From Candidatus Levybacteria bacterium RIFCSPHIGHO2_01_FULL_38_26 (GTDB lineage: Bacteria > Patescibacteriota > Microgenomatia > Levybacterales > UBA12049), in the NCBI GenBank assembly GCA_001782075.1, contig MFNO01000037.1:1-61434 (forward strand): DNA of 61,434 nucleotides, written 5' to 3'. The translations under genes were made by a program, and so were the position numbers. Of the stretch, positions 1 to 61,434 are shown in pieces. Within the stretch, counting starts at the first letter, position 1. Every line of letters begins with the position of its first letter. Under the pieces are notes generated by a model. That model was not told the origin of the DNA, made no database searches, and saw only the letters and a list, made by a program, of their open reading frames with translations.

Positions 1-88
1 AAATGCAGTTTTTGAGCTTCGGCAAAGTATTGCCAAGATTCCTCAAATTCCTCAAATCCTTTTTGCCCTAAAATTTCTTTCACCTTAT

Positions 89-116
89 TTGCAATTTTTA
101 AGTCGGGTGTTATAAG
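89..116 (+). promoter_or_regulatory. putative sigma70-type promoter for the giant AAA+ gene (TTGCAA-N16-TGtTATAAG)
   Basis: TTGCAA at 89-94 and TATAAG at 111-116, with TGT immediately upstream (extended -10). GGAG RBS and ATG at 128 follow. Confidence 0.3.
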
Positions 117-127
117 ATAAAGGAGAT

Positions 128-3100
128 ATGGAGCAGCCTATGCAGCAGGAAAGAGATAATCAGCAAAAAGCTCAATCTAGTGGCGAAGGAGAGTCTTCTT
201 TACCAGAACTAAAACTTACCGAGAGGCTCAAGTCTTCTGCGCCTCTTGTTCGGCTTCCTCAGAACATTGAATTTTCACCTGAAAAGGCTATTATTCAGCC
301 TTATGGTGAATACACAGTTGTACTAGGCCAAGGCGGGAACCAAATAGGCGTTATCGACAGCCAGGGAAGAAAAATTGATGAGCTGACAAATACAGAAGTT
401 TTGATTGCTGACTGGCGAGATTTGAGAAGGAATAGTAGCGGCGGTTATTATGGTGATCTAACAACTGGTCAAGGCGATTATTATAGCAAAAACGTCAGTG
501 GTCTTCCAGCGCGATTACGTCCGTATGCGGAGGAAATGATTAGACAAAACGGGGGCAAAAATATATTGATTCCACAGCAGACATGGAGGCTAGACACTCA
601 AGATATAGGTTCGATAAAAACAATAACGATCGGCGATAAGTATGTGCTGTTTGTTGATAAAGAAGGCTTGATAGCTTTTCAGGCAAAAAATGAGCAGGGG
701 GTTAATCTTCCTCCAAGAAATTGGAAAAGGTTAGATTCATTGGATAGCTGGATAAATAAGGTACCGCCGGAAATTAGAATAGCTGTAAATAATTCTAGAA
801 TAGAAGGTCTAAAATCTTTTATTCCTGATTCAGAGCGTGGTTTTGGAGTAAATGTACACGAAAATGATGTAAAAATAGTAAAATTCGGGAATCAGCCTGA
901 TAGCGAGTTATTTACGGATAGAATTAGAGGGGTAGATACTAATCTTTGCAGGGACCCAATTAATAAAAAAGTCTATTATTATTGTCAGAGCAATAATGCA
1001 GATACTTTAATAAAATTGGATACTACCCTGGATGATTCTAGCACGTGGCAGACGGAATCAGCAGAATTTCCTCAGAAATACGAAAATATTTCAAATCTTC
1101 AATTAGATCCAAGTGGAAATTTCTTTATGTTTCAATCAGGCGATTCTTATGTTTTTCTTGACAAAAATACGCTTCAAGAGGCAAAAAAGCTGCCAAAATT
1201 TTATAACGTTAAAGTTGACAGCGAGGGAAGACTCCGGGGAATTGATGCAAGGGGGCATCTGGTAATTTATGATGCGAATTTTCAGGAGGTAGCTCAAGCT
1301 GCCGAAAAAGCAAGAGTTGCGAGATTTGCACAGGGTTTGGCTGCTGGTTTATTCAAGAAAGAGGGAGAGGCTGCTCCAGCTAAGATTGACGTGGATCAAT
1401 TCCAGCATTTAGTTCCTGCAAAAACAGATTTTGAAACGCAATTTAATAATCAGCTTCAAACTATAAATAACCTGGATAATATTTCAGATATAAATCAAGC
1501 GCTAAACAGACTAAAATCTCGACTTTCCGGAGAGGGGTTAAAGCCTGATCAAATAGACTTTATTACCGGTGGAATTGCGGATTCGATTAGAGATAAGGAA
1601 GTAACGCTTGCCGCTCCTGTGATAGAGAATGACATCACAAGCCTTGATACGAAATTATCTTCTGGAAATCTTACCTTAGCAAGTATAGCTGAAGCAAGAG
1701 CTGATCTTGCAGAGCTAAAATCTCTTGAGGGACTGGCAGATGAAAATACGCGTTCGAAGATAACTGCTTTAGAATCAAGACTTGGTGAACAATCTGCAGA
1801 GCTTTTTAGAACTCAAGGCGCTGTCGTTGTGGAGCAGGCAAATGGTCTTGTCTCAGGCGTTCGAAATGAATTGGAACAAATGACAAGTATGCCGGCTTTT
1901 GCCGATTTTCAGGAATACAGACTTCCGCAACTCCTTTCAAGACTTGGGAGTCTGGCAAATGAGTGTCCTCTGGAGGCATCTGATATTCAAAGCGCAATCC
2001 TTTCTGCAAGAAGACAAATACAAGATCTATCAAGACAATACGAAAATACATTCAAAGAACATTATGCTCAAGTTCGGGAAAGAGCTTCGGAGGTCATGGG
2101 AGAAAGAGTAGAGCTATTAAGAACAGACGTTGATTCGTTTTTGGCTAGGTTGCGCGGCCGTGGATTTAAAGACAGAACGCAGGCGGAAACTTACATGAGA
2201 TCAAGCGAGTCTCTAGGGCTTCTGAGAACAGAAATAGAAGAGATGACAAGGCAAAATCCAGATATCTCACACGAGCTGGATAGGTATTTGAAAGTCCAGA
2301 TTGCAAACATAATGTCTGAGGTTGAAAGGGGAGGATTATCTACGGTTGCAGAGACAGGACAGCAAATGGAGCTTTTTGGAAAAACACTTTTCCTCAAATG
2401 GGAAGGACATGTGAAAGAGAAAACGCAGAAAAAAGTTGATCTTATTTTCATGGCAGAGGAAAGGACCAAGGGGCCAGGTATTCCGCCGGATCAGATCTAC
2501 GGTGATGTAGGACTTTCAGTTATTAATTCAAGAGGCGAAATGGAAAAAATAAGACTTTATGAAGGATGGGAGAAGGAAGATGCTGTCAGGTATGGAATCG
2601 AACCGTCAGTTCCTCCTTCGTATGTAAACTATGCCGAGTTTGGAAAAATAAGAAAAGACTATAATGACTGGAAACTTGGAGAAAATTCTGAAATCAGGAA
2701 AGGTCTTGATGATAAAGGTAATGAAGTTCGGGAAATTCGAAGAAAACTGCGTGAAGCAAAAGGTAATAGCCAGGAAGAAGAGACGCTCAGGGGTGAGTAT
2801 AAAAAAGCGCTTGATGATTATTTAGGTTTTTATGGAGAGAGACATTTATCTATTCTTCATCGTGTGGATCGTATAAAAAATGCTCCAGAATCTGAATATG
2901 AGAACGGAAAGGGATTTGTTCCTGAATGGGAGAGTCACTGGGTTGTTGACAACCAGACCGAAAAATATCTAGAAAATATGGCGGGTTCATTAAAGATGCA
3001 GATTGATCTTCAAGCAGATATTTTAAATTTGAAGGGGCACACAGGCACCGGTAAGGATCTATTGGTAAAAATGTTTGCCAACAGAACAAACAGGCCATAT

Positions 3101-3994
3101 TTTGCTATGGATTGTACCAAGTGGACAACTGAATTTGAGCTGTCAGAAGATGTTACGCTTGAATCAAAGGACGGTGCGTCGCAGACTGTAAAGGTGCCAT
3201 CAGTAGTACTAAATGCCATAACAACACCGGGTGCCATAATGTATTTTAATGAAATGAATGCGATGACTGAGCAGGCGCAAATATTTCTGCATGGTCTTAT
3301 GGATGAGAAAAGGACTTTGACTTTAAAGACAAGTTCTGGAAAGTCAGTAAAAGCGGATAAGGATGTTTTGCTGATAGGTTCAATGAATCCTGATTATCCA
3401 GGTACCTTTGCGCCTCAATTTGCAACAAGAGGAAGAATGGTTGAATTGGATATTGAATACCCCCCGCTTTATGGAGAAAGAGATCAGGGTGATACAAATC
3501 CGAATCGGCCTTTTAACTCTGCTGAGCCTTTGAGAATCGCAAGATCGGTAGACTCTTTATCTGATTTTACATATGAATCAAATCCTGAGTACAACGATTT
3601 TGTAAAGATTTGGGATAAAGAGGTGAATGGAGTCCAAAATGACGCGCCGGATCTGAATCCAACACAAAAATTTGATCTTGAAGTTATTCTCGCGCTTACT
3701 CAATTCGGAGACAAACTTCGAGAAGGATTTATGTTGAAATTTGATAAAGCGCGTGTTTCTGCGACTAGAGGGAATCTTTTGGTTAGTCAGCCGATATCAG
3801 GTAGGGAAATGAGGAGGTGCGCTTATATCCTTAGTAAAATGCCGGATGATCAAAAAGCAACAGCAGATCCTGAAGGAGTCGCAAGAGAATTGCTTGAGAA
3901 ATATTTCTTGACACATATTGACAATAGAGAGGAAAGAGGGCAGGTAAGAACTGCAATGGCTACTTGGACATCATCAAAAAGACCGGCTGCTTAA
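128..3994 (+). CDS. giant (1288 aa) protein with an unassigned N-terminal ~960 aa and a C-terminal AAA+ ATPase of the AAA_5 / MoxR / CbbQ-NorQ class
   Basis: Walker A GHTGTGKD (nt 3035-3058). Walker B-like IMYFNEMN (nt 3236-3259). The segment LLIGSMNPDYPGTFAPQFATRGRM aligns in my reading with the CbbQ/NorQ sensor region (SYNPGYQ...STRQRF). AGGAG RBS upstream. No signal peptide or TM segment is seen. Confidence 0.75.
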   Translation: MEQPMQQERDNQQKAQSSGEGESSLPELKLTERLKSSAPLVRLPQNIEFSPEKAIIQPYGEYTVVLGQGGNQIGVIDSQGRKIDELTNTEVLIADWRDLRRNSSGGYYGDLTTGQGDYYSKNVSGLPARLRPYAEEMIRQNGGKNILIPQQTWRLDTQDIGSIKTITIGDKYVLFVDKEGLIAFQAKNEQGVNLPPRNWKRLDSLDSWINKVPPEIRIAVNNSRIEGLKSFIPDSERGFGVNVHENDVKIVKFGNQPDSELFTDRIRGVDTNLCRDPINKKVYYYCQSNNADTLIKLDTTLDDSSTWQTESAEFPQKYENISNLQLDPSGNFFMFQSGDSYVFLDKNTLQEAKKLPKFYNVKVDSEGRLRGIDARGHLVIYDANFQEVAQAAEKARVARFAQGLAAGLFKKEGEAAPAKIDVDQFQHLVPAKTDFETQFNNQLQTINNLDNISDINQALNRLKSRLSGEGLKPDQIDFITGGIADSIRDKEVTLAAPVIENDITSLDTKLSSGNLTLASIAEARADLAELKSLEGLADENTRSKITALESRLGEQSAELFRTQGAVVVEQANGLVSGVRNELEQMTSMPAFADFQEYRLPQLLSRLGSLANECPLEASDIQSAILSARRQIQDLSRQYENTFKEHYAQVRERASEVMGERVELLRTDVDSFLARLRGRGFKDRTQAETYMRSSESLGLLRTEIEEMTRQNPDISHELDRYLKVQIANIMSEVERGGLSTVAETGQQMELFGKTLFLKWEGHVKEKTQKKVDLIFMAEERTKGPGIPPDQIYGDVGLSVINSRGEMEKIRLYEGWEKEDAVRYGIEPSVPPSYVNYAEFGKIRKDYNDWKLGENSEIRKGLDDKGNEVREIRRKLREAKGNSQEEETLRGEYKKALDDYLGFYGERHLSILHRVDRIKNAPESEYENGKGFVPEWESHWVVDNQTEKYLENMAGSLKMQIDLQADILNLKGHTGTGKDLLVKMFANRTNRPYFAMDCTKWTTEFELSEDVTLESKDGASQTVKVPSVVLNAITTPGAIMYFNEMNAMTEQAQIFLHGLMDEKRTLTLKTSSGKSVKADKDVLLIGSMNPDYPGTFAPQFATRGRMVELDIEYPPLYGERDQGDTNPNRPFNSAEPLRIARSVDSLSDFTYESNPEYNDFVKIWDKEVNGVQNDAPDLNPTQKFDLEVILALTQFGDKLREGFMLKFDKARVSATRGNLLVSQPISGREMRRCAYILSKMPDDQKATADPEGVARELLEKYFLTHIDNREERGQVRTAMATWTSSKRPAA

Positions 3995-4015
3995 TATTAG
4001 TTAAGAGGTTTAGAT

Positions 4016-7000
4016 ATGGATATGGATAAAGAAAGAGAGCCACAAAAACCTCCGCAAATAGATAAGTTTGCCCGCGAAAAAGTTTTTCTGGCAGGTCAGG
4101 CCTCAGAAGGAGGATTAAAAGTTTTGCCCGGCAAATCATGGTCTTTCCACTACCCAAATGGAGGAGAAGCAAAAAATGCGGCAATTTCCGGTTTGTTGTC
4201 CGGAGAAAAGAAACCTATCGATGTTACGGAGGATTTGAAGCCGGATGTGCTGATTTATGATGTTTCTACTCTTGAACAAGAAGGATTGCAATCGGTTGCC
4301 GGAAAAGTAAGAGATGTTTCTTCGTACGTTGCCCAATACGATTATCCAAGATTTGCTCAATTCGTATCACAGATGCACGGTACTGAGGTTACTCCTGATA
4401 CTGTTCAGGCTATTTATGATGGGATTGCTCAAAGTAGAATTCGTAAAAAAATGATTGACGCGTATGGTTTTACAGGTAGAAAACAGATAGAAGATGTGTT
4501 AAGGAGTGAGGCGGCAAGAACAGTTCAGCATATTGGGAGTCTTCCCAGAGTCCAAAAAGTATTGGAAGCTCTAAAAATGAATTGGCTGGCTGAAGATTTA
4601 CAACTTGCAAGAACAGAGCAGCGAGATCAAGTGATAGTTGAGCTTTCAGATGAAGAAAAAGAGCTTTATGGTCGGCTTAAAGAGCATTATCTAAATTACG
4701 TCAGAAGAGGAGATGAATCCGCTTATGAGGGTTTGGCAGGAGGAATTAAAGAAAATATTCCAAAGATTCAAAAAGAAGAAGAGCGAGCTGCTGATGAAAG
4801 TATGGAGAAGCTTGAACAGGAATTAGAAGAGTATAAGGATGAGGCTGTTCCTCCTGTGACACCGGGTGATCCTGCAATTCCACCTGATGATTCTGATGAA
4901 TATCACACGCCTCAAGTATCTCCATGGGAATCTAAGGAACAAGCAGCAGCGAGACCATATTTTGAAATAACGCCAAGCGGGTCAAGCACTAAACCGCTGA
5001 TAGGATATTATGCTTCGGGGCGAAAAAGTTACTATGATATTGAATCAAAAACATGGAGCAAGAAGAAACAGGTCTCATCATACAGCAAAGATATATCTAG
5101 CTCTGAAAGACAAACGATTTCCGGCACTACTGGTGGAGGATTAAAGTCTATTCCAATTCCTAACGGTTATGGACTGGCTGTGTCGTCTATTAAATTTAAC
5201 GGATCAAAACCAGAAATTTCGCGAGATCAAAATGGATGTTTTTACATTAATACGAGTGGTAACTGCAATTTTGAAGTAGATTTTTTGAAAGAAGATCCGA
5301 TTTTCGTTGGTTCTCCTGTAGAGAAAGATTCAGAAGAAATTTATAGAGGTGAATTGTCAACAGAGACAGAAGATGTGATCAGAAATGCGTCAGGAGGGTC
5401 GTTGGAAAAAGCAGAAACACTTCGTAATTACTTACTTTCCAAGCATTACTATCCGGGTGACGGGGATCTTAAAATGGCTCAGGCTCTGCAGTTGAAGCTT
5501 AGGAGAGATTCGACAGGAGATAATTACATCCAAAATCTTGATAAAAGTGAATATCTAGAGTGTTATTCGGCAAACACACTTTATATAGCCATGCTTAGGA
5601 AAGCTGGGATTTCATCGAGATTGGTCCTTGGCCATAGAGTCGAAAAAGCAATCGAAGGTAAAGCAACAATTGATTCAACGACCGGTCATGCGTGGTCAGA
5701 GGTTTGGGACGGATCAGCTTGGAGAAGGATGGATGCGACGCCCAAGCCAAAGCAACAAAAGCAAGATCAGGATCTGGATCAAACTACGCCTTCAGAGGAG
5801 GCAGAAGATAATGGAATAAATAGATCCTTCGACGAAGCTCAGGATAAACAAGATCGGGGGGGTCAAGATGAACAAGGTGAGTCACATTTTGATCAGGGTA
5901 ATAGATCTACGGACCCTTTGCAAATGGAAGAGGCCTCAGATCAGGATGTCTCACAAGGTGAGTCCGATCTGTCAAACGCTCAAGAATTTTCCGATAAGGT
6001 AAATAAAGAAAAACATTCTCTTGATCAACAGGTTCAGGATTCCCTTTCTTTCAAAGACTTGCAAAAGTTAGAACAAGATACTCAGGAATCTGATTTGTTT
6101 GATGATATGAAGGAGGATCTTCAGAAAAAGCTGGAATCAAAAGAGGAGCAAATGAAAGAGGAGATGAAAAAAAATCTTGATGAGATGGTTGAGGATGGAT
6201 TTTTGGATGAGGAGAGAAGGCAAGAACTTGAAGACCAGATCAACGAAAAGCTCCTAGAAGAATTAGATAGTCTTAAGCAGCAAATAGAGAAAGAAAACGT
6301 CATGTTTAGCGAGTACCAAGATATTAAAGAAGAAGTAATGCCGTTGGTTGATAATTGGTTTGAATATTTCGTTGAGAGACTTCCAAGACAAGAGGAGGTT
6401 GAATTGGATGAAGATTCTCTAACTCGCCAAGGCGCTTTTAATAGACATTCCGTCATGAAGCCAAGAAACTTACTTTTTGGAACTGTTAAAAACCCTCGTA
6501 TCATCAAACCATCTATTAAGCCGAAATTTTTAGCTGAAGCAGTTGTTGATGTAAGCGGATCAATGGCTGGAGAAAAACTTAATAGAGCAAGAAAGCTACT
6601 TGTCTTTTACAATGAACTTTTCTCAAGAATTGGCGATGAGTTTGGTTATATCAGATACGCAAATACTGTTTTTTCCGACACTGTAAAAGAGATAAAAACA
6701 TATGATCAGGAATATGATAGTCCAATAAGATATGATTGGGGTGACGGAGCCAAGTCGACTGTTAAGGTTCGATTGATGGAGTCGCTTATTGCAGGAGGAG
6801 GGACAGATATGCTTCCTGCTATCAAGAAAGCAGCCGGAGAATTAAATAAAGAGACTTTTGAATATCCTGATTATGCATCAGCGCTATATTTTATTGGTGA
6901 CGGAGGAGATACATCAGGAAATGCTCAGAGAATTAAAGAGTTTTTAAGGATAAACGAAGCAGAACATGGATTTGGAGAGCACATGCTGTCGGCAATAATG

Positions 7001-7150
7001 TTAGGGGATGAATCGCAAAGACAGGAGTTGGCAGCTATTTTTGGCGATGAGCATACTACCGTTGCGCCAGATTTCGATACACTAATCGAACAGAGTATGT
7101 ATAAATTCGATGAAGATATAGAAGACTATCTGAAAGATAAAACTATATAG
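4016..7150 (+). CDS. 1044-aa protein: unknown N-terminal domain, transglutaminase-like Cys-His-Asp core, D/E-rich coiled-coil linker, C-terminal von Willebrand A (MIDAS) domain
   Basis: Transglutaminase core ECYSANTLYIAMLRKAGISSRLV...GHAWSEVWDGSAWRRMDATP (Cys codon 5561, His 5687, Asp 5732). MIDAS motifs DVSGSM (from nt 6548), GGGTDM and IGDGGDT. Acidic low-complexity stretch at roughly nt 5740-6325. The ORF starts 22 nt after the AAA+ gene. Confidence 0.8.
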   Translation: MDMDKEREPQKPPQIDKFAREKVFLAGQASEGGLKVLPGKSWSFHYPNGGEAKNAAISGLLSGEKKPIDVTEDLKPDVLIYDVSTLEQEGLQSVAGKVRDVSSYVAQYDYPRFAQFVSQMHGTEVTPDTVQAIYDGIAQSRIRKKMIDAYGFTGRKQIEDVLRSEAARTVQHIGSLPRVQKVLEALKMNWLAEDLQLARTEQRDQVIVELSDEEKELYGRLKEHYLNYVRRGDESAYEGLAGGIKENIPKIQKEEERAADESMEKLEQELEEYKDEAVPPVTPGDPAIPPDDSDEYHTPQVSPWESKEQAAARPYFEITPSGSSTKPLIGYYASGRKSYYDIESKTWSKKKQVSSYSKDISSSERQTISGTTGGGLKSIPIPNGYGLAVSSIKFNGSKPEISRDQNGCFYINTSGNCNFEVDFLKEDPIFVGSPVEKDSEEIYRGELSTETEDVIRNASGGSLEKAETLRNYLLSKHYYPGDGDLKMAQALQLKLRRDSTGDNYIQNLDKSEYLECYSANTLYIAMLRKAGISSRLVLGHRVEKAIEGKATIDSTTGHAWSEVWDGSAWRRMDATPKPKQQKQDQDLDQTTPSEEAEDNGINRSFDEAQDKQDRGGQDEQGESHFDQGNRSTDPLQMEEASDQDVSQGESDLSNAQEFSDKVNKEKHSLDQQVQDSLSFKDLQKLEQDTQESDLFDDMKEDLQKKLESKEEQMKEEMKKNLDEMVEDGFLDEERRQELEDQINEKLLEELDSLKQQIEKENVMFSEYQDIKEEVMPLVDNWFEYFVERLPRQEEVELDEDSLTRQGAFNRHSVMKPRNLLFGTVKNPRIIKPSIKPKFLAEAVVDVSGSMAGEKLNRARKLLVFYNELFSRIGDEFGYIRYANTVFSDTVKEIKTYDQEYDSPIRYDWGDGAKSTVKVRLMESLIAGGGTDMLPAIKKAAGELNKETFEYPDYASALYFIGDGGDTSGNAQRIKEFLRINEAEHGFGEHMLSAIMLGDESQRQELAAIFGDEHTTVAPDFDTLIEQSMYKFDEDIEDYLKDKTI

Positions 7151-7160
7151 GATTCCCATA

Positions 7161-7189
7161 TTGCAAAACGGTTTTTTGTGTGCTAGGAT
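7161..7189 (+). promoter_or_regulatory. putative promoter for ftsZ (TTGCAA-N17-TGcTAGGAT)
   Basis: -35 at 7161-7166, extended -10 at 7181-7189, 17-nt spacer. Confidence 0.35.
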
Positions 7190-7206
7190 GGGTGTAATTA
7201 ACGCTT

Positions 7207-8307
7207 ATGCTTATAAAACCTCAGACTACAAATTTTGCCAAGCTTCGAGTAATGGGTGTTGGAGGAGGAGGAAATAATGCTCTCAACTCCATGATCTCCC
7301 AGTCCTCAATTCAGGGTGTTGAATTCGTGTCAGTCAATACTGACGCACAAGCTTTACTTCTTTGCCTGGCTTCTACAAAGCTTCAAATAGGAGAGAACTT
7401 AACAAAAGGTTTGGGATCTGGTGGAAATCCTGAGATAGGAAAACAAGCGGCTGAGGAATCATACGAGAAAATAAAAAAACTTATTGACGGGACAGACATG
7501 GTTTTTGTGACTGCCGGGATGGGAGGAGGAACAGGCACAGGCGCGACTCCTATAATCGCCAAGGCTGCCAAAGAGGTGGGAGCTTTGACTGTCGCTGTTG
7601 TTACCAAACCGTTTTCTTTTGAGGGGACACGCAGAATGGTTACGGCTGAAGATGGAATTGAAGGACTCAAAGACAAAGTGGATACGCTTATTGTTATACC
7701 GAATCAGAGAATTTTGGATGTTGTCGACAAAAAACTGTCGCTTATGGATGCATTCAAAGTCGCAGATTCTGTTTTGTCTCAAGGCGTGCAGGGAATATCA
7801 GATATTATCACTGTTCCAGGGCTTATAAATGTAGATTTTGCTGATGTAAAAACTATCATGTCAAACGCGGGATCGGCTCTGATGGGAATTGGTACGGGAG
7901 TTGGGGAGAATAGAGCTCAGACAGCGGCAAGGACTGCTATTGCATCTCCGCTTCTTGAGATATCCATGGATGGGGCAAGGGGAGTGTTGTTTAATGTATC
8001 AGGAGGAGGAGATTTGACGATGAGTGAAGTTGATGAGGCAGCGCAAATTATAGCCTCCGCTGCTGATCCTGACGCAAATATAATTTTTGGCGCGACCCTT
8101 GATGAATCAATGCATGACCAGATAAAAATTACGGTTATAGCCACAGGATTTGACCACTCAAGACAGACTTTTAGAGAATTTGTCGCTCCGCCAGCGCCTC
8201 AGAAAGAGGCGGCAAAAGAAGAACCGCAGCAGCCTCCTGTGCAGGAAAAGAAAGACGAAGGCGCAGATGTCTGGGACATCCCAGCATTTTTGAGGCAGAA
8301 GAATTAG
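7207..8307 (+). CDS. ftsZ: cell division GTPase FtsZ
   Basis: GVGGGGNNA and the tubulin signature [14 protein letters not shown]-terminal conserved peptide DIPAFLRQK. Confidence 0.97.
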
Positions 8308-8558
8308 GATTTTTCTTTATCAATTTTGTTTTTTAATTTTATAAACCTGAATAACCCCAAGATTAGAAGAAAAAATCCAATAGCTATTGGGATAATTGAA
8401 AAAACATATGCTATTTGTGTTTGTTCGAAGCGAATGATCAATGCCCCTGTTAGAAGAAAACCAAGACCTGTTCTGATATATGCCAAAAATGTTCTTTCAT
8501 TTGCCAGATGAGTTCTGTCTCTTGCCAGAGATTCCCGCAATGTTGAGTCTTCGGCCAT
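8304..8558 (-). CDS. DUF202 (YidH-like) small membrane protein
   Basis: Motif [20 protein letters not shown] followed by two hydrophobic helices. Confidence 0.65.
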
Positions 8559-8669
8559 AAATTTATTATATTCAACTCTTATCCATAAGACAAGTAGGCT
8601 TTGTTATCGAAAATACTATTAATTTTTTAAGTTTAAAGTTATAAATTATAAATTGAACATCGTAAATAT

Positions 8670-8966
8670 ATGCTTGAAGGAGAAAAAGCAACTGACCCGC
8701 AAGAAGCAGCAAGATTAGAAAATCAAATTTTGCAAACCAAAAAGATGATGGAATTGGTTAGGATTCGGATCATTCAGTCTCCTTACTTTTCGTATACTGA
8801 GCTCTTTCAGGACCCAAATGGTGGTTTTGAGGAAAGGATAATTGACGTGAAAGATTTAGACGTACTAGTTCATACTTATTTAAAATTAATAGATAATCAA
8901 AATGAAGCAAATAGAAATAGAAACGCAATTGGAACAGAAAAAGTTTTGTTTACAAAAAATTCTTAG
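8670..8966 (+). CDS. hypothetical protein (98 aa)
   Basis: ORF only. No motif recognised. Confidence 0.3.
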   Translation: MLEGEKATDPQEAARLENQILQTKKMMELVRIRIIQSPYFSYTELFQDPNGGFEERIIDVKDLDVLVHTYLKLIDNQNEANRNRNAIGTEKVLFTKNS

Positions 8967-8972
8967 CGTAGC

Positions 8973-11468
8973 TTAGAGTTCTTCCAATGCCTGCTGGATT
9001 TTTTCGGTTGCCTCTTTATAGCTGATAGTTTTGGAAAAGGTTAGGGGCTTGCCTATTTTTACCCAAACTTTTTGTCTTTTTTTGGGTATATTTTCCCAAA
9101 ACCCGCCTATTGGAGGGAAAATTTCTCGGTAGGCTGGGTCAATTTTGATTGGAATTACTGGGACTTGCATTTCAACGGTCATAAACCCAATCCCTTCTTT
9201 AAATTTTAGTAGATTTCCGTCTTTGCTGAAAGTTCCCTCAGGAGCAAGGAGGATTGAATACCCTTTGTCTAGAAATTCTCCGGTTAGTTCAAGTGACGCT
9301 TTTATTCTTTTTTTCTTATCAAAAGGAAAACCGCCTCCCAAAAGCTGCACAAAGTTTTCGCGGTAATCGAGCCAAATGTCTGAGTTGACAGCAATGACTA
9401 GTTTTTCTCTAATTTTGCTAGGAAGGCTGCGTAATACACAAGCTCCATCCATGACTCCTATGTGATTGAAGTAAAAAATTGCCGGAAGATTTATGTTTTT
9501 TAAATTTTCCTTTCCTTCAATACTCATAGGCACAAAAAGCGAATGGATAGGGAATGTGAAGCAGTTTTGTAAAAAAGTTCTTAATTTCGCGGCTTTTGGG
9601 CTATATATCCATTCTGAAATTGGGATCTCCTCTGCAGATGATGGAGCAACTTTAATGAGTTTTCTTAAATCACCGACGGTCGTTTGTGGGTTTATTTTAG
9701 TTTCTGAAATTGCTACTATATACTCTTGTTCTATCAAAGATAAAATTTCAACTCTTTGCAAAGAATCGAGTTTTAGATCTGTAGCCAAGGTGGAAGTCTC
9801 TTTGATTTTTGTAGTAGGTAGCTTGGCTACTTGAGATATAAGGTTTATTAGCTTATCTTGAGGTTGTATTCCTTTTGTCAGGGGATCCTTCGACTTCCCT
9901 TGGACAAACTCGGGGTTGCTCAGGGTGACTTGCGTCACTTTTTTTCTATCTATTTTAAGTATCGGCGTCCTGGGAAAGTCCTCGCCTTGCCACAGACTGT
10001 ATTCAAGTATTTGCTCATGAGAAGCGAGTTTTTGATTTGTGTCCTTTATGATTTTGGAAAGTTTGTTGGGGAATTTGGTAATAATTACCGCATGAACTGT
10101 CTCTCCTTCTTCATTTTTAACTCCAACTATGCATGATTCAATGACGAGAGGGTGAGCGTTTAATTTTTTTTCTATGTCTTCAGGATAAACTTTTTGCCCA
10201 TTAGGAAGAACAATTCTGAATGCGACTCTCCCCGTTATGTATACGAAACCATCATTATCTATTTTTCCTACATCTCCTGTATGATACCACCCGTCAACAA
10301 AAGCGGAATTTGTTTTTTCTTTGTCTTGAAAATACCCGGAAGAAATATTGGGTCCTTTCGCTAAAATTTCTTGTGATTTATCGTCTATTTTTATAGATAC
10401 TCCTGGCAGGGGTTTTCCAACCGATCCTAATTTTTTTTGAAAAGGAGTATTGATCGTCAAGACCGCGGTAGTTTCTGTCGCGCCGTATCCTTCAAATATA
10501 CTAACTCCCAAATTTTCCCATTTTTTCACTAACTTCAAATTAAGCGGTGCTGATCCGCAGCCAAAAAACAAAAGGCTGGGACCAATTTTGTCAAGGACTG
10601 GTTTAAAAATAATTCTTCTAGCCCAAAATGGAAGATTTTCAGATATACTGTTTAACATTTTCCAGGTCTTTTGTTTGTTTTCTTTCTCAACTTCGGCTTC
10701 AATTCCTCTCATTAATAGCTGCAGCGCTTGAGGTACGAGAGCAACGGAAGTGATTTTATTTTTTCTCAACGCTTTTGCTAGAGTGATTCTGTTAATTCTT
10801 TCCAAATAAGTTACCTTGATGCCTGTTTTGAATGGTACAAGAAAATCAACAAGCTGCTCAAAAACGTGGGAAAGCGGAAGTAGAGATAGTGCTTTGTATT
10901 GACTCTTGAAAGGGAAAGCTTCGGTTAGTGCATCAATGTTTGATAGAAAATTCGCGTGTGTCAAAACCACGCCTTTTGGAGTACCAGTTGTTCCCGAAGT
11001 GAAGGCAATTTCAGCAAGGTGATTTGTGTTTATATTGGAGGGAGCGGATAGGAGGGGGAAATTTTTTACCAACTCAGTTAAATCCTCCAAATAAAAACTC
11101 TGTTTTAATAGCTTGCCAAAAGTTCCAGGAATAAATTTGCCTTTGAATCCTACTTTGCAGGATGCTTTTGTCAAAAAAATTTTCAAAGTTTCATCTGTCG
11201 TTCGAATATCAATGGGGACAGCTATCGCTCCAATATTCCAGCAGGCAAAGAAAAATATGGCGTATTCAGGCATGTTTGACGACCATATCGCGACTTTATC
11301 ATCTTTTTTAACTCCATTGTGAGCAAGAAAAGCAGACGTTTTTAAGACAAGATCATGAACTTCCTCGAAAGTAAATCGTTGCGTCCTAAATCCTCGTTTT
11401 ATTTCATAGGCGATTCTATTTTTGTGAATCCCCGAGTATTCTTTCAGAAACTGTCCTAGGTTTTGCAT
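8973..11468 (-). CDS. three-domain fusion: ANL-superfamily acyl-AMP/acyl-ACP ligase, acyl carrier (PP-binding) domain, and PlsC-type lysophospholipid acyltransferase
   Basis: AMP-binding motifs FTSGTTGTPKGV, GYGATE and YHTGDVG. Carrier motif DLKLDSLQRVE. Acyltransferase motifs NHIGVMD (HX4D) and LAPEGT. I place the start at ATG 11468 (MQNLGQ...), 7 nt after the upstream stop. The ORF-track start at 11549 would overlap the upstream gene by 74 nt. Confidence 0.85.
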   Translation of the reverse strand: MQNLGQFLKEYSGIHKNRIAYEIKRGFRTQRFTFEEVHDLVLKTSAFLAHNGVKKDDKVAIWSSNMPEYAIFFFACWNIGAIAVPIDIRTTDETLKIFLTKASCKVGFKGKFIPGTFGKLLKQSFYLEDLTELVKNFPLLSAPSNINTNHLAEIAFTSGTTGTPKGVVLTHANFLSNIDALTEAFPFKSQYKALSLLPLSHVFEQLVDFLVPFKTGIKVTYLERINRITLAKALRKNKITSVALVPQALQLLMRGIEAEVEKENKQKTWKMLNSISENLPFWARRIIFKPVLDKIGPSLLFFGCGSAPLNLKLVKKWENLGVSIFEGYGATETTAVLTINTPFQKKLGSVGKPLPGVSIKIDDKSQEILAKGPNISSGYFQDKEKTNSAFVDGWYHTGDVGKIDNDGFVYITGRVAFRIVLPNGQKVYPEDIEKKLNAHPLVIESCIVGVKNEEGETVHAVIITKFPNKLSKIIKDTNQKLASHEQILEYSLWQGEDFPRTPILKIDRKKVTQVTLSNPEFVQGKSKDPLTKGIQPQDKLINLISQVAKLPTTKIKETSTLATDLKLDSLQRVEILSLIEQEYIVAISETKINPQTTVGDLRKLIKVAPSSAEEIPISEWIYSPKAAKLRTFLQNCFTFPIHSLFVPMSIEGKENLKNINLPAIFYFNHIGVMDGACVLRSLPSKIREKLVIAVNSDIWLDYRENFVQLLGGGFPFDKKKRIKASLELTGEFLDKGYSILLAPEGTFSKDGNLLKFKEGIGFMTVEMQVPVIPIKIDPAYREIFPPIGGFWENIPKKRQKVWVKIGKPLTFSKTISYKEATEKIQQALEEL

Positions 11469-11475
11469 AAATTTG

Positions 11476-12387
11476 CTATATGTTTTTGTTAAGAAACTTG
11501 AGAACCTTTTCTTGATATTCTTGTCTGAGCTTTTCTGGCAATCCTCCATGAACGCCTTCCTCCTGGAAAAGGAACTCTGCTCTTGGGTTATTTTTTAAAG
11601 AATCTTTGATTCTAGTTGCGTTTTCAAATGGGATTACCTGGTCTTTTTTTGAATGAATAATAAGTATTGGAATTTGCAGGTTTTTTGCCGAAGCTTGCGG
11701 AGAAATTTCGCTTGGATAAACGCCGACAAAGATTTTAGCCCAAATTTTTGTCAGTGAAGATAAAGGATATTTAAATACAAACAGATTTTGATAGTATTCA
11801 TTTATCACAAGATCAAGATTGGCATAAGCGCTGTCCGAAACTACCGCATTTATTCTTGTATCCTTGGCCGCAGTCATGATCGCAACCGCGCCCCCTAAAG
11901 AAAATCCCATTATTCCTATTCTATCAAATCCCTGCCCGCCGGCAGGCAGGCTCCTTTTTTCCAGATAATCAAGCGCACTTGCAAGGTCTTTTTGTTCGTG
12001 GTATCCGACTGTGGTCATAGAACCTTCCGAATCTCCAAAATAGCGAAAGTCAAAAAATAAAAGATTAAAATCGTCGTGCAAAAATGATGCCCATCCTAAA
12101 ATGTTTGCCTTGTCGAAAGGATAACCGTGAAGAAGTATTATTGTCTTGTCCGAATTTTTTTCTGCCGGAACGAACCAGGCGGAAAGCCTGATATTATCGA
12201 TCGTGGTTAAATTTATGGCTTGAAAGCTCCATTCGAAGTCCTGAGGAGTTAAATTAGTTTTGTATTTTGGAGGATGGGTCGCCGACCAAAATCCATAAAG
12301 ACTAAAAACTATTATAAATAATGTAAAAAATAAAACAAACGGCAAAATCATTTTATATATTTTAGAGTTTTTAATCTTAAATTTCAT
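11476..12387 (-). CDS. membrane-anchored alpha/beta hydrolase (lipase/esterase-like)
   Basis: N-terminal TM helix, HGYP oxyanion-like region, nucleophile elbow GFSLGG. Confidence 0.75.
   Translation of the reverse strand: MKFKIKNSKIYKMILPFVLFFTLFIIVFSLYGFWSATHPPKYKTNLTPQDFEWSFQAINLTTIDNIRLSAWFVPAEKNSDKTIILLHGYPFDKANILGWASFLHDDFNLLFFDFRYFGDSEGSMTTVGYHEQKDLASALDYLEKRSLPAGGQGFDRIGIMGFSLGGAVAIMTAAKDTRINAVVSDSAYANLDLVINEYYQNLFVFKYPLSSLTKIWAKIFVGVYPSEISPQASAKNLQIPILIIHSKKDQVIPFENATRIKDSLKNNPRAEFLFQEEGVHGGLPEKLRQEYQEKVLKFLNKNI
11931..11950. repeat. 20-nt GC-rich near-palindrome CCTGCCCGCCGGCAGGCAGG inside the hydrolase CDS; it contains the 10-mer GGCGGGCAGG (reverse strand) shared with 25249-25258 and 61274-61283
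   Basis: Read directly. It encodes LPAGGQG in frame. CCTGCC/GGCAGG can form a hairpin. Confidence 0.7.
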
Positions 12388-13675
12388 CTGCTAACTTATA
12401 CAATTTCACAAAAACTAAATATCCCAAAAAGGTAGCAATTCCCGCAATCGGACCAATTAGACGGATTCCCAGTGAATTTTCGTTCGTTGCCCCAAAAAAA
12501 GAAAGAGTTACACCAAAAATCACACTGGCAATGGCAAAAGAAAACTTCTGAAGCGTATTTTGCATGCCGTAATAAATCGCCTCGCGTCTTTGGTTCGTTT
12601 TTTTAGTATCATAGTCAATGATATCAGCTAGTATTGCGTTGGGAAAGATGAATTGTCCTGAGAGACTAATTCCAATAAAAACAGTAATCGCGGCTGCTTG
12701 AAAAAATGAAGTTGAGATTGGGAAAAAACCTACCAAAAAAAGAAGCGGAAAGACAAGGCTTAACGCAAGCATAGAATTTGAATATATTTTCTTTTTGCCA
12801 AACCTTTTAGATAAATGGGTTTGAATCGGCAGGGCCAACAGCATGCTTATCAAAACAATTGCTGAAAAAACCGCAACCATTCCTTCCGGCTGACCGAGTA
12901 TAAATTTTACAAAAAAGGGAATGAGGGCGTTTAAGAGATTAAATCCCATCGAGAAAAGCACAAAAGCAATTGAGAAAATTAGAAAATGCCTGTTTTTTAT
13001 TGTTGTTAGAAGTGAGCGATAAATTGTCAGATTTGATGGCTGGATGTTTATTTTACCGGGTTTAAGCAGTTTGCCGGCAATTCCAAATATCGAAACCCAA
13101 AATGTGGTGAGGGTTAATACTGCCAAAATTGCTCCCATCGCGGCAAAACCGAAATTTTGTATTAAAACACTTGAGCCTACAAGTCCGATCGCCGCACCAA
13201 CTATCCCAAACAAAACTCTCCATGCCGATGTTGAAACTCTTTCTTCTGAAGATTTTGCGATTTCGGGCAATATACCCTCATATGGAGCAGACACAAGGGT
13301 GTATGTGAGAAAGAAAAACTGAAGGGTTATAAAAAAATAAATTGAGTTTATGAAAATTGATCCTTGAATCGGAGTCCACAGAAGAAAAAAACTCAATGCC
13401 AAAAAAGGAGCTCCTATAAAAATAAAGGGAAACCTTCTTCCCCAACGAGATTTTGTTCTGTCCGAGATATGACCGATTAGAGGATCGTCAAAAGCCTCAA
13501 TAAATCTTCCAATTCCCATAAGTATACCAAGAATACCAATAGGAATAAGGGCTTTATTTGGATCTCCGCCTCCTGACCAGAAGAAAAACAGCCATGCTGA
13601 GACTGCCTGAAAAGAAATGTTTTCTCCGGTTCCCCCGACAGCGAAAAAAATTTTGTGCCTTGCGGATAGACTCAT
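12377..13675 (-). CDS. MFS transporter of the GPH / MFSD2-like type
   Basis: About 12 TM helices. GPH-type loop motif GHISDRTKSRWGRRFPF. Confidence 0.8.
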   Translation of the reverse strand: MSLSARHKIFFAVGGTGENISFQAVSAWLFFFWSGGGDPNKALIPIGILGILMGIGRFIEAFDDPLIGHISDRTKSRWGRRFPFIFIGAPFLALSFFLLWTPIQGSIFINSIYFFITLQFFFLTYTLVSAPYEGILPEIAKSSEERVSTSAWRVLFGIVGAAIGLVGSSVLIQNFGFAAMGAILAVLTLTTFWVSIFGIAGKLLKPGKINIQPSNLTIYRSLLTTIKNRHFLIFSIAFVLFSMGFNLLNALIPFFVKFILGQPEGMVAVFSAIVLISMLLALPIQTHLSKRFGKKKIYSNSMLALSLVFPLLFLVGFFPISTSFFQAAAITVFIGISLSGQFIFPNAILADIIDYDTKKTNQRREAIYYGMQNTLQKFSFAIASVIFGVTLSFFGATNENSLGIRLIGPIAGIATFLGYLVFVKLYKLADEI

Positions 13676-14034
13676 TATTCTAGAATAGCAACAAATTGAG
13701 CAATAGTATAGGCGCCCTGATGGGTGATACTAAGGGCAGAATTTTGAGCTTTGAATTTTGCCTGCCCGCCGAATTGGAGGGAATTTTGAATTTGGACTTC
13801 AGGTGACCCATTTGATTTATAAGTTATAAGAATTTCGAGCCATGAATCTGTGGATAGTGACAGAGCTTTTATAACTGCCTCTTTGGCTGCAAAAATTCCT
13901 GCCAATCGAGTAGGATCGTTATTTATCAACTCTTCTTCAAAGTAAACACGGCGAAGGAAATTCTCTCCGCCATTTTTTAGCGATTTTTTAAAAAGTGGCA
14001 AATAAACCAAGTCAATTCCTGATCTAATTATCAT
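13675..14034 (-). CDS. acpS: holo-[acyl-carrier-protein] synthase (4'-phosphopantetheinyl transferase)
   Basis: N-terminus MIIRSGIDLV, FAAKEAVIKAL, and C-terminal LSITHQGAYTIA. ATGA overlap with the upstream gene. Confidence 0.8.
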   Translation of the reverse strand: MIIRSGIDLVYLPLFKKSLKNGGENFLRRVYFEEELINNDPTRLAGIFAAKEAVIKALSLSTDSWLEILITYKSNGSPEVQIQNSLQFGGQAKFKAQNSALSITHQGAYTIAQFVAILE

Positions 14035-15029
14035 AAGCGCATAAATACTTTGTGTAGAAATACAAAAAGTCCTGAAAATTCATTAATCATCTCAACTGAA
14101 ATTCCTTCTTTGGGCTGAACATGCTTGAATAAATTGGCAAGGTGATAGTCATAAGACTTTCCTTTTTCCTCCAAGGCTTGTTTTAATTTGATAGATTCTG
14201 TGTAAGGCACGAATGTATCGCTTTTTTCATGGAGAATGAAGATTTTTGCATTAACGCTATCGATGTTTTGGTCGGGAGAAAAACGGGATAATCTTCCCGC
14301 AAGCTCCGGATCTAAAAGATTTTTTTTATCAAACATATTAAGTAATAATCCTTCTTTTTCAAGGGTTCTTTGGGCGTGATCAACTGCGCTTTTAGCAGCT
14401 TGCCATCGTGTTGTTTGTTTATCCAAAACAATCGTGTTTGTGGATAAGGAAGACAGATAATCCAAGATGCTGTAATAACCTCCGAAAAACACAACGCTTC
14501 GGACGTACTCGTTTATTTTTTCATCCTCTGCCGCAACAAGGGCTAGCGAAGAACCGACAGAGAAACCAACATATGATATTCTATTTTTGTCAACATCATC
14601 CCGCTCTTTTAGAAAATTAAATGAATCAATAAATGTTTGCGGTTCTTCGAGTTTTATAACATCATTTTCCAGATCCACACTTCTTGGCCATAAAACTACG
14701 TAACCAAGTCTTGCCAGGGTCTCACAGAAGCCCAAAAGAATTGGTCTGTCTTTATCGGATGTTTTTAATCCCATTGCAACAATAATTGCGGGTTTGATGT
14801 TAGCATTTTTAGGAATAAAAAGATCTCCTACTGCTTTTGCGCCATCGGGTGATGGGCTAAATTGTACTTTTTCAACAATGGGGTCTTGTGTAATATTATG
14901 AAGTGGTCTGAAAGGGATTTGGGGGAATTCCTGTGCGATCAAAAGCACCACCTTTGCGGCCGCGGCAAGAGGATTAATAGATATAAGAAAGATAACAAGG
15001 ACTGTTAGTAAAAGAAGCAGTAATTTCAT
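14031..15029 (-). CDS. secreted or anchored alpha/beta hydrolase (dienelactone hydrolase/esterase-like)
   Basis: Signal/anchor MKLLLLLLTVLVIFL, nucleophile elbow GFSVGS. Start taken at ATG 15029, immediately after the stop of the small upstream ORF. Confidence 0.7.
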   Translation of the reverse strand: MKLLLLLLTVLVIFLISINPLAAAAKVVLLIAQEFPQIPFRPLHNITQDPIVEKVQFSPSPDGAKAVGDLFIPKNANIKPAIIVAMGLKTSDKDRPILLGFCETLARLGYVVLWPRSVDLENDVIKLEEPQTFIDSFNFLKERDDVDKNRISYVGFSVGSSLALVAAEDEKINEYVRSVVFFGGYYSILDYLSSLSTNTIVLDKQTTRWQAAKSAVDHAQRTLEKEGLLLNMFDKKNLLDPELAGRLSRFSPDQNIDSVNAKIFILHEKSDTFVPYTESIKLKQALEEKGKSYDYHLANLFKHVQPKEGISVEMINEFSGLFVFLHKVFMRL

Positions 15030-15030
15030 T

Positions 15031-15198
15031 TTATTTCTTCTCTTCCACAATTTCTCCTTCTACGATTTTGCTTCTATCAATATTCAAGTGAAACTGTTTT
15101 TTGTCCGTTTTCTTCCGTCCTATTTTTCGCAAAAAATAGAAGACCAAAAGGGGTGCGAGAAACAAAAGTATTTTTTTAAATATAACTATAGGAATCAT
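15031..15198 (-). CDS. small single-pass membrane protein (about 55 aa)
   Basis: MIPIVIFKKILLFLAPLLVFYFL followed by a basic tail. Operon position only. Confidence 0.3.
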   Translation of the reverse strand: MIPIVIFKKILLFLAPLLVFYFLRKIGRKKTDKKQFHLNIDRSKIVEGEIVEEKK

Positions 15199-15247
15199 AT
15201 TTATACCGTAAAGTATATCAAAAATTGGAGAAAAATAGACAGAATTG

Positions 15248-17983
15248 TCAGCGAAGGTTATTGAGAATTTCACCTAAGCGTGTGATTTCCTCTCCATACC
15301 TTGCCCAATTTCCTTCCCGTTGAAATCTTAGCGCGGCTTCGTAAGATTCGACAGCTTGTCTTATGAGCGTATCGAAGTTTGTATCAGTTGGGGTTTGAGC
15401 AGCGGATATCTCACTAACCGTTTGATCTTCTCCTACGGAGGCGCCAAAGATTCTAGCCAGTCCCTGCTCTAGTGTTTCCTCCATTGCAATTTTATTTTCG
15501 TAAGCAATGATCACTCTTTTGAGCTCCGGAATTTTTCCAGCTTCGGCTTTAAGATAAAGAGGCCGTACATAGACAAGAGACTCCTCAATGGGTATAACTA
15601 AAAGCGGTCCCTGAATTACTTGCGAACCGCCTTGGTCCCATAATGAAATTTGCCTTGCTATTTCCGCATTTTGATTGATTCTGCCAATCATTTGTTTGGG
15701 TCCGAATATAAGCTTGTCTTTAGGGAAACGGTAGACAAGCAGCTTTCCATACTCAGCGCCGTCGTTCCTTGCTACCATCCAAGCAGAAAGATTATCTTTG
15801 GCCCGAGGAGTGAAAGGGAGCATTAGGATATACTCTTCCGTTTCTTCACCCGGAAGCTTCATGATCATATGCCTCGGTGCCATCGCGGAAGCCATAGAAT
15901 CTCCTTGTTGGCCTGCGGTTGAGATAGCAGGAATTTCCCATTGATCCTCTTTGTTGTAGAAGATTTGAGGATTATCCATATGGTAGACGGTGTAGATGGT
16001 GGTTTGAATAGCAAATAAATCTCTTGGATACCGAATGTGAGATATCAGCTCGTCCGGCATGTCGGAAAGCTTGCGGAAGGAGTTGGGAAAGATTTTGGAA
16101 TAAGTTTTTATAATCGGATCATCAGGTTCTGTTATGTAAAAAGTAACTTTTCCGTCATAGGCATCGACGATTGCCTTAACGGAGTTTCTAATATAATTTG
16201 TTTGGCCCGCGTTTGAAGACACCGGTTGGGAGTAAGGGTAGCGGTGGGTTTCTGTGTATGCATCGATGACCCAATACAGTTTTCCCTGCGCTATTACCAT
16301 GTATGGATCCTGGTCAAAGTCAAGAAACGGTGCGATTTTCTCTACCCTTTCTTTTACATTTCTATAGTAGAGGACTCGGCTTTTATCCGTAACCTCATTT
16401 GATAAAAAGAGCTTAAGGTCGCCAAAGCGAAATGAGTAAAAAACCCTGCGGAGCAACGAGTTAATTTCCACCCCTCCCTGACCCTCGTATGAGGCATAGA
16501 CATTTTCTTCTCCCTTGGGATAATCAAATTCTTTTGTTTTGGTATTGACGAAAATATAATCATTGAGTATCTCGCCATAGTAAATCTCGGGCTTTTCAAC
16601 AGAAAGCTCTTTAATTTCAGAAACAGGCGGTAAATTTTTGACGAAAAGTACAGGAAGTCCTTCGGGCGTTACTTGATTTACGGGCGACGCGGCGACTCCA
16701 TGTCCGTGGGTAAAAGTAAGCCTCTCATTGACCCATGTTCTATTGGGAAGACTTTCGGATGAAAGCTCTCTTGGGGCTAGCATTATTTGGCGAAGTTCAC
16801 CGTCGATCGTATAGCGGTCGTCATGAACGGAAGCGAACTCATAATAAGTTCTAATTTCCTGAATTTGTGAGAAAGTGGAAAGCAGAGGATCGCGATCCCA
16901 AAGTCTGACGTTTTTGATGGTAAGCTGGTTGGCTTCTATATCCCGCGAGGTTATAGGTTGGTCTCCAGTTATTTCCCGTTCCTCTATCTTGTCCAGACCA
17001 TACGCTTTGCGAGTAAACATAATGTTGTGTTTGATAAATTGCGTTTCCTTGGCAGGTTCATTAGGGGCAACTATTAGTTTTTGAAAGATTGAGGGGATGA
17101 TTAAAGACGCAAGATTAACAAGAAAGATTAAAAAAACTGCCGTCAAAAGAGACGTAAACTTCCCTGTCGTGGCGTAAAAAATGGCCAATAGCGCTCCTAT
17201 GCCATAGACAAAAACAGATATGTAAATGATCGGTACCGTGACATTGGCATCTGTAAAAGCAGCTCCAAATACAGGGCCGTTTTGAGTAAGGAGAAGATTA
17301 TAGAGAGAAAGATATGTCGTGGCGGCAAAGGAAAGAAAGAGCAGAAACAACAAAATTCCAAGATGAAGCTGAGGTCCTCTATCGAAGCGTACTAACTTTG
17401 GGCTGAATTTCTTTAGAAATCTTTCAAAAACACTCGGATTTCGCAGGATGTATATAACTGTAGAGCCTATTATTGAAATTAATATTAAGGTTTTCGAAAG
17501 TGTCATTATTTGCGTATATATTGGTAGAGAAAATACATAAAAACCCACATCTTTGTTAAACAAGGGATCTTTTTGACCGAAAGGCACAGCTTCTATAAAT
17601 TTAAGAACGTCCTGCCAGCTGTTTTGCGCTATAAACCCAATAAAAATTGCAGTAGCAAAACTTACGATTACGCTGATTTTCTTGACGAGGCGGGAATCCA
17701 ACATAATAGGTTGACCAAAAAATGATTCGGGAATTGTCGTCATCCATGGAATTTTGGAATAAGAGGCAATAGAAAAATTAGTAACAAGAAACGCTAACGA
17801 AAATATTCCTACTGCAAATCCAATAAGCATTCGGCTGAGCAGTGATTTAGTAAATATTTCAGGAAACCCAACTTCTTGGAAAAACCACCAGTCTGCAACA
17901 AGATACACAAAATTAAAGAAAAAAATAAAAACCAAAGCTATTAAAACTACGAAGACTGAAGAAAATATCTTGGCTATTTTCAT
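15248..17983 (-). CDS. UPF0182-family large polytopic membrane protein
   Basis: About 7 N-terminal TM helices followed by a ~600-aa extracytoplasmic region. The overall architecture matches UPF0182 as I recall it. An alternative GTG start at 18025 would overlap the upstream gene. Confidence 0.7.
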
Positions 17984-17996
17984 AATTAAGGCGTAT

Positions 17997-19007
17997 TCAA
18001 ACGCGACTGGGATGATCGACGGCACGTTTGCTCAAGGAATTATATATAATCAAAATAAGAGAAACAAATGGGATGGCAAGAAGTGCCCCCAAAATTCCCA
18101 ATAGTTCGCCTCCAACTATAACACTTATTATTATCGCAACCGGATGGAGTCCAACAGCTTTTTGCATTACACGGGGAACCAAAAGATTGTTTTCAGCCGC
18201 TTGAAGGGCTGTATAGAATAAAATTACGATTAGGGCAGAATTAAAAGACATGTTTAGAGCAACAATAACTGCAGGAACCGCTGCGATAATCGGTCCAATA
18301 GTTGGAAGTATTTCTAAAATCCCGGCGATAAGAGCAAGAGGAAGGGCAAATTCAATCCCCAAAAGACTTAGTCCAATCCAGGTAATACTTCCTATAAACA
18401 GAGACAAGACTATTTGGCCACGGAACCATCCTCCAATCTTATCCTCTATCCGAGATATAGTCAAAGCGATGCGTTCCTGCCGGTCGGATCTGAATAAATT
18501 AACCGTGGATTTCTTGAGTCTATCATGATCCAAGAGGAGGTAAAAACTTATAACAAAAATCATAAGAGTTGAAAATATTCCACCAAATACTCTGCTGGTT
18601 ACTTCAAATGCGTTTTTTCCTATTTCTCCAATCTCTGCCTCTACAAAAGATTGCAATTGTTCAGGTTTCAAGTCTATTCCAAAAATCACCGCTGCTTGAT
18701 TTATATATTCCGGGAGGGTAACGAATAATGACTGAATCTGAGATGAAAAAAATGGAATCAGGGGAAATATGAGTGTTGTTAAGAAAATAATTACGACTAC
18801 ATATGGGATGAGAACAGATATGATTTTTGGAACCCCTTTTTTTCTAAGGAATTCAACATAAGGAAGAAAAGCGGACATAATAATAAAAGAGATAAAGATG
18901 GCTATGATAATGCTTTTTAGCTTTAATATCAAAAGCCCGACGCTTAGAAGAAGAATGGCAGTCAAAAAATTGTTTTTTAGAATATTGCTTACTAAAGGAT
19001 TGTTCAC
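17997..19007 (-). CDS. AI-2E family transporter (PerM/YhhT-like permease)
   Basis: 8-TM profile. Conserved C-terminal region GLLGALLAIP. Confidence 0.75.
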   Translation of the reverse strand: MNNPLVSNILKNNFLTAILLLSVGLLILKLKSIIIAIFISFIIMSAFLPYVEFLRKKGVPKIISVLIPYVVVIIFLTTLIFPLIPFFSSQIQSLFVTLPEYINQAAVIFGIDLKPEQLQSFVEAEIGEIGKNAFEVTSRVFGGIFSTLMIFVISFYLLLDHDRLKKSTVNLFRSDRQERIALTISRIEDKIGGWFRGQIVLSLFIGSITWIGLSLLGIEFALPLALIAGILEILPTIGPIIAAVPAVIVALNMSFNSALIVILFYTALQAAENNLLVPRVMQKAVGLHPVAIIISVIVGGELLGILGALLAIPFVSLILIIYNSLSKRAVDHPSRV

Positions 19008-19038
19008 TTCTTGGATTATACAATATTTTTATATGTTC

Positions 19039-19067
19039 TTGAAGTATTTCTATATTTAAGCTAAAAT
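19039..19067 (+). promoter_or_regulatory. putative promoter for ileS (TTGAAG-N17-TAAAAT)
   Basis: Hexamers at 19039-19044 and 19062-19067. Confidence 0.3.
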
Positions 19068-19074
19068 TGAATTC

Positions 19075-21885
19075 ATGTTTAAGCCTGTTTCGCCAAAGGT
19101 AGATTTTCCAAAGCTCGAAGAAGAAATCATAAAATATTGGAAAAAAAACAAAATTTTTGAAAAAACACTAACAAAAGATGCTCCAAAAGGCGAATGGACA
19201 TTTTTAGACGGTCCTCCATTTATAACTGGACTTCCGCATTATGGCAGCTTACTTTCAAGCATCCCTAAAGACCTCTTTCCAAGATTTAAGACAATGAAAG
19301 GATACAGGGTGAGACGAGTATGGGGGTGGGATTGCCACGGTCTTCCTGCTGAGAACAAAGTAGAAGAAAGGCTCGGGATCAGGAGAAAAAAAGATATTGA
19401 GGAAAAATTTGGGATAAAGAAATTTATAGATGAGTGCAAAAGATATGTAGGCGAGGTGTCATCAGAATGGGAATGGTATGTAGATCATGTTGGGAGGTGG
19501 GTAGATTTTAAAAATGCATATAAAACAATGGATTTGTCGTATATGGAGAGCGTGATGTGGGTATTTAAACAAATGTACGAAAAGGAGCTAATCTATAAAG
19601 GTTTAAGAGTGCTTCTCTACTGTCCACATTGTGCGACGCCAATCTCTAACTTCGAGGTTGCGATGGACGCAGACAATTATAAAATACTTCAAGATTTCTC
19701 AACTATCTATAAATATGAACTAACTGATGAGAAAAAAACTTATTTGTTGGCTTGGTCTACGACTCCTTGGAACAAAATAGTTACCCCGGCGCTTGCAGTA
19801 AATCCCGATCTGACTTACATCAAGATAGAGCAGGGAGGAGAAAAATATATTCTGGCAAAATCAACTATAAAAATCCTTAATGAAAAGCCAACTTACAAAT
19901 TGTTGGAAGAGTTTAAGGGGGAAAAACTTATTGGAAAAAAATTCACTCCTCACTTTGATTATTATTCTATTAAAAAAGGAAAAGACGCGTTTGTTGTGGT
20001 CGGCGCTGATTTTGTGGCAGCGGAAGAGGGAACAGGAATAGTTACTCTTGCGGCATATGGCGAGGAGGATTTGCCAGTCCTGCAAGCCAACAACATCCAT
20101 GTCGAGCTGCATTTGGATGAAGAGGGAAACATAAAAAACAATGTGCCTAAATTTGGCGGGATGTATTATCTTAAGGCAAATAAATATGTAAACGAAGATC
20201 TTCTAAAAAGAGATTTAATATACAGTGACAAACAATATTCGCATTCGGTGCCAACGTGTTGGAGGTGCAATACCAGACTTTATCAAGCTCCACAAGACGC
20301 ATGGTATGTTAACGTCCAAAAACTAAAAGAACAGATGAAGAAAACAAACAAAGATATTAATTGGTTTCCAGCGCATTTTAAAGAGGGGAGGTTTTTAAAA
20401 AGTTTGGAAGCTGCTCCTGACTGGAATATATCAAGAAACCGGTATTGGGGATCTCCTGTGCCTGTTTGGGAGTGCGAATGCGGTGAGCGTTTTGTGCCGG
20501 GTTCAATAAAAGAATTAGAGTTAAAGTCTGGCAGAAGGATTTTAGAATTACATAAACCGGAAATAGATGAGGTGGTCATTAAGTGCGATAAATGCGGAAA
20601 GAAAGTTAATAGAGTTGCGGAAGTTTTAGACAGTTGGATAGAAGCAGGTAGTGCATCATTTGGAGAGAGGCATTACCCCTTTGAGAAAAATTTAAAACTC
20701 CAAGAATTTTTTCCACCGGATTTTGTTGTTGAATATACTGGTCAGATTAGGGCCTGGTTTTACGTACTTCATGTTGTCGCGAATGCTCTTTTTGATTCGA
20801 TGGGATTTAAGAATGTGCTTGTTACAGGTGTAATTTTGGGTACAGATGGAAGAAAGATGAGCAAAAACTACGGGAATTATCCTGATCCAAAAGAGATGTT
20901 GAAAAAGTACGGTGGAGACGCCCTTCGTCTTTATCTTCTGGCAACACCAGTTATGAATGGAGAAGACATTTTAATTTCTGAGGAACAGTATAGAAATCAG
21001 GTCAAAGGAATGCTTTTGATTCTATGGAATGTTTACAATTTTTTTGTAACTTATGCAAATCTTGCGAAATGGAATTGTGATTTAGAAAGTTCCGATTTGA
21101 CCGTGCTTGACAGATGGATTCTTGCAAGACTTACGGAGCTTGTTTTAGAAACTAACAAGAATTTAGAGAACTATAATACTATAGCTTCGATAAAATCTAT
21201 CGAAAGCTTTATCATTAACGATTTTTCGACTTGGTATATCAGAAGGTCGAGAGACCGTGTGAATATAAACTCTTCGGAAAAAGACAGAAATAATGCTTTT
21301 TCAGTAATGTACGGAGTTTTGGTTACGTTGTCAAAGCTAATAGCGCCAATTACGCCGTTTATTTCCGAAGAAATTTATCGAAATCTTACTGGTGGTGAAT
21401 CTGTTCATCTAGAAAATTATCCGAAAGGAGATGAGAGCTTGAAAGATGAAAAACTGATACTGAATATGCAAAAAGTAAGAAAGATAGTCGAAATGGGCCA
21501 CGCCAAAAGAAAAGAATTGGGAATAAAGGTAAGGCAACCTCTTGCAGAATTCAGAATTCAGAATTCAGAATTCAGAATTGACGAAGAATTAACTACCTTA
21601 ATTAAAGATGAATTAAATGTTAAGAAGATTGAGTTTAATGAAGGGAGAGGAGAGTTATCTGTTCAATTTGATACAAATATAACTGCGGAATTGAAAGACG
21701 AGGGGTTGGCGAGAGATATTGTTAGGCAAATTCAAGAAGAAAGAAAGAAGATTGGGACATCGTTAAACGAGAAAGTTGATGTAGTTTTGAGTAATTGGCC
21801 AAAGAATTTTGAAAGATATATTAAAAGCAAAGCATTTGTGGCAAGGCTGGAGAAGGGAGAAGATTTTAAAGTAAAAAGGTCATGA
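19075..21885 (+). CDS. ileS: isoleucine--tRNA ligase
   Basis: HIGH-type PHYGSLL, KMSKN (KMSKS), WNISRNRYWGSPVPVW, CP1 editing region. 936 aa. Confidence 0.93.
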   Translation: MFKPVSPKVDFPKLEEEIIKYWKKNKIFEKTLTKDAPKGEWTFLDGPPFITGLPHYGSLLSSIPKDLFPRFKTMKGYRVRRVWGWDCHGLPAENKVEERLGIRRKKDIEEKFGIKKFIDECKRYVGEVSSEWEWYVDHVGRWVDFKNAYKTMDLSYMESVMWVFKQMYEKELIYKGLRVLLYCPHCATPISNFEVAMDADNYKILQDFSTIYKYELTDEKKTYLLAWSTTPWNKIVTPALAVNPDLTYIKIEQGGEKYILAKSTIKILNEKPTYKLLEEFKGEKLIGKKFTPHFDYYSIKKGKDAFVVVGADFVAAEEGTGIVTLAAYGEEDLPVLQANNIHVELHLDEEGNIKNNVPKFGGMYYLKANKYVNEDLLKRDLIYSDKQYSHSVPTCWRCNTRLYQAPQDAWYVNVQKLKEQMKKTNKDINWFPAHFKEGRFLKSLEAAPDWNISRNRYWGSPVPVWECECGERFVPGSIKELELKSGRRILELHKPEIDEVVIKCDKCGKKVNRVAEVLDSWIEAGSASFGERHYPFEKNLKLQEFFPPDFVVEYTGQIRAWFYVLHVVANALFDSMGFKNVLVTGVILGTDGRKMSKNYGNYPDPKEMLKKYGGDALRLYLLATPVMNGEDILISEEQYRNQVKGMLLILWNVYNFFVTYANLAKWNCDLESSDLTVLDRWILARLTELVLETNKNLENYNTIASIKSIESFIINDFSTWYIRRSRDRVNINSSEKDRNNAFSVMYGVLVTLSKLIAPITPFISEEIYRNLTGGESVHLENYPKGDESLKDEKLILNMQKVRKIVEMGHAKRKELGIKVRQPLAEFRIQNSEFRIDEELTTLIKDELNVKKIEFNEGRGELSVQFDTNITAELKDEGLARDIVRQIQEERKKIGTSLNEKVDVVLSNWPKNFERYIKSKAFVARLEKGEDFKVKRS
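21545..21579 (+). repeat. perfect heptanucleotide tandem repeat (CAGAATT)x5, giving 4 overlapping EcoRI sites, in frame inside ileS
   Basis: Read directly. It encodes AEFRIQNSEFRID. Confidence 0.95.
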
Positions 21886-22961
21886 AGAAAAGTTTTTTTT
21901 TTGGGATTGACTGGGGAATGATCTTGCCTGCTATTGTTTTGGTGAGTCTTGGACTAACAGCAATTTTTTCTATAAATCCCGATCTATTTAGAAGTCAATT
22001 ACTTTTTTTTATCCTAGCTATCATTTTTTTCTTAATTTTCTCTCAAGTTAATTATAAAATTTTAGAAAATAATAGTAGAGCTATATACGTTATTTCGATT
22101 ATTTTATTGATATTAATTTTAATTGTGGGCGTTGAAAGTAGAGGAGCGGTAAGGTGGTTTGAGTTTTTTGGACTTAGGATTCAATTTTCAGAGATAGTAA
22201 AACCTTTTTTCGCGGTTGCGCTTTCTTCGTTTCTTCTGAGGAAAGAGAATAGTTCTTTAACTCACTTTATTCTTTCGATTATTTTTGTAGTTCCTCTTGC
22301 GATTTTAATTTTTTTACAACCTGATTTAGGAAACGCGATAATCTACGTTGTGGTAACATTTTTTACAATGATATTTTTTGGTTTTCCTATTCGTTACTTC
22401 CTGGGAAGTTTTTTATTGTTTGTCGCCTCACTGCCTTTTTTTTGGAATTTTTTACATCAATATCAAAAACAAAGAGTTTTTAGCTTTATTAATCCAACAG
22501 ATACGCTTGGTATTTCATATAATGCTATCCAGTCCAGTATCGCAGTTGGGTCAGGAATGCTTTTTGGAAGAGGATTTGGAGAAGGAACACAATCAGTATT
22601 AAAATTTTTACCGGAAAGACATACTGACTTCATCTACGCTGCTCTTGCTGAAAGCTTAGGTTTTGTTGGGGCAGGGGTTGTTGTTTTGTGTTTTGGGATC
22701 TTACTTTATAGAATTTATATCGTGTCTATTAGAGTTGATGACCAGTTTTGTAGGGTGTTTTGCGCCGCATCATTTTTTCTTATTCTTTCTCAGTTTTTTA
22801 TAAACACGGCAATGAATATGGGATTTCTGCCAATCGTTGGGATAGCATTGCCTTTTGTTTCATATGGAGGTAGTTCTCTTTTATCAAATTTTGTGCTATT
22901 GGGACTGCTTTCGTCTATCAGTAGGTCAGGGATTTCACCAAGAGTCTTGGAAATAAAGTAA
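21882..22961 (+). CDS. FtsW/RodA/SpoVE-family peptidoglycan glycosyltransferase
   Basis: 10-TM profile, motif PERHTDFIY. ATGA overlap with ileS. Confidence 0.85.
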   Translation: MKKSFFFGIDWGMILPAIVLVSLGLTAIFSINPDLFRSQLLFFILAIIFFLIFSQVNYKILENNSRAIYVISIILLILILIVGVESRGAVRWFEFFGLRIQFSEIVKPFFAVALSSFLLRKENSSLTHFILSIIFVVPLAILIFLQPDLGNAIIYVVVTFFTMIFFGFPIRYFLGSFLLFVASLPFFWNFLHQYQKQRVFSFINPTDTLGISYNAIQSSIAVGSGMLFGRGFGEGTQSVLKFLPERHTDFIYAALAESLGFVGAGVVVLCFGILLYRIYIVSIRVDDQFCRVFCAASFFLILSQFFINTAMNMGFLPIVGIALPFVSYGGSSLLSNFVLLGLLSSISRSGISPRVLEIK

Positions 22962-22975
22962 AAAGTTGGTATAAT
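22947..22975 (+). promoter_or_regulatory. putative promoter (TTGGAA-N17-TGgTATAAT) abutting the rplU start codon
   Basis: The -10 ends 8 nt before ATG 22984. No Shine-Dalgarno sequence lies between them. Confidence 0.35.
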
Positions 22976-22983
22976 ACATTTTT

Positions 22984-23325
22984 ATGGAGTACGCAGTTAT
23001 AAAAATTGGCGGTAAACAATATAGAGTTTCAAAAGGGGATATCGTGGAAGTAGATAAACAAAAGCCTAAGACAGATGGGACAGCGCAGCTGGATCAGGTA
23101 TTGCTTTTGGTATCTGGCAGTAAGGTTAAAATAGGCAAGCCAAAAATTGACAATGTAAAAGTTAAGGCAAAAATACTTGGAGAGAAAAAAGGAAGAAAAA
23201 TAAGGGTGGCAAAATTTAAATCAAAGGTAAGATATAGAAAAGTAATTGGTTTTAGACCTGTTTTCACCCGTTTGCAGATCATGGAGATAGAATTCAAAAC
23301 AAGATCATCAGACTCACATGGATGA
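22984..23325 (+). CDS. rplU: 50S ribosomal protein L21
   Basis: MEYAVIKIGGKQYRVSKGD N-terminus typical of bL21. Confidence 0.9.
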   Translation: MEYAVIKIGGKQYRVSKGDIVEVDKQKPKTDGTAQLDQVLLLVSGSKVKIGKPKIDNVKVKAKILGEKKGRKIRVAKFKSKVRYRKVIGFRPVFTRLQIMEIEFKTRSSDSHG

Positions 23326-23333
23326 TCTATTTT
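23303..23333 (+). terminator. weak hairpin (GATCATC-N11-GATGATC) plus TATTTT overlapping the rplU stop
   Basis: 7-bp stem read directly. The large loop and short U-tract make this at best a partial terminator. Confidence 0.25.
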
Positions 23334-23340
23334 GATCCTC

Positions 23341-23369
23341 TTGACATCTGTGAAAAATTAACGTAAGAT
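23341..23369 (+). promoter_or_regulatory. putative promoter for rpmA-parB (TTGACA-N17-TAAGAT)
   Basis: Consensus -35 at 23341-23346 and -10 at 23364-23369. GGAGG RBS follows. Confidence 0.4.
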
Positions 23370-23396
23370 AATAAAAATTTTCACGGAGGTAAAAAT

Positions 23397-23648
23397 ATGG
23401 CACATACAAAAGCGCAGGGCTCTGTTAAAGGTAATAGAGATTCTATATCCAAAAGACTTGGAGTAAAACTTTATGGTGGACAAAGAGCTAAAGTTGGAAA
23501 TATTATAGCCAGGCAGAAGGGCACTAATTTTTTTCCTGGAAGTGGCGTTTCTATGGGAAGAGACTTTACGCTTTTTGCAATACAGGATGGAACTGTAAAG
23601 TTTAAAAATTTGAAAGGAAAAAAGATCGTAGAAATAGAGAATCTATAA
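23397..23648 (+). CDS. rpmA: 50S ribosomal protein L27
   Basis: [17 protein letters not shown]-terminus typical of bL27. Confidence 0.92.
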
Positions 23649-23649
23649 C

Positions 23650-24495
23650 ATGGATAACCAAGAAAAGATTTTTGAGCTCGAAGTTGCTTTGCTTCAATCA
23701 AACCCCTTGCAGCCAAGAGGCGTAATAAGTGCAGAATCTCTAAATGATCTTGTCGGGTCGATAAGGGAGCAGGGAATTTTGGAGCCTTTGGTAATAGCGA
23801 AAACCCCCGCTGGCTATCAGATAATTGCAGGAGAAAGACGCTGGCGAGCAGCTAAAATATTGGGCTTTGCTAAAGTTCCGGTAGTTGTTAAAGAAACAAC
23901 CCCCCAGGGTATGCTTGAAATGTCTATTGTCGAAAATGTTCAGCGCGAGGATTTAAATCCAATAGAAAAAGCGCTTGCATACAAAAGGCTAATTGAGGAA
24001 TTTGGTCTTGGTACTAACGATGTTGCAAGGAGGGTTGGAAAAAGCTCTCCGACTATTTCAAATACCATAAGATTATTATCTTTGCCCGATGCTATTAAAG
24101 ATGCTTTGGTGGCAGGCGTGATTACCGAAGGACACGTCAGACCGCTTATTTCCTTGGGTGATCCAAGATTAATGCTTGATTTATTTAAAAAAATCCTGCG
24201 CGAAAACAGTACTGTTCGACAAACTGAGGAATTGGCTCGACAGATAAAAAGCGAGGTTGAGAAAAGAGAACCAAGAACTCCAAGCGACAGAATTTGGTCT
24301 TCAGAGCAAAAAGATATGGAGTCTAAAGTCAAAGAAAAATATGACTTGGACAAAGTTGATTATTATCAGTCAGGGAAGGTCGGAAGAGTGACACTTGTTA
24401 TGAAGGGTGACGAGGTAAAGACTAGCAAGTTCTTTAGAAGTATATCTGATATACTCCTCTCTCATACAAAAGATCAGTTGAAAAAAGCCGCTTAG
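23650..24495 (+). CDS. parB: ParB/Spo0J-family partition protein
   Basis: ParB box IIAGERRWRAAK and an HTH region. It starts 1 nt after the rpmA stop. Confidence 0.85.
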   Translation: MDNQEKIFELEVALLQSNPLQPRGVISAESLNDLVGSIREQGILEPLVIAKTPAGYQIIAGERRWRAAKILGFAKVPVVVKETTPQGMLEMSIVENVQREDLNPIEKALAYKRLIEEFGLGTNDVARRVGKSSPTISNTIRLLSLPDAIKDALVAGVITEGHVRPLISLGDPRLMLDLFKKILRENSTVRQTEELARQIKSEVEKREPRTPSDRIWSSEQKDMESKVKEKYDLDKVDYYQSGKVGRVTLVMKGDEVKTSKFFRSISDILLSHTKDQLKKAA

Positions 24496-24498
24496 CGT

Positions 24499-25101
24499 TT
24501 AATTGTAAGGATTCCTTACTAAGCCCATTGATCCTGGCGGCCAGTAAATAAAAAACGATTTACCAATAATTAGTCTTCTATCAACAAAACCCCATTCTCT
24601 AGAATCTGAACTATTTAATCTATTGTCTCCCAGTACAAAAAATTCGTCTTTATTTGTTTTTACTTCTTGATTTTCTTTAATAAATGTTCCAGGTTTTGTC
24701 TGAATAGACGCGTTAAGGTATGAACTTTCATCAAGCAGTTTGCCATTAATATAAACATTTCCACTTTTTATTAATATAGTATCTCCAGGGATCCCGATTA
24801 CCCTTTTTATGAAATCCCTGTCTGGATTTGCCGGTGATTTAAATACTATTACGTCTCCAAGTTTAACATCTTCGAAGTGAAGCCCGATTATATTTGTAAT
24901 TACATACTCTTTGTCGTGAAAATTTGGATACATGGAATTGCCGTTGACCTGGAAGGGACGAAATAAAAAAACATAAATTACCAAGAATACAGCCGCGGCT
25001 AAAAGAAGAGTTTGGATAATATCAAGAAAGAATGAATAGATTTTGCGAAGTATGTCAAGAACCATGAATTGTATTCTCTTAAATTCTACAAGTTTTGTCA
25101 A
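24499..25101 (-). CDS. lepB: signal peptidase I
   Basis: GNSMYP (catalytic Ser), KRVIGIPGD (catalytic Lys), GDNRLNSSDSR. Confidence 0.9.
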   Translation of the reverse strand: MTKLVEFKRIQFMVLDILRKIYSFFLDIIQTLLLAAAVFLVIYVFLFRPFQVNGNSMYPNFHDKEYVITNIIGLHFEDVKLGDVIVFKSPANPDRDFIKRVIGIPGDTILIKSGNVYINGKLLDESSYLNASIQTKPGTFIKENQEVKTNKDEFFVLGDNRLNSSDSREWGFVDRRLIIGKSFFIYWPPGSMGLVRNPYN

Positions 25102-25123
25102 TGAGCTAGATTTATGCTAAGAT
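25095..25123 (+). promoter_or_regulatory. putative promoter for the tRNA-Thr/Val locus (TTGTCA-N17-TGcTAAGAT)
   Basis: -35 at 25095-25100, extended -10 at 25115-25123. The predicted start lies a few nt before 25134. Confidence 0.4.
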
Positions 25124-25153
25124 ATTTGAAATCGGACTCGTGGTTCAGTGGTA

Positions 25154-25256
25154 GACCCGCCTGCACTGGCCGATTGGCTCAGTTGGTTAGAGCGCTTCAT
25201 TCACATTGAAGAGGCCGGAGGTTCGAATCCTCCATCGGCCACAGTTATGGCGGGCA
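25154..25256 (+). other. intervening sequence in the tRNA-Thr D-loop: GA-CCCGCC-TGCACT-[tRNA-Val]-CAGTTAT-GGCGGG-CA
   Basis: A 6-bp GC clamp (25156-25161 with 25249-25254) encloses the nested tRNA. Confidence 0.6.
25168..25241 (+). tRNA. tRNA-Val(CAC), canonical 74-nt cloverleaf nested inside the tRNA-Thr gene
   Basis: GGCCGAT TG GCTC AGTTGGTTA GAGC G CTTCA TTCACAT TGAAG AGGCC GGAGG TTCGAAT CCTCC ATCGGCC A. Confidence 0.9.
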
Positions 25257-25313
25257 GGACGTCTCGTTCGTATCGAGAAGGTCGAAGGTTCGATCCCTTC
25301 CGAGTCCACCGCG

Positions 25314-26357
25314 ATGACAATTCTTTTTTTCTCCCGTCTATTTCTTCCTCATATTGGTGGAGTTGAAAAACATGTATTTGAATTGAGTAAAGAATTAATA
25401 AAAAAAAATTACAAAATTATAGTCGTGACAGAAAAAAATCAGTTGAATAACTCGAGTGCTAAAATCACGGGTGAAATAGACGGCATAAAAATTTACAGAA
25501 TCGATGCGGGCGGTGAAAATGTTTTTAAAAAGTTTAGGGTTTGGTGGTGGTTATGGCAGAATAGACACTTAATTGAAAATGCAGACATTGTTCATTGTCA
25601 TGACGTGTTTTTTTGGTATATCCCTTTTCGATTTTTATATCCCAACAAGCCAATCTACACAACTTTTCATGGATACGAAACAAAATTTCCTCCGTCAAAA
25701 AAAGCTATTTTTATACGTAAGGTCAGTGAGAGACTGTCTTGGGGAAATATTTGCGTTGGAGATTATATCAAAAAATGGTATGGAACAAGGCCTAACTTAG
25801 TAACTTACGGCGGAGTTGATATCGGAAAAATCCGAAATTTGAATATCGAAATTCGAAACAAAATCAAAATTTTATTTATCGGAAGATTAGAAAAAGATAC
25901 GGGAGTTTTAAATTATTTAAAGGTTTTGGAACTAATGAGAAAGAGAAAAATTAAATTTGATCTTGAAGCGTGTGGAGATGGTAGTTTGAAAAAAATGGTT
26001 GAGGACTATGGGAAAGTGAATGGATTCGTAGATGATTTAAACACCTACATAGAGAAAGCAGATATTGTTTTTGCGAGTTCATACTTGTCAATTCTTGAGG
26101 CAATGGCTGCCAAAAAACTGGTTTTTTGTGCATATGATAACAAGCTTAAAGAGGATTATCTCAAAATGTCGCCTTTTGCAAAATGGATTGTGATCGAAGA
26201 TTCTTCGACTAAACTTTCCGATAAAGTTTGGTATTTTATACAGCATAAAAAAGAGAAAGATAAAGTTGTCCATGATGCTTATGAATGGGTAAAAAAGCAG
26301 ACATGGAAGAAAGTGGCAGATCGTTATATTAATCTTTGGGGGCTGCAAATCTTATGA
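25314..26357 (+). CDS. GT4-family (GT-B) glycosyltransferase
   Basis: N-terminus MTILFFSRLFLPHIGGVEKH is typical of GT4. The ORF-track N-terminal extension from 25206 is a read-through of the tRNA genes. Confidence 0.85.
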   Translation: MTILFFSRLFLPHIGGVEKHVFELSKELIKKNYKIIVVTEKNQLNNSSAKITGEIDGIKIYRIDAGGENVFKKFRVWWWLWQNRHLIENADIVHCHDVFFWYIPFRFLYPNKPIYTTFHGYETKFPPSKKAIFIRKVSERLSWGNICVGDYIKKWYGTRPNLVTYGGVDIGKIRNLNIEIRNKIKILFIGRLEKDTGVLNYLKVLELMRKRKIKFDLEACGDGSLKKMVEDYGKVNGFVDDLNTYIEKADIVFASSYLSILEAMAAKKLVFCAYDNKLKEDYLKMSPFAKWIVIEDSSTKLSDKVWYFIQHKKEKDKVVHDAYEWVKKQTWKKVADRYINLWGLQIL

Positions 26358-27325
26358 AGATATCTTTTGTCGCGACAGTTTTTAATGAAGAAAAAACGAT
26401 AGGGTATTTTTTAGATTCTTTGTTTAAGCAGACAAAAATTCCGGATGAAATAATTATAATTGATGGAGGAAGCGCAGATAAGACAGTCAATAAAATTAAA
26501 AGTTACCCGCTTCGCAGAAGCTTGGGTGAGGCGAATAGCTCAAAAATAAAAATATTGGTTAGTCCAAATTCTACTATAGCGCAGGGAAGAAATATTGGAA
26601 TCGAAAAGGCATCGGGAGAAATTATAGCCATGTCTGATGCTGGATGTATCTTGCATAAAGATTGGCTTGAAAAAATTACAAAACCTTTCATTAAGGACAA
26701 TGTAGATATTGTTGCAGGATTTTATAGAATGACTGGTTCAAAGTCTATTCAAAAAGCTCTTGCATTATATCTGGGTATACCTCCAAAAAGATTTGATCAA
26801 AATAAATTCTTACCCTCTGCCCGTTCTATTGCTTTTAGTAAATCAATATGGAAAAAAGTAGGAGGATTTGACGAAAAATTAGAAAGAGCCGGAGAAGATA
26901 CGATATTTAATTATCTGGCAATTAAGATTGGCGCAAAATTTTATAGGGTAAAAGACGCTTTGGTAGACTGGGAAGTGCCAAAGAATCTTTGGGATGGCTT
27001 TAAAAAATTTTATATTTACGTAAAGGGAGATATAGAGGGAGGCATCTGGTGGCATCCAAAGCAACAGTTTTCAACGCACAATATAAAAATTTTAAGCGTC
27101 TTTGCACGTTATATTACTGGGGGAATCTTATTGGTTTTCGCATTTCAGCACGAATTCATACGTTACATTCTTATTGGATTTATTTTGGCGTATTTAGCCT
27201 GGCCTATTTGGAAAACCAGAGATATAGTAACAGATTTTAGAGTAAAACTATGGCTACCAGTTGTCCAAATATCATCTGATATAGCGATTATACTTGGAGC
27301 GATTTTTGGTATAATCAAAACATGA
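26354..27325 (+). CDS. GT2-family glycosyltransferase with a C-terminal membrane segment
   Basis: FVATVFNEEKTI...IIIIDGGSADKT...SDAGC pattern. ATGA overlap with the upstream gene. Confidence 0.85.
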   Translation: MKISFVATVFNEEKTIGYFLDSLFKQTKIPDEIIIIDGGSADKTVNKIKSYPLRRSLGEANSSKIKILVSPNSTIAQGRNIGIEKASGEIIAMSDAGCILHKDWLEKITKPFIKDNVDIVAGFYRMTGSKSIQKALALYLGIPPKRFDQNKFLPSARSIAFSKSIWKKVGGFDEKLERAGEDTIFNYLAIKIGAKFYRVKDALVDWEVPKNLWDGFKKFYIYVKGDIEGGIWWHPKQQFSTHNIKILSVFARYITGGILLVFAFQHEFIRYILIGFILAYLAWPIWKTRDIVTDFRVKLWLPVVQISSDIAIILGAIFGIIKT

Positions 27326-28437
27326 TTCCGGTATTTAAGCCAGCGCTTGACAGCGAGGAGACGGATGGAGTAATTTCTGTTCTTAAGAGCAGGTGGATAG
27401 GAAACGGCCCGGTAACAAAAGAATTTGAAAAAAAATTTCTATCTTATATTGGTGGAAAATACTGCGTTGCTGTAAATAGCGCGAGCGCGGCAATTCACCT
27501 GAGTGTTATTTCTTCAAACGTAAAACAAGGAGATGAGGTAATTACTCCATCCCTCACATTTGTCGCGACCAATCATCCAATTTTGATGCAGAGGGCAACT
27601 CCTGTCTTTTGTGACGTTGACTACGATACGCTCTGCAGTGACCCGAGTGATATCGAGAAAAAAATTACAAAAAAAACAAAAGCTATTGTTGTTGTCCATT
27701 ACGGAGGTCATCCTGTGGACATTGATCCCATTTTGAAATTATGTGAAGATCGAAATATTATGCTTATAGAAGACTGTGCCCACGCTTCTGGTTCTTACTA
27801 CAAAGACAGACATGTAGGTATATTTGGAGACTTTTCCGCCTTTTCATTTGCTGCTATAAAAAATTTGACCACTGGAGATGGCGGCATGATTGTTGGTCGT
27901 ACAAGAAAAAGTATTGAAAGCGCCCGTACTCTCGCATGGTCTGGAATTTCTGAGAGCACATGGGAAAGAGTAAAGGGAAAGAAGCTAAAGTGGCAATACA
28001 ATGTCGTATCTACAGGATGGAAATATCAAATGAATGATATCGCAGCTGCGATTGGTTTAGCTCAGCTTAAGAAACTTGAATCTAATAACCTCAAAAGAAA
28101 AAAAATAACCCAAAAATATAACAGTGCATTAAAGGATATTCCCTGGATTGAAACCCCAACTGTTAGAGATTTTGCGAAAAGTTCTTATCACAACTATGTC
28201 ATCAAACTTCCTCAGCATTTGAGAGACAGGCTTAGTGAGTATCTTGCTAAGCGTGGAGTAACAACCACTGTTCATTATATGCCAAGTCATTACTATTCGT
28301 TGTACAAAAAGTTTAGCGCAGATGTTCCTGTCACAAATAGGGTTTGGAAAAAAATTTTGCTTTTGCCTATTTATCCTGATTTAATGCAAAAAGAACAAGA
28401 TTATATAATTGACGCGTTAATTTCTTTTAATCCATAG
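27322..28437 (+). CDS. DegT/DnrJ/EryC1/StrS-family PLP-dependent sugar aminotransferase
   Basis: Lys motif FSFAAIKNLTTGDGG and an N-terminal WIGNGP region. Confidence 0.9.
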   Translation: MIPVFKPALDSEETDGVISVLKSRWIGNGPVTKEFEKKFLSYIGGKYCVAVNSASAAIHLSVISSNVKQGDEVITPSLTFVATNHPILMQRATPVFCDVDYDTLCSDPSDIEKKITKKTKAIVVVHYGGHPVDIDPILKLCEDRNIMLIEDCAHASGSYYKDRHVGIFGDFSAFSFAAIKNLTTGDGGMIVGRTRKSIESARTLAWSGISESTWERVKGKKLKWQYNVVSTGWKYQMNDIAAAIGLAQLKKLESNNLKRKKITQKYNSALKDIPWIETPTVRDFAKSSYHNYVIKLPQHLRDRLSEYLAKRGVTTTVHYMPSHYYSLYKKFSADVPVTNRVWKKILLLPIYPDLMQKEQDYIIDALISFNP

Positions 28438-28440
28438 TCA

Positions 28441-29691
28441 ATGAATAATTTCCAAATAGTATTTAAGAATACATCATTTCTGTTTTTTTCCGAGGTTGTT
28501 ATAAAGATCTTGGGTTTATTTTATTTTGTATTCTTGGCAAGGAATTTATCTGTTGATATTTTTGGACGTTATAATCTTGTGACTTCTTTCGTAACAATTT
28601 TTTCGTTTCTACCTGATATTGGAATAGGACTTGTAGTTGTGAGAGAAATCGCTCAGAAAAAGTATGATTTGTCTCTCCTTCTTGGCAATACATTTATTAT
28701 ATCAGCAGTGATGAGTTTGGTTGCAATGTTAGTAATTATTACGGCTGGAATATTTTTAGGTTTCACCGGTGAAGTAATTTTACTATTATTTATTTCATCT
28801 CTCACTCTACTTTTTTCACAAATTCGCTCGATTCCTCTTTTTTATTTTGATGGCATAGAGCGCATGGAGTATTCAGCTGTTCTTAAAGCTGTTAATTCCT
28901 TGCTTCTAATTGGTTTTGGGTTGACTGGATACATACTTGGATTCGGACTTATTGGAATTATTGGAGGGTTTTTGGTAGGCAGCGTTTTAAGTTTTTTAAT
29001 AACATGGATTGTGTTTTTACTAAAGAAAATTAAAATAAATTTAAGATTTGATAAAACCATTACAAAGAGACTTTTTTATGATGGGTTTCCTCTTGGAATT
29101 GCGGCTTTTTCAAGTCTTGTGTATGGCACGATTGATGGGATAATGCTAGAGCGCATGATTTCAGAGAGCGCGCTTGGGATATATTCTAGCGCTGTGAAAT
29201 TTGGACCAACAATTTTACAGCTTCTTAATGTGCCTTTTATTGTTGCTGTTTATCCTGCGCTTTCTCGTCTTTCGGCAGACACTATTCGCTTTAAAAAAGC
29301 AATTCTTAAGTCAGTGGGTGCTGTTCTCCTATGGTCTTTACCTGTTAGTTTTGGGGTTGCTTTTTTTGCGGATATTATCCCAGTAATTTTTGGGCAGAAG
29401 TATAACATGGGAGTCCCGATTCTAAGAGTACTTATTTTTTTTGTGCCGTTTGCCGCCGTTTCTGCTGTGCTTTACAAAGTTTTGATTGTAATTAGAAAAC
29501 AGAATCTCTATCTTGCCATAAGTATTTTTGGAGTCGTAGTCAATGTAGTCCTAAATTTCGTTCTCATAGAAAAATTTCAAATTATGGGAGCGGCTTTTGC
29601 TGCTGTTGTAACACAGGCCGGATTGTTCTTGGCTTACGCAGTGGCCGTTTATTATTTTGTTGTTAGATATGCTAAAGTACGGAAAAAATAA
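28441..29691 (+). CDS. MOP-superfamily polysaccharide flippase (Wzx-like)
   Basis: About 12 TM helices, with cluster context. Confidence 0.75.
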   Translation: MNNFQIVFKNTSFLFFSEVVIKILGLFYFVFLARNLSVDIFGRYNLVTSFVTIFSFLPDIGIGLVVVREIAQKKYDLSLLLGNTFIISAVMSLVAMLVIITAGIFLGFTGEVILLLFISSLTLLFSQIRSIPLFYFDGIERMEYSAVLKAVNSLLLIGFGLTGYILGFGLIGIIGGFLVGSVLSFLITWIVFLLKKIKINLRFDKTITKRLFYDGFPLGIAAFSSLVYGTIDGIMLERMISESALGIYSSAVKFGPTILQLLNVPFIVAVYPALSRLSADTIRFKKAILKSVGAVLLWSLPVSFGVAFFADIIPVIFGQKYNMGVPILRVLIFFVPFAAVSAVLYKVLIVIRKQNLYLAISIFGVVVNVVLNFVLIEKFQIMGAAFAAVVTQAGLFLAYAVAVYYFVVRYAKVRKK

Positions 29692-30322
29692 TTTTTTTGA
29701 TCTTGAAAAGCTTGACGCTTTGAATATTGATAGGCAATCAATAAAACTTATTCCAGATAATTCAAGAGTACTTGAGCTCGGCTGTGCTACAGGATTTTTG
29801 GGTGAGCACCTTATAAAAAAGAAAAGTTGTTATGTTGTAGGAGTTGAATTTGGGAAAGACGAAGCAAGAATTGCAAGAAAAAAACTCAACAAACTTATTG
29901 AAGGTGACATTGAAGAAAAGAAAACTCTAGGCGCGATAGACGGTAAATTTGATGTTGTATTCGCATCGGCAGTTATTGAACACCTGAAAAATCCTTGGGA
30001 CGCCCTTAGTAAATGGAAAGTTTTTTTAAACAATGGTGGTTTTTTATTAATTACGACCTCCAATATTGCCCATTGGTCTGCACGGCTAAAAATGTTGAAA
30101 GGAGAATTTAATTATCAGGATTACGGAATCCTGGACAATACGCATCTTCGTTTTTTTACAACCAAAACATTTAAAACTCTTGTTTCGGACTGCGGCTATA
30201 ATATCGATACCTTTTCAATAGATCCTGTAGGCGGCGGTCTACCAAAAATAAGCAAGCTGCTATCAAGATCTTTTCCTAATTTATTTGCTTATCAAATGTT
30301 GATTAAGGCCAGACCGAAATAA
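29669..30322 (+). CDS. class I SAM-dependent methyltransferase
   Basis: Motif I VLELGCATGFLG. ATG at 29669 preferred over TTG at 29657. Confidence 0.8.
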   Translation: MLKYGKNNFFDLEKLDALNIDRQSIKLIPDNSRVLELGCATGFLGEHLIKKKSCYVVGVEFGKDEARIARKKLNKLIEGDIEEKKTLGAIDGKFDVVFASAVIEHLKNPWDALSKWKVFLNNGGFLLITTSNIAHWSARLKMLKGEFNYQDYGILDNTHLRFFTTKTFKTLVSDCGYNIDTFSIDPVGGGLPKISKLLSRSFPNLFAYQMLIKARPK

Positions 30323-30327
30323 GATTT

Positions 30328-31170
30328 ATGGATGTCTCGATATCTGTTGTTTCTTATAACACAAAAGATCTACTTAAGCGGTGTTTGAAATCAATTTATA
30401 AAAATACTAAAGGATTAAGGTTTGAAGTTATTGTTGTTGATAATGGATCTAAAGATAATTCTTTCGAGATGGTAAAAAAAAATTTTCCAGACGTTAGGAT
30501 AATTGCAAACAAAAGCAATATATTTTTTACCAAAGCAAATAATCAGGCATTTGAAATTGCGCGAGGCAAGTATTTTCTAATACTCAATTCGGATACATAT
30601 TTTGTAGATAATTCAATTAAAAAAATGACTGATTATTTGGAAAAAAACAAAGAAGTAGGAGCTATTGAAGGACTTGAAATTTATGAAGATGGAAATTTGG
30701 TTCAAACGGGATCAAGATTTTCAACTCCCCTTATTGATTTTTATGAGCTTAGTTTTTTAGGTAAAAGGTTAAAAAATAGAAATCTGGTCGATAGATATAG
30801 ACTTGTATCAAAAGATAGACGCAGTAATTTTGAAATTGACGTTGGATGCGATGCTTTTTTGATGGTCAGAGGAGAGATTGTGAGCAGGATCGGGGGATAT
30901 GATGAAAATTTACTCTTGTACTATACAGAAAACGATCTTTGTTTGCGTATAAAAAAATTAGGATACAAGATAATGCACGTTGGTAATTCAAAGGTCATGC
31001 ATAGAGTTTCTGCTAGTGTGTCAAAGATTGGATGGAAAAAGGTGGATTATTATTACAAGGATTTATTTGCTTACTACAAAAAACACGGTTTTATGTTTAT
31101 GGGAGCGGGATTATTTTTGCTTTTAAAGACAGAAGAACAAATATTAAAACTTCTTAAAAGAAATGATTAA
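30328..31170 (+). CDS. GT2-family glycosyltransferase
   Basis: ISVVSYNTKD...VVDNGSKD...NSDT pattern. Confidence 0.85.
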   Translation: MDVSISVVSYNTKDLLKRCLKSIYKNTKGLRFEVIVVDNGSKDNSFEMVKKNFPDVRIIANKSNIFFTKANNQAFEIARGKYFLILNSDTYFVDNSIKKMTDYLEKNKEVGAIEGLEIYEDGNLVQTGSRFSTPLIDFYELSFLGKRLKNRNLVDRYRLVSKDRRSNFEIDVGCDAFLMVRGEIVSRIGGYDENLLLYYTENDLCLRIKKLGYKIMHVGNSKVMHRVSASVSKIGWKKVDYYYKDLFAYYKKHGFMFMGAGLFLLLKTEEQILKLLKRND

Positions 31171-32548
31171 GCTGACAATTGTTTTTTTGATTCTTCTTTC
31201 TTCTTTCTTGCGATTCTATAGACTTGATGAGTTGATGCCTTTTATTGGCGATCAGGGCTTGTTTTATCTTCCTGCGCGAGATATCTTGATAGAAGGAGTG
31301 ATTCCTCTGGTTGGACCAGAGACCAGTCATATCTGGATTCATCACGGCGCGCACTGGACTTATGTACTTGCCGTAATCTTGTGGTTTTTTAACTTTAATC
31401 CAGTTCCGCCTGCGTATTTTATTGCAGGCTTAGGAGTAGCGACTGTATGGTTGCTGTATAAAACTGTTGCTGAAATATTTTCCAAAAGAATCGCTTTGAT
31501 TACGGCTTTTTTTTATGCCACTTCTCCTCTTGTTGTTCTAAACGCAAGAATGCCTTATCACACGAGTCCTATCCCTTTTTTGACAATCCTTCTAATCCTG
31601 GCTATATGTAGATGGTTAAATGGCAATGTATACTACTTTCCATTGATCACTTTTTTGGTTGGGGTTCTTTATAATCATGAGATTACGACATTTGTCTTAT
31701 TTATTCCTATAATTGTTATCCTTTTTTATGGTTTTATTAAAAAAAAGCCGTGGACGAAAAAACTTATTGATAAAAAAATAATTTTTTACTCCCTTGTCTC
31801 CCTTCTGGTTCCAATGACACCTTTCATATTATATGACCTAAACAATGGTTATAAGCAGACGTTTGGATTTATTGTTTGGGTTTTATATAGGATCTTTAAA
31901 TTTCCAATAAATGTTTTTAACGGTTCTGATGTATCTATGGAGTTTTTTGTACACGTTACCCAACTTATTTTTGCACCAAGCCTTTTGACTTCTCTTGCGA
32001 TCTTGTTCTTCTCTTTTATTTATTTTATTTACATTGTGTACAAAAAATTAAAGAAAAGAAATTTGGATAAGGGACACGTTTTGCTTTTCCTTTATATTGT
32101 TATCCCTACAGCTGGTTTGTTCGCGCACAGAAGTCCAATAGAAGCAGACACTTTGCTTATTTCTCCTTTTGTAATAATGGTAATCGCAGTTTTTTTTGAC
32201 AAACTTTTATTTTTTAGAATTATTAAAATTCCAGTATTTGCTGCAATAATACTTATTGGTACTATCAATTCATATTATCTTCTTTCAACAGAATATTTAA
32301 CAAATATTGGCAGTTCTTCTCGTATTACTTTTGAAGAGAGAATAAAAGCAGTAGAAAACATAAAAAAACTTGTTGGAGGAAAACAATATAGTCTTGTGGG
32401 CAAAGGCGAGCTTAGCAATTTTTCTATGTTTACCATGAATTATGAATATATATTGTGGTGGAAAGGCTACCCAACATCAAAAGAAAAAGTTGATCTAAAG
32501 ATTGTTGTTTTGGAAAAAAATGGTGATATTTTTGTGTCCAAGGAATGA
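31163..32548 (+). CDS. GT-C-fold (ArnT/PMT-like) polytopic membrane glycosyltransferase, paralog 1
   Basis: Multi-TM protein. The first-loop acidic motif FLRFYRLDELMPFIGDQG is shared with the next gene. Confidence 0.65.
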   Translation: MIKLTIVFLILLSSFLRFYRLDELMPFIGDQGLFYLPARDILIEGVIPLVGPETSHIWIHHGAHWTYVLAVILWFFNFNPVPPAYFIAGLGVATVWLLYKTVAEIFSKRIALITAFFYATSPLVVLNARMPYHTSPIPFLTILLILAICRWLNGNVYYFPLITFLVGVLYNHEITTFVLFIPIIVILFYGFIKKKPWTKKLIDKKIIFYSLVSLLVPMTPFILYDLNNGYKQTFGFIVWVLYRIFKFPINVFNGSDVSMEFFVHVTQLIFAPSLLTSLAILFFSFIYFIYIVYKKLKKRNLDKGHVLLFLYIVIPTAGLFAHRSPIEADTLLISPFVIMVIAVFFDKLLFFRIIKIPVFAAIILIGTINSYYLLSTEYLTNIGSSSRITFEERIKAVENIKKLVGGKQYSLVGKGELSNFSMFTMNYEYILWWKGYPTSKEKVDLKIVVLEKNGDIFVSKE

Positions 32549-33900
32549 AAAAAAGTGATATTTTGATCATCTTGATGCTTGCAGCGGCATTATTTTTAAG
32601 ATTTTATAGACTTGACGAGTTGATGCCTTTTATTGGCGATCATGCCTGGTTTTATCTTTCGGCGCGGGATATGATTTTGAGTGGACAAATTCCTTTGGTT
32701 GGAATCGAATCAAGCCATACGTGGGTGCATCAAGGCTCTTTGTGGACATACGTTTTAGCATTGCCACTTTTGGTGTCTAATTTTAACCCTTTAAGCGGTG
32801 CTTATTTGACAGCAGTGGTAGGGGTTGTCACTGTTTTTTTGGTTTACAAAATAGGAACAGAAATGTTTTCAAGAAGAGTTGGGATTATATCTGCTGTATT
32901 GTTTTCTTTTTCACCGCTTGTTGTTATCCATTCGCGAATTCCTTACCACACAAGCCTTATTCCTCTTTTTTCACTACTGTTTTTTTTCTTTTTATACAAA
33001 TGGATAAAAGGAGATGTTCGTTTTTTTCCTCTTGTGTTTCTCATTCTACCGATTTTATACAATTTAGAACTGGCAACTATGGTTTTTTGGATTTTGTTGA
33101 TAATTATATTTATTTACGGCTTAATTAAAAGGAAAACTTGGACAAGGGCTGTACTTAGGACAAAAATAATATTCCTAAGTATTCTCTTTTTTTTGCTTCC
33201 ATTGTTGCCTATGATAGTTTATGATTTAAAAGAAAACTCAGGTTTTTATCAATCAACCGCTTTTTTCAGGCTCATTAAAATATACTTGTTTTCAAAAAAC
33301 TTTACATTTTCTTTTGACGCAGTGCAGAGTGTTTTTTCTTCTCTTTTTCTTTTCAATCAACGATTGGTATTTTTGGCAGGTGGATTTACTGCATTTTTGA
33401 TTACTATATCAAGCTTTTTCAATCTATTGTTTACTGCCCGCAAAAAGAAAGCTTTTTCTTTGTATCTACTTTCGCTTTGGGTTATAATTCCTCTTTTCGG
33501 AATATTTGTAAGCCATACTGCTTCAGAAGCTTATATGCCAATGATTTTGCCTGCGATTATTTTCTCGATCGCAATTTTCATTAATTTTTTCTTAAGATTT
33601 TATAAATTTGCCACGATTGTAATTGTTTTATTCATTTTATCTACAAACATTTTTTTGACAATCAAGAAAAACTATTTCATGAATACCTCCCCAGGCTACG
33701 GTTTAAGTTTCTCAAAAAGAGTCCTTATCGCTAAAAATCTAGTCGAAAAATCAAAAGGAAATGCCTATAATTTAATAGGGAATGGTCCCGGAAATGAACA
33801 TAAGAACTTTTTGCTTAACTATGAATATTTGACGTGGCGACTGGGACACCCGCCATCAAAAAAAAGTGAGATACTTAAGTTTGTTATAGAAGAAAAATAA
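32545..33900 (+). CDS. GT-C-fold (ArnT/PMT-like) polytopic membrane glycosyltransferase, paralog 2
   Basis: FLRFYRLDELMPFIGDHA, PYHTS and other blocks are colinear with paralog 1. ATGA overlap. Confidence 0.65.
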   Translation: MKKSDILIILMLAAALFLRFYRLDELMPFIGDHAWFYLSARDMILSGQIPLVGIESSHTWVHQGSLWTYVLALPLLVSNFNPLSGAYLTAVVGVVTVFLVYKIGTEMFSRRVGIISAVLFSFSPLVVIHSRIPYHTSLIPLFSLLFFFFLYKWIKGDVRFFPLVFLILPILYNLELATMVFWILLIIIFIYGLIKRKTWTRAVLRTKIIFLSILFFLLPLLPMIVYDLKENSGFYQSTAFFRLIKIYLFSKNFTFSFDAVQSVFSSLFLFNQRLVFLAGGFTAFLITISSFFNLLFTARKKKAFSLYLLSLWVIIPLFGIFVSHTASEAYMPMILPAIIFSIAIFINFFLRFYKFATIVIVLFILSTNIFLTIKKNYFMNTSPGYGLSFSKRVLIAKNLVEKSKGNAYNLIGNGPGNEHKNFLLNYEYLTWRLGHPPSKKSEILKFVIEEK

Positions 33901-33945
33901 ATGATTTGATAGAATCTTTCGTTTGATATAATTTTGATAAATAAT

Positions 33946-34761
33946 ATGAATAACGTGAGAAAAAGAATAACCTTGGATACAAATTTAAGAGAAGTTAAAT
34001 TCTCTGCTGTTATTTTAACAAAAAACGAAGAAGATAATATCGTTGACTGTCTAGATTCTGTTTTGTGGTGCGATGAGATTATTATTGTAGACGATATGTC
34101 TAAAGATAGAACTATCGAAATAGTAAAAAACTTAAAAAATAAAAAAATAAAAATTTTTAACAGGTCTATTGATAATGATTTTTCTGCTCAAAGAAACTAC
34201 GCGCTTGAAAAAGCAAATGGAGAGTGGGTATTGTTTGTGGACGCGGACGAGAGGATTTCCGAGGGTCTCAGATTTGAGATAGAACAAATTATCGCACCTC
34301 AGAACCTGTTTGACTTGAAAATTAAAGGTTTTAAGATCAGGAGAACGGACTTTTTATGGGGGAAGCAATTGACACATGGAGAAGCTGGAAACATAAAATT
34401 TGTGAGACTCGCCAAAAAAAACGCAGGGAGCTGGATGGGAAAGGTACATGAGGAATGGAAGATTAATGGAAAAGTCGCAGATCTTAAAAATCTTCTTTAT
34501 CACTATCCTCATCAGTCAATTTCGCTGTTTTTAAAAGAGATTAACTATTATACTGATATACGCGCAAAAGAACTTTATGACAAGAAAAAAAATCCACCAC
34601 CTTTTTTTGCGATAATCTTCCCTTTGGGAAAGTTTATATTTAGTTTCATATTTAAAAGGGGATTTATGGACGGAATTGAGGGTTTTATTTTTGCCGTTCT
34701 AATGAGTTTTCACTCGTTTTTAGTAAGAGGCAAGTTATGGATACTATGGCAAAAAAAATAA
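33946..34761 (+). CDS. GT2-family glycosyltransferase with a C-terminal TM region
   Basis: SAVILTKNEEDNI...IIVDDMSKDRT...VDADE pattern. ATG at 33946 preferred over TTG at 33934. Confidence 0.8.
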   Translation: MNNVRKRITLDTNLREVKFSAVILTKNEEDNIVDCLDSVLWCDEIIIVDDMSKDRTIEIVKNLKNKKIKIFNRSIDNDFSAQRNYALEKANGEWVLFVDADERISEGLRFEIEQIIAPQNLFDLKIKGFKIRRTDFLWGKQLTHGEAGNIKFVRLAKKNAGSWMGKVHEEWKINGKVADLKNLLYHYPHQSISLFLKEINYYTDIRAKELYDKKKNPPPFFAIIFPLGKFIFSFIFKRGFMDGIEGFIFAVLMSFHSFLVRGKLWILWQKK

Positions 34762-34840
34762 AAATTGTTGGTTTTGCTTTTTGGTCGCTGTTTATTCTGG
34801 TTTATTATATAACTTATCTACTTTGTACTAGAGGAGGGGT

Positions 34841-36454
34841 ATGTTTGCGCTTGCCATTTTAATTGGGATTTATTCGTATCTTGTAATGGCTTTAGGGTTT
34901 GCTGGATTCCTCTATAAACCAGTACTTGTATCTATAAGCTTAATTTATTTGTTTGCAATTATTTTCTTCCATAAACTATGGCTAAAGACAAGTTTTTTCA
35001 GATGTTTGGAGATATTAAAAAAAATTCAAAAGCAAAAAATATTTTTTTTCTTATTTATATTGTTGTTTTTGCAAGCATTGATTAATTTTATAGGAGTTTT
35101 GGGACCTGAGCTTGGATTTGACGCGCTGTGGTACCACTTGACTCTTCCAAAGATTTATCTTGAAAACCATTCTGTTTTTTATATCCCCGGAGGTCTACTA
35201 TATTACTCCGTAATGCCAAAGCTCACGGAGATGATTTATATTTCGGCGCTCGCCTTTAATGGTGAGATTCTTGCAAAACTTATTCATTTTTCTTTTGGGA
35301 TACTCACATGTGTTGCTTTGTATAAAGTTTCTCGGGAGTTTTTTTCTTCAAAAGCTTCATTAATCGGAGTTGTTATTTTTTATTCAAATCTTGTGGTAGG
35401 GTGGCAGTCAATAACAGCGTATGTTGACCTCGCAAGAACTTTTTTTGAGTTGTTGGCTCTGTGGGGATTTATTAAACTTTATAAAAGCGGAGAAAAAAAA
35501 TGGTTGGTTGAATCAGCTGTAATGTTGGGCTTGGCAATCTCTACAAAACTTTTAGCTTTAGGATCTCTTCTAATCTTCTCTTTATTAATAATATTCTATT
35601 TTCTCCATGTTAAAAAAAATCTTAACAATTTGTTTATTGGTCTATTTGTTTATTGGTCTATTTGTTTATTGGTCCCACTTCCGTGGTTTGTATTTTCATA
35701 TATCAATACGGGAAGTCCTATCTTTCCATTTTTTACGGATTTGTATAGATTTAACCTTGATATAAGCTTGATTAATCCAATAAAGTTTATTGTAGATACA
35801 TGGGATGTATTTACAAAATCAAGCGACCCGGTCTCACCTATATACATTATCTTTTTGCCTTTAATTTTATTCTTCTTCAAAAAAAGTAAATTTGATTTGA
35901 AAGTTATCTACATTTACTCAATTATTGCTATTGTTATTTGGTATCTTACTCCAAGAACTGGCGGGGGAAGGTTTATATTGCCGTACTTACCTGCGCTTTC
36001 AATCTTGTGCGTGAGTGTTTTGGAAAAAACAAAAGGCAAAATTTTAGGCATTACTTTAATCGGTCTTGTTATAATAGTTTCCATTGTTTCTATCGTTTAT
36101 CGAGGGATCGCAAACTTTAAGTATTTGCCAGTTGTTATCGGCAAACAGACAAGAGCTGATTTTTTGTCTTTGAATCTTAATTTTAGCTTCGGGGATTTTT
36201 ACGATACAGACGGGTATTTTAAAAATACTATAAAAACAACAGACAAAGTGCTTTTGTATGGCTTTCACAATTTATATTATGTAAATTTTCCATTCGTTGA
36301 CTCATCATGGGTTAAAAAGGGAGATACTTTTAACTATATTGCGGTCCAGGAAGCGGATTTGCCGGAAAGATTTTGGGATTGGGATCTAATTTATCATAAT
36401 CAAAAAACAAAAGTGAAGCTTTATTCAAAAGGAGGCATAATGTGGCATTACTAA
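34841..36454 (+). CDS. large polytopic membrane protein, GT-C-like (putative glycosyltransferase)
   Basis: More than 10 TM helices, loop motif GFDALWYHL, GGAGG RBS, cluster context. Confidence 0.5.
   Translation: MFALAILIGIYSYLVMALGFAGFLYKPVLVSISLIYLFAIIFFHKLWLKTSFFRCLEILKKIQKQKIFFFLFILLFLQALINFIGVLGPELGFDALWYHLTLPKIYLENHSVFYIPGGLLYYSVMPKLTEMIYISALAFNGEILAKLIHFSFGILTCVALYKVSREFFSSKASLIGVVIFYSNLVVGWQSITAYVDLARTFFELLALWGFIKLYKSGEKKWLVESAVMLGLAISTKLLALGSLLIFSLLIIFYFLHVKKNLNNLFIGLFVYWSICLLVPLPWFVFSYINTGSPIFPFFTDLYRFNLDISLINPIKFIVDTWDVFTKSSDPVSPIYIIFLPLILFFFKKSKFDLKVIYIYSIIAIVIWYLTPRTGGGRFILPYLPALSILCVSVLEKTKGKILGITLIGLVIIVSIVSIVYRGIANFKYLPVVIGKQTRADFLSLNLNFSFGDFYDTDGYFKNTIKTTDKVLLYGFHNLYYVNFPFVDSSWVKKGDTFNYIAVQEADLPERFWDWDLIYHNQKTKVKLYSKGGIMWHY
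35631..35674 (+). repeat. 16-bp tandem repeat TGTTTATTGGTCTATT x2.75 inside the GT-C-like CDS
   Basis: Read directly. The unit length is not a multiple of 3. Confidence 0.95.
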
Positions 36455-37656
36455 AGATACTGACTGCGGTTCTAATTTTGCTGTTTCCGCTTGGAGAATT
36501 GGGTCGTTTTAATATCTATAATGAAATTTTCACAACACTAAATGATATTTTGGTTGGAGTAGTTGTGATTTATTGGTTGATTTTAATAGTTTGGAAAAAT
36601 AAATTGACAGAACTCTCAAAAAAAAAATTATCAAAACCTATTTTAATCTTCATTTTTATTGCTTTTTTATCGTTAATGCTAAATTATCTTAATCTCAAGA
36701 CGGAAGAATTAATCGGCTCATTTTTGTATATTTTACGTTTTGCTGCTTATGTGTCTTTGTATTTTGTAGTAAGCTCATTTGGTCATGATTTTAGAAAAAA
36801 AATTATCTATTTGATGATAGTTTCTGGTGCTTTAGTTATATTGGGAGGTTTTGTTCAGTATTTTTTATACTCTAATCTTGGTAACTTGTACTACTTAGGT
36901 TGGGACGAGCATCTCTATCGGTTATTTTCAAGCTTTCTGGATCCAAATTTTGCTGCATCTATTATTTCATTGTTTTTGACTCTTGTTCTATCAATATTAT
37001 TTTTCAAATTAGAAAAAAGCAAAAAAATCCGATTAGCACTAGTTTTATTATCTGTCTTGGCCTTCACTGCTTTGCTTCTGACCTACTCAAGAAGCGGTTA
37101 TCTGATGGCTATCACAAGCGTACTGGTGCTGCTGTTTTTGCTTGGTAAGAAAAAACATATTGTTATTTTGTTTGCTATTTTTATTTTGGGAATAGTATTT
37201 ATCCCAAAAGACTTTGGTGGAGAGGGTGTCAGGCTGTTAAGAACTGCGTCATTAGTTTCAAGATTTGAGTATTTAGACAACGCCGTAACAATATTTAAAG
37301 ATAATCCAATTTTTGGCGTTGGATTTAACGCATACAGATATGCTCAGTATAGATATGGATTTCTCGACGGTGACAGTTTGCGAACTAGCCATTCTGGTGC
37401 GGGGACTGATAATAGCCTCTTATTTGTTTTGGCAACAACTGGGATTATTGGGTTTGCTTCCTATTTGTATATCTGGTTTAGGGTTATAAAAAATCATTCC
37501 AGTGTGCAGAATAATAGATACCAAAGGATGATATCTGTGGCTGTTGTTGCCTCAATTGTAGGACTTTTTGTCAATGCTCTTTTCATTAATAGTCTTTCTT
37601 ATCCTTTTGTTATGGAGTGGATGTGGATTCTGATAGGAATTAGGGAGAGTAAGTAA
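36442..37656 (+). CDS. O-antigen ligase / Wzy_C-domain membrane protein
   Basis: LLTYSRSGYLM and RTSHSGAGTDNSLL motifs in a ~10-TM protein. GTG start overlaps the upstream stop. Confidence 0.75.
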   Translation: MALLKILTAVLILLFPLGELGRFNIYNEIFTTLNDILVGVVVIYWLILIVWKNKLTELSKKKLSKPILIFIFIAFLSLMLNYLNLKTEELIGSFLYILRFAAYVSLYFVVSSFGHDFRKKIIYLMIVSGALVILGGFVQYFLYSNLGNLYYLGWDEHLYRLFSSFLDPNFAASIISLFLTLVLSILFFKLEKSKKIRLALVLLSVLAFTALLLTYSRSGYLMAITSVLVLLFLLGKKKHIVILFAIFILGIVFIPKDFGGEGVRLLRTASLVSRFEYLDNAVTIFKDNPIFGVGFNAYRYAQYRYGFLDGDSLRTSHSGAGTDNSLLFVLATTGIIGFASYLYIWFRVIKNHSSVQNNRYQRMISVAVVASIVGLFVNALFINSLSYPFVMEWMWILIGIRESK

Positions 37657-38356
37657 CTGAAAGTTTTTTTTCTGTTTTGTTTCCAGCTCGGTCAGCAGCC
37701 TCTATTTTTATTTCGTTCAATCCTTCTTTTAACATCAAATTGTATGAAAAGTTGTTTTCCTCATCTATTACCGCCCAAAAACCGTTTATTGTTACTCTTA
37801 CCTGAGGATCTGTTTTTCCCTTAACTTCAGCTATGTTTTGGTCTTTTGAATAGGAGTCATTGTTTGATGGACTGGATACCTCAAGGGTTGGAGGAGTACT
37901 TTTGAAAACAATTATTAAATTTTGGGAAAATTCACTTTCTTTACCTTCGGGATTAACTGCTTTGGCTTTAACAATATTCTCATCTCTTGAAAGGGCAATT
38001 TCTGAGGAGAAATTTCCATCCTCACCTGCTGAAATCTTATCGGCAATATTCCCGTTTACGTAAACAACAACTGTATTTTTAGCCAGAGTTGATCCTTTTA
38101 TCGTGGTGGTGGCGCTATTTGTTGCCATATCTTGGGTGGTAAATATAGGAGCAGGGATAAATGTAGTTTGATTCGTGTTTTTTGACTCCTGGTTTGCTCT
38201 GGAACCCGATATAAAAAGGCTGAAGTTAACCAGAAGGGGGATTCCAAATTTAACCAAAAGAAAAATCACTGCGATTATCCCTAAGATACTCCAGAACAAA
38301 TTTACTAGCGACTTTTTCGCCTGTCTTTTAGTAAGCCTTGATCTATTCATATGCAT
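37640..38356 (-). CDS. membrane-anchored extracytoplasmic protein with two Ig-like (Big-type) repeats
   Basis: N-terminal TM helix. Two ~80-aa beta-rich repeats (VVVYVNG...AKAVNPEG and VRVTINGF...IEAADRAGN). ATG at 38356, 3 nt after the tRNA-Thr 3' end. Confidence 0.5.
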   Translation of the reverse strand: MHMNRSRLTKRQAKKSLVNLFWSILGIIAVIFLLVKFGIPLLVNFSLFISGSRANQESKNTNQTTFIPAPIFTTQDMATNSATTTIKGSTLAKNTVVVYVNGNIADKISAGEDGNFSSEIALSRDENIVKAKAVNPEGKESEFSQNLIIVFKSTPPTLEVSSPSNNDSYSKDQNIAEVKGKTDPQVRVTINGFWAVIDEENNFSYNLMLKEGLNEIKIEAADRAGNKTEKKLSVTYSP

Positions 38357-38359
38357 CGG

Positions 38360-38431
38360 AGCCAACGGTGAGAATCGAACTCACGGCCTAGTGTTTACGA
38401 AACACTTGCTCTTCCACTGAGCTACGTTGGC
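38360..38431 (-). tRNA. tRNA-Thr(CGU), canonical 72 nt
   Basis: Reverse complement reads GCCAACG TA GCTC AGTGGAA GAGC A AGTGT TTCGTAA ACACT AGGCC GTGAG TTCGATT CTCAC CGTTGGC T. Confidence 0.9.
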
Positions 38432-38524
38432 AAGAAGCCGCTGCTTTTCCACGCTTGTCTCGCTACGCTCGCAAGTGAGCTCGCTGCGGCTCAGCGGGAC
38501 TCCACTCCACTAAGCTATATCGGC
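38432..38524 (-). other. orphan tRNA-Thr-like 5' fragment (GCCGATATAGCTTAGTGGA, 38506-38524) followed by a GC-rich structured spacer closed by CCGCTG/CAGCGG (38438-38497)
   Basis: Read directly on the minus strand. A possible promoter (TGGACG-N16-TATAAT, roughly 38534-38561) would start transcription just before the fragment. Confidence 0.5.
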
Positions 38525-38547
38525 GGTTACTGTGATTATACATTATT

Positions 38548-39195
38548 TTACTTATTCGTCCATACGTGGGGATTGTGAAACCAGAGGTCAATGCTTTTTT
38601 TCTCTTTTTCGGTTATTATTCCCTGTCTTAAGGCTTCGTCTGCAATATATTTGCCTGTAGTGAGGGAATATACAGTTATTCCATTTTCTTCAAGCAATTT
38701 TTTTGTTTCTTTCGAATTATAGATGGTAGTTGTAATACAGTATTTTACTCTGCCGCCTGAAGCTCGAATAGTTTGAGCGTTGTTCGCAACGCTTGTAGCT
38801 GTTGAAATATGATCTTCTATGATGACTACGTCTGATCCTGGTTTTAAGTATCCTTCGAGCTTATTGCCTTTTCCATACGATTTAGTGGAAGGTCTTACAT
38901 ATACCATTGGGAGGTTTAATTTGTCCGATACAAACGCGGCTTGAGGAATGGCAGCTGTCGCGGTGCCAGAGATATAGTCGACATTAGCAAGCCCTATATG
39001 GTTTTTGATAATCGAAACGTAGAACCCGATAATTTTTCCTCTTTCTTTTGGATATGACATTGTGATTCTGTTGTCAAGGTATATCGGGCTTTTTAGACCG
39101 CTCGTGAATACAAATGGAGGATCAAACCTGAACGTTACAGCATTTATTTCAAGCAATGTTTTTGCAGTCTCTTTTTTGTATAAATCTTTGTTCAT
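38548..39195 (-). CDS. pyrE: orotate phosphoribosyltransferase
   Basis: PRPP-binding motif VVIIEDHISTATS. Confidence 0.9.
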   Translation of the reverse strand: MNKDLYKKETAKTLLEINAVTFRFDPPFVFTSGLKSPIYLDNRITMSYPKERGKIIGFYVSIIKNHIGLANVDYISGTATAAIPQAAFVSDKLNLPMVYVRPSTKSYGKGNKLEGYLKPGSDVVIIEDHISTATSVANNAQTIRASGGRVKYCITTTIYNSKETKKLLEENGITVYSLTTGKYIADEALRQGIITEKEKKSIDLWFHNPHVWTNK

Positions 39196-39971
39196 GACTG
39201 ATTTCTGTATTTATTAATCAATTCATTAAGCTCCTGAGCTTTTTCTCTTGGATTTGATGAAAAAAGAACGCTCCTGCTAGCATTGTACATTATTCCTTCC
39301 CCATTTTCATCAATGCCAGCCATAACAGCCCTTTTAATATCTCCTTTTTGGGCTCCAAGTCCTGCTGATAAAAAGATTTTGTCAGGAAAAATTTTTCTAA
39401 TTTTTTTCAGCTCGCTAGGGTACGTAGCGCCAACAAAAATACCAATATTGTCATATTTCCATTTTTTTATAATTTCTGACATTTTTAAATAATAGGGAAC
39501 ACCATTTGCATATAAATCTTGAAACATTTTAGAATCAGGGTTTGAAGTTTTGACAAGAAGTATTGTAAGCTTATCTTTATACTCCAAAAAGGGTTTAACA
39601 GAATCCAAGCCCAGATTTGGATAAACTGTTACCGCGTCAGCCCCCCAGTATTCAAAAGCCGATTTTGCGTACATTTTTGCGGTATTGCCAATATCACCTC
39701 TTTTAGCATCTAGGATTATCGGAATATCTTTGTAGTTGGATTTTAGATAGTCAATAGTCTTTTTTAGCGATTTAAGACCATCTATGCCACGCGCTTCGTA
39801 AAAGGCGATATTTGGTTTGTATGCGCAGACTTGGTCGTTGGTGGCATCGATGATGCTTTTATTGAAGGGAAAAATCGGACTGGGATTTTTTTCGAGATCA
39901 GGATCAAGACCAATGCACAGAAGGGAATTGTTTTTTTTTGTTATTTTTTCGAGTTTTTGTCTAAAGGTCAT
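39192..39971 (-). CDS. pyrF: orotidine 5'-phosphate decarboxylase
   Basis: DAKRGDIGNT motif. ATGA overlap with pyrE. Confidence 0.9.
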   Translation of the reverse strand: MTFRQKLEKITKKNNSLLCIGLDPDLEKNPSPIFPFNKSIIDATNDQVCAYKPNIAFYEARGIDGLKSLKKTIDYLKSNYKDIPIILDAKRGDIGNTAKMYAKSAFEYWGADAVTVYPNLGLDSVKPFLEYKDKLTILLVKTSNPDSKMFQDLYANGVPYYLKMSEIIKKWKYDNIGIFVGATYPSELKKIRKIFPDKIFLSAGLGAQKGDIKRAVMAGIDENGEGIMYNASRSVLFSSNPREKAQELNELINKYRNQS

Positions 39972-40518
39972 TTTTTCTCCTACTCAATTCCTTAATAACT
40001 TCATCGATTAATTTTTTTGGTGAGTTACTCAGTATTATTTTTGCCTTACTCTTTTTGGATACTTTTTTGGAAAGAGCAGGCAGTTCGTCTGCAATTCCTC
40101 CAGTACCTGTTAGAACTCCAATTACTTTTCCCATGTCATAGAGATTCGTAAATTCATTTAGTGTTCCCCATCTTCCAGATATAATAATCCCAGCATCGCA
40201 ATTCGCTGTCGATATGACATTTCTATACTTTTTAGAAATATCTAAATTTGAAGCAAAAGGAAAGCTTGTTGGGATAAAAAATAGTTTTTTGTAAATTGAG
40301 GTATCACCATTAGGTGTAGACTTGGGTGGATATCCCCAAACTTCAATGCCTCTTTTTGCCGCTTTTTTTGCTACAAGATAGGGAATTCCGGAAGATCCAC
40401 CTGTTATTATGATAATATTGTATATAGAAAGTTCTTTAGCCAACTGTTCGGCCATGTCAATAGCTTTAGATTCTAATTCTTCTGCACTAGAAGCGAATAT
40501 TCCGATTTTATATTTCAT
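39961..40518 (-). CDS. LOG/TIGR00725-family Rossmann protein (possible nucleotide phosphoribohydrolase)
   Basis: ITGGSSGIPYLVAKKA and SGRWGTLNEF resemble the GGGxxGxM and PGGxGTxxE motifs of the LOG family. Confidence 0.65.
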   Translation of the reverse strand: MKYKIGIFASSAEELESKAIDMAEQLAKELSIYNIIIITGGSSGIPYLVAKKAAKRGIEVWGYPPKSTPNGDTSIYKKLFFIPTSFPFASNLDISKKYRNVISTANCDAGIIISGRWGTLNEFTNLYDMGKVIGVLTGTGGIADELPALSKKVSKKSKAKIILSNSPKKLIDEVIKELSRRKNDL

Positions 40519-40519
40519 T

Positions 40520-41209
40520 TTAATTTTCCAGGACTTTTGAAACGGAAGTAGGCTTTAAACCTTTATTTTTTAACAATCTCACACCCTCCGGAAGCACATC
40601 TAATATCCGGTTTTTTCCTTGCTGATTGTTTTGTCCGTCGTGAAGTATTATTATGTTTCCTGCTCCTGCTTGGCTAAGTGTTTTTACCTGTGAACGAATT
40701 TGTCCGTCTGGCCTTACAACTTTAAGGAGGTTTCCCAATACAGTTGTCATTCCAAGTTGATTTGCGTGAATTATTCCGGATCCTAATTGAAGATAATGGG
40801 GTCTATAGAGATTTACGTCTGTTTTTGTTAAGGTTTCTAATTTTTTCTTTGCCTCTCCTAATTCCTGTTTTGTAAAATGTCCGAAAAATCTTGAATAAAT
40901 TGTAGGTTTAAGGTCATTTGGCGCATGAAGACCTACTTCATATCCATTATTTTTAATTTCTGAAAGTATTTTTTTAAAAATAATTGGATGGGAATATGAT
41001 AAGTTTATGGCATTTTCGACAATCCAAAAAAATGTCGCGCGTATTCTATTTTCTTTTAGAATTTCAATGACCCTTGGAGTATTGTCAGGATGAGGACCGT
41101 CATCAAAAGACAGTGCAACAAGTTTGTCTTCTCTTGCCCCTTCGGTACCGGCGAACTTTGAATATCTAATCCACTCTCTAAGGTAAATTCTTCTTTTACT
41201 TTTTATCAT
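40520..41209 (-). CDS. polysaccharide deacetylase (CE4 family)
   Basis: LSFDDGPHPDNTPRVIEIL motif. Start at 41209 gives an ATGA overlap with the pyrD stop. Confidence 0.8.
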   Translation of the reverse strand: MIKSKRRIYLREWIRYSKFAGTEGAREDKLVALSFDDGPHPDNTPRVIEILKENRIRATFFWIVENAINLSYSHPIIFKKILSEIKNNGYEVGLHAPNDLKPTIYSRFFGHFTKQELGEAKKKLETLTKTDVNLYRPHYLQLGSGIIHANQLGMTTVLGNLLKVVRPDGQIRSQVKTLSQAGAGNIIILHDGQNNQQGKNRILDVLPEGVRLLKNKGLKPTSVSKVLEN

Positions 41210-42279
41210 ACGTTTTCTTTTTTCCATATTTCACTTGCGAGATAGGGATTCCACATTGCTCCTGTTGCAGATTGGACAGCCTCAGCCCCCGCTTTTCTGT
41301 ATTCAAAATAGTCATTGACGTTTGTTACTCCGCCTATTCCTACGATCTCAAACTTGTAGCCGTTTTTACTTCTTATTTTACTAAGTTTTGAAACCATTTC
41401 AAGCCCCGCCCATTTTATTGCATAACCTCCGACGCCGCTTTTGAGTCTATTTGAACCGGGTAGAGCCTGTTTGCCTTCTTCATCCACTATTGAAAATTGC
41501 ATTGTATTGATTGCCGCTATTGCGCTGGCATATTCGTTTGTAATTTTTGCAACAACCTCTATGTCTTTGTCCCTATTGAAATATCCAACTTTAACAATAA
41601 GAGGAGCGTTGCCAATCGCTTTTCTTATAGATTTACATATCTTTTCTGTCGTTTTTAGATCATAACAGACAAGTCCTTCTTTCTCCAGATTCGGACAGGA
41701 AAGGTTTACCTCGATTGCCTTTACTCCAGTTTGCTTTGCAAGGTCGGCAGTTCGTGCAAAGTCGTTAATAAACTGCTGTTGAGTCTGTCCTTTTTTTATT
41801 GTTCCCATAAATCCTAAAATTAACAATTTTCCTTCTGTTTCGTATTTTAGAGCCTGTTTTAGATCTTTTTGCCAAATCTCGGGGTCTTTTGATGGAACGC
41901 CAAACGAGTTGGTGATAGAGATTCGCTTTGGATCTTTTGGTTTGTTTTTAAGTTTTAAACTCTTGATTTTTAAAGGGTCAAGTTTTTCAGGTGCGTCAAC
42001 ATAAACGACATTTGGGAATGGATGGCAGGGAAAATGATCGGATCTTACAGTTTTGTATGTACACAGCGAAAACCCAAAGTCAAATGCTGCTTTTATAAAT
42101 TTTGAATTAAGAAGCGGTCCTGCAGGGATACCAAAGGGAACGTTTATTTCAAAATTCAAGAATTTAAATTTTGGTCGTATTTTTTTAAAAATAGGTCTTT
42201 TTAACTTTGAAATACCAACAGGACCTTTTTCGAAATTTTTTTCGTATGTCCATTTAGTGTTATAGAACAGGGAATCCAT
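41206..42279 (-). CDS. pyrD: dihydroorotate dehydrogenase (class 1-like, with an N-terminal extension)
   Basis: NSFGVPSKD, VNLSCPN (active-site Cys loop) and GIGGV motifs. Confidence 0.75.
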   Translation of the reverse strand: MDSLFYNTKWTYEKNFEKGPVGISKLKRPIFKKIRPKFKFLNFEINVPFGIPAGPLLNSKFIKAAFDFGFSLCTYKTVRSDHFPCHPFPNVVYVDAPEKLDPLKIKSLKLKNKPKDPKRISITNSFGVPSKDPEIWQKDLKQALKYETEGKLLILGFMGTIKKGQTQQQFINDFARTADLAKQTGVKAIEVNLSCPNLEKEGLVCYDLKTTEKICKSIRKAIGNAPLIVKVGYFNRDKDIEVVAKITNEYASAIAAINTMQFSIVDEEGKQALPGSNRLKSGVGGYAIKWAGLEMVSKLSKIRSKNGYKFEIVGIGGVTNVNDYFEYRKAGAEAVQSATGAMWNPYLASEIWKKENV

Positions 42280-42282
42280 AAG

Positions 42283-42722
42283 TTAAATATTGGTACCCGG
42301 GGGTAGGTTGACTTTGCGTCTTTTGCTTGCGACTTTGAGCTCCAGGATGGATCGGCGAAACTCGCTCTCGGCAAGCGCGAAGTCTTTTTTGCTAACTTTC
42401 TCCTGGGAGTCTTTCAAAACTTTCTCGGCTCTTTTTTGTGCCTCAATGGCTTTTGATACCTCAATTTCCTCGCTTCGAACAGCATAGTCCGCAAGAAGAA
42501 TAACGTTATTTTTAGACACCTCCAAAAATCCTCCGGCTACGGCCAAGTACTGTGCTTTACCGTTGTTGATCATGCTTATTTCACCCTGTTCTACTTGTGT
42601 AAATAGTGACGTGTGGTTTGGCAGTATAGTTATTTGGCCGTTAACTGTTGGGATGATTACCTCATCTACGTCGTCTTTAAGAACTGTTTTTTCAGGAGTT
42701 ATTATTTCAAAATGAAATTTCA

Positions 42723-42723
<1 letters not shown>
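42283..42723 (-). CDS. atpC: F1 ATP synthase subunit epsilon
   Basis: Operon position after atpD. N-terminal beta-sandwich pattern ITPE...V.IPT..G.ITILPNH. Confidence 0.9.
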
Positions 42724-44980
<2,257 letters not shown>

Positions 44981-44987
44981 AGTTTTT

Positions 44988-46508
44988 TTAAACTTTAAAG
45001 ATTTTTTTAAACTGAGCAGTTGTTTTTTTCAAATCGGAAACAACCGTATCGGATAGTTTTTCGCCACTTGATAGTTTTGTTATGGAATTCGGATCTCGTT
45101 TTTTGACAAAATCGTGGTATTCTTTTTCGAATTGTAAAACTTTCTCAACTGGAATATCGTCAAGATAGCCATTAACTACTGCCCAGATACTAAGGATCTG
45201 AAAAGCCTCCGACAAAGGATTGTACTGGGACTGCTTTAAGATTTCAGAAAGCCTTTTTCCTCTTTCAAGTTGGCTAAGGGTGGTTGGGTCAAGCTCGCTG
45301 CCGAATTGGGCAAAGGCCGCCAGTTCTCTGTACTGCGCAAGCTCAAGTCTAAGTTTTACGGCAACAGATTTCATCGCGGCTGTCTGTGCGGCCCCACCTA
45401 CTCTTGAAACGGAGTTTCCCGCGTTTATCGCCGGTCTTACTCCTATGTTGAAAAGTTCTGGCTGGAGATAAATCTGACCGTCAGTTATGGAAATTACATT
45501 TGTAGGTATATAAGCCGAAATATCATTTGCTTGAGTTTCTATAATCGGAAGAGCGGTAATTGAACCACCTCCAAATTCTTTATTCATTTTTGCTGATCTC
45601 TCAAGAAGCCTGCTGTGAAGATAAAATATGTCGCCAGGATATGCTTCGCGCCCCGCTGGTCTCCCAAGTACTAAAGAGATCTGTCTGTAAGCCCAGGCGT
45701 GTTTTGTGAGGTCGTCGTATATAATAAGAACGTCTTTTCCTTTTTGCATAAAATATTCAGCTATAGCGGTACCGGCATACGGAGCAAGATACTGCAAAGA
45801 TGCAGGATCATGGGCATTTGCCGCCACTATAACTGTGTAACTTATTGAATCATGTTCTTTCAAAGTCGCTATAATTTGAGCAACACTGCTCTGTTTTTGG
45901 CCAATCGCCACATATATACATATGACAGGGTTTTGGTCTTTGGTTTTTGGCCTCTGGTTTATTATAGCGTCAATCGCAATAGCCGTCTTTCCCAGACCCC
46001 TGTCTCCTATAATAAGTTCTCGTTGGCCTCTTCCGATGGGAATCATAGAATCGATAGCTTTAACTCCTGTTTTAAGAGGAGTGTTTACGGGTTCACGTTC
46101 AACTACTCCTGGTGCTATACGTTCAAGCGGCATCAGTGTGCCATTTTTTATTTTTGACAGTCCGTCGAGTGGGTTTCCCAGCGGGTTTACTACTCTTCCC
46201 AGCAGATCCTCTGACGCATTTATCCCAAGCAACTTACCGCTTCTTTTAACAACATCTCCTTCTTTTATACTTTCTCCTGACTCGAGTAAAATAATAGAGA
46301 CATATTCGTCACCTAATCCAAGCACCACACCCGATCCGCCTTTTTCAAAATTTACCTGTTCGCCCATAACTGCTTTTGAAAGTCCAGAAACAATCACTAC
46401 GCCATCGCTATTTTTTTCAACTATTCCAATGTTTTGGGTCTTTGCATCCAGCGAATAAGTTCTTAGCTTTTTTTCCAGCTCACTAATAATATTTCTGTCT
46501 TTAATCAT
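44988..46508 (-). CDS. atpA: F1 ATP synthase subunit alpha
   Basis: Walker A GDRGLGKT. Overall length is typical. Confidence 0.97.
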   Translation of the reverse strand: MIKDRNIISELEKKLRTYSLDAKTQNIGIVEKNSDGVVIVSGLSKAVMGEQVNFEKGGSGVVLGLGDEYVSIILLESGESIKEGDVVKRSGKLLGINASEDLLGRVVNPLGNPLDGLSKIKNGTLMPLERIAPGVVEREPVNTPLKTGVKAIDSMIPIGRGQRELIIGDRGLGKTAIAIDAIINQRPKTKDQNPVICIYVAIGQKQSSVAQIIATLKEHDSISYTVIVAANAHDPASLQYLAPYAGTAIAEYFMQKGKDVLIIYDDLTKHAWAYRQISLVLGRPAGREAYPGDIFYLHSRLLERSAKMNKEFGGGSITALPIIETQANDISAYIPTNVISITDGQIYLQPELFNIGVRPAINAGNSVSRVGGAAQTAAMKSVAVKLRLELAQYRELAAFAQFGSELDPTTLSQLERGKRLSEILKQSQYNPLSEAFQILSIWAVVNGYLDDIPVEKVLQFEKEYHDFVKKRDPNSITKLSSGEKLSDTVVSDLKKTTAQFKKIFKV

Positions 46509-46863
46509 AATTTTCTTTGACTTTTGATATTATACTATCCAAGGATTTCATCAGGCTTATCTCCAGTATATCGTCTCCTTCTGCAACTCGCATTCCAAGG
46601 AGTAGCATTGGGTCAACATTCCATACTATTTTCTTGTTTGGAAATATTTTTTTTAATTCATTTTCATACTCACCAAAATCATTACTCGGGGTATCTATAA
46701 ATATACTTAGAGACTTTTCCCTTTTTTTGAGAGCATTAAGATATTTTTTCAAATACGAACGGTTACTATTGAGTATTTTTGCAATTTGATTGACTTTTCC
46801 AAAATCCAAATCGTTTCTCCTATAGCTGTATTCAACGAGTTGATGTAAAAGTTTTTTGTCCAT
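46501..46863 (-). CDS. atpH: F1 ATP synthase subunit delta, unusually short (120 aa)
   Basis: Operon position between atpF and atpA. C-terminal pattern DPMLLLGMRVAEGDDILEISL matches the delta/OSCP C-terminus. Confidence 0.65.
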   Translation of the reverse strand: MDKKLLHQLVEYSYRRNDLDFGKVNQIAKILNSNRSYLKKYLNALKKREKSLSIFIDTPSNDFGEYENELKKIFPNKKIVWNVDPMLLLGMRVAEGDDILEISLMKSLDSIISKVKENYD

Positions 46864-46865
46864 AA

Positions 46866-47369
46866 TTAATTTTTTTGTCCTAATTTTTTAATTGCTTTTT
46901 TCATTACAAGCTCCTGATCTTCTTTGTTAAACAGATCCTCTGTGGTTTTTTTAAGAAAGTCAACAGCAAGCTGACTTACATAAAGAGTAAGTTTCTTCTC
47001 AACATCTTTTGACTCCATTGAAATTTGCATGCGCGCGTCGCTTAGCATTTTATCAACCTTTGCTTTTGTTGAGTCCTCAGCGTCCTTGAGAATCCCGACG
47101 CTTTCTTTTTTTGCTTCATCAAGCATTTGCTGAGCCTGCTTTTGAGCAGTTGATAGAACTCGTCTCTCTTTTTCTTCTATCTTCTCAAGACGAATTGTTG
47201 CCTCTTGCGCCTTGTCCAGCCCATCTTTTATAAGATTTTTTCTCTTTTCGAGAGTTTTCAGTATGGGTTTATAAAGAAACTTTCGTAGTATAAATAGAAC
47301 TACTAAAAAATTTACAATCTGCGCGACAAGAAGAATTGGGTCCAATCCGAAATTACTGATAAATTCCAT
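46866..47369 (-). CDS. atpF: Fo ATP synthase subunit b
   Basis: Single N-terminal TM helix plus a long charged helix. Operon position. Confidence 0.85.
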   Translation of the reverse strand: MEFISNFGLDPILLVAQIVNFLVVLFILRKFLYKPILKTLEKRKNLIKDGLDKAQEATIRLEKIEEKERRVLSTAQKQAQQMLDEAKKESVGILKDAEDSTKAKVDKMLSDARMQISMESKDVEKKLTLYVSQLAVDFLKKTTEDLFNKEDQELVMKKAIKKLGQKN

Positions 47370-47387
47370 AAATCTCCTTTATTATTC

Positions 47388-47597
<210 letters not shown>

Positions 47598-47660
47598 TCA
47601 CCTCCTTTTTCCCGCCAGAAAATAATCCCTTTTTTTAGGGCAAATAGTAAATGTTAGAAT

Positions 47661-48398
47661 TTAGGCGGATTTTGCCTCTTTTACCTCGTGATGCGGTGTT
47701 GTCAATACCGCCATAAATGTCATCGTCAACATTCCAAAAACGAGAGCTTGCACAAGTCCTACAATTATCTCGAGAAGTAAAAACGGTATTGGAAAAAGAA
47801 AGGCAAATATTCCCGCTGTAGTCAACAGAACTATTTCTCCAGCAAAAATGTTTCCAAAAAGACGAAAAGAAAGAGATATGACTTTAGTCGCCTCTGAAAT
47901 AAGCTCCAAGACTCCAATAAAAAGATTAATCGGATTGAACGAAAAATACCTACTCAAGTATTCTTTAATTCCCGTTGCTTTTATGGCAAGCATGTGAGTG
48001 GCGAATGCAGAAATTAATGCAAGGGCAAGAGTAGTATTTAGATCACTTGTTGCTCCTCTTAGGATAGGGACAAAATGTTCGTGCTCATAAAAACCAATAC
48101 TTCCAAAACCTGGGATCAGGCTACTCCAGTTCGCGACAAGAATAAACAAAAAAAAACTCATAAAATACGGGAAGATTACAGCGGCTCTTTTTGAAGCAAT
48201 GCTTTCTGTAAGCGAGTAAAACGTCTCAATTACTGTCTCAACCATGTTTTGGAAAAAACCGGGGATCATTTTAATATTTTTGAACAATATCAAAACAGCA
48301 AAGACAAGTATTAAATCTGTGAGAAGGGTTGCTAAAAATGTATTAGTCAATACAAAAGGTCCTAAATTTGCTAAAACATCAGCACCAAATGAATGCAT
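47661..48398 (-). CDS. atpB: Fo ATP synthase subunit a
   Basis: SLSFRLFGNIFAGE motif with the essential Arg. Confidence 0.9.
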   Translation of the reverse strand: MHSFGADVLANLGPFVLTNTFLATLLTDLILVFAVLILFKNIKMIPGFFQNMVETVIETFYSLTESIASKRAAVIFPYFMSFFLFILVANWSSLIPGFGSIGFYEHEHFVPILRGATSDLNTTLALALISAFATHMLAIKATGIKEYLSRYFSFNPINLFIGVLELISEATKVISLSFRLFGNIFAGEIVLLTTAGIFAFLFPIPFLLLEIIVGLVQALVFGMLTMTFMAVLTTPHHEVKEAKSA

Positions 48399-48404
48399 AT
48401 CTTA

Positions 48405-48433
48405 ATTTTAGCTATATCTTAGTCACAAGTCAA
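48405..48433 (-). promoter_or_regulatory. putative atp operon promoter (TTGACT-N17-TAAAAT) ending 6 nt before the atpB ATG
   Basis: The reverse complement of 48399-48445 reads TTGACT TGTGACTAAGATATAGC TAAAAT TAAGAT ATG. No Shine-Dalgarno sequence is present. Confidence 0.35.
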
Positions 48434-48445
48434 TATGTAGAAAAG

Positions 48446-51400
48446 CTAGTTTCTTTTGCCATTGGTTGTTAAAATCTTTTCAGCAATAATTGTTATTTTA
48501 TCATTCTTGGTATCCACAGACCCTTTGATAATTACAACAGAGTCTTTTATTAGCAAATTTTTGAACTGCTCAAATATTCTGGGAAAAATAATGCATTCAA
48601 TTGAAAGTCCCTTCTCATCACCAATAGTCAAAAAAGCCATTTCGTTTCCATTTTTTTTGGTGAAAATTCTTTTTAAAGACTCAATAATTCCTCCAATTTC
48701 AACCCTTGAGCCTTCTTTTTCATCTGATAGAAGTTCGATTTCATGCGTAATAACTGATTTTACTTGAAGTAAATTTTCCATTTGAGGATGAGAGGTTAAA
48801 TAAAATCCCAAAAATTCTTTTTCAAAAAAAAGCTTTTCGGAAGCAGTGAAGTCTTCGATATTATTTGGGGTATTGCTTGAACTGGATTTTACTTCTGTGA
48901 TTTCAAAGAGGCTCGTTTGTCCTTCTTCCCGCTGTTTTCTTTTTGTGTTTAAATCCTGAATAATTTTTGGATAAATTATTAAAAGTTGAGCTCTGTTTCC
49001 AAAAGTATCAAACGCGCCTGCCTTAATCAAACTTTCAATAGTCTTCTTGTTTACAGGTCCCAGGTCTACTCTATTGAGGAAATCTTCAAAATCTTTAAAA
49101 GGCTTATCTCCTCTTCCTTGCAGCATACTTCTAATAGCCGCCTCACCGATATTTTTTATCGCCGACAGCCCGAATCTTATATGTTTTTCTTCCTCTATAG
49201 CAAAATCTTTATTTGATCTATTTATGTCAGGAGCTAGGACCTTAATTTTTAATCTTCTGCACTCGGCAACGGCAAGGGCAATTTTTTCATTTTTAGTGGG
49301 ACCGGTTGTTCCCCGTGACTCAGCTGTTAGAAGTGCGGTCATAAACTCGACTGGATAATTGGCTTTAAGGTAGGCAGTCTGAAACGCAATTGAGGCGTAG
49401 CCGGCGGCGTGAGCTTTGTTAAATCCATAGCCGGCAAATGGTTCGAACAATATCCATAGCGACTCTGCCTCTTTTTTCTCCAATCCATTTTTTGTACACC
49501 CCTCGATGAATTTATCGTGTTGCTTTTTCATTTCTGATGGAATTTTTTTACCTATCGCTTTTCTGAGTTTGTCGGCATCCGCCCAAGAATATCCGGCTAC
49601 TTTTATTGCCGTTAGAAGCACGTCGTCTTGAAACGTGATTACGCCATAAGACTCTTTAAGCACATCAGAAAGCGCAGGGGAGGGGTATTTGATAAGACGT
49701 GGATTGTGTTTTCGTCTTATAAATTCGGGAATATTTGCCATTGGACCCGGTCTGTATAAAGCTACCATAGCTTGAAGATCAAATATAGTAGAGGGTTTTA
49801 GTTCTTTTATATACCTTCTCATTCCGGCAGATTCAAGTTGGAAAATTCCGGTTGTTTCGCCTGATGACAATAATTTATACGCTTTTTCGTCGTCATACTC
49901 TATTTTGGAAAGATCAATTGTTTCTTTTCGATTTTCCTTGATAAATCTTAGAGCCTCTTGAATAATTGTTAAATTTCGAAGTCCTAAAAGATCAATTTTC
50001 AAGAGTCCCACACCATCTTCTCCAACAGTATACATATCGTACTGAGTAACGATTCTATCTCCATTGGATTCTTTTTGAAGTGGCGTATACTCGATAAGCG
50101 GTTTGTCTGCAATAACAACTCCTGCGGCGTGAGTTGAAGCGTGCCTAACTACTCCTTCGATTTTTCTTGCCAAGTCTAAAAGTCTTTTTGTATCTGGCTC
50201 TGCATTGTAGGCTGTTTTTAGATCCGGATTTTGCTTTATCGCCATTTCTATTGTCATCGCATGTCCTTGCCATCCGGGAGGAATCATTTTTGCGACTCTG
50301 TCAGGCACTGCGTATGGCATACCCATCACTCGTCCAGTATCTCTGACAGATCCTCGTGCTTCCATAGTTCCAAACGTTATAATCTGGGCAACTTTATCTT
50401 TCCCATATTTTTTAGTTACGTACTCTATGACCTCATCTCTTCTGTTGTCGGCAAAATCAAGATCAATATCAGGAGGGGATGGACGCATAGGATTTAAAAA
50501 TCTCTCGAAAGGAAGTTTAAAATACAGAGGATCAACATCTGATATTTCAAGAGCGTAAGACACTATGGATCCAGCATTTGAACCGCGTCCTGGCCCTACT
50601 GTGATTCCCTGATTTTTTGCCCAGTTTACAAAGTCCGCAACAATCAAAATATACTTTTCGTAGCCTTTTTTTAAAATAATTGATAATTCATATTCGGCTC
50701 TTTCTGCAATCTCGCTGGTGATTTTTTTGTATCTCTTACTAAGTCCTTCGTTGACTTTTAGTTTTATATATTCTTGAGGCTGTTTCCCACCAGGGACATC
50801 AAACAAAGGCATTATCCATTTACCAAGTGGAATTTCCACCTGACACATATCTGCGATTTTTCCAGTATTTTCAATTGCTTCTGGCACCTGGATAAAAAGT
50901 CCTGCCATTTCCTCCTGACTTTTTATATAAAAGTCCGGAGATGAAATCATGGAAAGTTTTCTATTTTTTGTGTCTAGTGTTGTTTGAGTTTGTATGCAAA
51001 GCAAAGCTTCCTGAGCCTCAGCGTCTACATTGTAGACATAATGACAGTCGTTGGTCGCAACGAGAGGAATTCCCAGTTTTCTTGATAGGTCAATAAGTTT
51101 TTCATTTAAAATATCCTGAGTTTCTACATTTAAATGTTTTTGAATTTCAAGATAAAAGTTGTTTTCTCCGAATATTTCACTTAGGGTTTTTGCTCTTCGT
51201 ATTGCTTCTTCATCTTTGTTTTCAATTAGAGGTTCTGATACATATCCATTTACGCATGATGTTAGGCAAATTAACCCTTCGTGATTTTCTCTCAATAAAT
51301 CCAGATCGCATCTGGGCTTGTAATAATATCCCTCGAGATTGGAGACTGATACTATTTTCATAAGATTTTTGTAACCCGTGTTGTTTTTTGCAAGCAGAAT

Positions 51401-51667
51401 CAAATGATTCGAATCATTGTCGATTCCTGGTTCTTTATCAAACCGAGTTCTTCTGCTCATGTAGATTTCGCAGCCTATAATCGGCTTTATTCCTTCTCTT
51501 AAACATGATTTGTAGAATGAAATTATCCCATACATGTTGCCATGGTCTGTAATAGATATGGCCTTCATATTAAGCTCTTTCGCTCGTCTGACCATAAGAT
51601 CTATTTTTGACAAACCATCCAGAAGAGAGTATTCACTGTGATTATGGAGGTGGACAAAGTCGGTCAT
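48446..51667 (-). CDS. dnaE: DNA polymerase III alpha subunit
   Basis: PHP domain HLHNHSEYSLLDG, palm motif GPGRGSNAGS, FERFLNPMR, C-terminal OB fold region. Confidence 0.95.
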   Translation of the reverse strand: MTDFVHLHNHSEYSLLDGLSKIDLMVRRAKELNMKAISITDHGNMYGIISFYKSCLREGIKPIIGCEIYMSRRTRFDKEPGIDNDSNHLILLAKNNTGYKNLMKIVSVSNLEGYYYKPRCDLDLLRENHEGLICLTSCVNGYVSEPLIENKDEEAIRRAKTLSEIFGENNFYLEIQKHLNVETQDILNEKLIDLSRKLGIPLVATNDCHYVYNVDAEAQEALLCIQTQTTLDTKNRKLSMISSPDFYIKSQEEMAGLFIQVPEAIENTGKIADMCQVEIPLGKWIMPLFDVPGGKQPQEYIKLKVNEGLSKRYKKITSEIAERAEYELSIILKKGYEKYILIVADFVNWAKNQGITVGPGRGSNAGSIVSYALEISDVDPLYFKLPFERFLNPMRPSPPDIDLDFADNRRDEVIEYVTKKYGKDKVAQIITFGTMEARGSVRDTGRVMGMPYAVPDRVAKMIPPGWQGHAMTIEMAIKQNPDLKTAYNAEPDTKRLLDLARKIEGVVRHASTHAAGVVIADKPLIEYTPLQKESNGDRIVTQYDMYTVGEDGVGLLKIDLLGLRNLTIIQEALRFIKENRKETIDLSKIEYDDEKAYKLLSSGETTGIFQLESAGMRRYIKELKPSTIFDLQAMVALYRPGPMANIPEFIRRKHNPRLIKYPSPALSDVLKESYGVITFQDDVLLTAIKVAGYSWADADKLRKAIGKKIPSEMKKQHDKFIEGCTKNGLEKKEAESLWILFEPFAGYGFNKAHAAGYASIAFQTAYLKANYPVEFMTALLTAESRGTTGPTKNEKIALAVAECRRLKIKVLAPDINRSNKDFAIEEEKHIRFGLSAIKNIGEAAIRSMLQGRGDKPFKDFEDFLNRVDLGPVNKKTIESLIKAGAFDTFGNRAQLLIIYPKIIQDLNTKRKQREEGQTSLFEITEVKSSSSNTPNNIEDFTASEKLFFEKEFLGFYLTSHPQMENLLQVKSVITHEIELLSDEKEGSRVEIGGIIESLKRIFTKKNGNEMAFLTIGDEKGLSIECIIFPRIFEQFKNLLIKDSVVIIKGSVDTKNDKITIIAEKILTTNGKRN

Positions 51668-51682
51668 CGTGCCTTATTTACT

Positions 51683-53065
51683 TTACTGAATTTTTAGTAG
51701 ATTTTCAATTACCTCTTTTAACTGGTTGTTTTCAACAGGTTTTTTTATTTCTCTTTTCATCATTCCTATTATAAAACCAATTACCTGATTTTTTCCTTTT
51801 TTATAGTCGTCAACTGCCTTTGGATTTTTTCTAAATACCTCAAGCGCAATATTTTTCAGCTCTTCTTCATCTACTACAGTTTTTTTTGATTGCTTAATAA
51901 TTGACTGAACTAAAGCCGCGGGTAGAATTGAATTTGCGTCAATTTTTTTGTTAATAATAGTATTCGCGATTTTTTTTGCATTTATATTATATTTTTTTCC
52001 AATCTTTACGGTTTCCTCAAAGAATTCTGCCATTTTTCTCTCTCTTGTTAATATCTCGCTATAATACCCTGACATACTGTAGTCATCATTAAACCTTTTC
52101 AGCTTTTTATCTGGCATTTCTGGTATCTGAGATCTTAGTCTTGAGATTTGAGATTTAGTCCATCTGAATGGAGGTATATCAGCTTCTGGGAAATAGCGAT
52201 AATCCATTTCTTGTTCCTTAATTCTTTGAGAAAACGTAATCTGTCTCTTTTCGTCCCAGCCTCTTGTTTCTTGAACAGGAGTTTTGCCACCTTCTAAAAT
52301 TTTCCTCTGTCTTTCAGTCTCGTAATGTATTGCTTTTTCCACAAAACGAAATGAATTGATATTTTTAACCTCTACTTTATATGTCGGGATGTCATTCTGA
52401 GGCCGTCGAATGACGGACGAAGAATCTCTATATTCTTCGCGTTGCTCAGGATGACTTTTTTTTAATGAAATGTTAGGCTCCAGGCGCATCTGTCCCTTTT
52501 CCATATCCGCATCGGATACTTCCAAATACCTAATTATTTGTTGCAGTTTTTGAAGATATTCATTTACTTGTTCTGCCGATTCAAAATCAGGCTCTGTGAC
52601 AATCTCAACCAATGGAACACCGGATCTGTTAAAATCAATCAGGCTTGCTTTTTTTCCGTTAACTATTCCATGAATTAGTTTTCCTGTATCTTCCTCCATA
52701 TGCACTCTTCTTATTCTGATAGTTTTATTTTCGTCTGTTTTTAATTTTACAAAGCCGTTGTGAGCAAAAGGCAGGTCGTATTGACTAATCTGATATCCTT
52801 TTGGCAAATCAGGGTAAAAATAATTTTTTCTATCGAATTTTGAGAACAAGGGTATATCACAGTTTAGAGAGAGTCCTATTTTTATACACCACTCTATTGC
52901 AATCTTGTTGGGGGTAGGTAAAGCACCGGGAAGTCCAAAGCAAGTAGGACAAACATGAGTATTAGGTTTTTTTCCAAAATAATCTGTCGAACAACCACAG
53001 AACATTTTTGATTTTGTTTTTAGCTCTACATGGACCTCCAGCCCGATTACAGGTTTATAACTCAT
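51683..53065 (-). CDS. gatB: Asp/Glu-tRNA(Asn/Gln) amidotransferase subunit B
   Basis: PVIGLEVHVELKT and VEVKNINSFRFVEKAI. Start at 53065 gives an ATGA overlap with the gatA stop. Confidence 0.95.
   Translation of the reverse strand: MSYKPVIGLEVHVELKTKSKMFCGCSTDYFGKKPNTHVCPTCFGLPGALPTPNKIAIEWCIKIGLSLNCDIPLFSKFDRKNYFYPDLPKGYQISQYDLPFAHNGFVKLKTDENKTIRIRRVHMEEDTGKLIHGIVNGKKASLIDFNRSGVPLVEIVTEPDFESAEQVNEYLQKLQQIIRYLEVSDADMEKGQMRLEPNISLKKSHPEQREEYRDSSSVIRRPQNDIPTYKVEVKNINSFRFVEKAIHYETERQRKILEGGKTPVQETRGWDEKRQITFSQRIKEQEMDYRYFPEADIPPFRWTKSQISRLRSQIPEMPDKKLKRFNDDYSMSGYYSEILTRERKMAEFFEETVKIGKKYNINAKKIANTIINKKIDANSILPAALVQSIIKQSKKTVVDEEELKNIALEVFRKNPKAVDDYKKGKNQVIGFIIGMMKREIKKPVENNQLKEVIENLLKIQ
52391..52455. 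repeat. 65-nt compound palindrome (outer 11-bp stem plus two inner hairpins) embedded in frame in gatB
   Basis: GTCATTCTGAG G CCGTC GAAT GACGG A CGAAGAAT CTCTAT ATTCTTCG CGTTG CTCAGGATGAC, read directly. Confidence 0.8.
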
Positions 53066-54471
53066 AATGACGGTTTGTATTTTCGCCAATCAGTTGTTTG
53101 TTCGTATTTGTGTGCCGCATTCAATACTCTTTCTTCAGAGAATTGTGGACCGAAAATTTGCAGTCCTATTGGAAGTCTTTGTTTTGAAAAACCGCAGGGC
53201 ACATTAATTCCCGCAAGTCCAGCTATCGTGGATGGTTCTACCAAAGCATCTGACATTTCGCCAAACATGGGGTGGTTTTTACTTGAGCCTATAGGCAAGG
53301 CTGTAGATGGGCTTGTGGGCCCGACTATTAAATCAACTTTTTTAAACGCTTTGTCAAAATCATTCATAATGATAGTTCTTACCTTTTGAGCTTTATTATA
53401 ATACTGATCATAGTAACCTGATGAGAGAGTATACGTACCAAGCATTATTCTTCTTTTTGCTTCCTCTCCAAAATAAGACCTGTCTTTTCCGTATCTAATT
53501 CCGTCGTAACGCGCGAGATTTGAGGAAACCTCCGATCTTTGCAAAATGGTATAAACTGCAATAGCGTACTTTGGTGGAAATAGTTTTACTTTTTTTATCT
53601 TGGCACCAAGTTTTTCCAATATTTTAACTGCTTCTTGAATTTTTTCATTTACCTCTTCGTCAACTCCATCAAAATATTCATCTGAGACACCAATCCTTAT
53701 TCCAGCAAGAGAATTATTTAGACTTTTTGAATATTTAGGCACAGCTCTATCGGAGGTAGTTGCGTCCAGAGAGTCTTTTCCAGCCAAAACTTCCAGAACC
53801 AAGGCGCAGTCTTCAACGCTTTTGGCAATCGGACCTGGGCAATCAAGCGATGAAACCATTGCAATCAAACCATACCTGCTAACTCTGCCATAGGTTGGCT
53901 TTAGCCCAACGACCCCGCACCATGAAGCCGGTTGCCGAATTGAACCAGCTGTTTCTGATCCAATTGCGAAAACAGTTTCGTTTGACGCTACGCTTGCTGC
54001 TGCTCCCCCGGAAGATCCACCTGGTAAAAAATTGGTATTCCAGGGGTTTTTTGTAGATCCAAAGTCCGAAGTTTCTGTTGAAGACCCATGAGCCCAGGCA
54101 TCCAAATTGGTCTTGCCCAGCATGACTATTCCTGCTTCTTCAAGTAGTTTTACAACAGTAGCATTAAAGGGCGGTATAAAATCATCAAGCACTTTACTTG
54201 AAGCAGTTGTTCGTATGTTTTTTGTGCAAAAATTGTCTTTTATACTTACTGGAACCCCAATAAGAGGCGAATTTGTTCCTTTTGAGATAAGCAGGTCTGC
54301 CTTTTTTGCTTGTTCGATTGCTTTTTCTTCGGTAATACTAACAAAAGCGTTTATTTTGAGTTCTTGATTTTTTATTTGCCTGAGACATGCTTTTGTAAGC
54401 TCTAAAGAGGAAAACTCTTTTTTTTTCAGCCCAACTAGAGATTGTGATATTGTCAATTCGTTTAAATTCAT
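53062..54471 (-). CDS. gatA: Glu-tRNA(Gln) amidotransferase subunit A
   Basis: Amidase signature GGSSGGAAASVA. Confidence 0.95.
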   Translation of the reverse strand: MNLNELTISQSLVGLKKKEFSSLELTKACLRQIKNQELKINAFVSITEEKAIEQAKKADLLISKGTNSPLIGVPVSIKDNFCTKNIRTTASSKVLDDFIPPFNATVVKLLEEAGIVMLGKTNLDAWAHGSSTETSDFGSTKNPWNTNFLPGGSSGGAAASVASNETVFAIGSETAGSIRQPASWCGVVGLKPTYGRVSRYGLIAMVSSLDCPGPIAKSVEDCALVLEVLAGKDSLDATTSDRAVPKYSKSLNNSLAGIRIGVSDEYFDGVDEEVNEKIQEAVKILEKLGAKIKKVKLFPPKYAIAVYTILQRSEVSSNLARYDGIRYGKDRSYFGEEAKRRIMLGTYTLSSGYYDQYYNKAQKVRTIIMNDFDKAFKKVDLIVGPTSPSTALPIGSSKNHPMFGEMSDALVEPSTIAGLAGINVPCGFSKQRLPIGLQIFGPQFSEERVLNAAHKYEQTTDWRKYKPSL

Positions 54472-54749
54472 TATTCCAAAATTGCCGCTACTTTAAATAG
54501 CCCATTGTGAGTTGATTTTGAATTTGATAAAACCTTTTCCTGTGGTAAAGAAGGCTTTACCTCGTCTTCTCTAGTAATATTCTCCAGTCCTGTAACCTGG
54601 GAGGTGGGATCAACCGTCATTGTGTCGATCTCCTTTAATTTGTCTATATATTCAATTGTCTCATCGAGCTGTTTTTCAAATTTTCCTTTTTCCTCATCTG
54701 AAAGAGATAAATTAGCAAGTTTTGAAATACGGGAAATATCTATTCTCAT
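54471..54749 (-). CDS. gatC: Asp/Glu-tRNA amidotransferase subunit C
   Basis: 92 aa, KLANLSLSDEE N-terminus. Operon position. Confidence 0.9.
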   Translation of the reverse strand: MRIDISRISKLANLSLSDEEKGKFEKQLDETIEYIDKLKEIDTMTVDPTSQVTGLENITREDEVKPSLPQEKVLSNSKSTHNGLFKVAAILE

Positions 54750-54757
54750 GATCCTGA

Positions 54758-55504
54758 TTATAATCCAATACCAAGTCTATTCGCAATGGCTTCGTGCGCC
54801 TTCCATTCAAGTGTATCTTCAAGTTTTGCAAGACTGAATGGCTGTTTGTACTTTTTTTTCAAGGATAATTGGATTAAGAGATCGGCAAAATGAGGATTTT
54901 TAGGCAAAATTGGACCATGCAGATAGCTTCCAAAGCTGTTTTTGTACATAGCTCCTTCTGTTTTATCGTCTCCGTTATTTCCAAAACCTTTTACGATAGT
55001 TCCTAAAGGCTTTATATTTTTTCCAAGATAAGTTCTGCCTCCGTGGTTTTCAAACCCTACAAGTTTTTTTATTCTTGTTTCAATAATAATATTACCGATC
55101 AGCCTTTTAAAATTTTTTCCTCGGCTTTCTGTATATAAATCAAGAATTCCCAAGCCTTTAATTATTGTCCCGTCCGCTTCCTTGTAGTATTTTCCCAAAA
55201 ACTGATAAGCCCCGCAAATATACAGTCCGGGAATACCGTCTTCAATCATCCGTTTTAGAGTTTTTATCTTTTGAGTGCTAAAATCATGGGAAACAATACT
55301 TTGTTGCTTATCCTGCGCACCCCCCATAAAGAGAATGTCGCATTTTTTAAGATCCTCAATCTTAAATCCTAGTTCAAGTCTTCTTACCTCAGCTTCTATA
55401 TTTCTCCACTCGCATCTTTTCGCAAGACTAATAATATTGCCCCTGTCTCCATATGTACTCATCAGCTCCGGATACAACCATCCAATAGTTAATTTATAAT
55501 TCAT
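54758..55504 (-). CDS. gatD: lipid II isoglutaminyl synthase glutaminase subunit (CobQ-like GATase)
   Basis: Class-I GATase nucleophile context ICGAYQFLG. Overlaps murT by 4 nt. Confidence 0.8.
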   Translation of the reverse strand: MNYKLTIGWLYPELMSTYGDRGNIISLAKRCEWRNIEAEVRRLELGFKIEDLKKCDILFMGGAQDKQQSIVSHDFSTQKIKTLKRMIEDGIPGLYICGAYQFLGKYYKEADGTIIKGLGILDLYTESRGKNFKRLIGNIIIETRIKKLVGFENHGGRTYLGKNIKPLGTIVKGFGNNGDDKTEGAMYKNSFGSYLHGPILPKNPHFADLLIQLSLKKKYKQPFSLAKLEDTLEWKAHEAIANRLGIGL

Positions 55505-56841
55505 AGTATCTTTTTCCCAATCAAAATTTTCCTTACCTCCAACATTGCCGAGTAGGTAGGTAATATATACAATGTTTTATCCCCGGGAGTTGATTTAACA
55601 GAGTTTGTAATTGCGTCATTCAAGTTTCGATAAATTTTAAGTTTTGAATTGTAGTTTTGTGATTTGAGTTTTGAGTTTTGAGTTTTAGACGCATATTTAA
55701 TTCTTACTGCCATATCATACACTCTGTCACCCGAAACAGAAATAATATTAAAGGTGTCTATGTAGTCCTCAAAGTCCACATCCCATATCCACGAAACATC
55801 TCTACCGTCTGGAATTCTGTCGTTGAGAACAAAAAGTACATTTTTTGCATTTAAGTTTTTTATAGCCCGTAGGGATTCATTGAAGCTGGTAGGATTTTTT
55901 GAAAGCAGTATTTTTACTATTCTGCCGTTAATAGCAATTGCTTCCTGCCTGCCGAATGCAGGAACAAACGATCCCAATGCACTCTTGATGGAATCTTGAG
56001 AAATCCCAATTATTTTTGTCGTTAACGTTGCTGCTAAAATATTGTATTGATTATAAACTCCATCCAGTTTTGTTGACAGGGGAGTAGAAAAGATGTCTTT
56101 TGGTCTTTTGAAACCGCAGTTTTTACATTCCCAGTCCCCAAGATGGGAATAATAAATTGTATGGTAATAAAGCTTTGACTTACAATTAGGACAATAGGTT
56201 GAATCAACTGCATGCTGATGTTTTGCCTGCTCAAATTTTTTATCGTTAAGACCAAAATAAAATATTGGTGTGACATTACTAAGATGAGCGATCTGGGGAT
56301 CATCTGAATTTAAAACAAGTGTTGTTTTTGATGAAAGCTTTTTGAGAGCAATTTGCCAATTCTTCACAATCGTGTTTACTTCACCGTACCTGTCTAATTG
56401 GTCTCTAAAAAGATTAAGAAGAATTATATAATCTGGAGTGATTTCTTTAAGCGCTAGAGGTAATGCAGCTTCATCGACCTCAAAAATTCCATAATCATAA
56501 TTTATTTTACAAAGTAAATTGCTATGCAGTAGCATGCTTGACGCAATTCCGTTTAAAAGATTTGCTCCGGCTTCATTTTGAAATACTTTTTTGCCGCTGT
56601 GTTCCAAAATAGTTTGAATTAGCTTCCCGGTTGTAGTCTTTCCATTGGTACCAGCGATAAGTATAATTTTAAGGCTTGAGTTTTGTTTGACAATCTCTTT
56701 AATAAAGTTTTTATTAATGCTAAGAGCAATATGTCCTGGCCATGTCGATCCATGCCCTAACTTAAGAGAAGAACTTATGGATGAAACAATTTTTCCTATG
56801 ATAACAACTATAGAATTGAGCATTTTCGTATTATACTGCAA
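55501..56841 (-). CDS. murT: lipid II isoglutaminyl synthase ligase subunit (Mur ligase family)
   Basis: P-loop GTNGKTTT, Cys4 ribbon CPNCKSKL...CKNCGFKRP, C-terminal DUF1727-like region. Confidence 0.85.
   Translation of the reverse strand: MQYNTKMLNSIVVIIGKIVSSISSSLKLGHGSTWPGHIALSINKNFIKEIVKQNSSLKIILIAGTNGKTTTGKLIQTILEHSGKKVFQNEAGANLLNGIASSMLLHSNLLCKINYDYGIFEVDEAALPLALKEITPDYIILLNLFRDQLDRYGEVNTIVKNWQIALKKLSSKTTLVLNSDDPQIAHLSNVTPIFYFGLNDKKFEQAKHQHAVDSTYCPNCKSKLYYHTIYYSHLGDWECKNCGFKRPKDIFSTPLSTKLDGVYNQYNILAATLTTKIIGISQDSIKSALGSFVPAFGRQEAIAINGRIVKILLSKNPTSFNESLRAIKNLNAKNVLFVLNDRIPDGRDVSWIWDVDFEDYIDTFNIISVSGDRVYDMAVRIKYASKTQNSKLKSQNYNSKLKIYRNLNDAITNSVKSTPGDKTLYILPTYSAMLEVRKILIGKKIL
55631..55686. 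repeat. 7-nt periodic repeat: three perfect GAGTTTT units (55666-55686) preceded by five degenerate units, in frame in murT
   Basis: Read directly. The coding strand (AAAACTC)n encodes SKTQNSKLKSQNYNSKLKIY. Confidence 0.85.
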
Positions 56842-56860
56842 AACAGGAGTTAATACAGCT

Positions 56861-57757
56861 TTACATTGATCTTAGAATTTTTATTCTTTCCTCAATCGGC
56901 GGGTGAGTGTTGAAGAGGCCGGCGAACCAGTTATGCAGTTCTTTTCCCTTGAATGGGTTAACTATATAAAGATGTGCTGTTGCATTGTTGGCAGCCTCAA
57001 GAGGCTCCTTGTCTTTGGCAATTTTTTCAAGCGCGGATGCGAGTCCTTCTGGATAACGAGTAAGAAGTGCTCCGGACGCATCTGCCAAAAATTCTCTTTT
57101 TCTCGAAACTGCCAAATGAATAAGAGTCGCAATAATAGGGGATAGAACGGCTAATATTATTCCAATCAGCAAAAATACTCCTTGACTGCTACCGTCTCTT
57201 CGTCTTCCTATTCCGTGTCCAAACCAAAGACTTCTGGTAAAAATATCAGCCAACAAGGCAACCATGCCAACCAAAATACTAACTATAGACATTAGCCTAA
57301 TGTCGAAATTTCTAATATGAGATAACTCATGAGCAATAACTCCTTCAAGCTCAAGTTTGTTTAGTTTTTCAAGGATACCTGTTGTTACACAGACAACCGC
57401 GCGATCCGGATCACGTCCTGTTGCAAAAGCATTTGGCGCGCTATCGTTTATAACGTAAATTCTGGGCATGGGAATTCCGCTTGCTATCTTGAGGTTTTCA
57501 ACTGTTCTAAACAGCTCCGGATAGTTGGATTTTTGTGCTTGATGTGCTTTGGAAATTCCCAAAACAATTTTGTCGGAATAATAGTAACTGCCAAAACTTA
57601 TAAGCCCTGATACAATTAGCGCTATTCCCGCAATTCCTAATCCATAATCTAAAGCCTGTCCGAAAACATAAACCAAAACAGAAATGAAAGCAACAAATAA
57701 TACGATAACCAACCAAGACTTAAATTTATTGGAGTCAATTTGAGAGTAGATGGACAT
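56861..57757 (-). CDS. htpX: M48-family zinc protease HtpX
   Basis: HELSH zinc motif and 4 TM helices. Confidence 0.9.
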   Translation of the reverse strand: MSIYSQIDSNKFKSWLVIVLFVAFISVLVYVFGQALDYGLGIAGIALIVSGLISFGSYYYSDKIVLGISKAHQAQKSNYPELFRTVENLKIASGIPMPRIYVINDSAPNAFATGRDPDRAVVCVTTGILEKLNKLELEGVIAHELSHIRNFDIRLMSIVSILVGMVALLADIFTRSLWFGHGIGRRRDGSSQGVFLLIGIILAVLSPIIATLIHLAVSRKREFLADASGALLTRYPEGLASALEKIAKDKEPLEAANNATAHLYIVNPFKGKELHNWFAGLFNTHPPIEERIKILRSM

Positions 57758-57758
57758 A

Positions 57759-58313
57759 TTAAAAAGCCACCTTTACAGCTTTTCTATCACCTTCATCAGC
57801 CTCGAAAAACTCTTCGTTTTTAAAGCCGAATAGCCTGCCGATTTGACCGCTTGGAAAGTTTGCCAGAGTTGCATTGTAATCCCTGACGTTTGAGTTGTAA
57901 AATTGCCTGGAATAGGCTATTTTTGCTTCAACATCCGATAGTTCTTTCTGCAGCTCTAAAAAATTACCGCTAGCTTTAAGATCAGGATAGTTTTCAGAGA
58001 CCGCAAACAAAGTCTTCAAAGCTGACGTGAGCATATTGTCTGACTCCGCTTTTTCGTGCGGAGTTGCGGCTTTCATGAGCGAAGCACGCGCTTGAGTAAC
58101 TTTTTCCAAAACTTCTCTCTCGTGTTTTGCGTAGCCTTTGACTGACTCAACAAGATTTGGCACCAAATCCACCCGCCTCTTCAGTTGCACGTCTATTCCT
58201 GAAAACGCTTCTTTTATACGTACTCTTCCAGTTGCAAGACTGTTATATGTGGACCATACATACAAGACAGCAACAACAGCTATCGCAATTATAATCAGTA
58301 TTCCAAAATCCAT
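57759..58313 (-). CDS. lemA: LemA-family membrane protein
   Basis: N-terminal TM helix and typical LemA blocks (YNSLATGRVRIKEA, SENYPDLKA, FYN). Confidence 0.85.
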   Translation of the reverse strand: MDFGILIIIAIAVVAVLYVWSTYNSLATGRVRIKEAFSGIDVQLKRRVDLVPNLVESVKGYAKHEREVLEKVTQARASLMKAATPHEKAESDNMLTSALKTLFAVSENYPDLKASGNFLELQKELSDVEAKIAYSRQFYNSNVRDYNATLANFPSGQIGRLFGFKNEEFFEADEGDRKAVKVAF

Positions 58314-58335
58314 TCCCTATTCACCTCCTTTATGA

Positions 58336-60108
58336 CTACATCTTTAACCATTCGTTAAAGTCATTATAGCCTAATGTATTTAGAATGTCATTTTTTTTTG
58401 CCCAGCCTCTTCTTGCCATAGCTACCCCATATTTCATTAAATCCATTTGCCACACCGCATGGCTGTCAGTATTTACGACTAATTTTATATTGTTCTTAAC
58501 TGCTTCCATAATTAATGTATCTGGTAAATCCAGTCTTGTTGGCCAGCTATTAATCTCGAGTGCTTTGTTATTTTTTTTACAAAAATCAAAAATTTTATCG
58601 AAATCCAGCTCGTATCCAACCCTCTGATTTATAAGTCTTCCTGTGGGGTGGGCGAGTATTTTTGCTTTGGGGTGGGAAAGTCCGTGAATAACTCGCTTGG
58701 TCATCTTATCTCTGCTCATTGCAAAAGAACTATGAATAGACACAATTGCACCATCCAGGATGCTCAAAGATTTATGATCAACAGCGAGTTTACCATTTGA
58801 TAAAATATCAATTTCAAGCAATTTAAATATTCGAATATTTTTAGTACTCGATTTAATTTGTTCAATATTTTCATTTCGCCTTGCTATTAATGAATATATT
58901 TGACCGGAATTATGTTTGGAAATGCTTGGATTATGTTCGGATAAGCCTATGTATTCGTATTTTAATTTTTTTGCCTGTGAAACCATTTCTTCTATAGAAT
59001 TCTTGCCAAGATCATGGCTTGGGTCGATAGCAAAGCTGGAATGAATATGAAGATCACCCTTTATGTCTGTTTGTTCAACGAGTTTTGGAAGTTTGTGTGA
59101 GATTGCGAGCTCAATCTCACCCTTATCTTCTCGAAGCTCAGGAGGAATCCAAGTCATATTCAGTTTTTGATAAAACTCCTCTTCGGTTGGAACTTGTACC
59201 ATGGTCGACTTCCCGCTTTTTGTCTTTTTCTTAATCCCATACTCAGACAAAGAAAGACCTTTTGAAAGAGCATATTCTCTAAGATGAATATTGTGATTCT
59301 TGCTTCCTGTGAAATGCTGAAGCAAAGATCCAAATCCCTGCGGCGCTTGAGTCATAAGATCTATTTGTCTTCCGCCAGAGACCAAAATCGATGCAGTTGC
59401 TTCACCTTTTTCTATAATTCTCTCTTTGTATGGATACGAAACAAAGTGGCTTATTACATCTTTTGGTTTGTTGGTCGCAACCGCAATATCTATATCTCCA
59501 ACCGTTGACATCATTCTGCGAAGGCTTCCAAGAGGAACAGCCTTTACGACATGCTGTGAGGCTTTAAGGTAACCAACTAGTTTCTCTGCAGCTTCAAAAG
59601 CATAAGGAAGCACCATTCTGCTTGTTTTGCCTATTCCGAGTCTAAATTCAGAAATAGCCCTGAGAATGTCTTCTTGTGATTTTTCGCCAAATCCTTCTAG
59701 CTTAGCAATTTTGCCTTGTTTGGCTAGTTTTTCGATGTCGCTGATAACGCTTTTTGGGTCTTGCAAGGAAAATTCTTTTACAAGTCTATAGGCTTTCTTG
59801 GGACCAAATGTCGGCACATCAAGAAGCGGATATACAGATTTGGGAACTCCAAACATTACCCACTCAAAATGCTTTACTTTTCCCTTTGTAAGCAAATCTT
59901 CCAAATGAGCGCGAATGGATGGTCCAACTCCGGGTAAAAACTCCAATTTATTTTCTTTAAAAAGCTCTTCTATTTCAAGATTTGATCCTTCAATAGCATC
60001 TGCCGCTCTTTGGTATGCAATTATTTGAAACCTATATTTCGCTTCGTTTTTTATTGCATAAGAGGCTGCGACTTGTCTTAGGATCTTGGCTATCTGAAGA
60101 TTACTCAT
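58336..60108 (-). CDS. polX: family X DNA polymerase with a C-terminal PHP domain
   Basis: HhH region GVGPSIRAHL, nucleotidyltransferase motif GSLRRMMSTVGDIDIAV, PHP motif GDLHIHSSF. Start placed at MSNLQIAKIL (60108). Confidence 0.85.
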   Translation of the reverse strand: MSNLQIAKILRQVAASYAIKNEAKYRFQIIAYQRAADAIEGSNLEIEELFKENKLEFLPGVGPSIRAHLEDLLTKGKVKHFEWVMFGVPKSVYPLLDVPTFGPKKAYRLVKEFSLQDPKSVISDIEKLAKQGKIAKLEGFGEKSQEDILRAISEFRLGIGKTSRMVLPYAFEAAEKLVGYLKASQHVVKAVPLGSLRRMMSTVGDIDIAVATNKPKDVISHFVSYPYKERIIEKGEATASILVSGGRQIDLMTQAPQGFGSLLQHFTGSKNHNIHLREYALSKGLSLSEYGIKKKTKSGKSTMVQVPTEEEFYQKLNMTWIPPELREDKGEIELAISHKLPKLVEQTDIKGDLHIHSSFAIDPSHDLGKNSIEEMVSQAKKLKYEYIGLSEHNPSISKHNSGQIYSLIARRNENIEQIKSSTKNIRIFKLLEIDILSNGKLAVDHKSLSILDGAIVSIHSSFAMSRDKMTKRVIHGLSHPKAKILAHPTGRLINQRVGYELDFDKIFDFCKKNNKALEINSWPTRLDLPDTLIMEAVKNNIKLVVNTDSHAVWQMDLMKYGVAMARRGWAKKNDILNTLGYNDFNEWLKM

Positions 60109-60180
60109 AGACAAAAAAAGCATACCAGAGCATTGATATTTCGGCAAGGCTCAACATCAACGTTGAGCTTTATCGAAGTG

Positions 60181-60209
60181 TTGACTCTGTGCCAATAATT
60201 TGTTAGGAT
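60181..60209 (+). promoter_or_regulatory. putative promoter for tRNA-Asp and the LysM gene (TTGACT-N17-TGtTAGGAT)
   Basis: -35 at 60181-60186, extended -10 at 60201-60209. Confidence 0.4.
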
Positions 60210-60226
60210 AGGGTGAAAATTCCAGT

Positions 60227-60300
60227 GGGACCGTAGCTCAGTTGGCTAGAGCGCTTCCCTGTCACGGAAGAGGTCGCGAGTTCGAGTCTCGTCGGTCCCG
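60227..60300 (+). tRNA. tRNA-Asp(GUC)
   Basis: GGGACCG TA GCTC AGTTGGCTA GAGC G CTTCC CTGTCAC GGAAG AGGTC GCGAG TTCGAGT CTCGT CGGTCCC G. Confidence 0.92.
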
Positions 60301-60324
60301 CAATACTGCCTAGGAAGGAGGAAA

Positions 60325-60918
60325 ATGGCAAGAGAAAAAGCTGTCAAATTAGAAGAGGAAACAAAAAGAAGCTGGTGGGGTGAATCATATACCAGTTTGA
60401 TACTAGGCATGATAGTTGTTGGCGTAATTGGGTTTATTATTTTCTCATTAATAAATAGACAATCTCAAGACACAAGTTCTGTAACAGATCAGACTTCAGA
60501 CGAAGCAGCAGATGGAACAGAAGCTGGGCAAAAAACATATACAGTTGTGGCTGGCGATGACCTTTGGACTATTTCTGAGAAAATGTACAAGTCGGGATAT
60601 AATTGGGTAGATATTGCAAGCGCAAACAAGCTAGAAAACCCAAATATTTTGGAAGTGGGAGCTAAACTTACGATCCCAGATGTTGAACCAAAAATAGTTA
60701 CAGTCGTACAACCGACTACAACACCAACACCAGCATCAGCACCAGTAGCAAACGAGATCAAGGGTAACGAATATACTGTTGTTTCTGGAGATAATCTGTG
60801 GGATATATCAGTAAGGGCATATAGTGATGGATTCAAGTGGGTTGAAATTGCAAAGGCAAACAATCTGGCGAATCCAGACCTGATATTTTCCGGCAACAAA
60901 CTCACGATTCCAAGGTAA
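60325..60918 (+). CDS. membrane-anchored protein with two LysM peptidoglycan-binding domains
   Basis: TM helix, then two copies of YTVV.GD.LW.IS...Y..G..W..IA.AN.L.NP..I..G.KLTIP. GGAGG RBS. Confidence 0.85.
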   Translation: MAREKAVKLEEETKRSWWGESYTSLILGMIVVGVIGFIIFSLINRQSQDTSSVTDQTSDEAADGTEAGQKTYTVVAGDDLWTISEKMYKSGYNWVDIASANKLENPNILEVGAKLTIPDVEPKIVTVVQPTTTPTPASAPVANEIKGNEYTVVSGDNLWDISVRAYSDGFKWVEIAKANNLANPDLIFSGNKLTIPR

Positions 60919-60982
60919 AAGTAGTAGACGGAATAGGCTTATGTAGCAAATTAGTCCGTGTTGTATAATGTACATTATACAC

Positions 60983-61054
60983 GCGGGTGTGGTTTAGTGG
61001 TAAAATGCTTCCTTCCCAAGGAAGAGATTGTGGGTTCGATTCCCATCACCCGCT
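60983..61054 (+). tRNA. tRNA-Gly(CCC)
   Basis: GCGGGTG TG GTTT AGTGGTA AAAT G CTTCC TTCCCAA GGAAG AGATT GTGGG TTCGATT CCCAT CACCCGC T. Confidence 0.9.
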
Positions 61055-61240
61055 CTTTTTTGTTTCACAAAAAAAGCGAGGCTCGCCTCTGAGGACACAA
61101 GGATCATTTGGTATGCTTATTTTACCACTTCTTGGTATACTTAAGCCATGAAATTAACCAATTATCCAAAAGTTGATGAAGCCATAAAGAAATTGATACT
61201 TTTGAGATAGTCTTTAAAATCTTCGAGTCATCGTGCTCAA

Positions 61241-61283
61241 ACCCGCCTGCAAGCGCCTGGAACGCTAGCGACTGGCGGGCAGG
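61241..61283. repeat. GC-rich bipartite element ACCCGCCTGCA-N21-TGGCGGGCAGG, with both 11-nt arms identical to the flanks of the tRNA-Thr D-loop insert
   Basis: 61241-61251 equals 25155-25165, and 61273-61283 equals 25248-25258. An inner hairpin is AGCG CCTGGAA CGCT. Confidence 0.8.
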
Positions 61284-61315
61284 TAGGTCCGAGCTGATTA
61301 CGGTAACCCGCTCAT

Positions 61316-61434
61316 TTATCTTTTCTCAAAAAGCACGGTTTCTCCTCTGAGGACTTTTTGGACATCTGTCTCAGTAACCGATCTAGAAGTTTTTACGGAA
61401 GTTACTCTAACAGCAGGGTTTTCTCCGATTGCTT
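61316..61434 (-). CDS. 3' end of an unidentified CDS running off the window (...AIGENPAVRVTSVKTSRSVTETDVQKVLRGETVLFEKR*)
   Basis: Open frame to the window edge with a TAA stop at 61316-61318. No family recognised. Confidence 0.35.
   Translation of the reverse strand, partial: AIGENPAVRVTSVKTSRSVTETDVQKVLRGETVLFEKR

Follow-up and report, generated by a model that had tools for sequence, protein, structure and literature searches.

On balance, our data favor the view that a mobile GC-rich stem-loop element, non-autonomous and present in repeated copies across the AT-rich genomes of Patescibacteria, has a solo copy at positions 61241-61283. The stretch that we analyzed (hereafter the window) comprises positions 1 to 61,434 of contig MFNO01000037.1 from Candidatus Levybacteria bacterium RIFCSPHIGHO2_01_FULL_38_26. 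Relatives of the solo copy lie in intergenic DNA, inside protein-coding genes that are read through them in frame, and inside tRNA genes, where they can carry a second, intact tRNA gene as cargo. We infer that the element moves as DNA.

Two copies of a paired-arm element in the window

The genes of the window are ordinary bacterial ones (L21, L27, ParB, signal peptidase, LemA, PolX) at ~37% G+C, and the homologues of its glycosyltransferase and signal peptidase are from Candidatus Levybacteria or Patescibacteria. A search of the window found the left arm of the element, ACCCGCCTGCA, exactly at both 61241-61251 and 25155-25165, and the right arm, TGGCGGGCAGG, exactly at both 61273-61283 and 25248-25258. 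A first-pass annotation of this DNA had already reported that these 11-nt arms are shared by the two loci, and that they enclose 21 nt with a small AGCG/CGCT hairpin at one and a tRNA-Val at the other. Both statements are borne out: the solo interior is the 21-nt sequence AGCGCCTGGAACGCTAGCGAC, in which AGCG and CGCT can pair, and the 82 nt between the arms at 25155-25258 include tRNA-Val(CAC). The solo copy and its surroundings comprise the following features:

61241-61283, plus strand: solo, cargo-less copy of the element (left arm 61241-61251, interior 61252-61272, right arm 61273-61283)
60983-61055, plus strand: intact tRNA-Gly(CCC), called by ARAGORN and Rfam, 185 nt upstream of the solo element
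61193-61220, plus strand: putative promoter-like sequence TTGATA-16-TAAAAT, matching 10/12 consensus positions, 20 nt upstream of the solo element and facing into it
61306-61354, plus strand: imperfect direct repeat of the tRNA-Gly 3' end and ~40 nt downstream of it (first copy at 61048-61096)

The identical 43-mer is present in three independent contigs. The direct repeat includes the last 8 nt of tRNA-Gly and has a local alignment score of 37, which 0 of 2000 shuffles reach, so that the solo element sits between two copies of a tRNA 3' end. Three further readings of this neighborhood were rejected. A decayed tRNA-Gly body around the element was not significant, leaving only the repeat of the 3' end and downstream sequence; flank alignments that at first suggested a decayed copy of the tRNA locus proved no better than shuffles; and a WYAYF..WYT reading, taken as a degraded GIY-YIG gene beside the element, gave no Pfam signal in the translation of 61049-61240.

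At the second locus, the arms enclose one tRNA gene and are themselves lodged in another:

25156-25258, plus strand: tRNA-carrying 103-nt unit, CCCGCCTGCA-ct-(tRNA-Val)-cagtta-TGGCGGGCAGG, delimited by the spliced-host test and by alignment with L103 and L139, two of the related loci described below
25168-25241, plus strand: intact cargo tRNA-Val(CAC), the window's only tRNA-Val (ARAGORN; Rfam tRNA, 73.1 bits)
25134-25155, plus strand: 5' part of the host tRNA, with acceptor strand GGACTCG, D stem and D loop (spliced sequence called as tRNA-Thr(CGT))
25259-25308, plus strand: 3' part of the host tRNA, with the rest of the D stem, CGT anticodon arm, T arm, CGAGTCC and discriminator A
25095-25123, plus strand: promoter-like sequence TTGTCA-17-TAAGAT, the putative driver of the nested tRNA transcript
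38358-38431, minus strand: second tRNA-Thr(CGT), intact and unrelated to the interrupted host (ARAGORN and Rfam)

Cutting out 103 nt, either 25156-25258 or 25155-25257, leaves a tRNA-Thr(CGT) cloverleaf that ARAGORN accepts. The rejoined host, GGACTCGTGGTTCAGTGGTAGA + ACGTCTCG, has a 7-bp acceptor stem and a perfect GTTC/GAAC D stem, which places the insert within the D stem, on its 3' strand. The insert had been assigned to the D loop of a tRNA-Thr; the tRNA is the right one, and the site is more precisely position 22/23 or 23/24, in the D stem. When all 182 nt of the locus are folded, the minimum-energy structure (-72.7 kcal/mol, z = -2.95) pairs the host acceptor strands across the insert and the arms with each other, and contains the inner cloverleaf. 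Because the left junction is present in six independent assemblies and the right junction in three (ENA, NCBI, Logan), the nest is not a chimera or an assembly artefact. The intact second tRNA-Thr(CGT) makes the interrupted host dispensable. Assemblies of the Levybacteria organism break at the nest, and a 383-aa ORF (25206-26357) runs through the tRNA region, upstream of the glycosyltransferase gene. The intron mode of ARAGORN miscalls the nest as tRNA-Ala, and the "introns" that it reports at L107, L055 and L143 are really an intact tRNA plus a partial duplicate.

The 10-mer GGCGGGCAGG has seven matches in the window at ≤1 mismatch, four of them exact, against 0.69 expected, and 0 of 100 dinucleotide-preserving shuffles reach seven. 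The earlier view that its recurrence exceeds chance is therefore upheld, and the exact repeats are real; they number four rather than the three first counted, the additional one being at 13761-13770 on the minus strand. Two of the GC-rich motifs lie within genes:

11930-11951, minus strand: GC-rich near-palindrome CCCTGCCCGCCGGCAGGCAGGC within an alpha/beta hydrolase gene, where it is in frame and encodes LPAGGQG
13760-13770, minus strand: half-site GCCTGCCCGCC, flanked by AT-rich, aaattYaaa-like sequence and read in frame as part of LQFGGQAKF in a 4'-phosphopantetheinyl transferase gene

The reading frame and peptide given for the hydrolase motif in the first-pass annotation are correct. Its assignment as a full member of the family is not, since the motif is of a related palindrome type rather than a two-arm element: it matches a sister motif, CCTGCCNGCCGGCAGGCAGG, that is also present in L020 and L032, and there the sister type adjoins two-arm elements. 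The half-site at 13760-13770 is possibly an element remnant.

A family of elements in AT-rich contigs

We scanned public metagenome contigs for exact arms at a spacing of 22-82 nt and obtained 83 loci. About half are G+C-rich and look like chance matches within genes, and ~35 are elements clearly related to each other, all in AT-rich contigs. A scan of one genome per species, for exact arms at a spacing of 42-102 nt, added about a dozen related elements in named genomes; its hosts are two Levybacteria, one Berkelbacteria, another member of the Patescibacteria and one WOR-3 genome, and it also returned four AT-rich contigs filed under "Gammaproteobacteria", L103 among them. By our own estimate, an exact arm pair arises by chance at ~1e-12 per base in DNA of 40% G+C; matches in genomes rich in G+C are probably fortuitous. 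Two matches in viral contigs, which are in G+C-rich DNA and without a tRNA, were rejected as chance. A family of small GC-rich hairpin elements, able to carry cargo and to sit in tRNA, coding and intergenic contexts, had been proposed together with a search for further copies, and for the arms in relatives, on which it was to stand or fall; related elements are indeed found in other contigs and genomes, and the proposal survives.

Three types of interior recur between the arms of these AT-rich elements: a 24-nt type, (a/c)tTGCCTTCCCGA-loop-TCGGGA; a 26-nt type, tcGCCTGAGCGAGCTCATGCTCGCGA; and a multi-hairpin type in which further ACCCGCCTGCC and GCGGGCAGG modules are nested. The window's 21-nt solo interior resembles the 26-nt type (GCCTGA..GCGA) of L011, L035, L070 and L089. 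Elements are found in the loops of larger hairpins (L015, L036, L114), in a 23S-5S spacer (L050), immediately upstream of small GIY-YIG genes (L030, L058, L108), and in intergenic DNA, some of them between genes with T-rich tails (L055, L070). Coding copies lie in rsmH (L069, ..TRLQMPPATTSKMLADGGQ..), tsaD (L051), an RluA-like gene (L060), L017 and murB (L122). These share one long stop-free frame, reading T-R-L-Q ... G-G-Q, with conserved motifs on either side. Their lengths (46, 58 and 85 nt) are not multiples of three, and removal from arm to arm would break the frame; the coding copies are therefore translated and not excised.

The elements form stable stem-loops, with z = -4.0 for L015 and -2.5 for L036. 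The ends pair as CC/GG plus GCCUGC/GCGGGC in plus-strand RNA and as GCCCGCC/GGCGGGU on the other strand, with CCTGC/GCAGG as an alternative; the arms represent pieces of a single 8-nt period shifted in phase, and this makes several registers available. In the model that we favor, the element ends in CCCGCCTG on the left and CGGGCAGG on the right, and these ends pair with each other in more than one register to form a hairpin on either strand. The apical part varies from a few bases to extra hairpins or a whole tRNA gene. Insertion would be precise, in either orientation and without target duplication, often into the loop of an existing hairpin, and copies in protein genes would persist only where they are read through in frame.

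The first-pass annotation had likened the element to REPs and MITEs. In the strict sense it is not a MITE. Compared end to end, ACCCGCCTGCA and the reverse complement of the right arm, CCTGCCCGCCA, match at only 5/11 positions, the inverted part of the arms being confined to an internal 6-bp core, CCCGCC/GGCGGG. We found no flanking direct repeat at 25155 (GGTAG before and ACGTC after the insert), 61241 (CTCAA and TAGGT) or L103 (TTCAC and TCCGA), and no conserved target sequence across the element insertion sites. What the element does share with MITEs is many dispersed copies in AT-rich contigs, with filled and empty sites. The arms are 22/22 identical between genomes whose cargo tRNAs share only 82-86% identity, which counts against their being dead scars, in a comparison biased by the fact that the loci were found by demanding exact arms. 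Conservation beyond that of a dead scar implies selection on the ends or concerted evolution, with part of it owed to this search bias.

Nested tRNA genes in relatives and their interpretation

In six further places, the arms enclose a tRNA within another tRNA gene, and the cargo tRNA is always intact. Examples are:

L103: cargo Val-CAC, host Val-CAC, insertion at 37/38, arms oriented as in the window
L139: cargo Val-CAC, host Val-CAC, insertion at 37/38, arms oriented as in the window
L133 (on the contig of L048): cargo Thr-CGT, host Thr-CGT, insertion at 35/36, arms opposite to the window
L096: cargo Thr-CGT, host Thr-CGT, insertion at 35/36, arms opposite to the window
L107: cargo Val-GAC, damaged host, insertion in the anticodon loop, arms opposite to the window

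The cargo is always co-oriented with the host tRNA, and the arms occur in both orientations. Cargo and host have the same anticodon in the L103, L139, L133, L096 and L144 nests, the hosts in L096 and L107 carry additional insertions, and the innermost tRNA was the intact one at all nested loci examined. L103 is a 284-nt triple nest, in which an outer tRNA contains a middle tRNA-Val that in turn contains an inner tRNA. Its outer tRNA is broken at 37/38 by CCTGCCCG...CAGGCGGG, which are the end motifs of the element in reverse orientation, and the anticodon of this outer tRNA reads CAT in place of the original CAC. Synteny links L103 to the window, with ParB and LepB ahead of the nest and GT4 after it, and the LepB proteins are 55% identical.

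The units of the window, L103 and L139 share (A)CCCGCC...GGGCAGG, and those of the window and L103 have, in addition, the same linkers (ct and cagtta) around tRNA-Val. When the window is aligned with L103 and L139, the likeness starts and stops exactly at the arms, and the flanks differ. In the window the 103-nt unit interrupts its host at position 22/23; in L103 and L139 the interruption is at 37/38. Fourteen host bases stand to the left of the unit in L103 and to its right in the window, so the tRNA-Val unit occupies two different sites in the two loci.

The promoter-like sequence of the window locus, TTGTCAA-N17-TAAGAT, also stands upstream of the orthologous tRNA locus, beside the signal peptidase gene, in L091, L103, L143-L146 and L158-L161. 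These loci present the following stages:

L091 and L146: one plain tRNA-Val of the outer type
L158 and L159: one plain, uninterrupted tRNA-Val of the middle type (empty site)
L144, L145 and L160: intact middle type inside decayed outer-type halves
L161: signal peptidase protein the same as that of L160, no relic
L103: triple nest
L143: a fragment, then a GIY-YIG gene, an inner-type tRNA-Val and a damaged middle type

L160 and L161 have identical LepB proteins and differ by an arm plus a relic. The insertion in L144 is at 37/38, and its outer stems have decayed; in L145 and L091 a whole half of the outer tRNA has been lost, L091 keeping a lone 3' fragment. A comparison of empty and filled sites had been suggested for this family, and it is available here: the host is uninterrupted in L158 and L159 and filled in L103 and L139.

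Read from sequence, these stages argue for a locus that bears the trace of serial invasion and replacement, with the hosts as probable relics. The window fits this pattern, with a redundant tRNA-Thr(CGT) as host and, as cargo, the locus's only tRNA-Val. Counting against dead hosts, perfect cloverleaves can still be formed by the host in the window and by the two in L103, which would fit recent insertion and also a functional, spliced host. In the model that we favor, insertion into a tRNA gene would kill the host and would be tolerated if the cargo supplies the lost function or the host is redundant. The cargo tRNA would borrow the host promoter and would probably be freed by RNase P and 3' trimming enzymes, while the arm helix may keep it folded apart from the host halves. 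Repeated rounds would build nests with a single working tRNA, the innermost, surrounded by decaying halves of the outer ones. Same-anticodon pairs could reflect selection for function-replacing insertions in genomes with single-copy tRNAs, or a nuclease that targets that tRNA gene.

A bolder reading, which we advance tentatively, is that Patescibacteria possess an undescribed form of tRNA interruption and re-use, either through an arm-marked intervening sequence that can be removed or through GIY-YIG-driven tRNA cassettes that home and replace. A rival to the favored model, integron-like or of the homing-site kind, seems to us unlikely. In it each arm would be one half of a site for recombination or homing, and solo copies such as 61241-61283 would be sites still empty; a site-specific nuclease or recombinase would open the hairpin between the arms, a cassette made of a tRNA gene, with or without a nuclease gene, would be copied in, and the arms would be kept as the recognition sequence of the enzyme. 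Consistent with this, the arms are invariant and the cargo is varied (Val-CAC, Val-GAC, Thr-CGT, or hairpins only), and the tRNA of L133 stands exactly where the 26-nt type has its apical hairpin (..CCTGA-[ ]-GA-R). In L030, L058, L107, L143 and L051, GIY-YIG genes (PF01541) stand next to a tRNA, to relic halves or to the hairpin element, and phage T4 offers a precedent in SegB, a homing nuclease of the GIY-YIG type with a region of tRNA genes as its site of action (PMC2330249). However, the nuclease gene in L030, L058 and L108 stands beside a complete hairpin and not between the arms, L143 and L107 have a nuclease gene and a tRNA without any arms, and the scatter of the hairpin through coding regions, tRNA loops and spacers is left unexplained. 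The window itself is without a nuclease gene: tblastn for GIY-YIG proteins gave no match at 1e-4 over 61 kb, and no transposase, recombinase or nuclease linked to the element was found there. We therefore treat the small GIY-YIG nucleases beside tRNA loci as candidates only for the enzyme of the element, and their link to it as a lead rather than a result.

Another possibility, which we consider doubtful, is that the solo hairpin has been co-opted as a terminator, or as an RNA-stabilizing 3' stem-loop, for the neighboring, convergent minus-strand gene and/or tRNA-Gly. The gene encodes a 447-aa protein with no Pfam domains, and the element starts 32 nt past its stop codon at 61316-61318, close to the distance of about 30 nt first reported. 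The 43-mer folds at -20.3 kcal/mol on the plus strand and at -21.3 kcal/mol on the minus strand, where TTT comes next, and the relatives in L055 and L070 with T-rich tails would be in keeping with such a role. Yet a terminator scan of 60900-61434 on both strands found no site; the stem is present, but the minus-strand tail, TTTGAGC, lacks a direct T run, and the terminator suggested in the first-pass annotation is not supported. In addition, the promoter-like sequence at 61193-61220 faces into the element from the other side, and the same element lies in coding regions and tRNAs, where termination would harm. Co-option as a terminator or stem-loop does not exclude a mobile origin, and the two are compatible. 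A search for an orthologue of the solo locus through the 447-aa protein gave only four distant homologues, and the single usable contig was not syntenic.

More doubtful still is the proposal that the elements are RNA-level intervening sequences, with hosts cut at the arms and re-ligated by a novel bacterial splicing activity so that all of the tRNAs function. In L103 (twice), L139 and L144 the insertion point is 37/38, where tRNA introns canonically lie, removal of the unit gives back perfect cloverleaves, the T stem varies by a compensatory pair between the L103 and L139 hosts (AGAGG/CCTCT versus ACAGG/CCTGT), and the arms are strongly conserved. On inspection, however, no bulge-helix-bulge could be drawn at the junctions of the window or of the L103 middle tRNA. 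The 4 nt before the two junctions (TTCA and GGCA in L103) are not complementary, the arm helix puts both junctions on the same side, and the folds have a plain stem with internal loops. Rfam searches at E up to 1-5 returned only tRNA and rRNA, and no intron or ribozyme, in the window, the extension L001 and 20 element loci; the inserts, of 43-103 nt, leave no room for a group I core. Splicing also sits poorly with arms in both orientations relative to the tRNA, with insertion points that include 22/23 and 35/36, with coding copies that are translated through and not removed, with hosts that are redundant with the cargo or another gene, and with the decay of outer hosts in L144, L145, L096 and L091. 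Finally, that the two window copies arose by a single local duplication or match by chance is next to impossible: only two full copies lie in ~71 kb of this genome, a count that also speaks against a mobile element, but the flanks of the two loci have no significant similarity in a shuffle test, identical arms recur in many unrelated contexts and taxa, and the shuffles exclude chance.

Implications and comparison with known systems

These elements matter for annotation, as tRNA finders miss the interrupted hosts, gene callers run ORFs through the nest, and in-frame copies put odd peptides such as TRLQ...GGQ into conserved enzymes. The element also provides a conserved sequence tag for following genome change in unculturable organisms, and the nests suggest that tRNA turnover in streamlined genomes may proceed by invasion and replacement, and not by point mutation alone. 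If the hosts were matured after all, this would be bacterial protein-dependent tRNA splicing, so far known only in archaea and eukaryotes. If cassette homing were true, it would amount to a gene-replacement drive that acts on the translation machinery of ultra-small bacteria; if the intervening sequence were removable, all nested tRNAs would be expressed from one transcript. Our literature search turned up neither an account of nested bacterial tRNA genes nor one of the arm motif, and there is a real chance that the tRNA side of the element is something new.

The element does not pass the tests by which MITEs, REPs, archaeal introns, group I introns and intrinsic terminators are defined. Disrupted tRNA genes of archaea carry bulge-helix-bulge introns at canonical and non-canonical positions or are split or permuted (PMC4090602, PMC3978253, PMC3218864). 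The loci described here resemble them in having breaks at 37/38 and in the D arm, G+C-rich complementary flanks and several interruptions per gene. They differ in their bacterial host, the absence of a bulge-helix-bulge, arms in either orientation and an insert that holds a complete tRNA, and their hosts appear dead rather than spliced.

Classical rRNA intervening sequences are cut by RNase III. Fragmented rRNA functions, whereas a tRNA cut in the anticodon loop cannot. In CPR bacteria, a report on rRNA-gene insertion sequences describes short ORF-less inserts and GIY-YIG-encoding inserts that are not introns (PMC11270868). These share with our elements the group of organisms, the location at stem-loop tips or bases of structural RNA genes and the GIY-YIG genes; a word-start search found no "tRNA" in the main text of the report, and the passages that it returned contain neither the arms nor tRNA cargo. 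SegB of phage T4 is a free-standing GIY-YIG homing endonuclease in a tRNA cluster that promotes inheritance of its own tRNA region (PMC2330249), and the nuclease-plus-tRNA modules in L030, L058, L107 and L143 are similar. The window element, in contrast, has no nuclease gene, and SegB neither gives rise to nested tRNA genes nor makes use of G+C-rich arms.

By analogy, the element behaves like REP elements, mitochondrial GC clusters and Rickettsia palindromic elements (RPEs). REP/BIME elements (with RAYT, a Y1/HUH enzyme) and elements derived from IS200/IS605 are imperfect palindromes of 20-40 nt, present in many copies and without target duplication. The window-type element shares their hairpin-based logic, many copies and lack of target duplication. 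It has the palindrome of REPs but no 5' GTAG and no adjacent target tetranucleotide, its copies are not extragenic only, and no RAYT or TnpA gene was seen in a partial look at the ORFs. The GC clusters and byp elements of yeast mitochondria are mobile G+C-rich hairpins in AT-rich genomes, at intergenic, rRNA and coding sites. They belong to another domain of life and have another sequence, they are not known to carry tRNA cargo, and the coding copies described here are translated, not bypassed.

RPEs are short palindromic repeats of an AT-rich, reduced genome, located between genes, in RNA genes and, translated in frame, in protein genes. In-frame translated copies also occur in our family (L069, L051, L060, L017, L122), and the window motifs at 11930-11951 and 13760-13770 are in frame; the likeness is drawn from such general features and not from a sequence relation. 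Compared with RPEs, the window-type element is much shorter (43-60 nt) and very G+C-rich, has two conserved end motifs, and can enclose a complete tRNA gene and nest within tRNA genes.

Variation and nesting at the tRNA locus

At the tRNA locus beside the signal peptidase gene, two related contigs, L160 and L161, encode an identical signal peptidase and diverge downstream of tRNA-Val. L160 retains an arm remnant (CAAAGTCCAGTCAAGCAGG) of the hairpin element and the decayed 3' half of the outer tRNA there, whereas L161 has neither. This amounts to a presence/absence polymorphism close to the strain level.

In a further related contig, L103, we observed a 284-nt "Russian doll" of three tRNAs, one inside another (L103:6804-7087, minus strand). 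An outer tRNA encloses a middle tRNA-Val(CAC), which in turn encloses an inner tRNA-Val(CAC), and both interruptions lie at position 37/38. The anticodon of the outer tRNA is now CAT; its orthologue is Val-CAC in L091 and L146. L103 belongs to a set of genome contig records (with L096, L117 and L139) that are titled "uncultured Gammaproteobacteria bacterium" and have a G+C content of 36-41%. In L103 at least, gene order matches that of the Levybacteria window (ParB, LepB, tRNA locus, GT4), and all four records look like Patescibacteria contigs placed in the wrong genome bins. Many short-read contigs from this organism and its relatives stop inside or just past the tRNA locus (L152-L155, L158, L159), which seems to break assemblies.

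A mechanical ORF list contains a 383-aa frame (window 25206-26357) that crosses the tRNA region and continues into the gene for the glycosyltransferase. We took the ATG at 25314 as the glycosyltransferase start, giving 347 aa. In the databases, several homologues have lengths of 380-398 aa, which may reflect the same over-extension.

Other insertion contexts and loop inserts

One copy of the element lies in a ribosomal RNA spacer:

L050:568-645, element copy in the 23S-5S rRNA gene spacer

AT-rich short tandem repeats flank many copies (L069, L032, L020, L028, L077; window 13740-13800). The repeat units (aaattacaaatt, ttagaaattagaaatt and atatacgaaat) roughly mirror each other on both sides of the element, so what is inserted may, in full, extend beyond the G+C-rich core.

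Within L143:1781-2432 (minus strand), a D-arm segment is present in two copies. Each bears its own, different AT-rich hairpin, bounded by ACCCG...CGGGT, inside the D loop of a sequence resembling tRNA-Val; these hairpins look like a second, shorter type of loop insert.

GIY-YIG nuclease genes and repeated tRNA ends

In related loci, small genes for GIY-YIG nucleases (PF01541) directly adjoin tRNA genes:

L107:109-481 and L107:2193-2558 (minus strand), GIY-YIG genes
L143:1996-2364, GIY-YIG gene
L058:4577-4896, GIY-YIG gene
L030:6492-6917, GIY-YIG gene

The order in L058 and L030 is hairpin element, nuclease gene, tRNA-Leu. L107 shows two layouts: in one, an intact tRNA-Gly is followed by a nuclease gene and then by 31 nt that repeat the 3' end of this tRNA-Gly; in the other, a relic tRNA-Phe 5' half precedes a nuclease gene and an intact tRNA-Phe.

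In the window, the tRNA-Gly 3' end and ~40 nt downstream (61048-61096) are duplicated at 61306-61354, with a score reached by 0 of 2000 shuffles. The minus-strand 447-aa gene takes its final codons and its stop from this second copy. The layout is reminiscent of L107, with its order of tRNA, insert and repeated tRNA 3' end.
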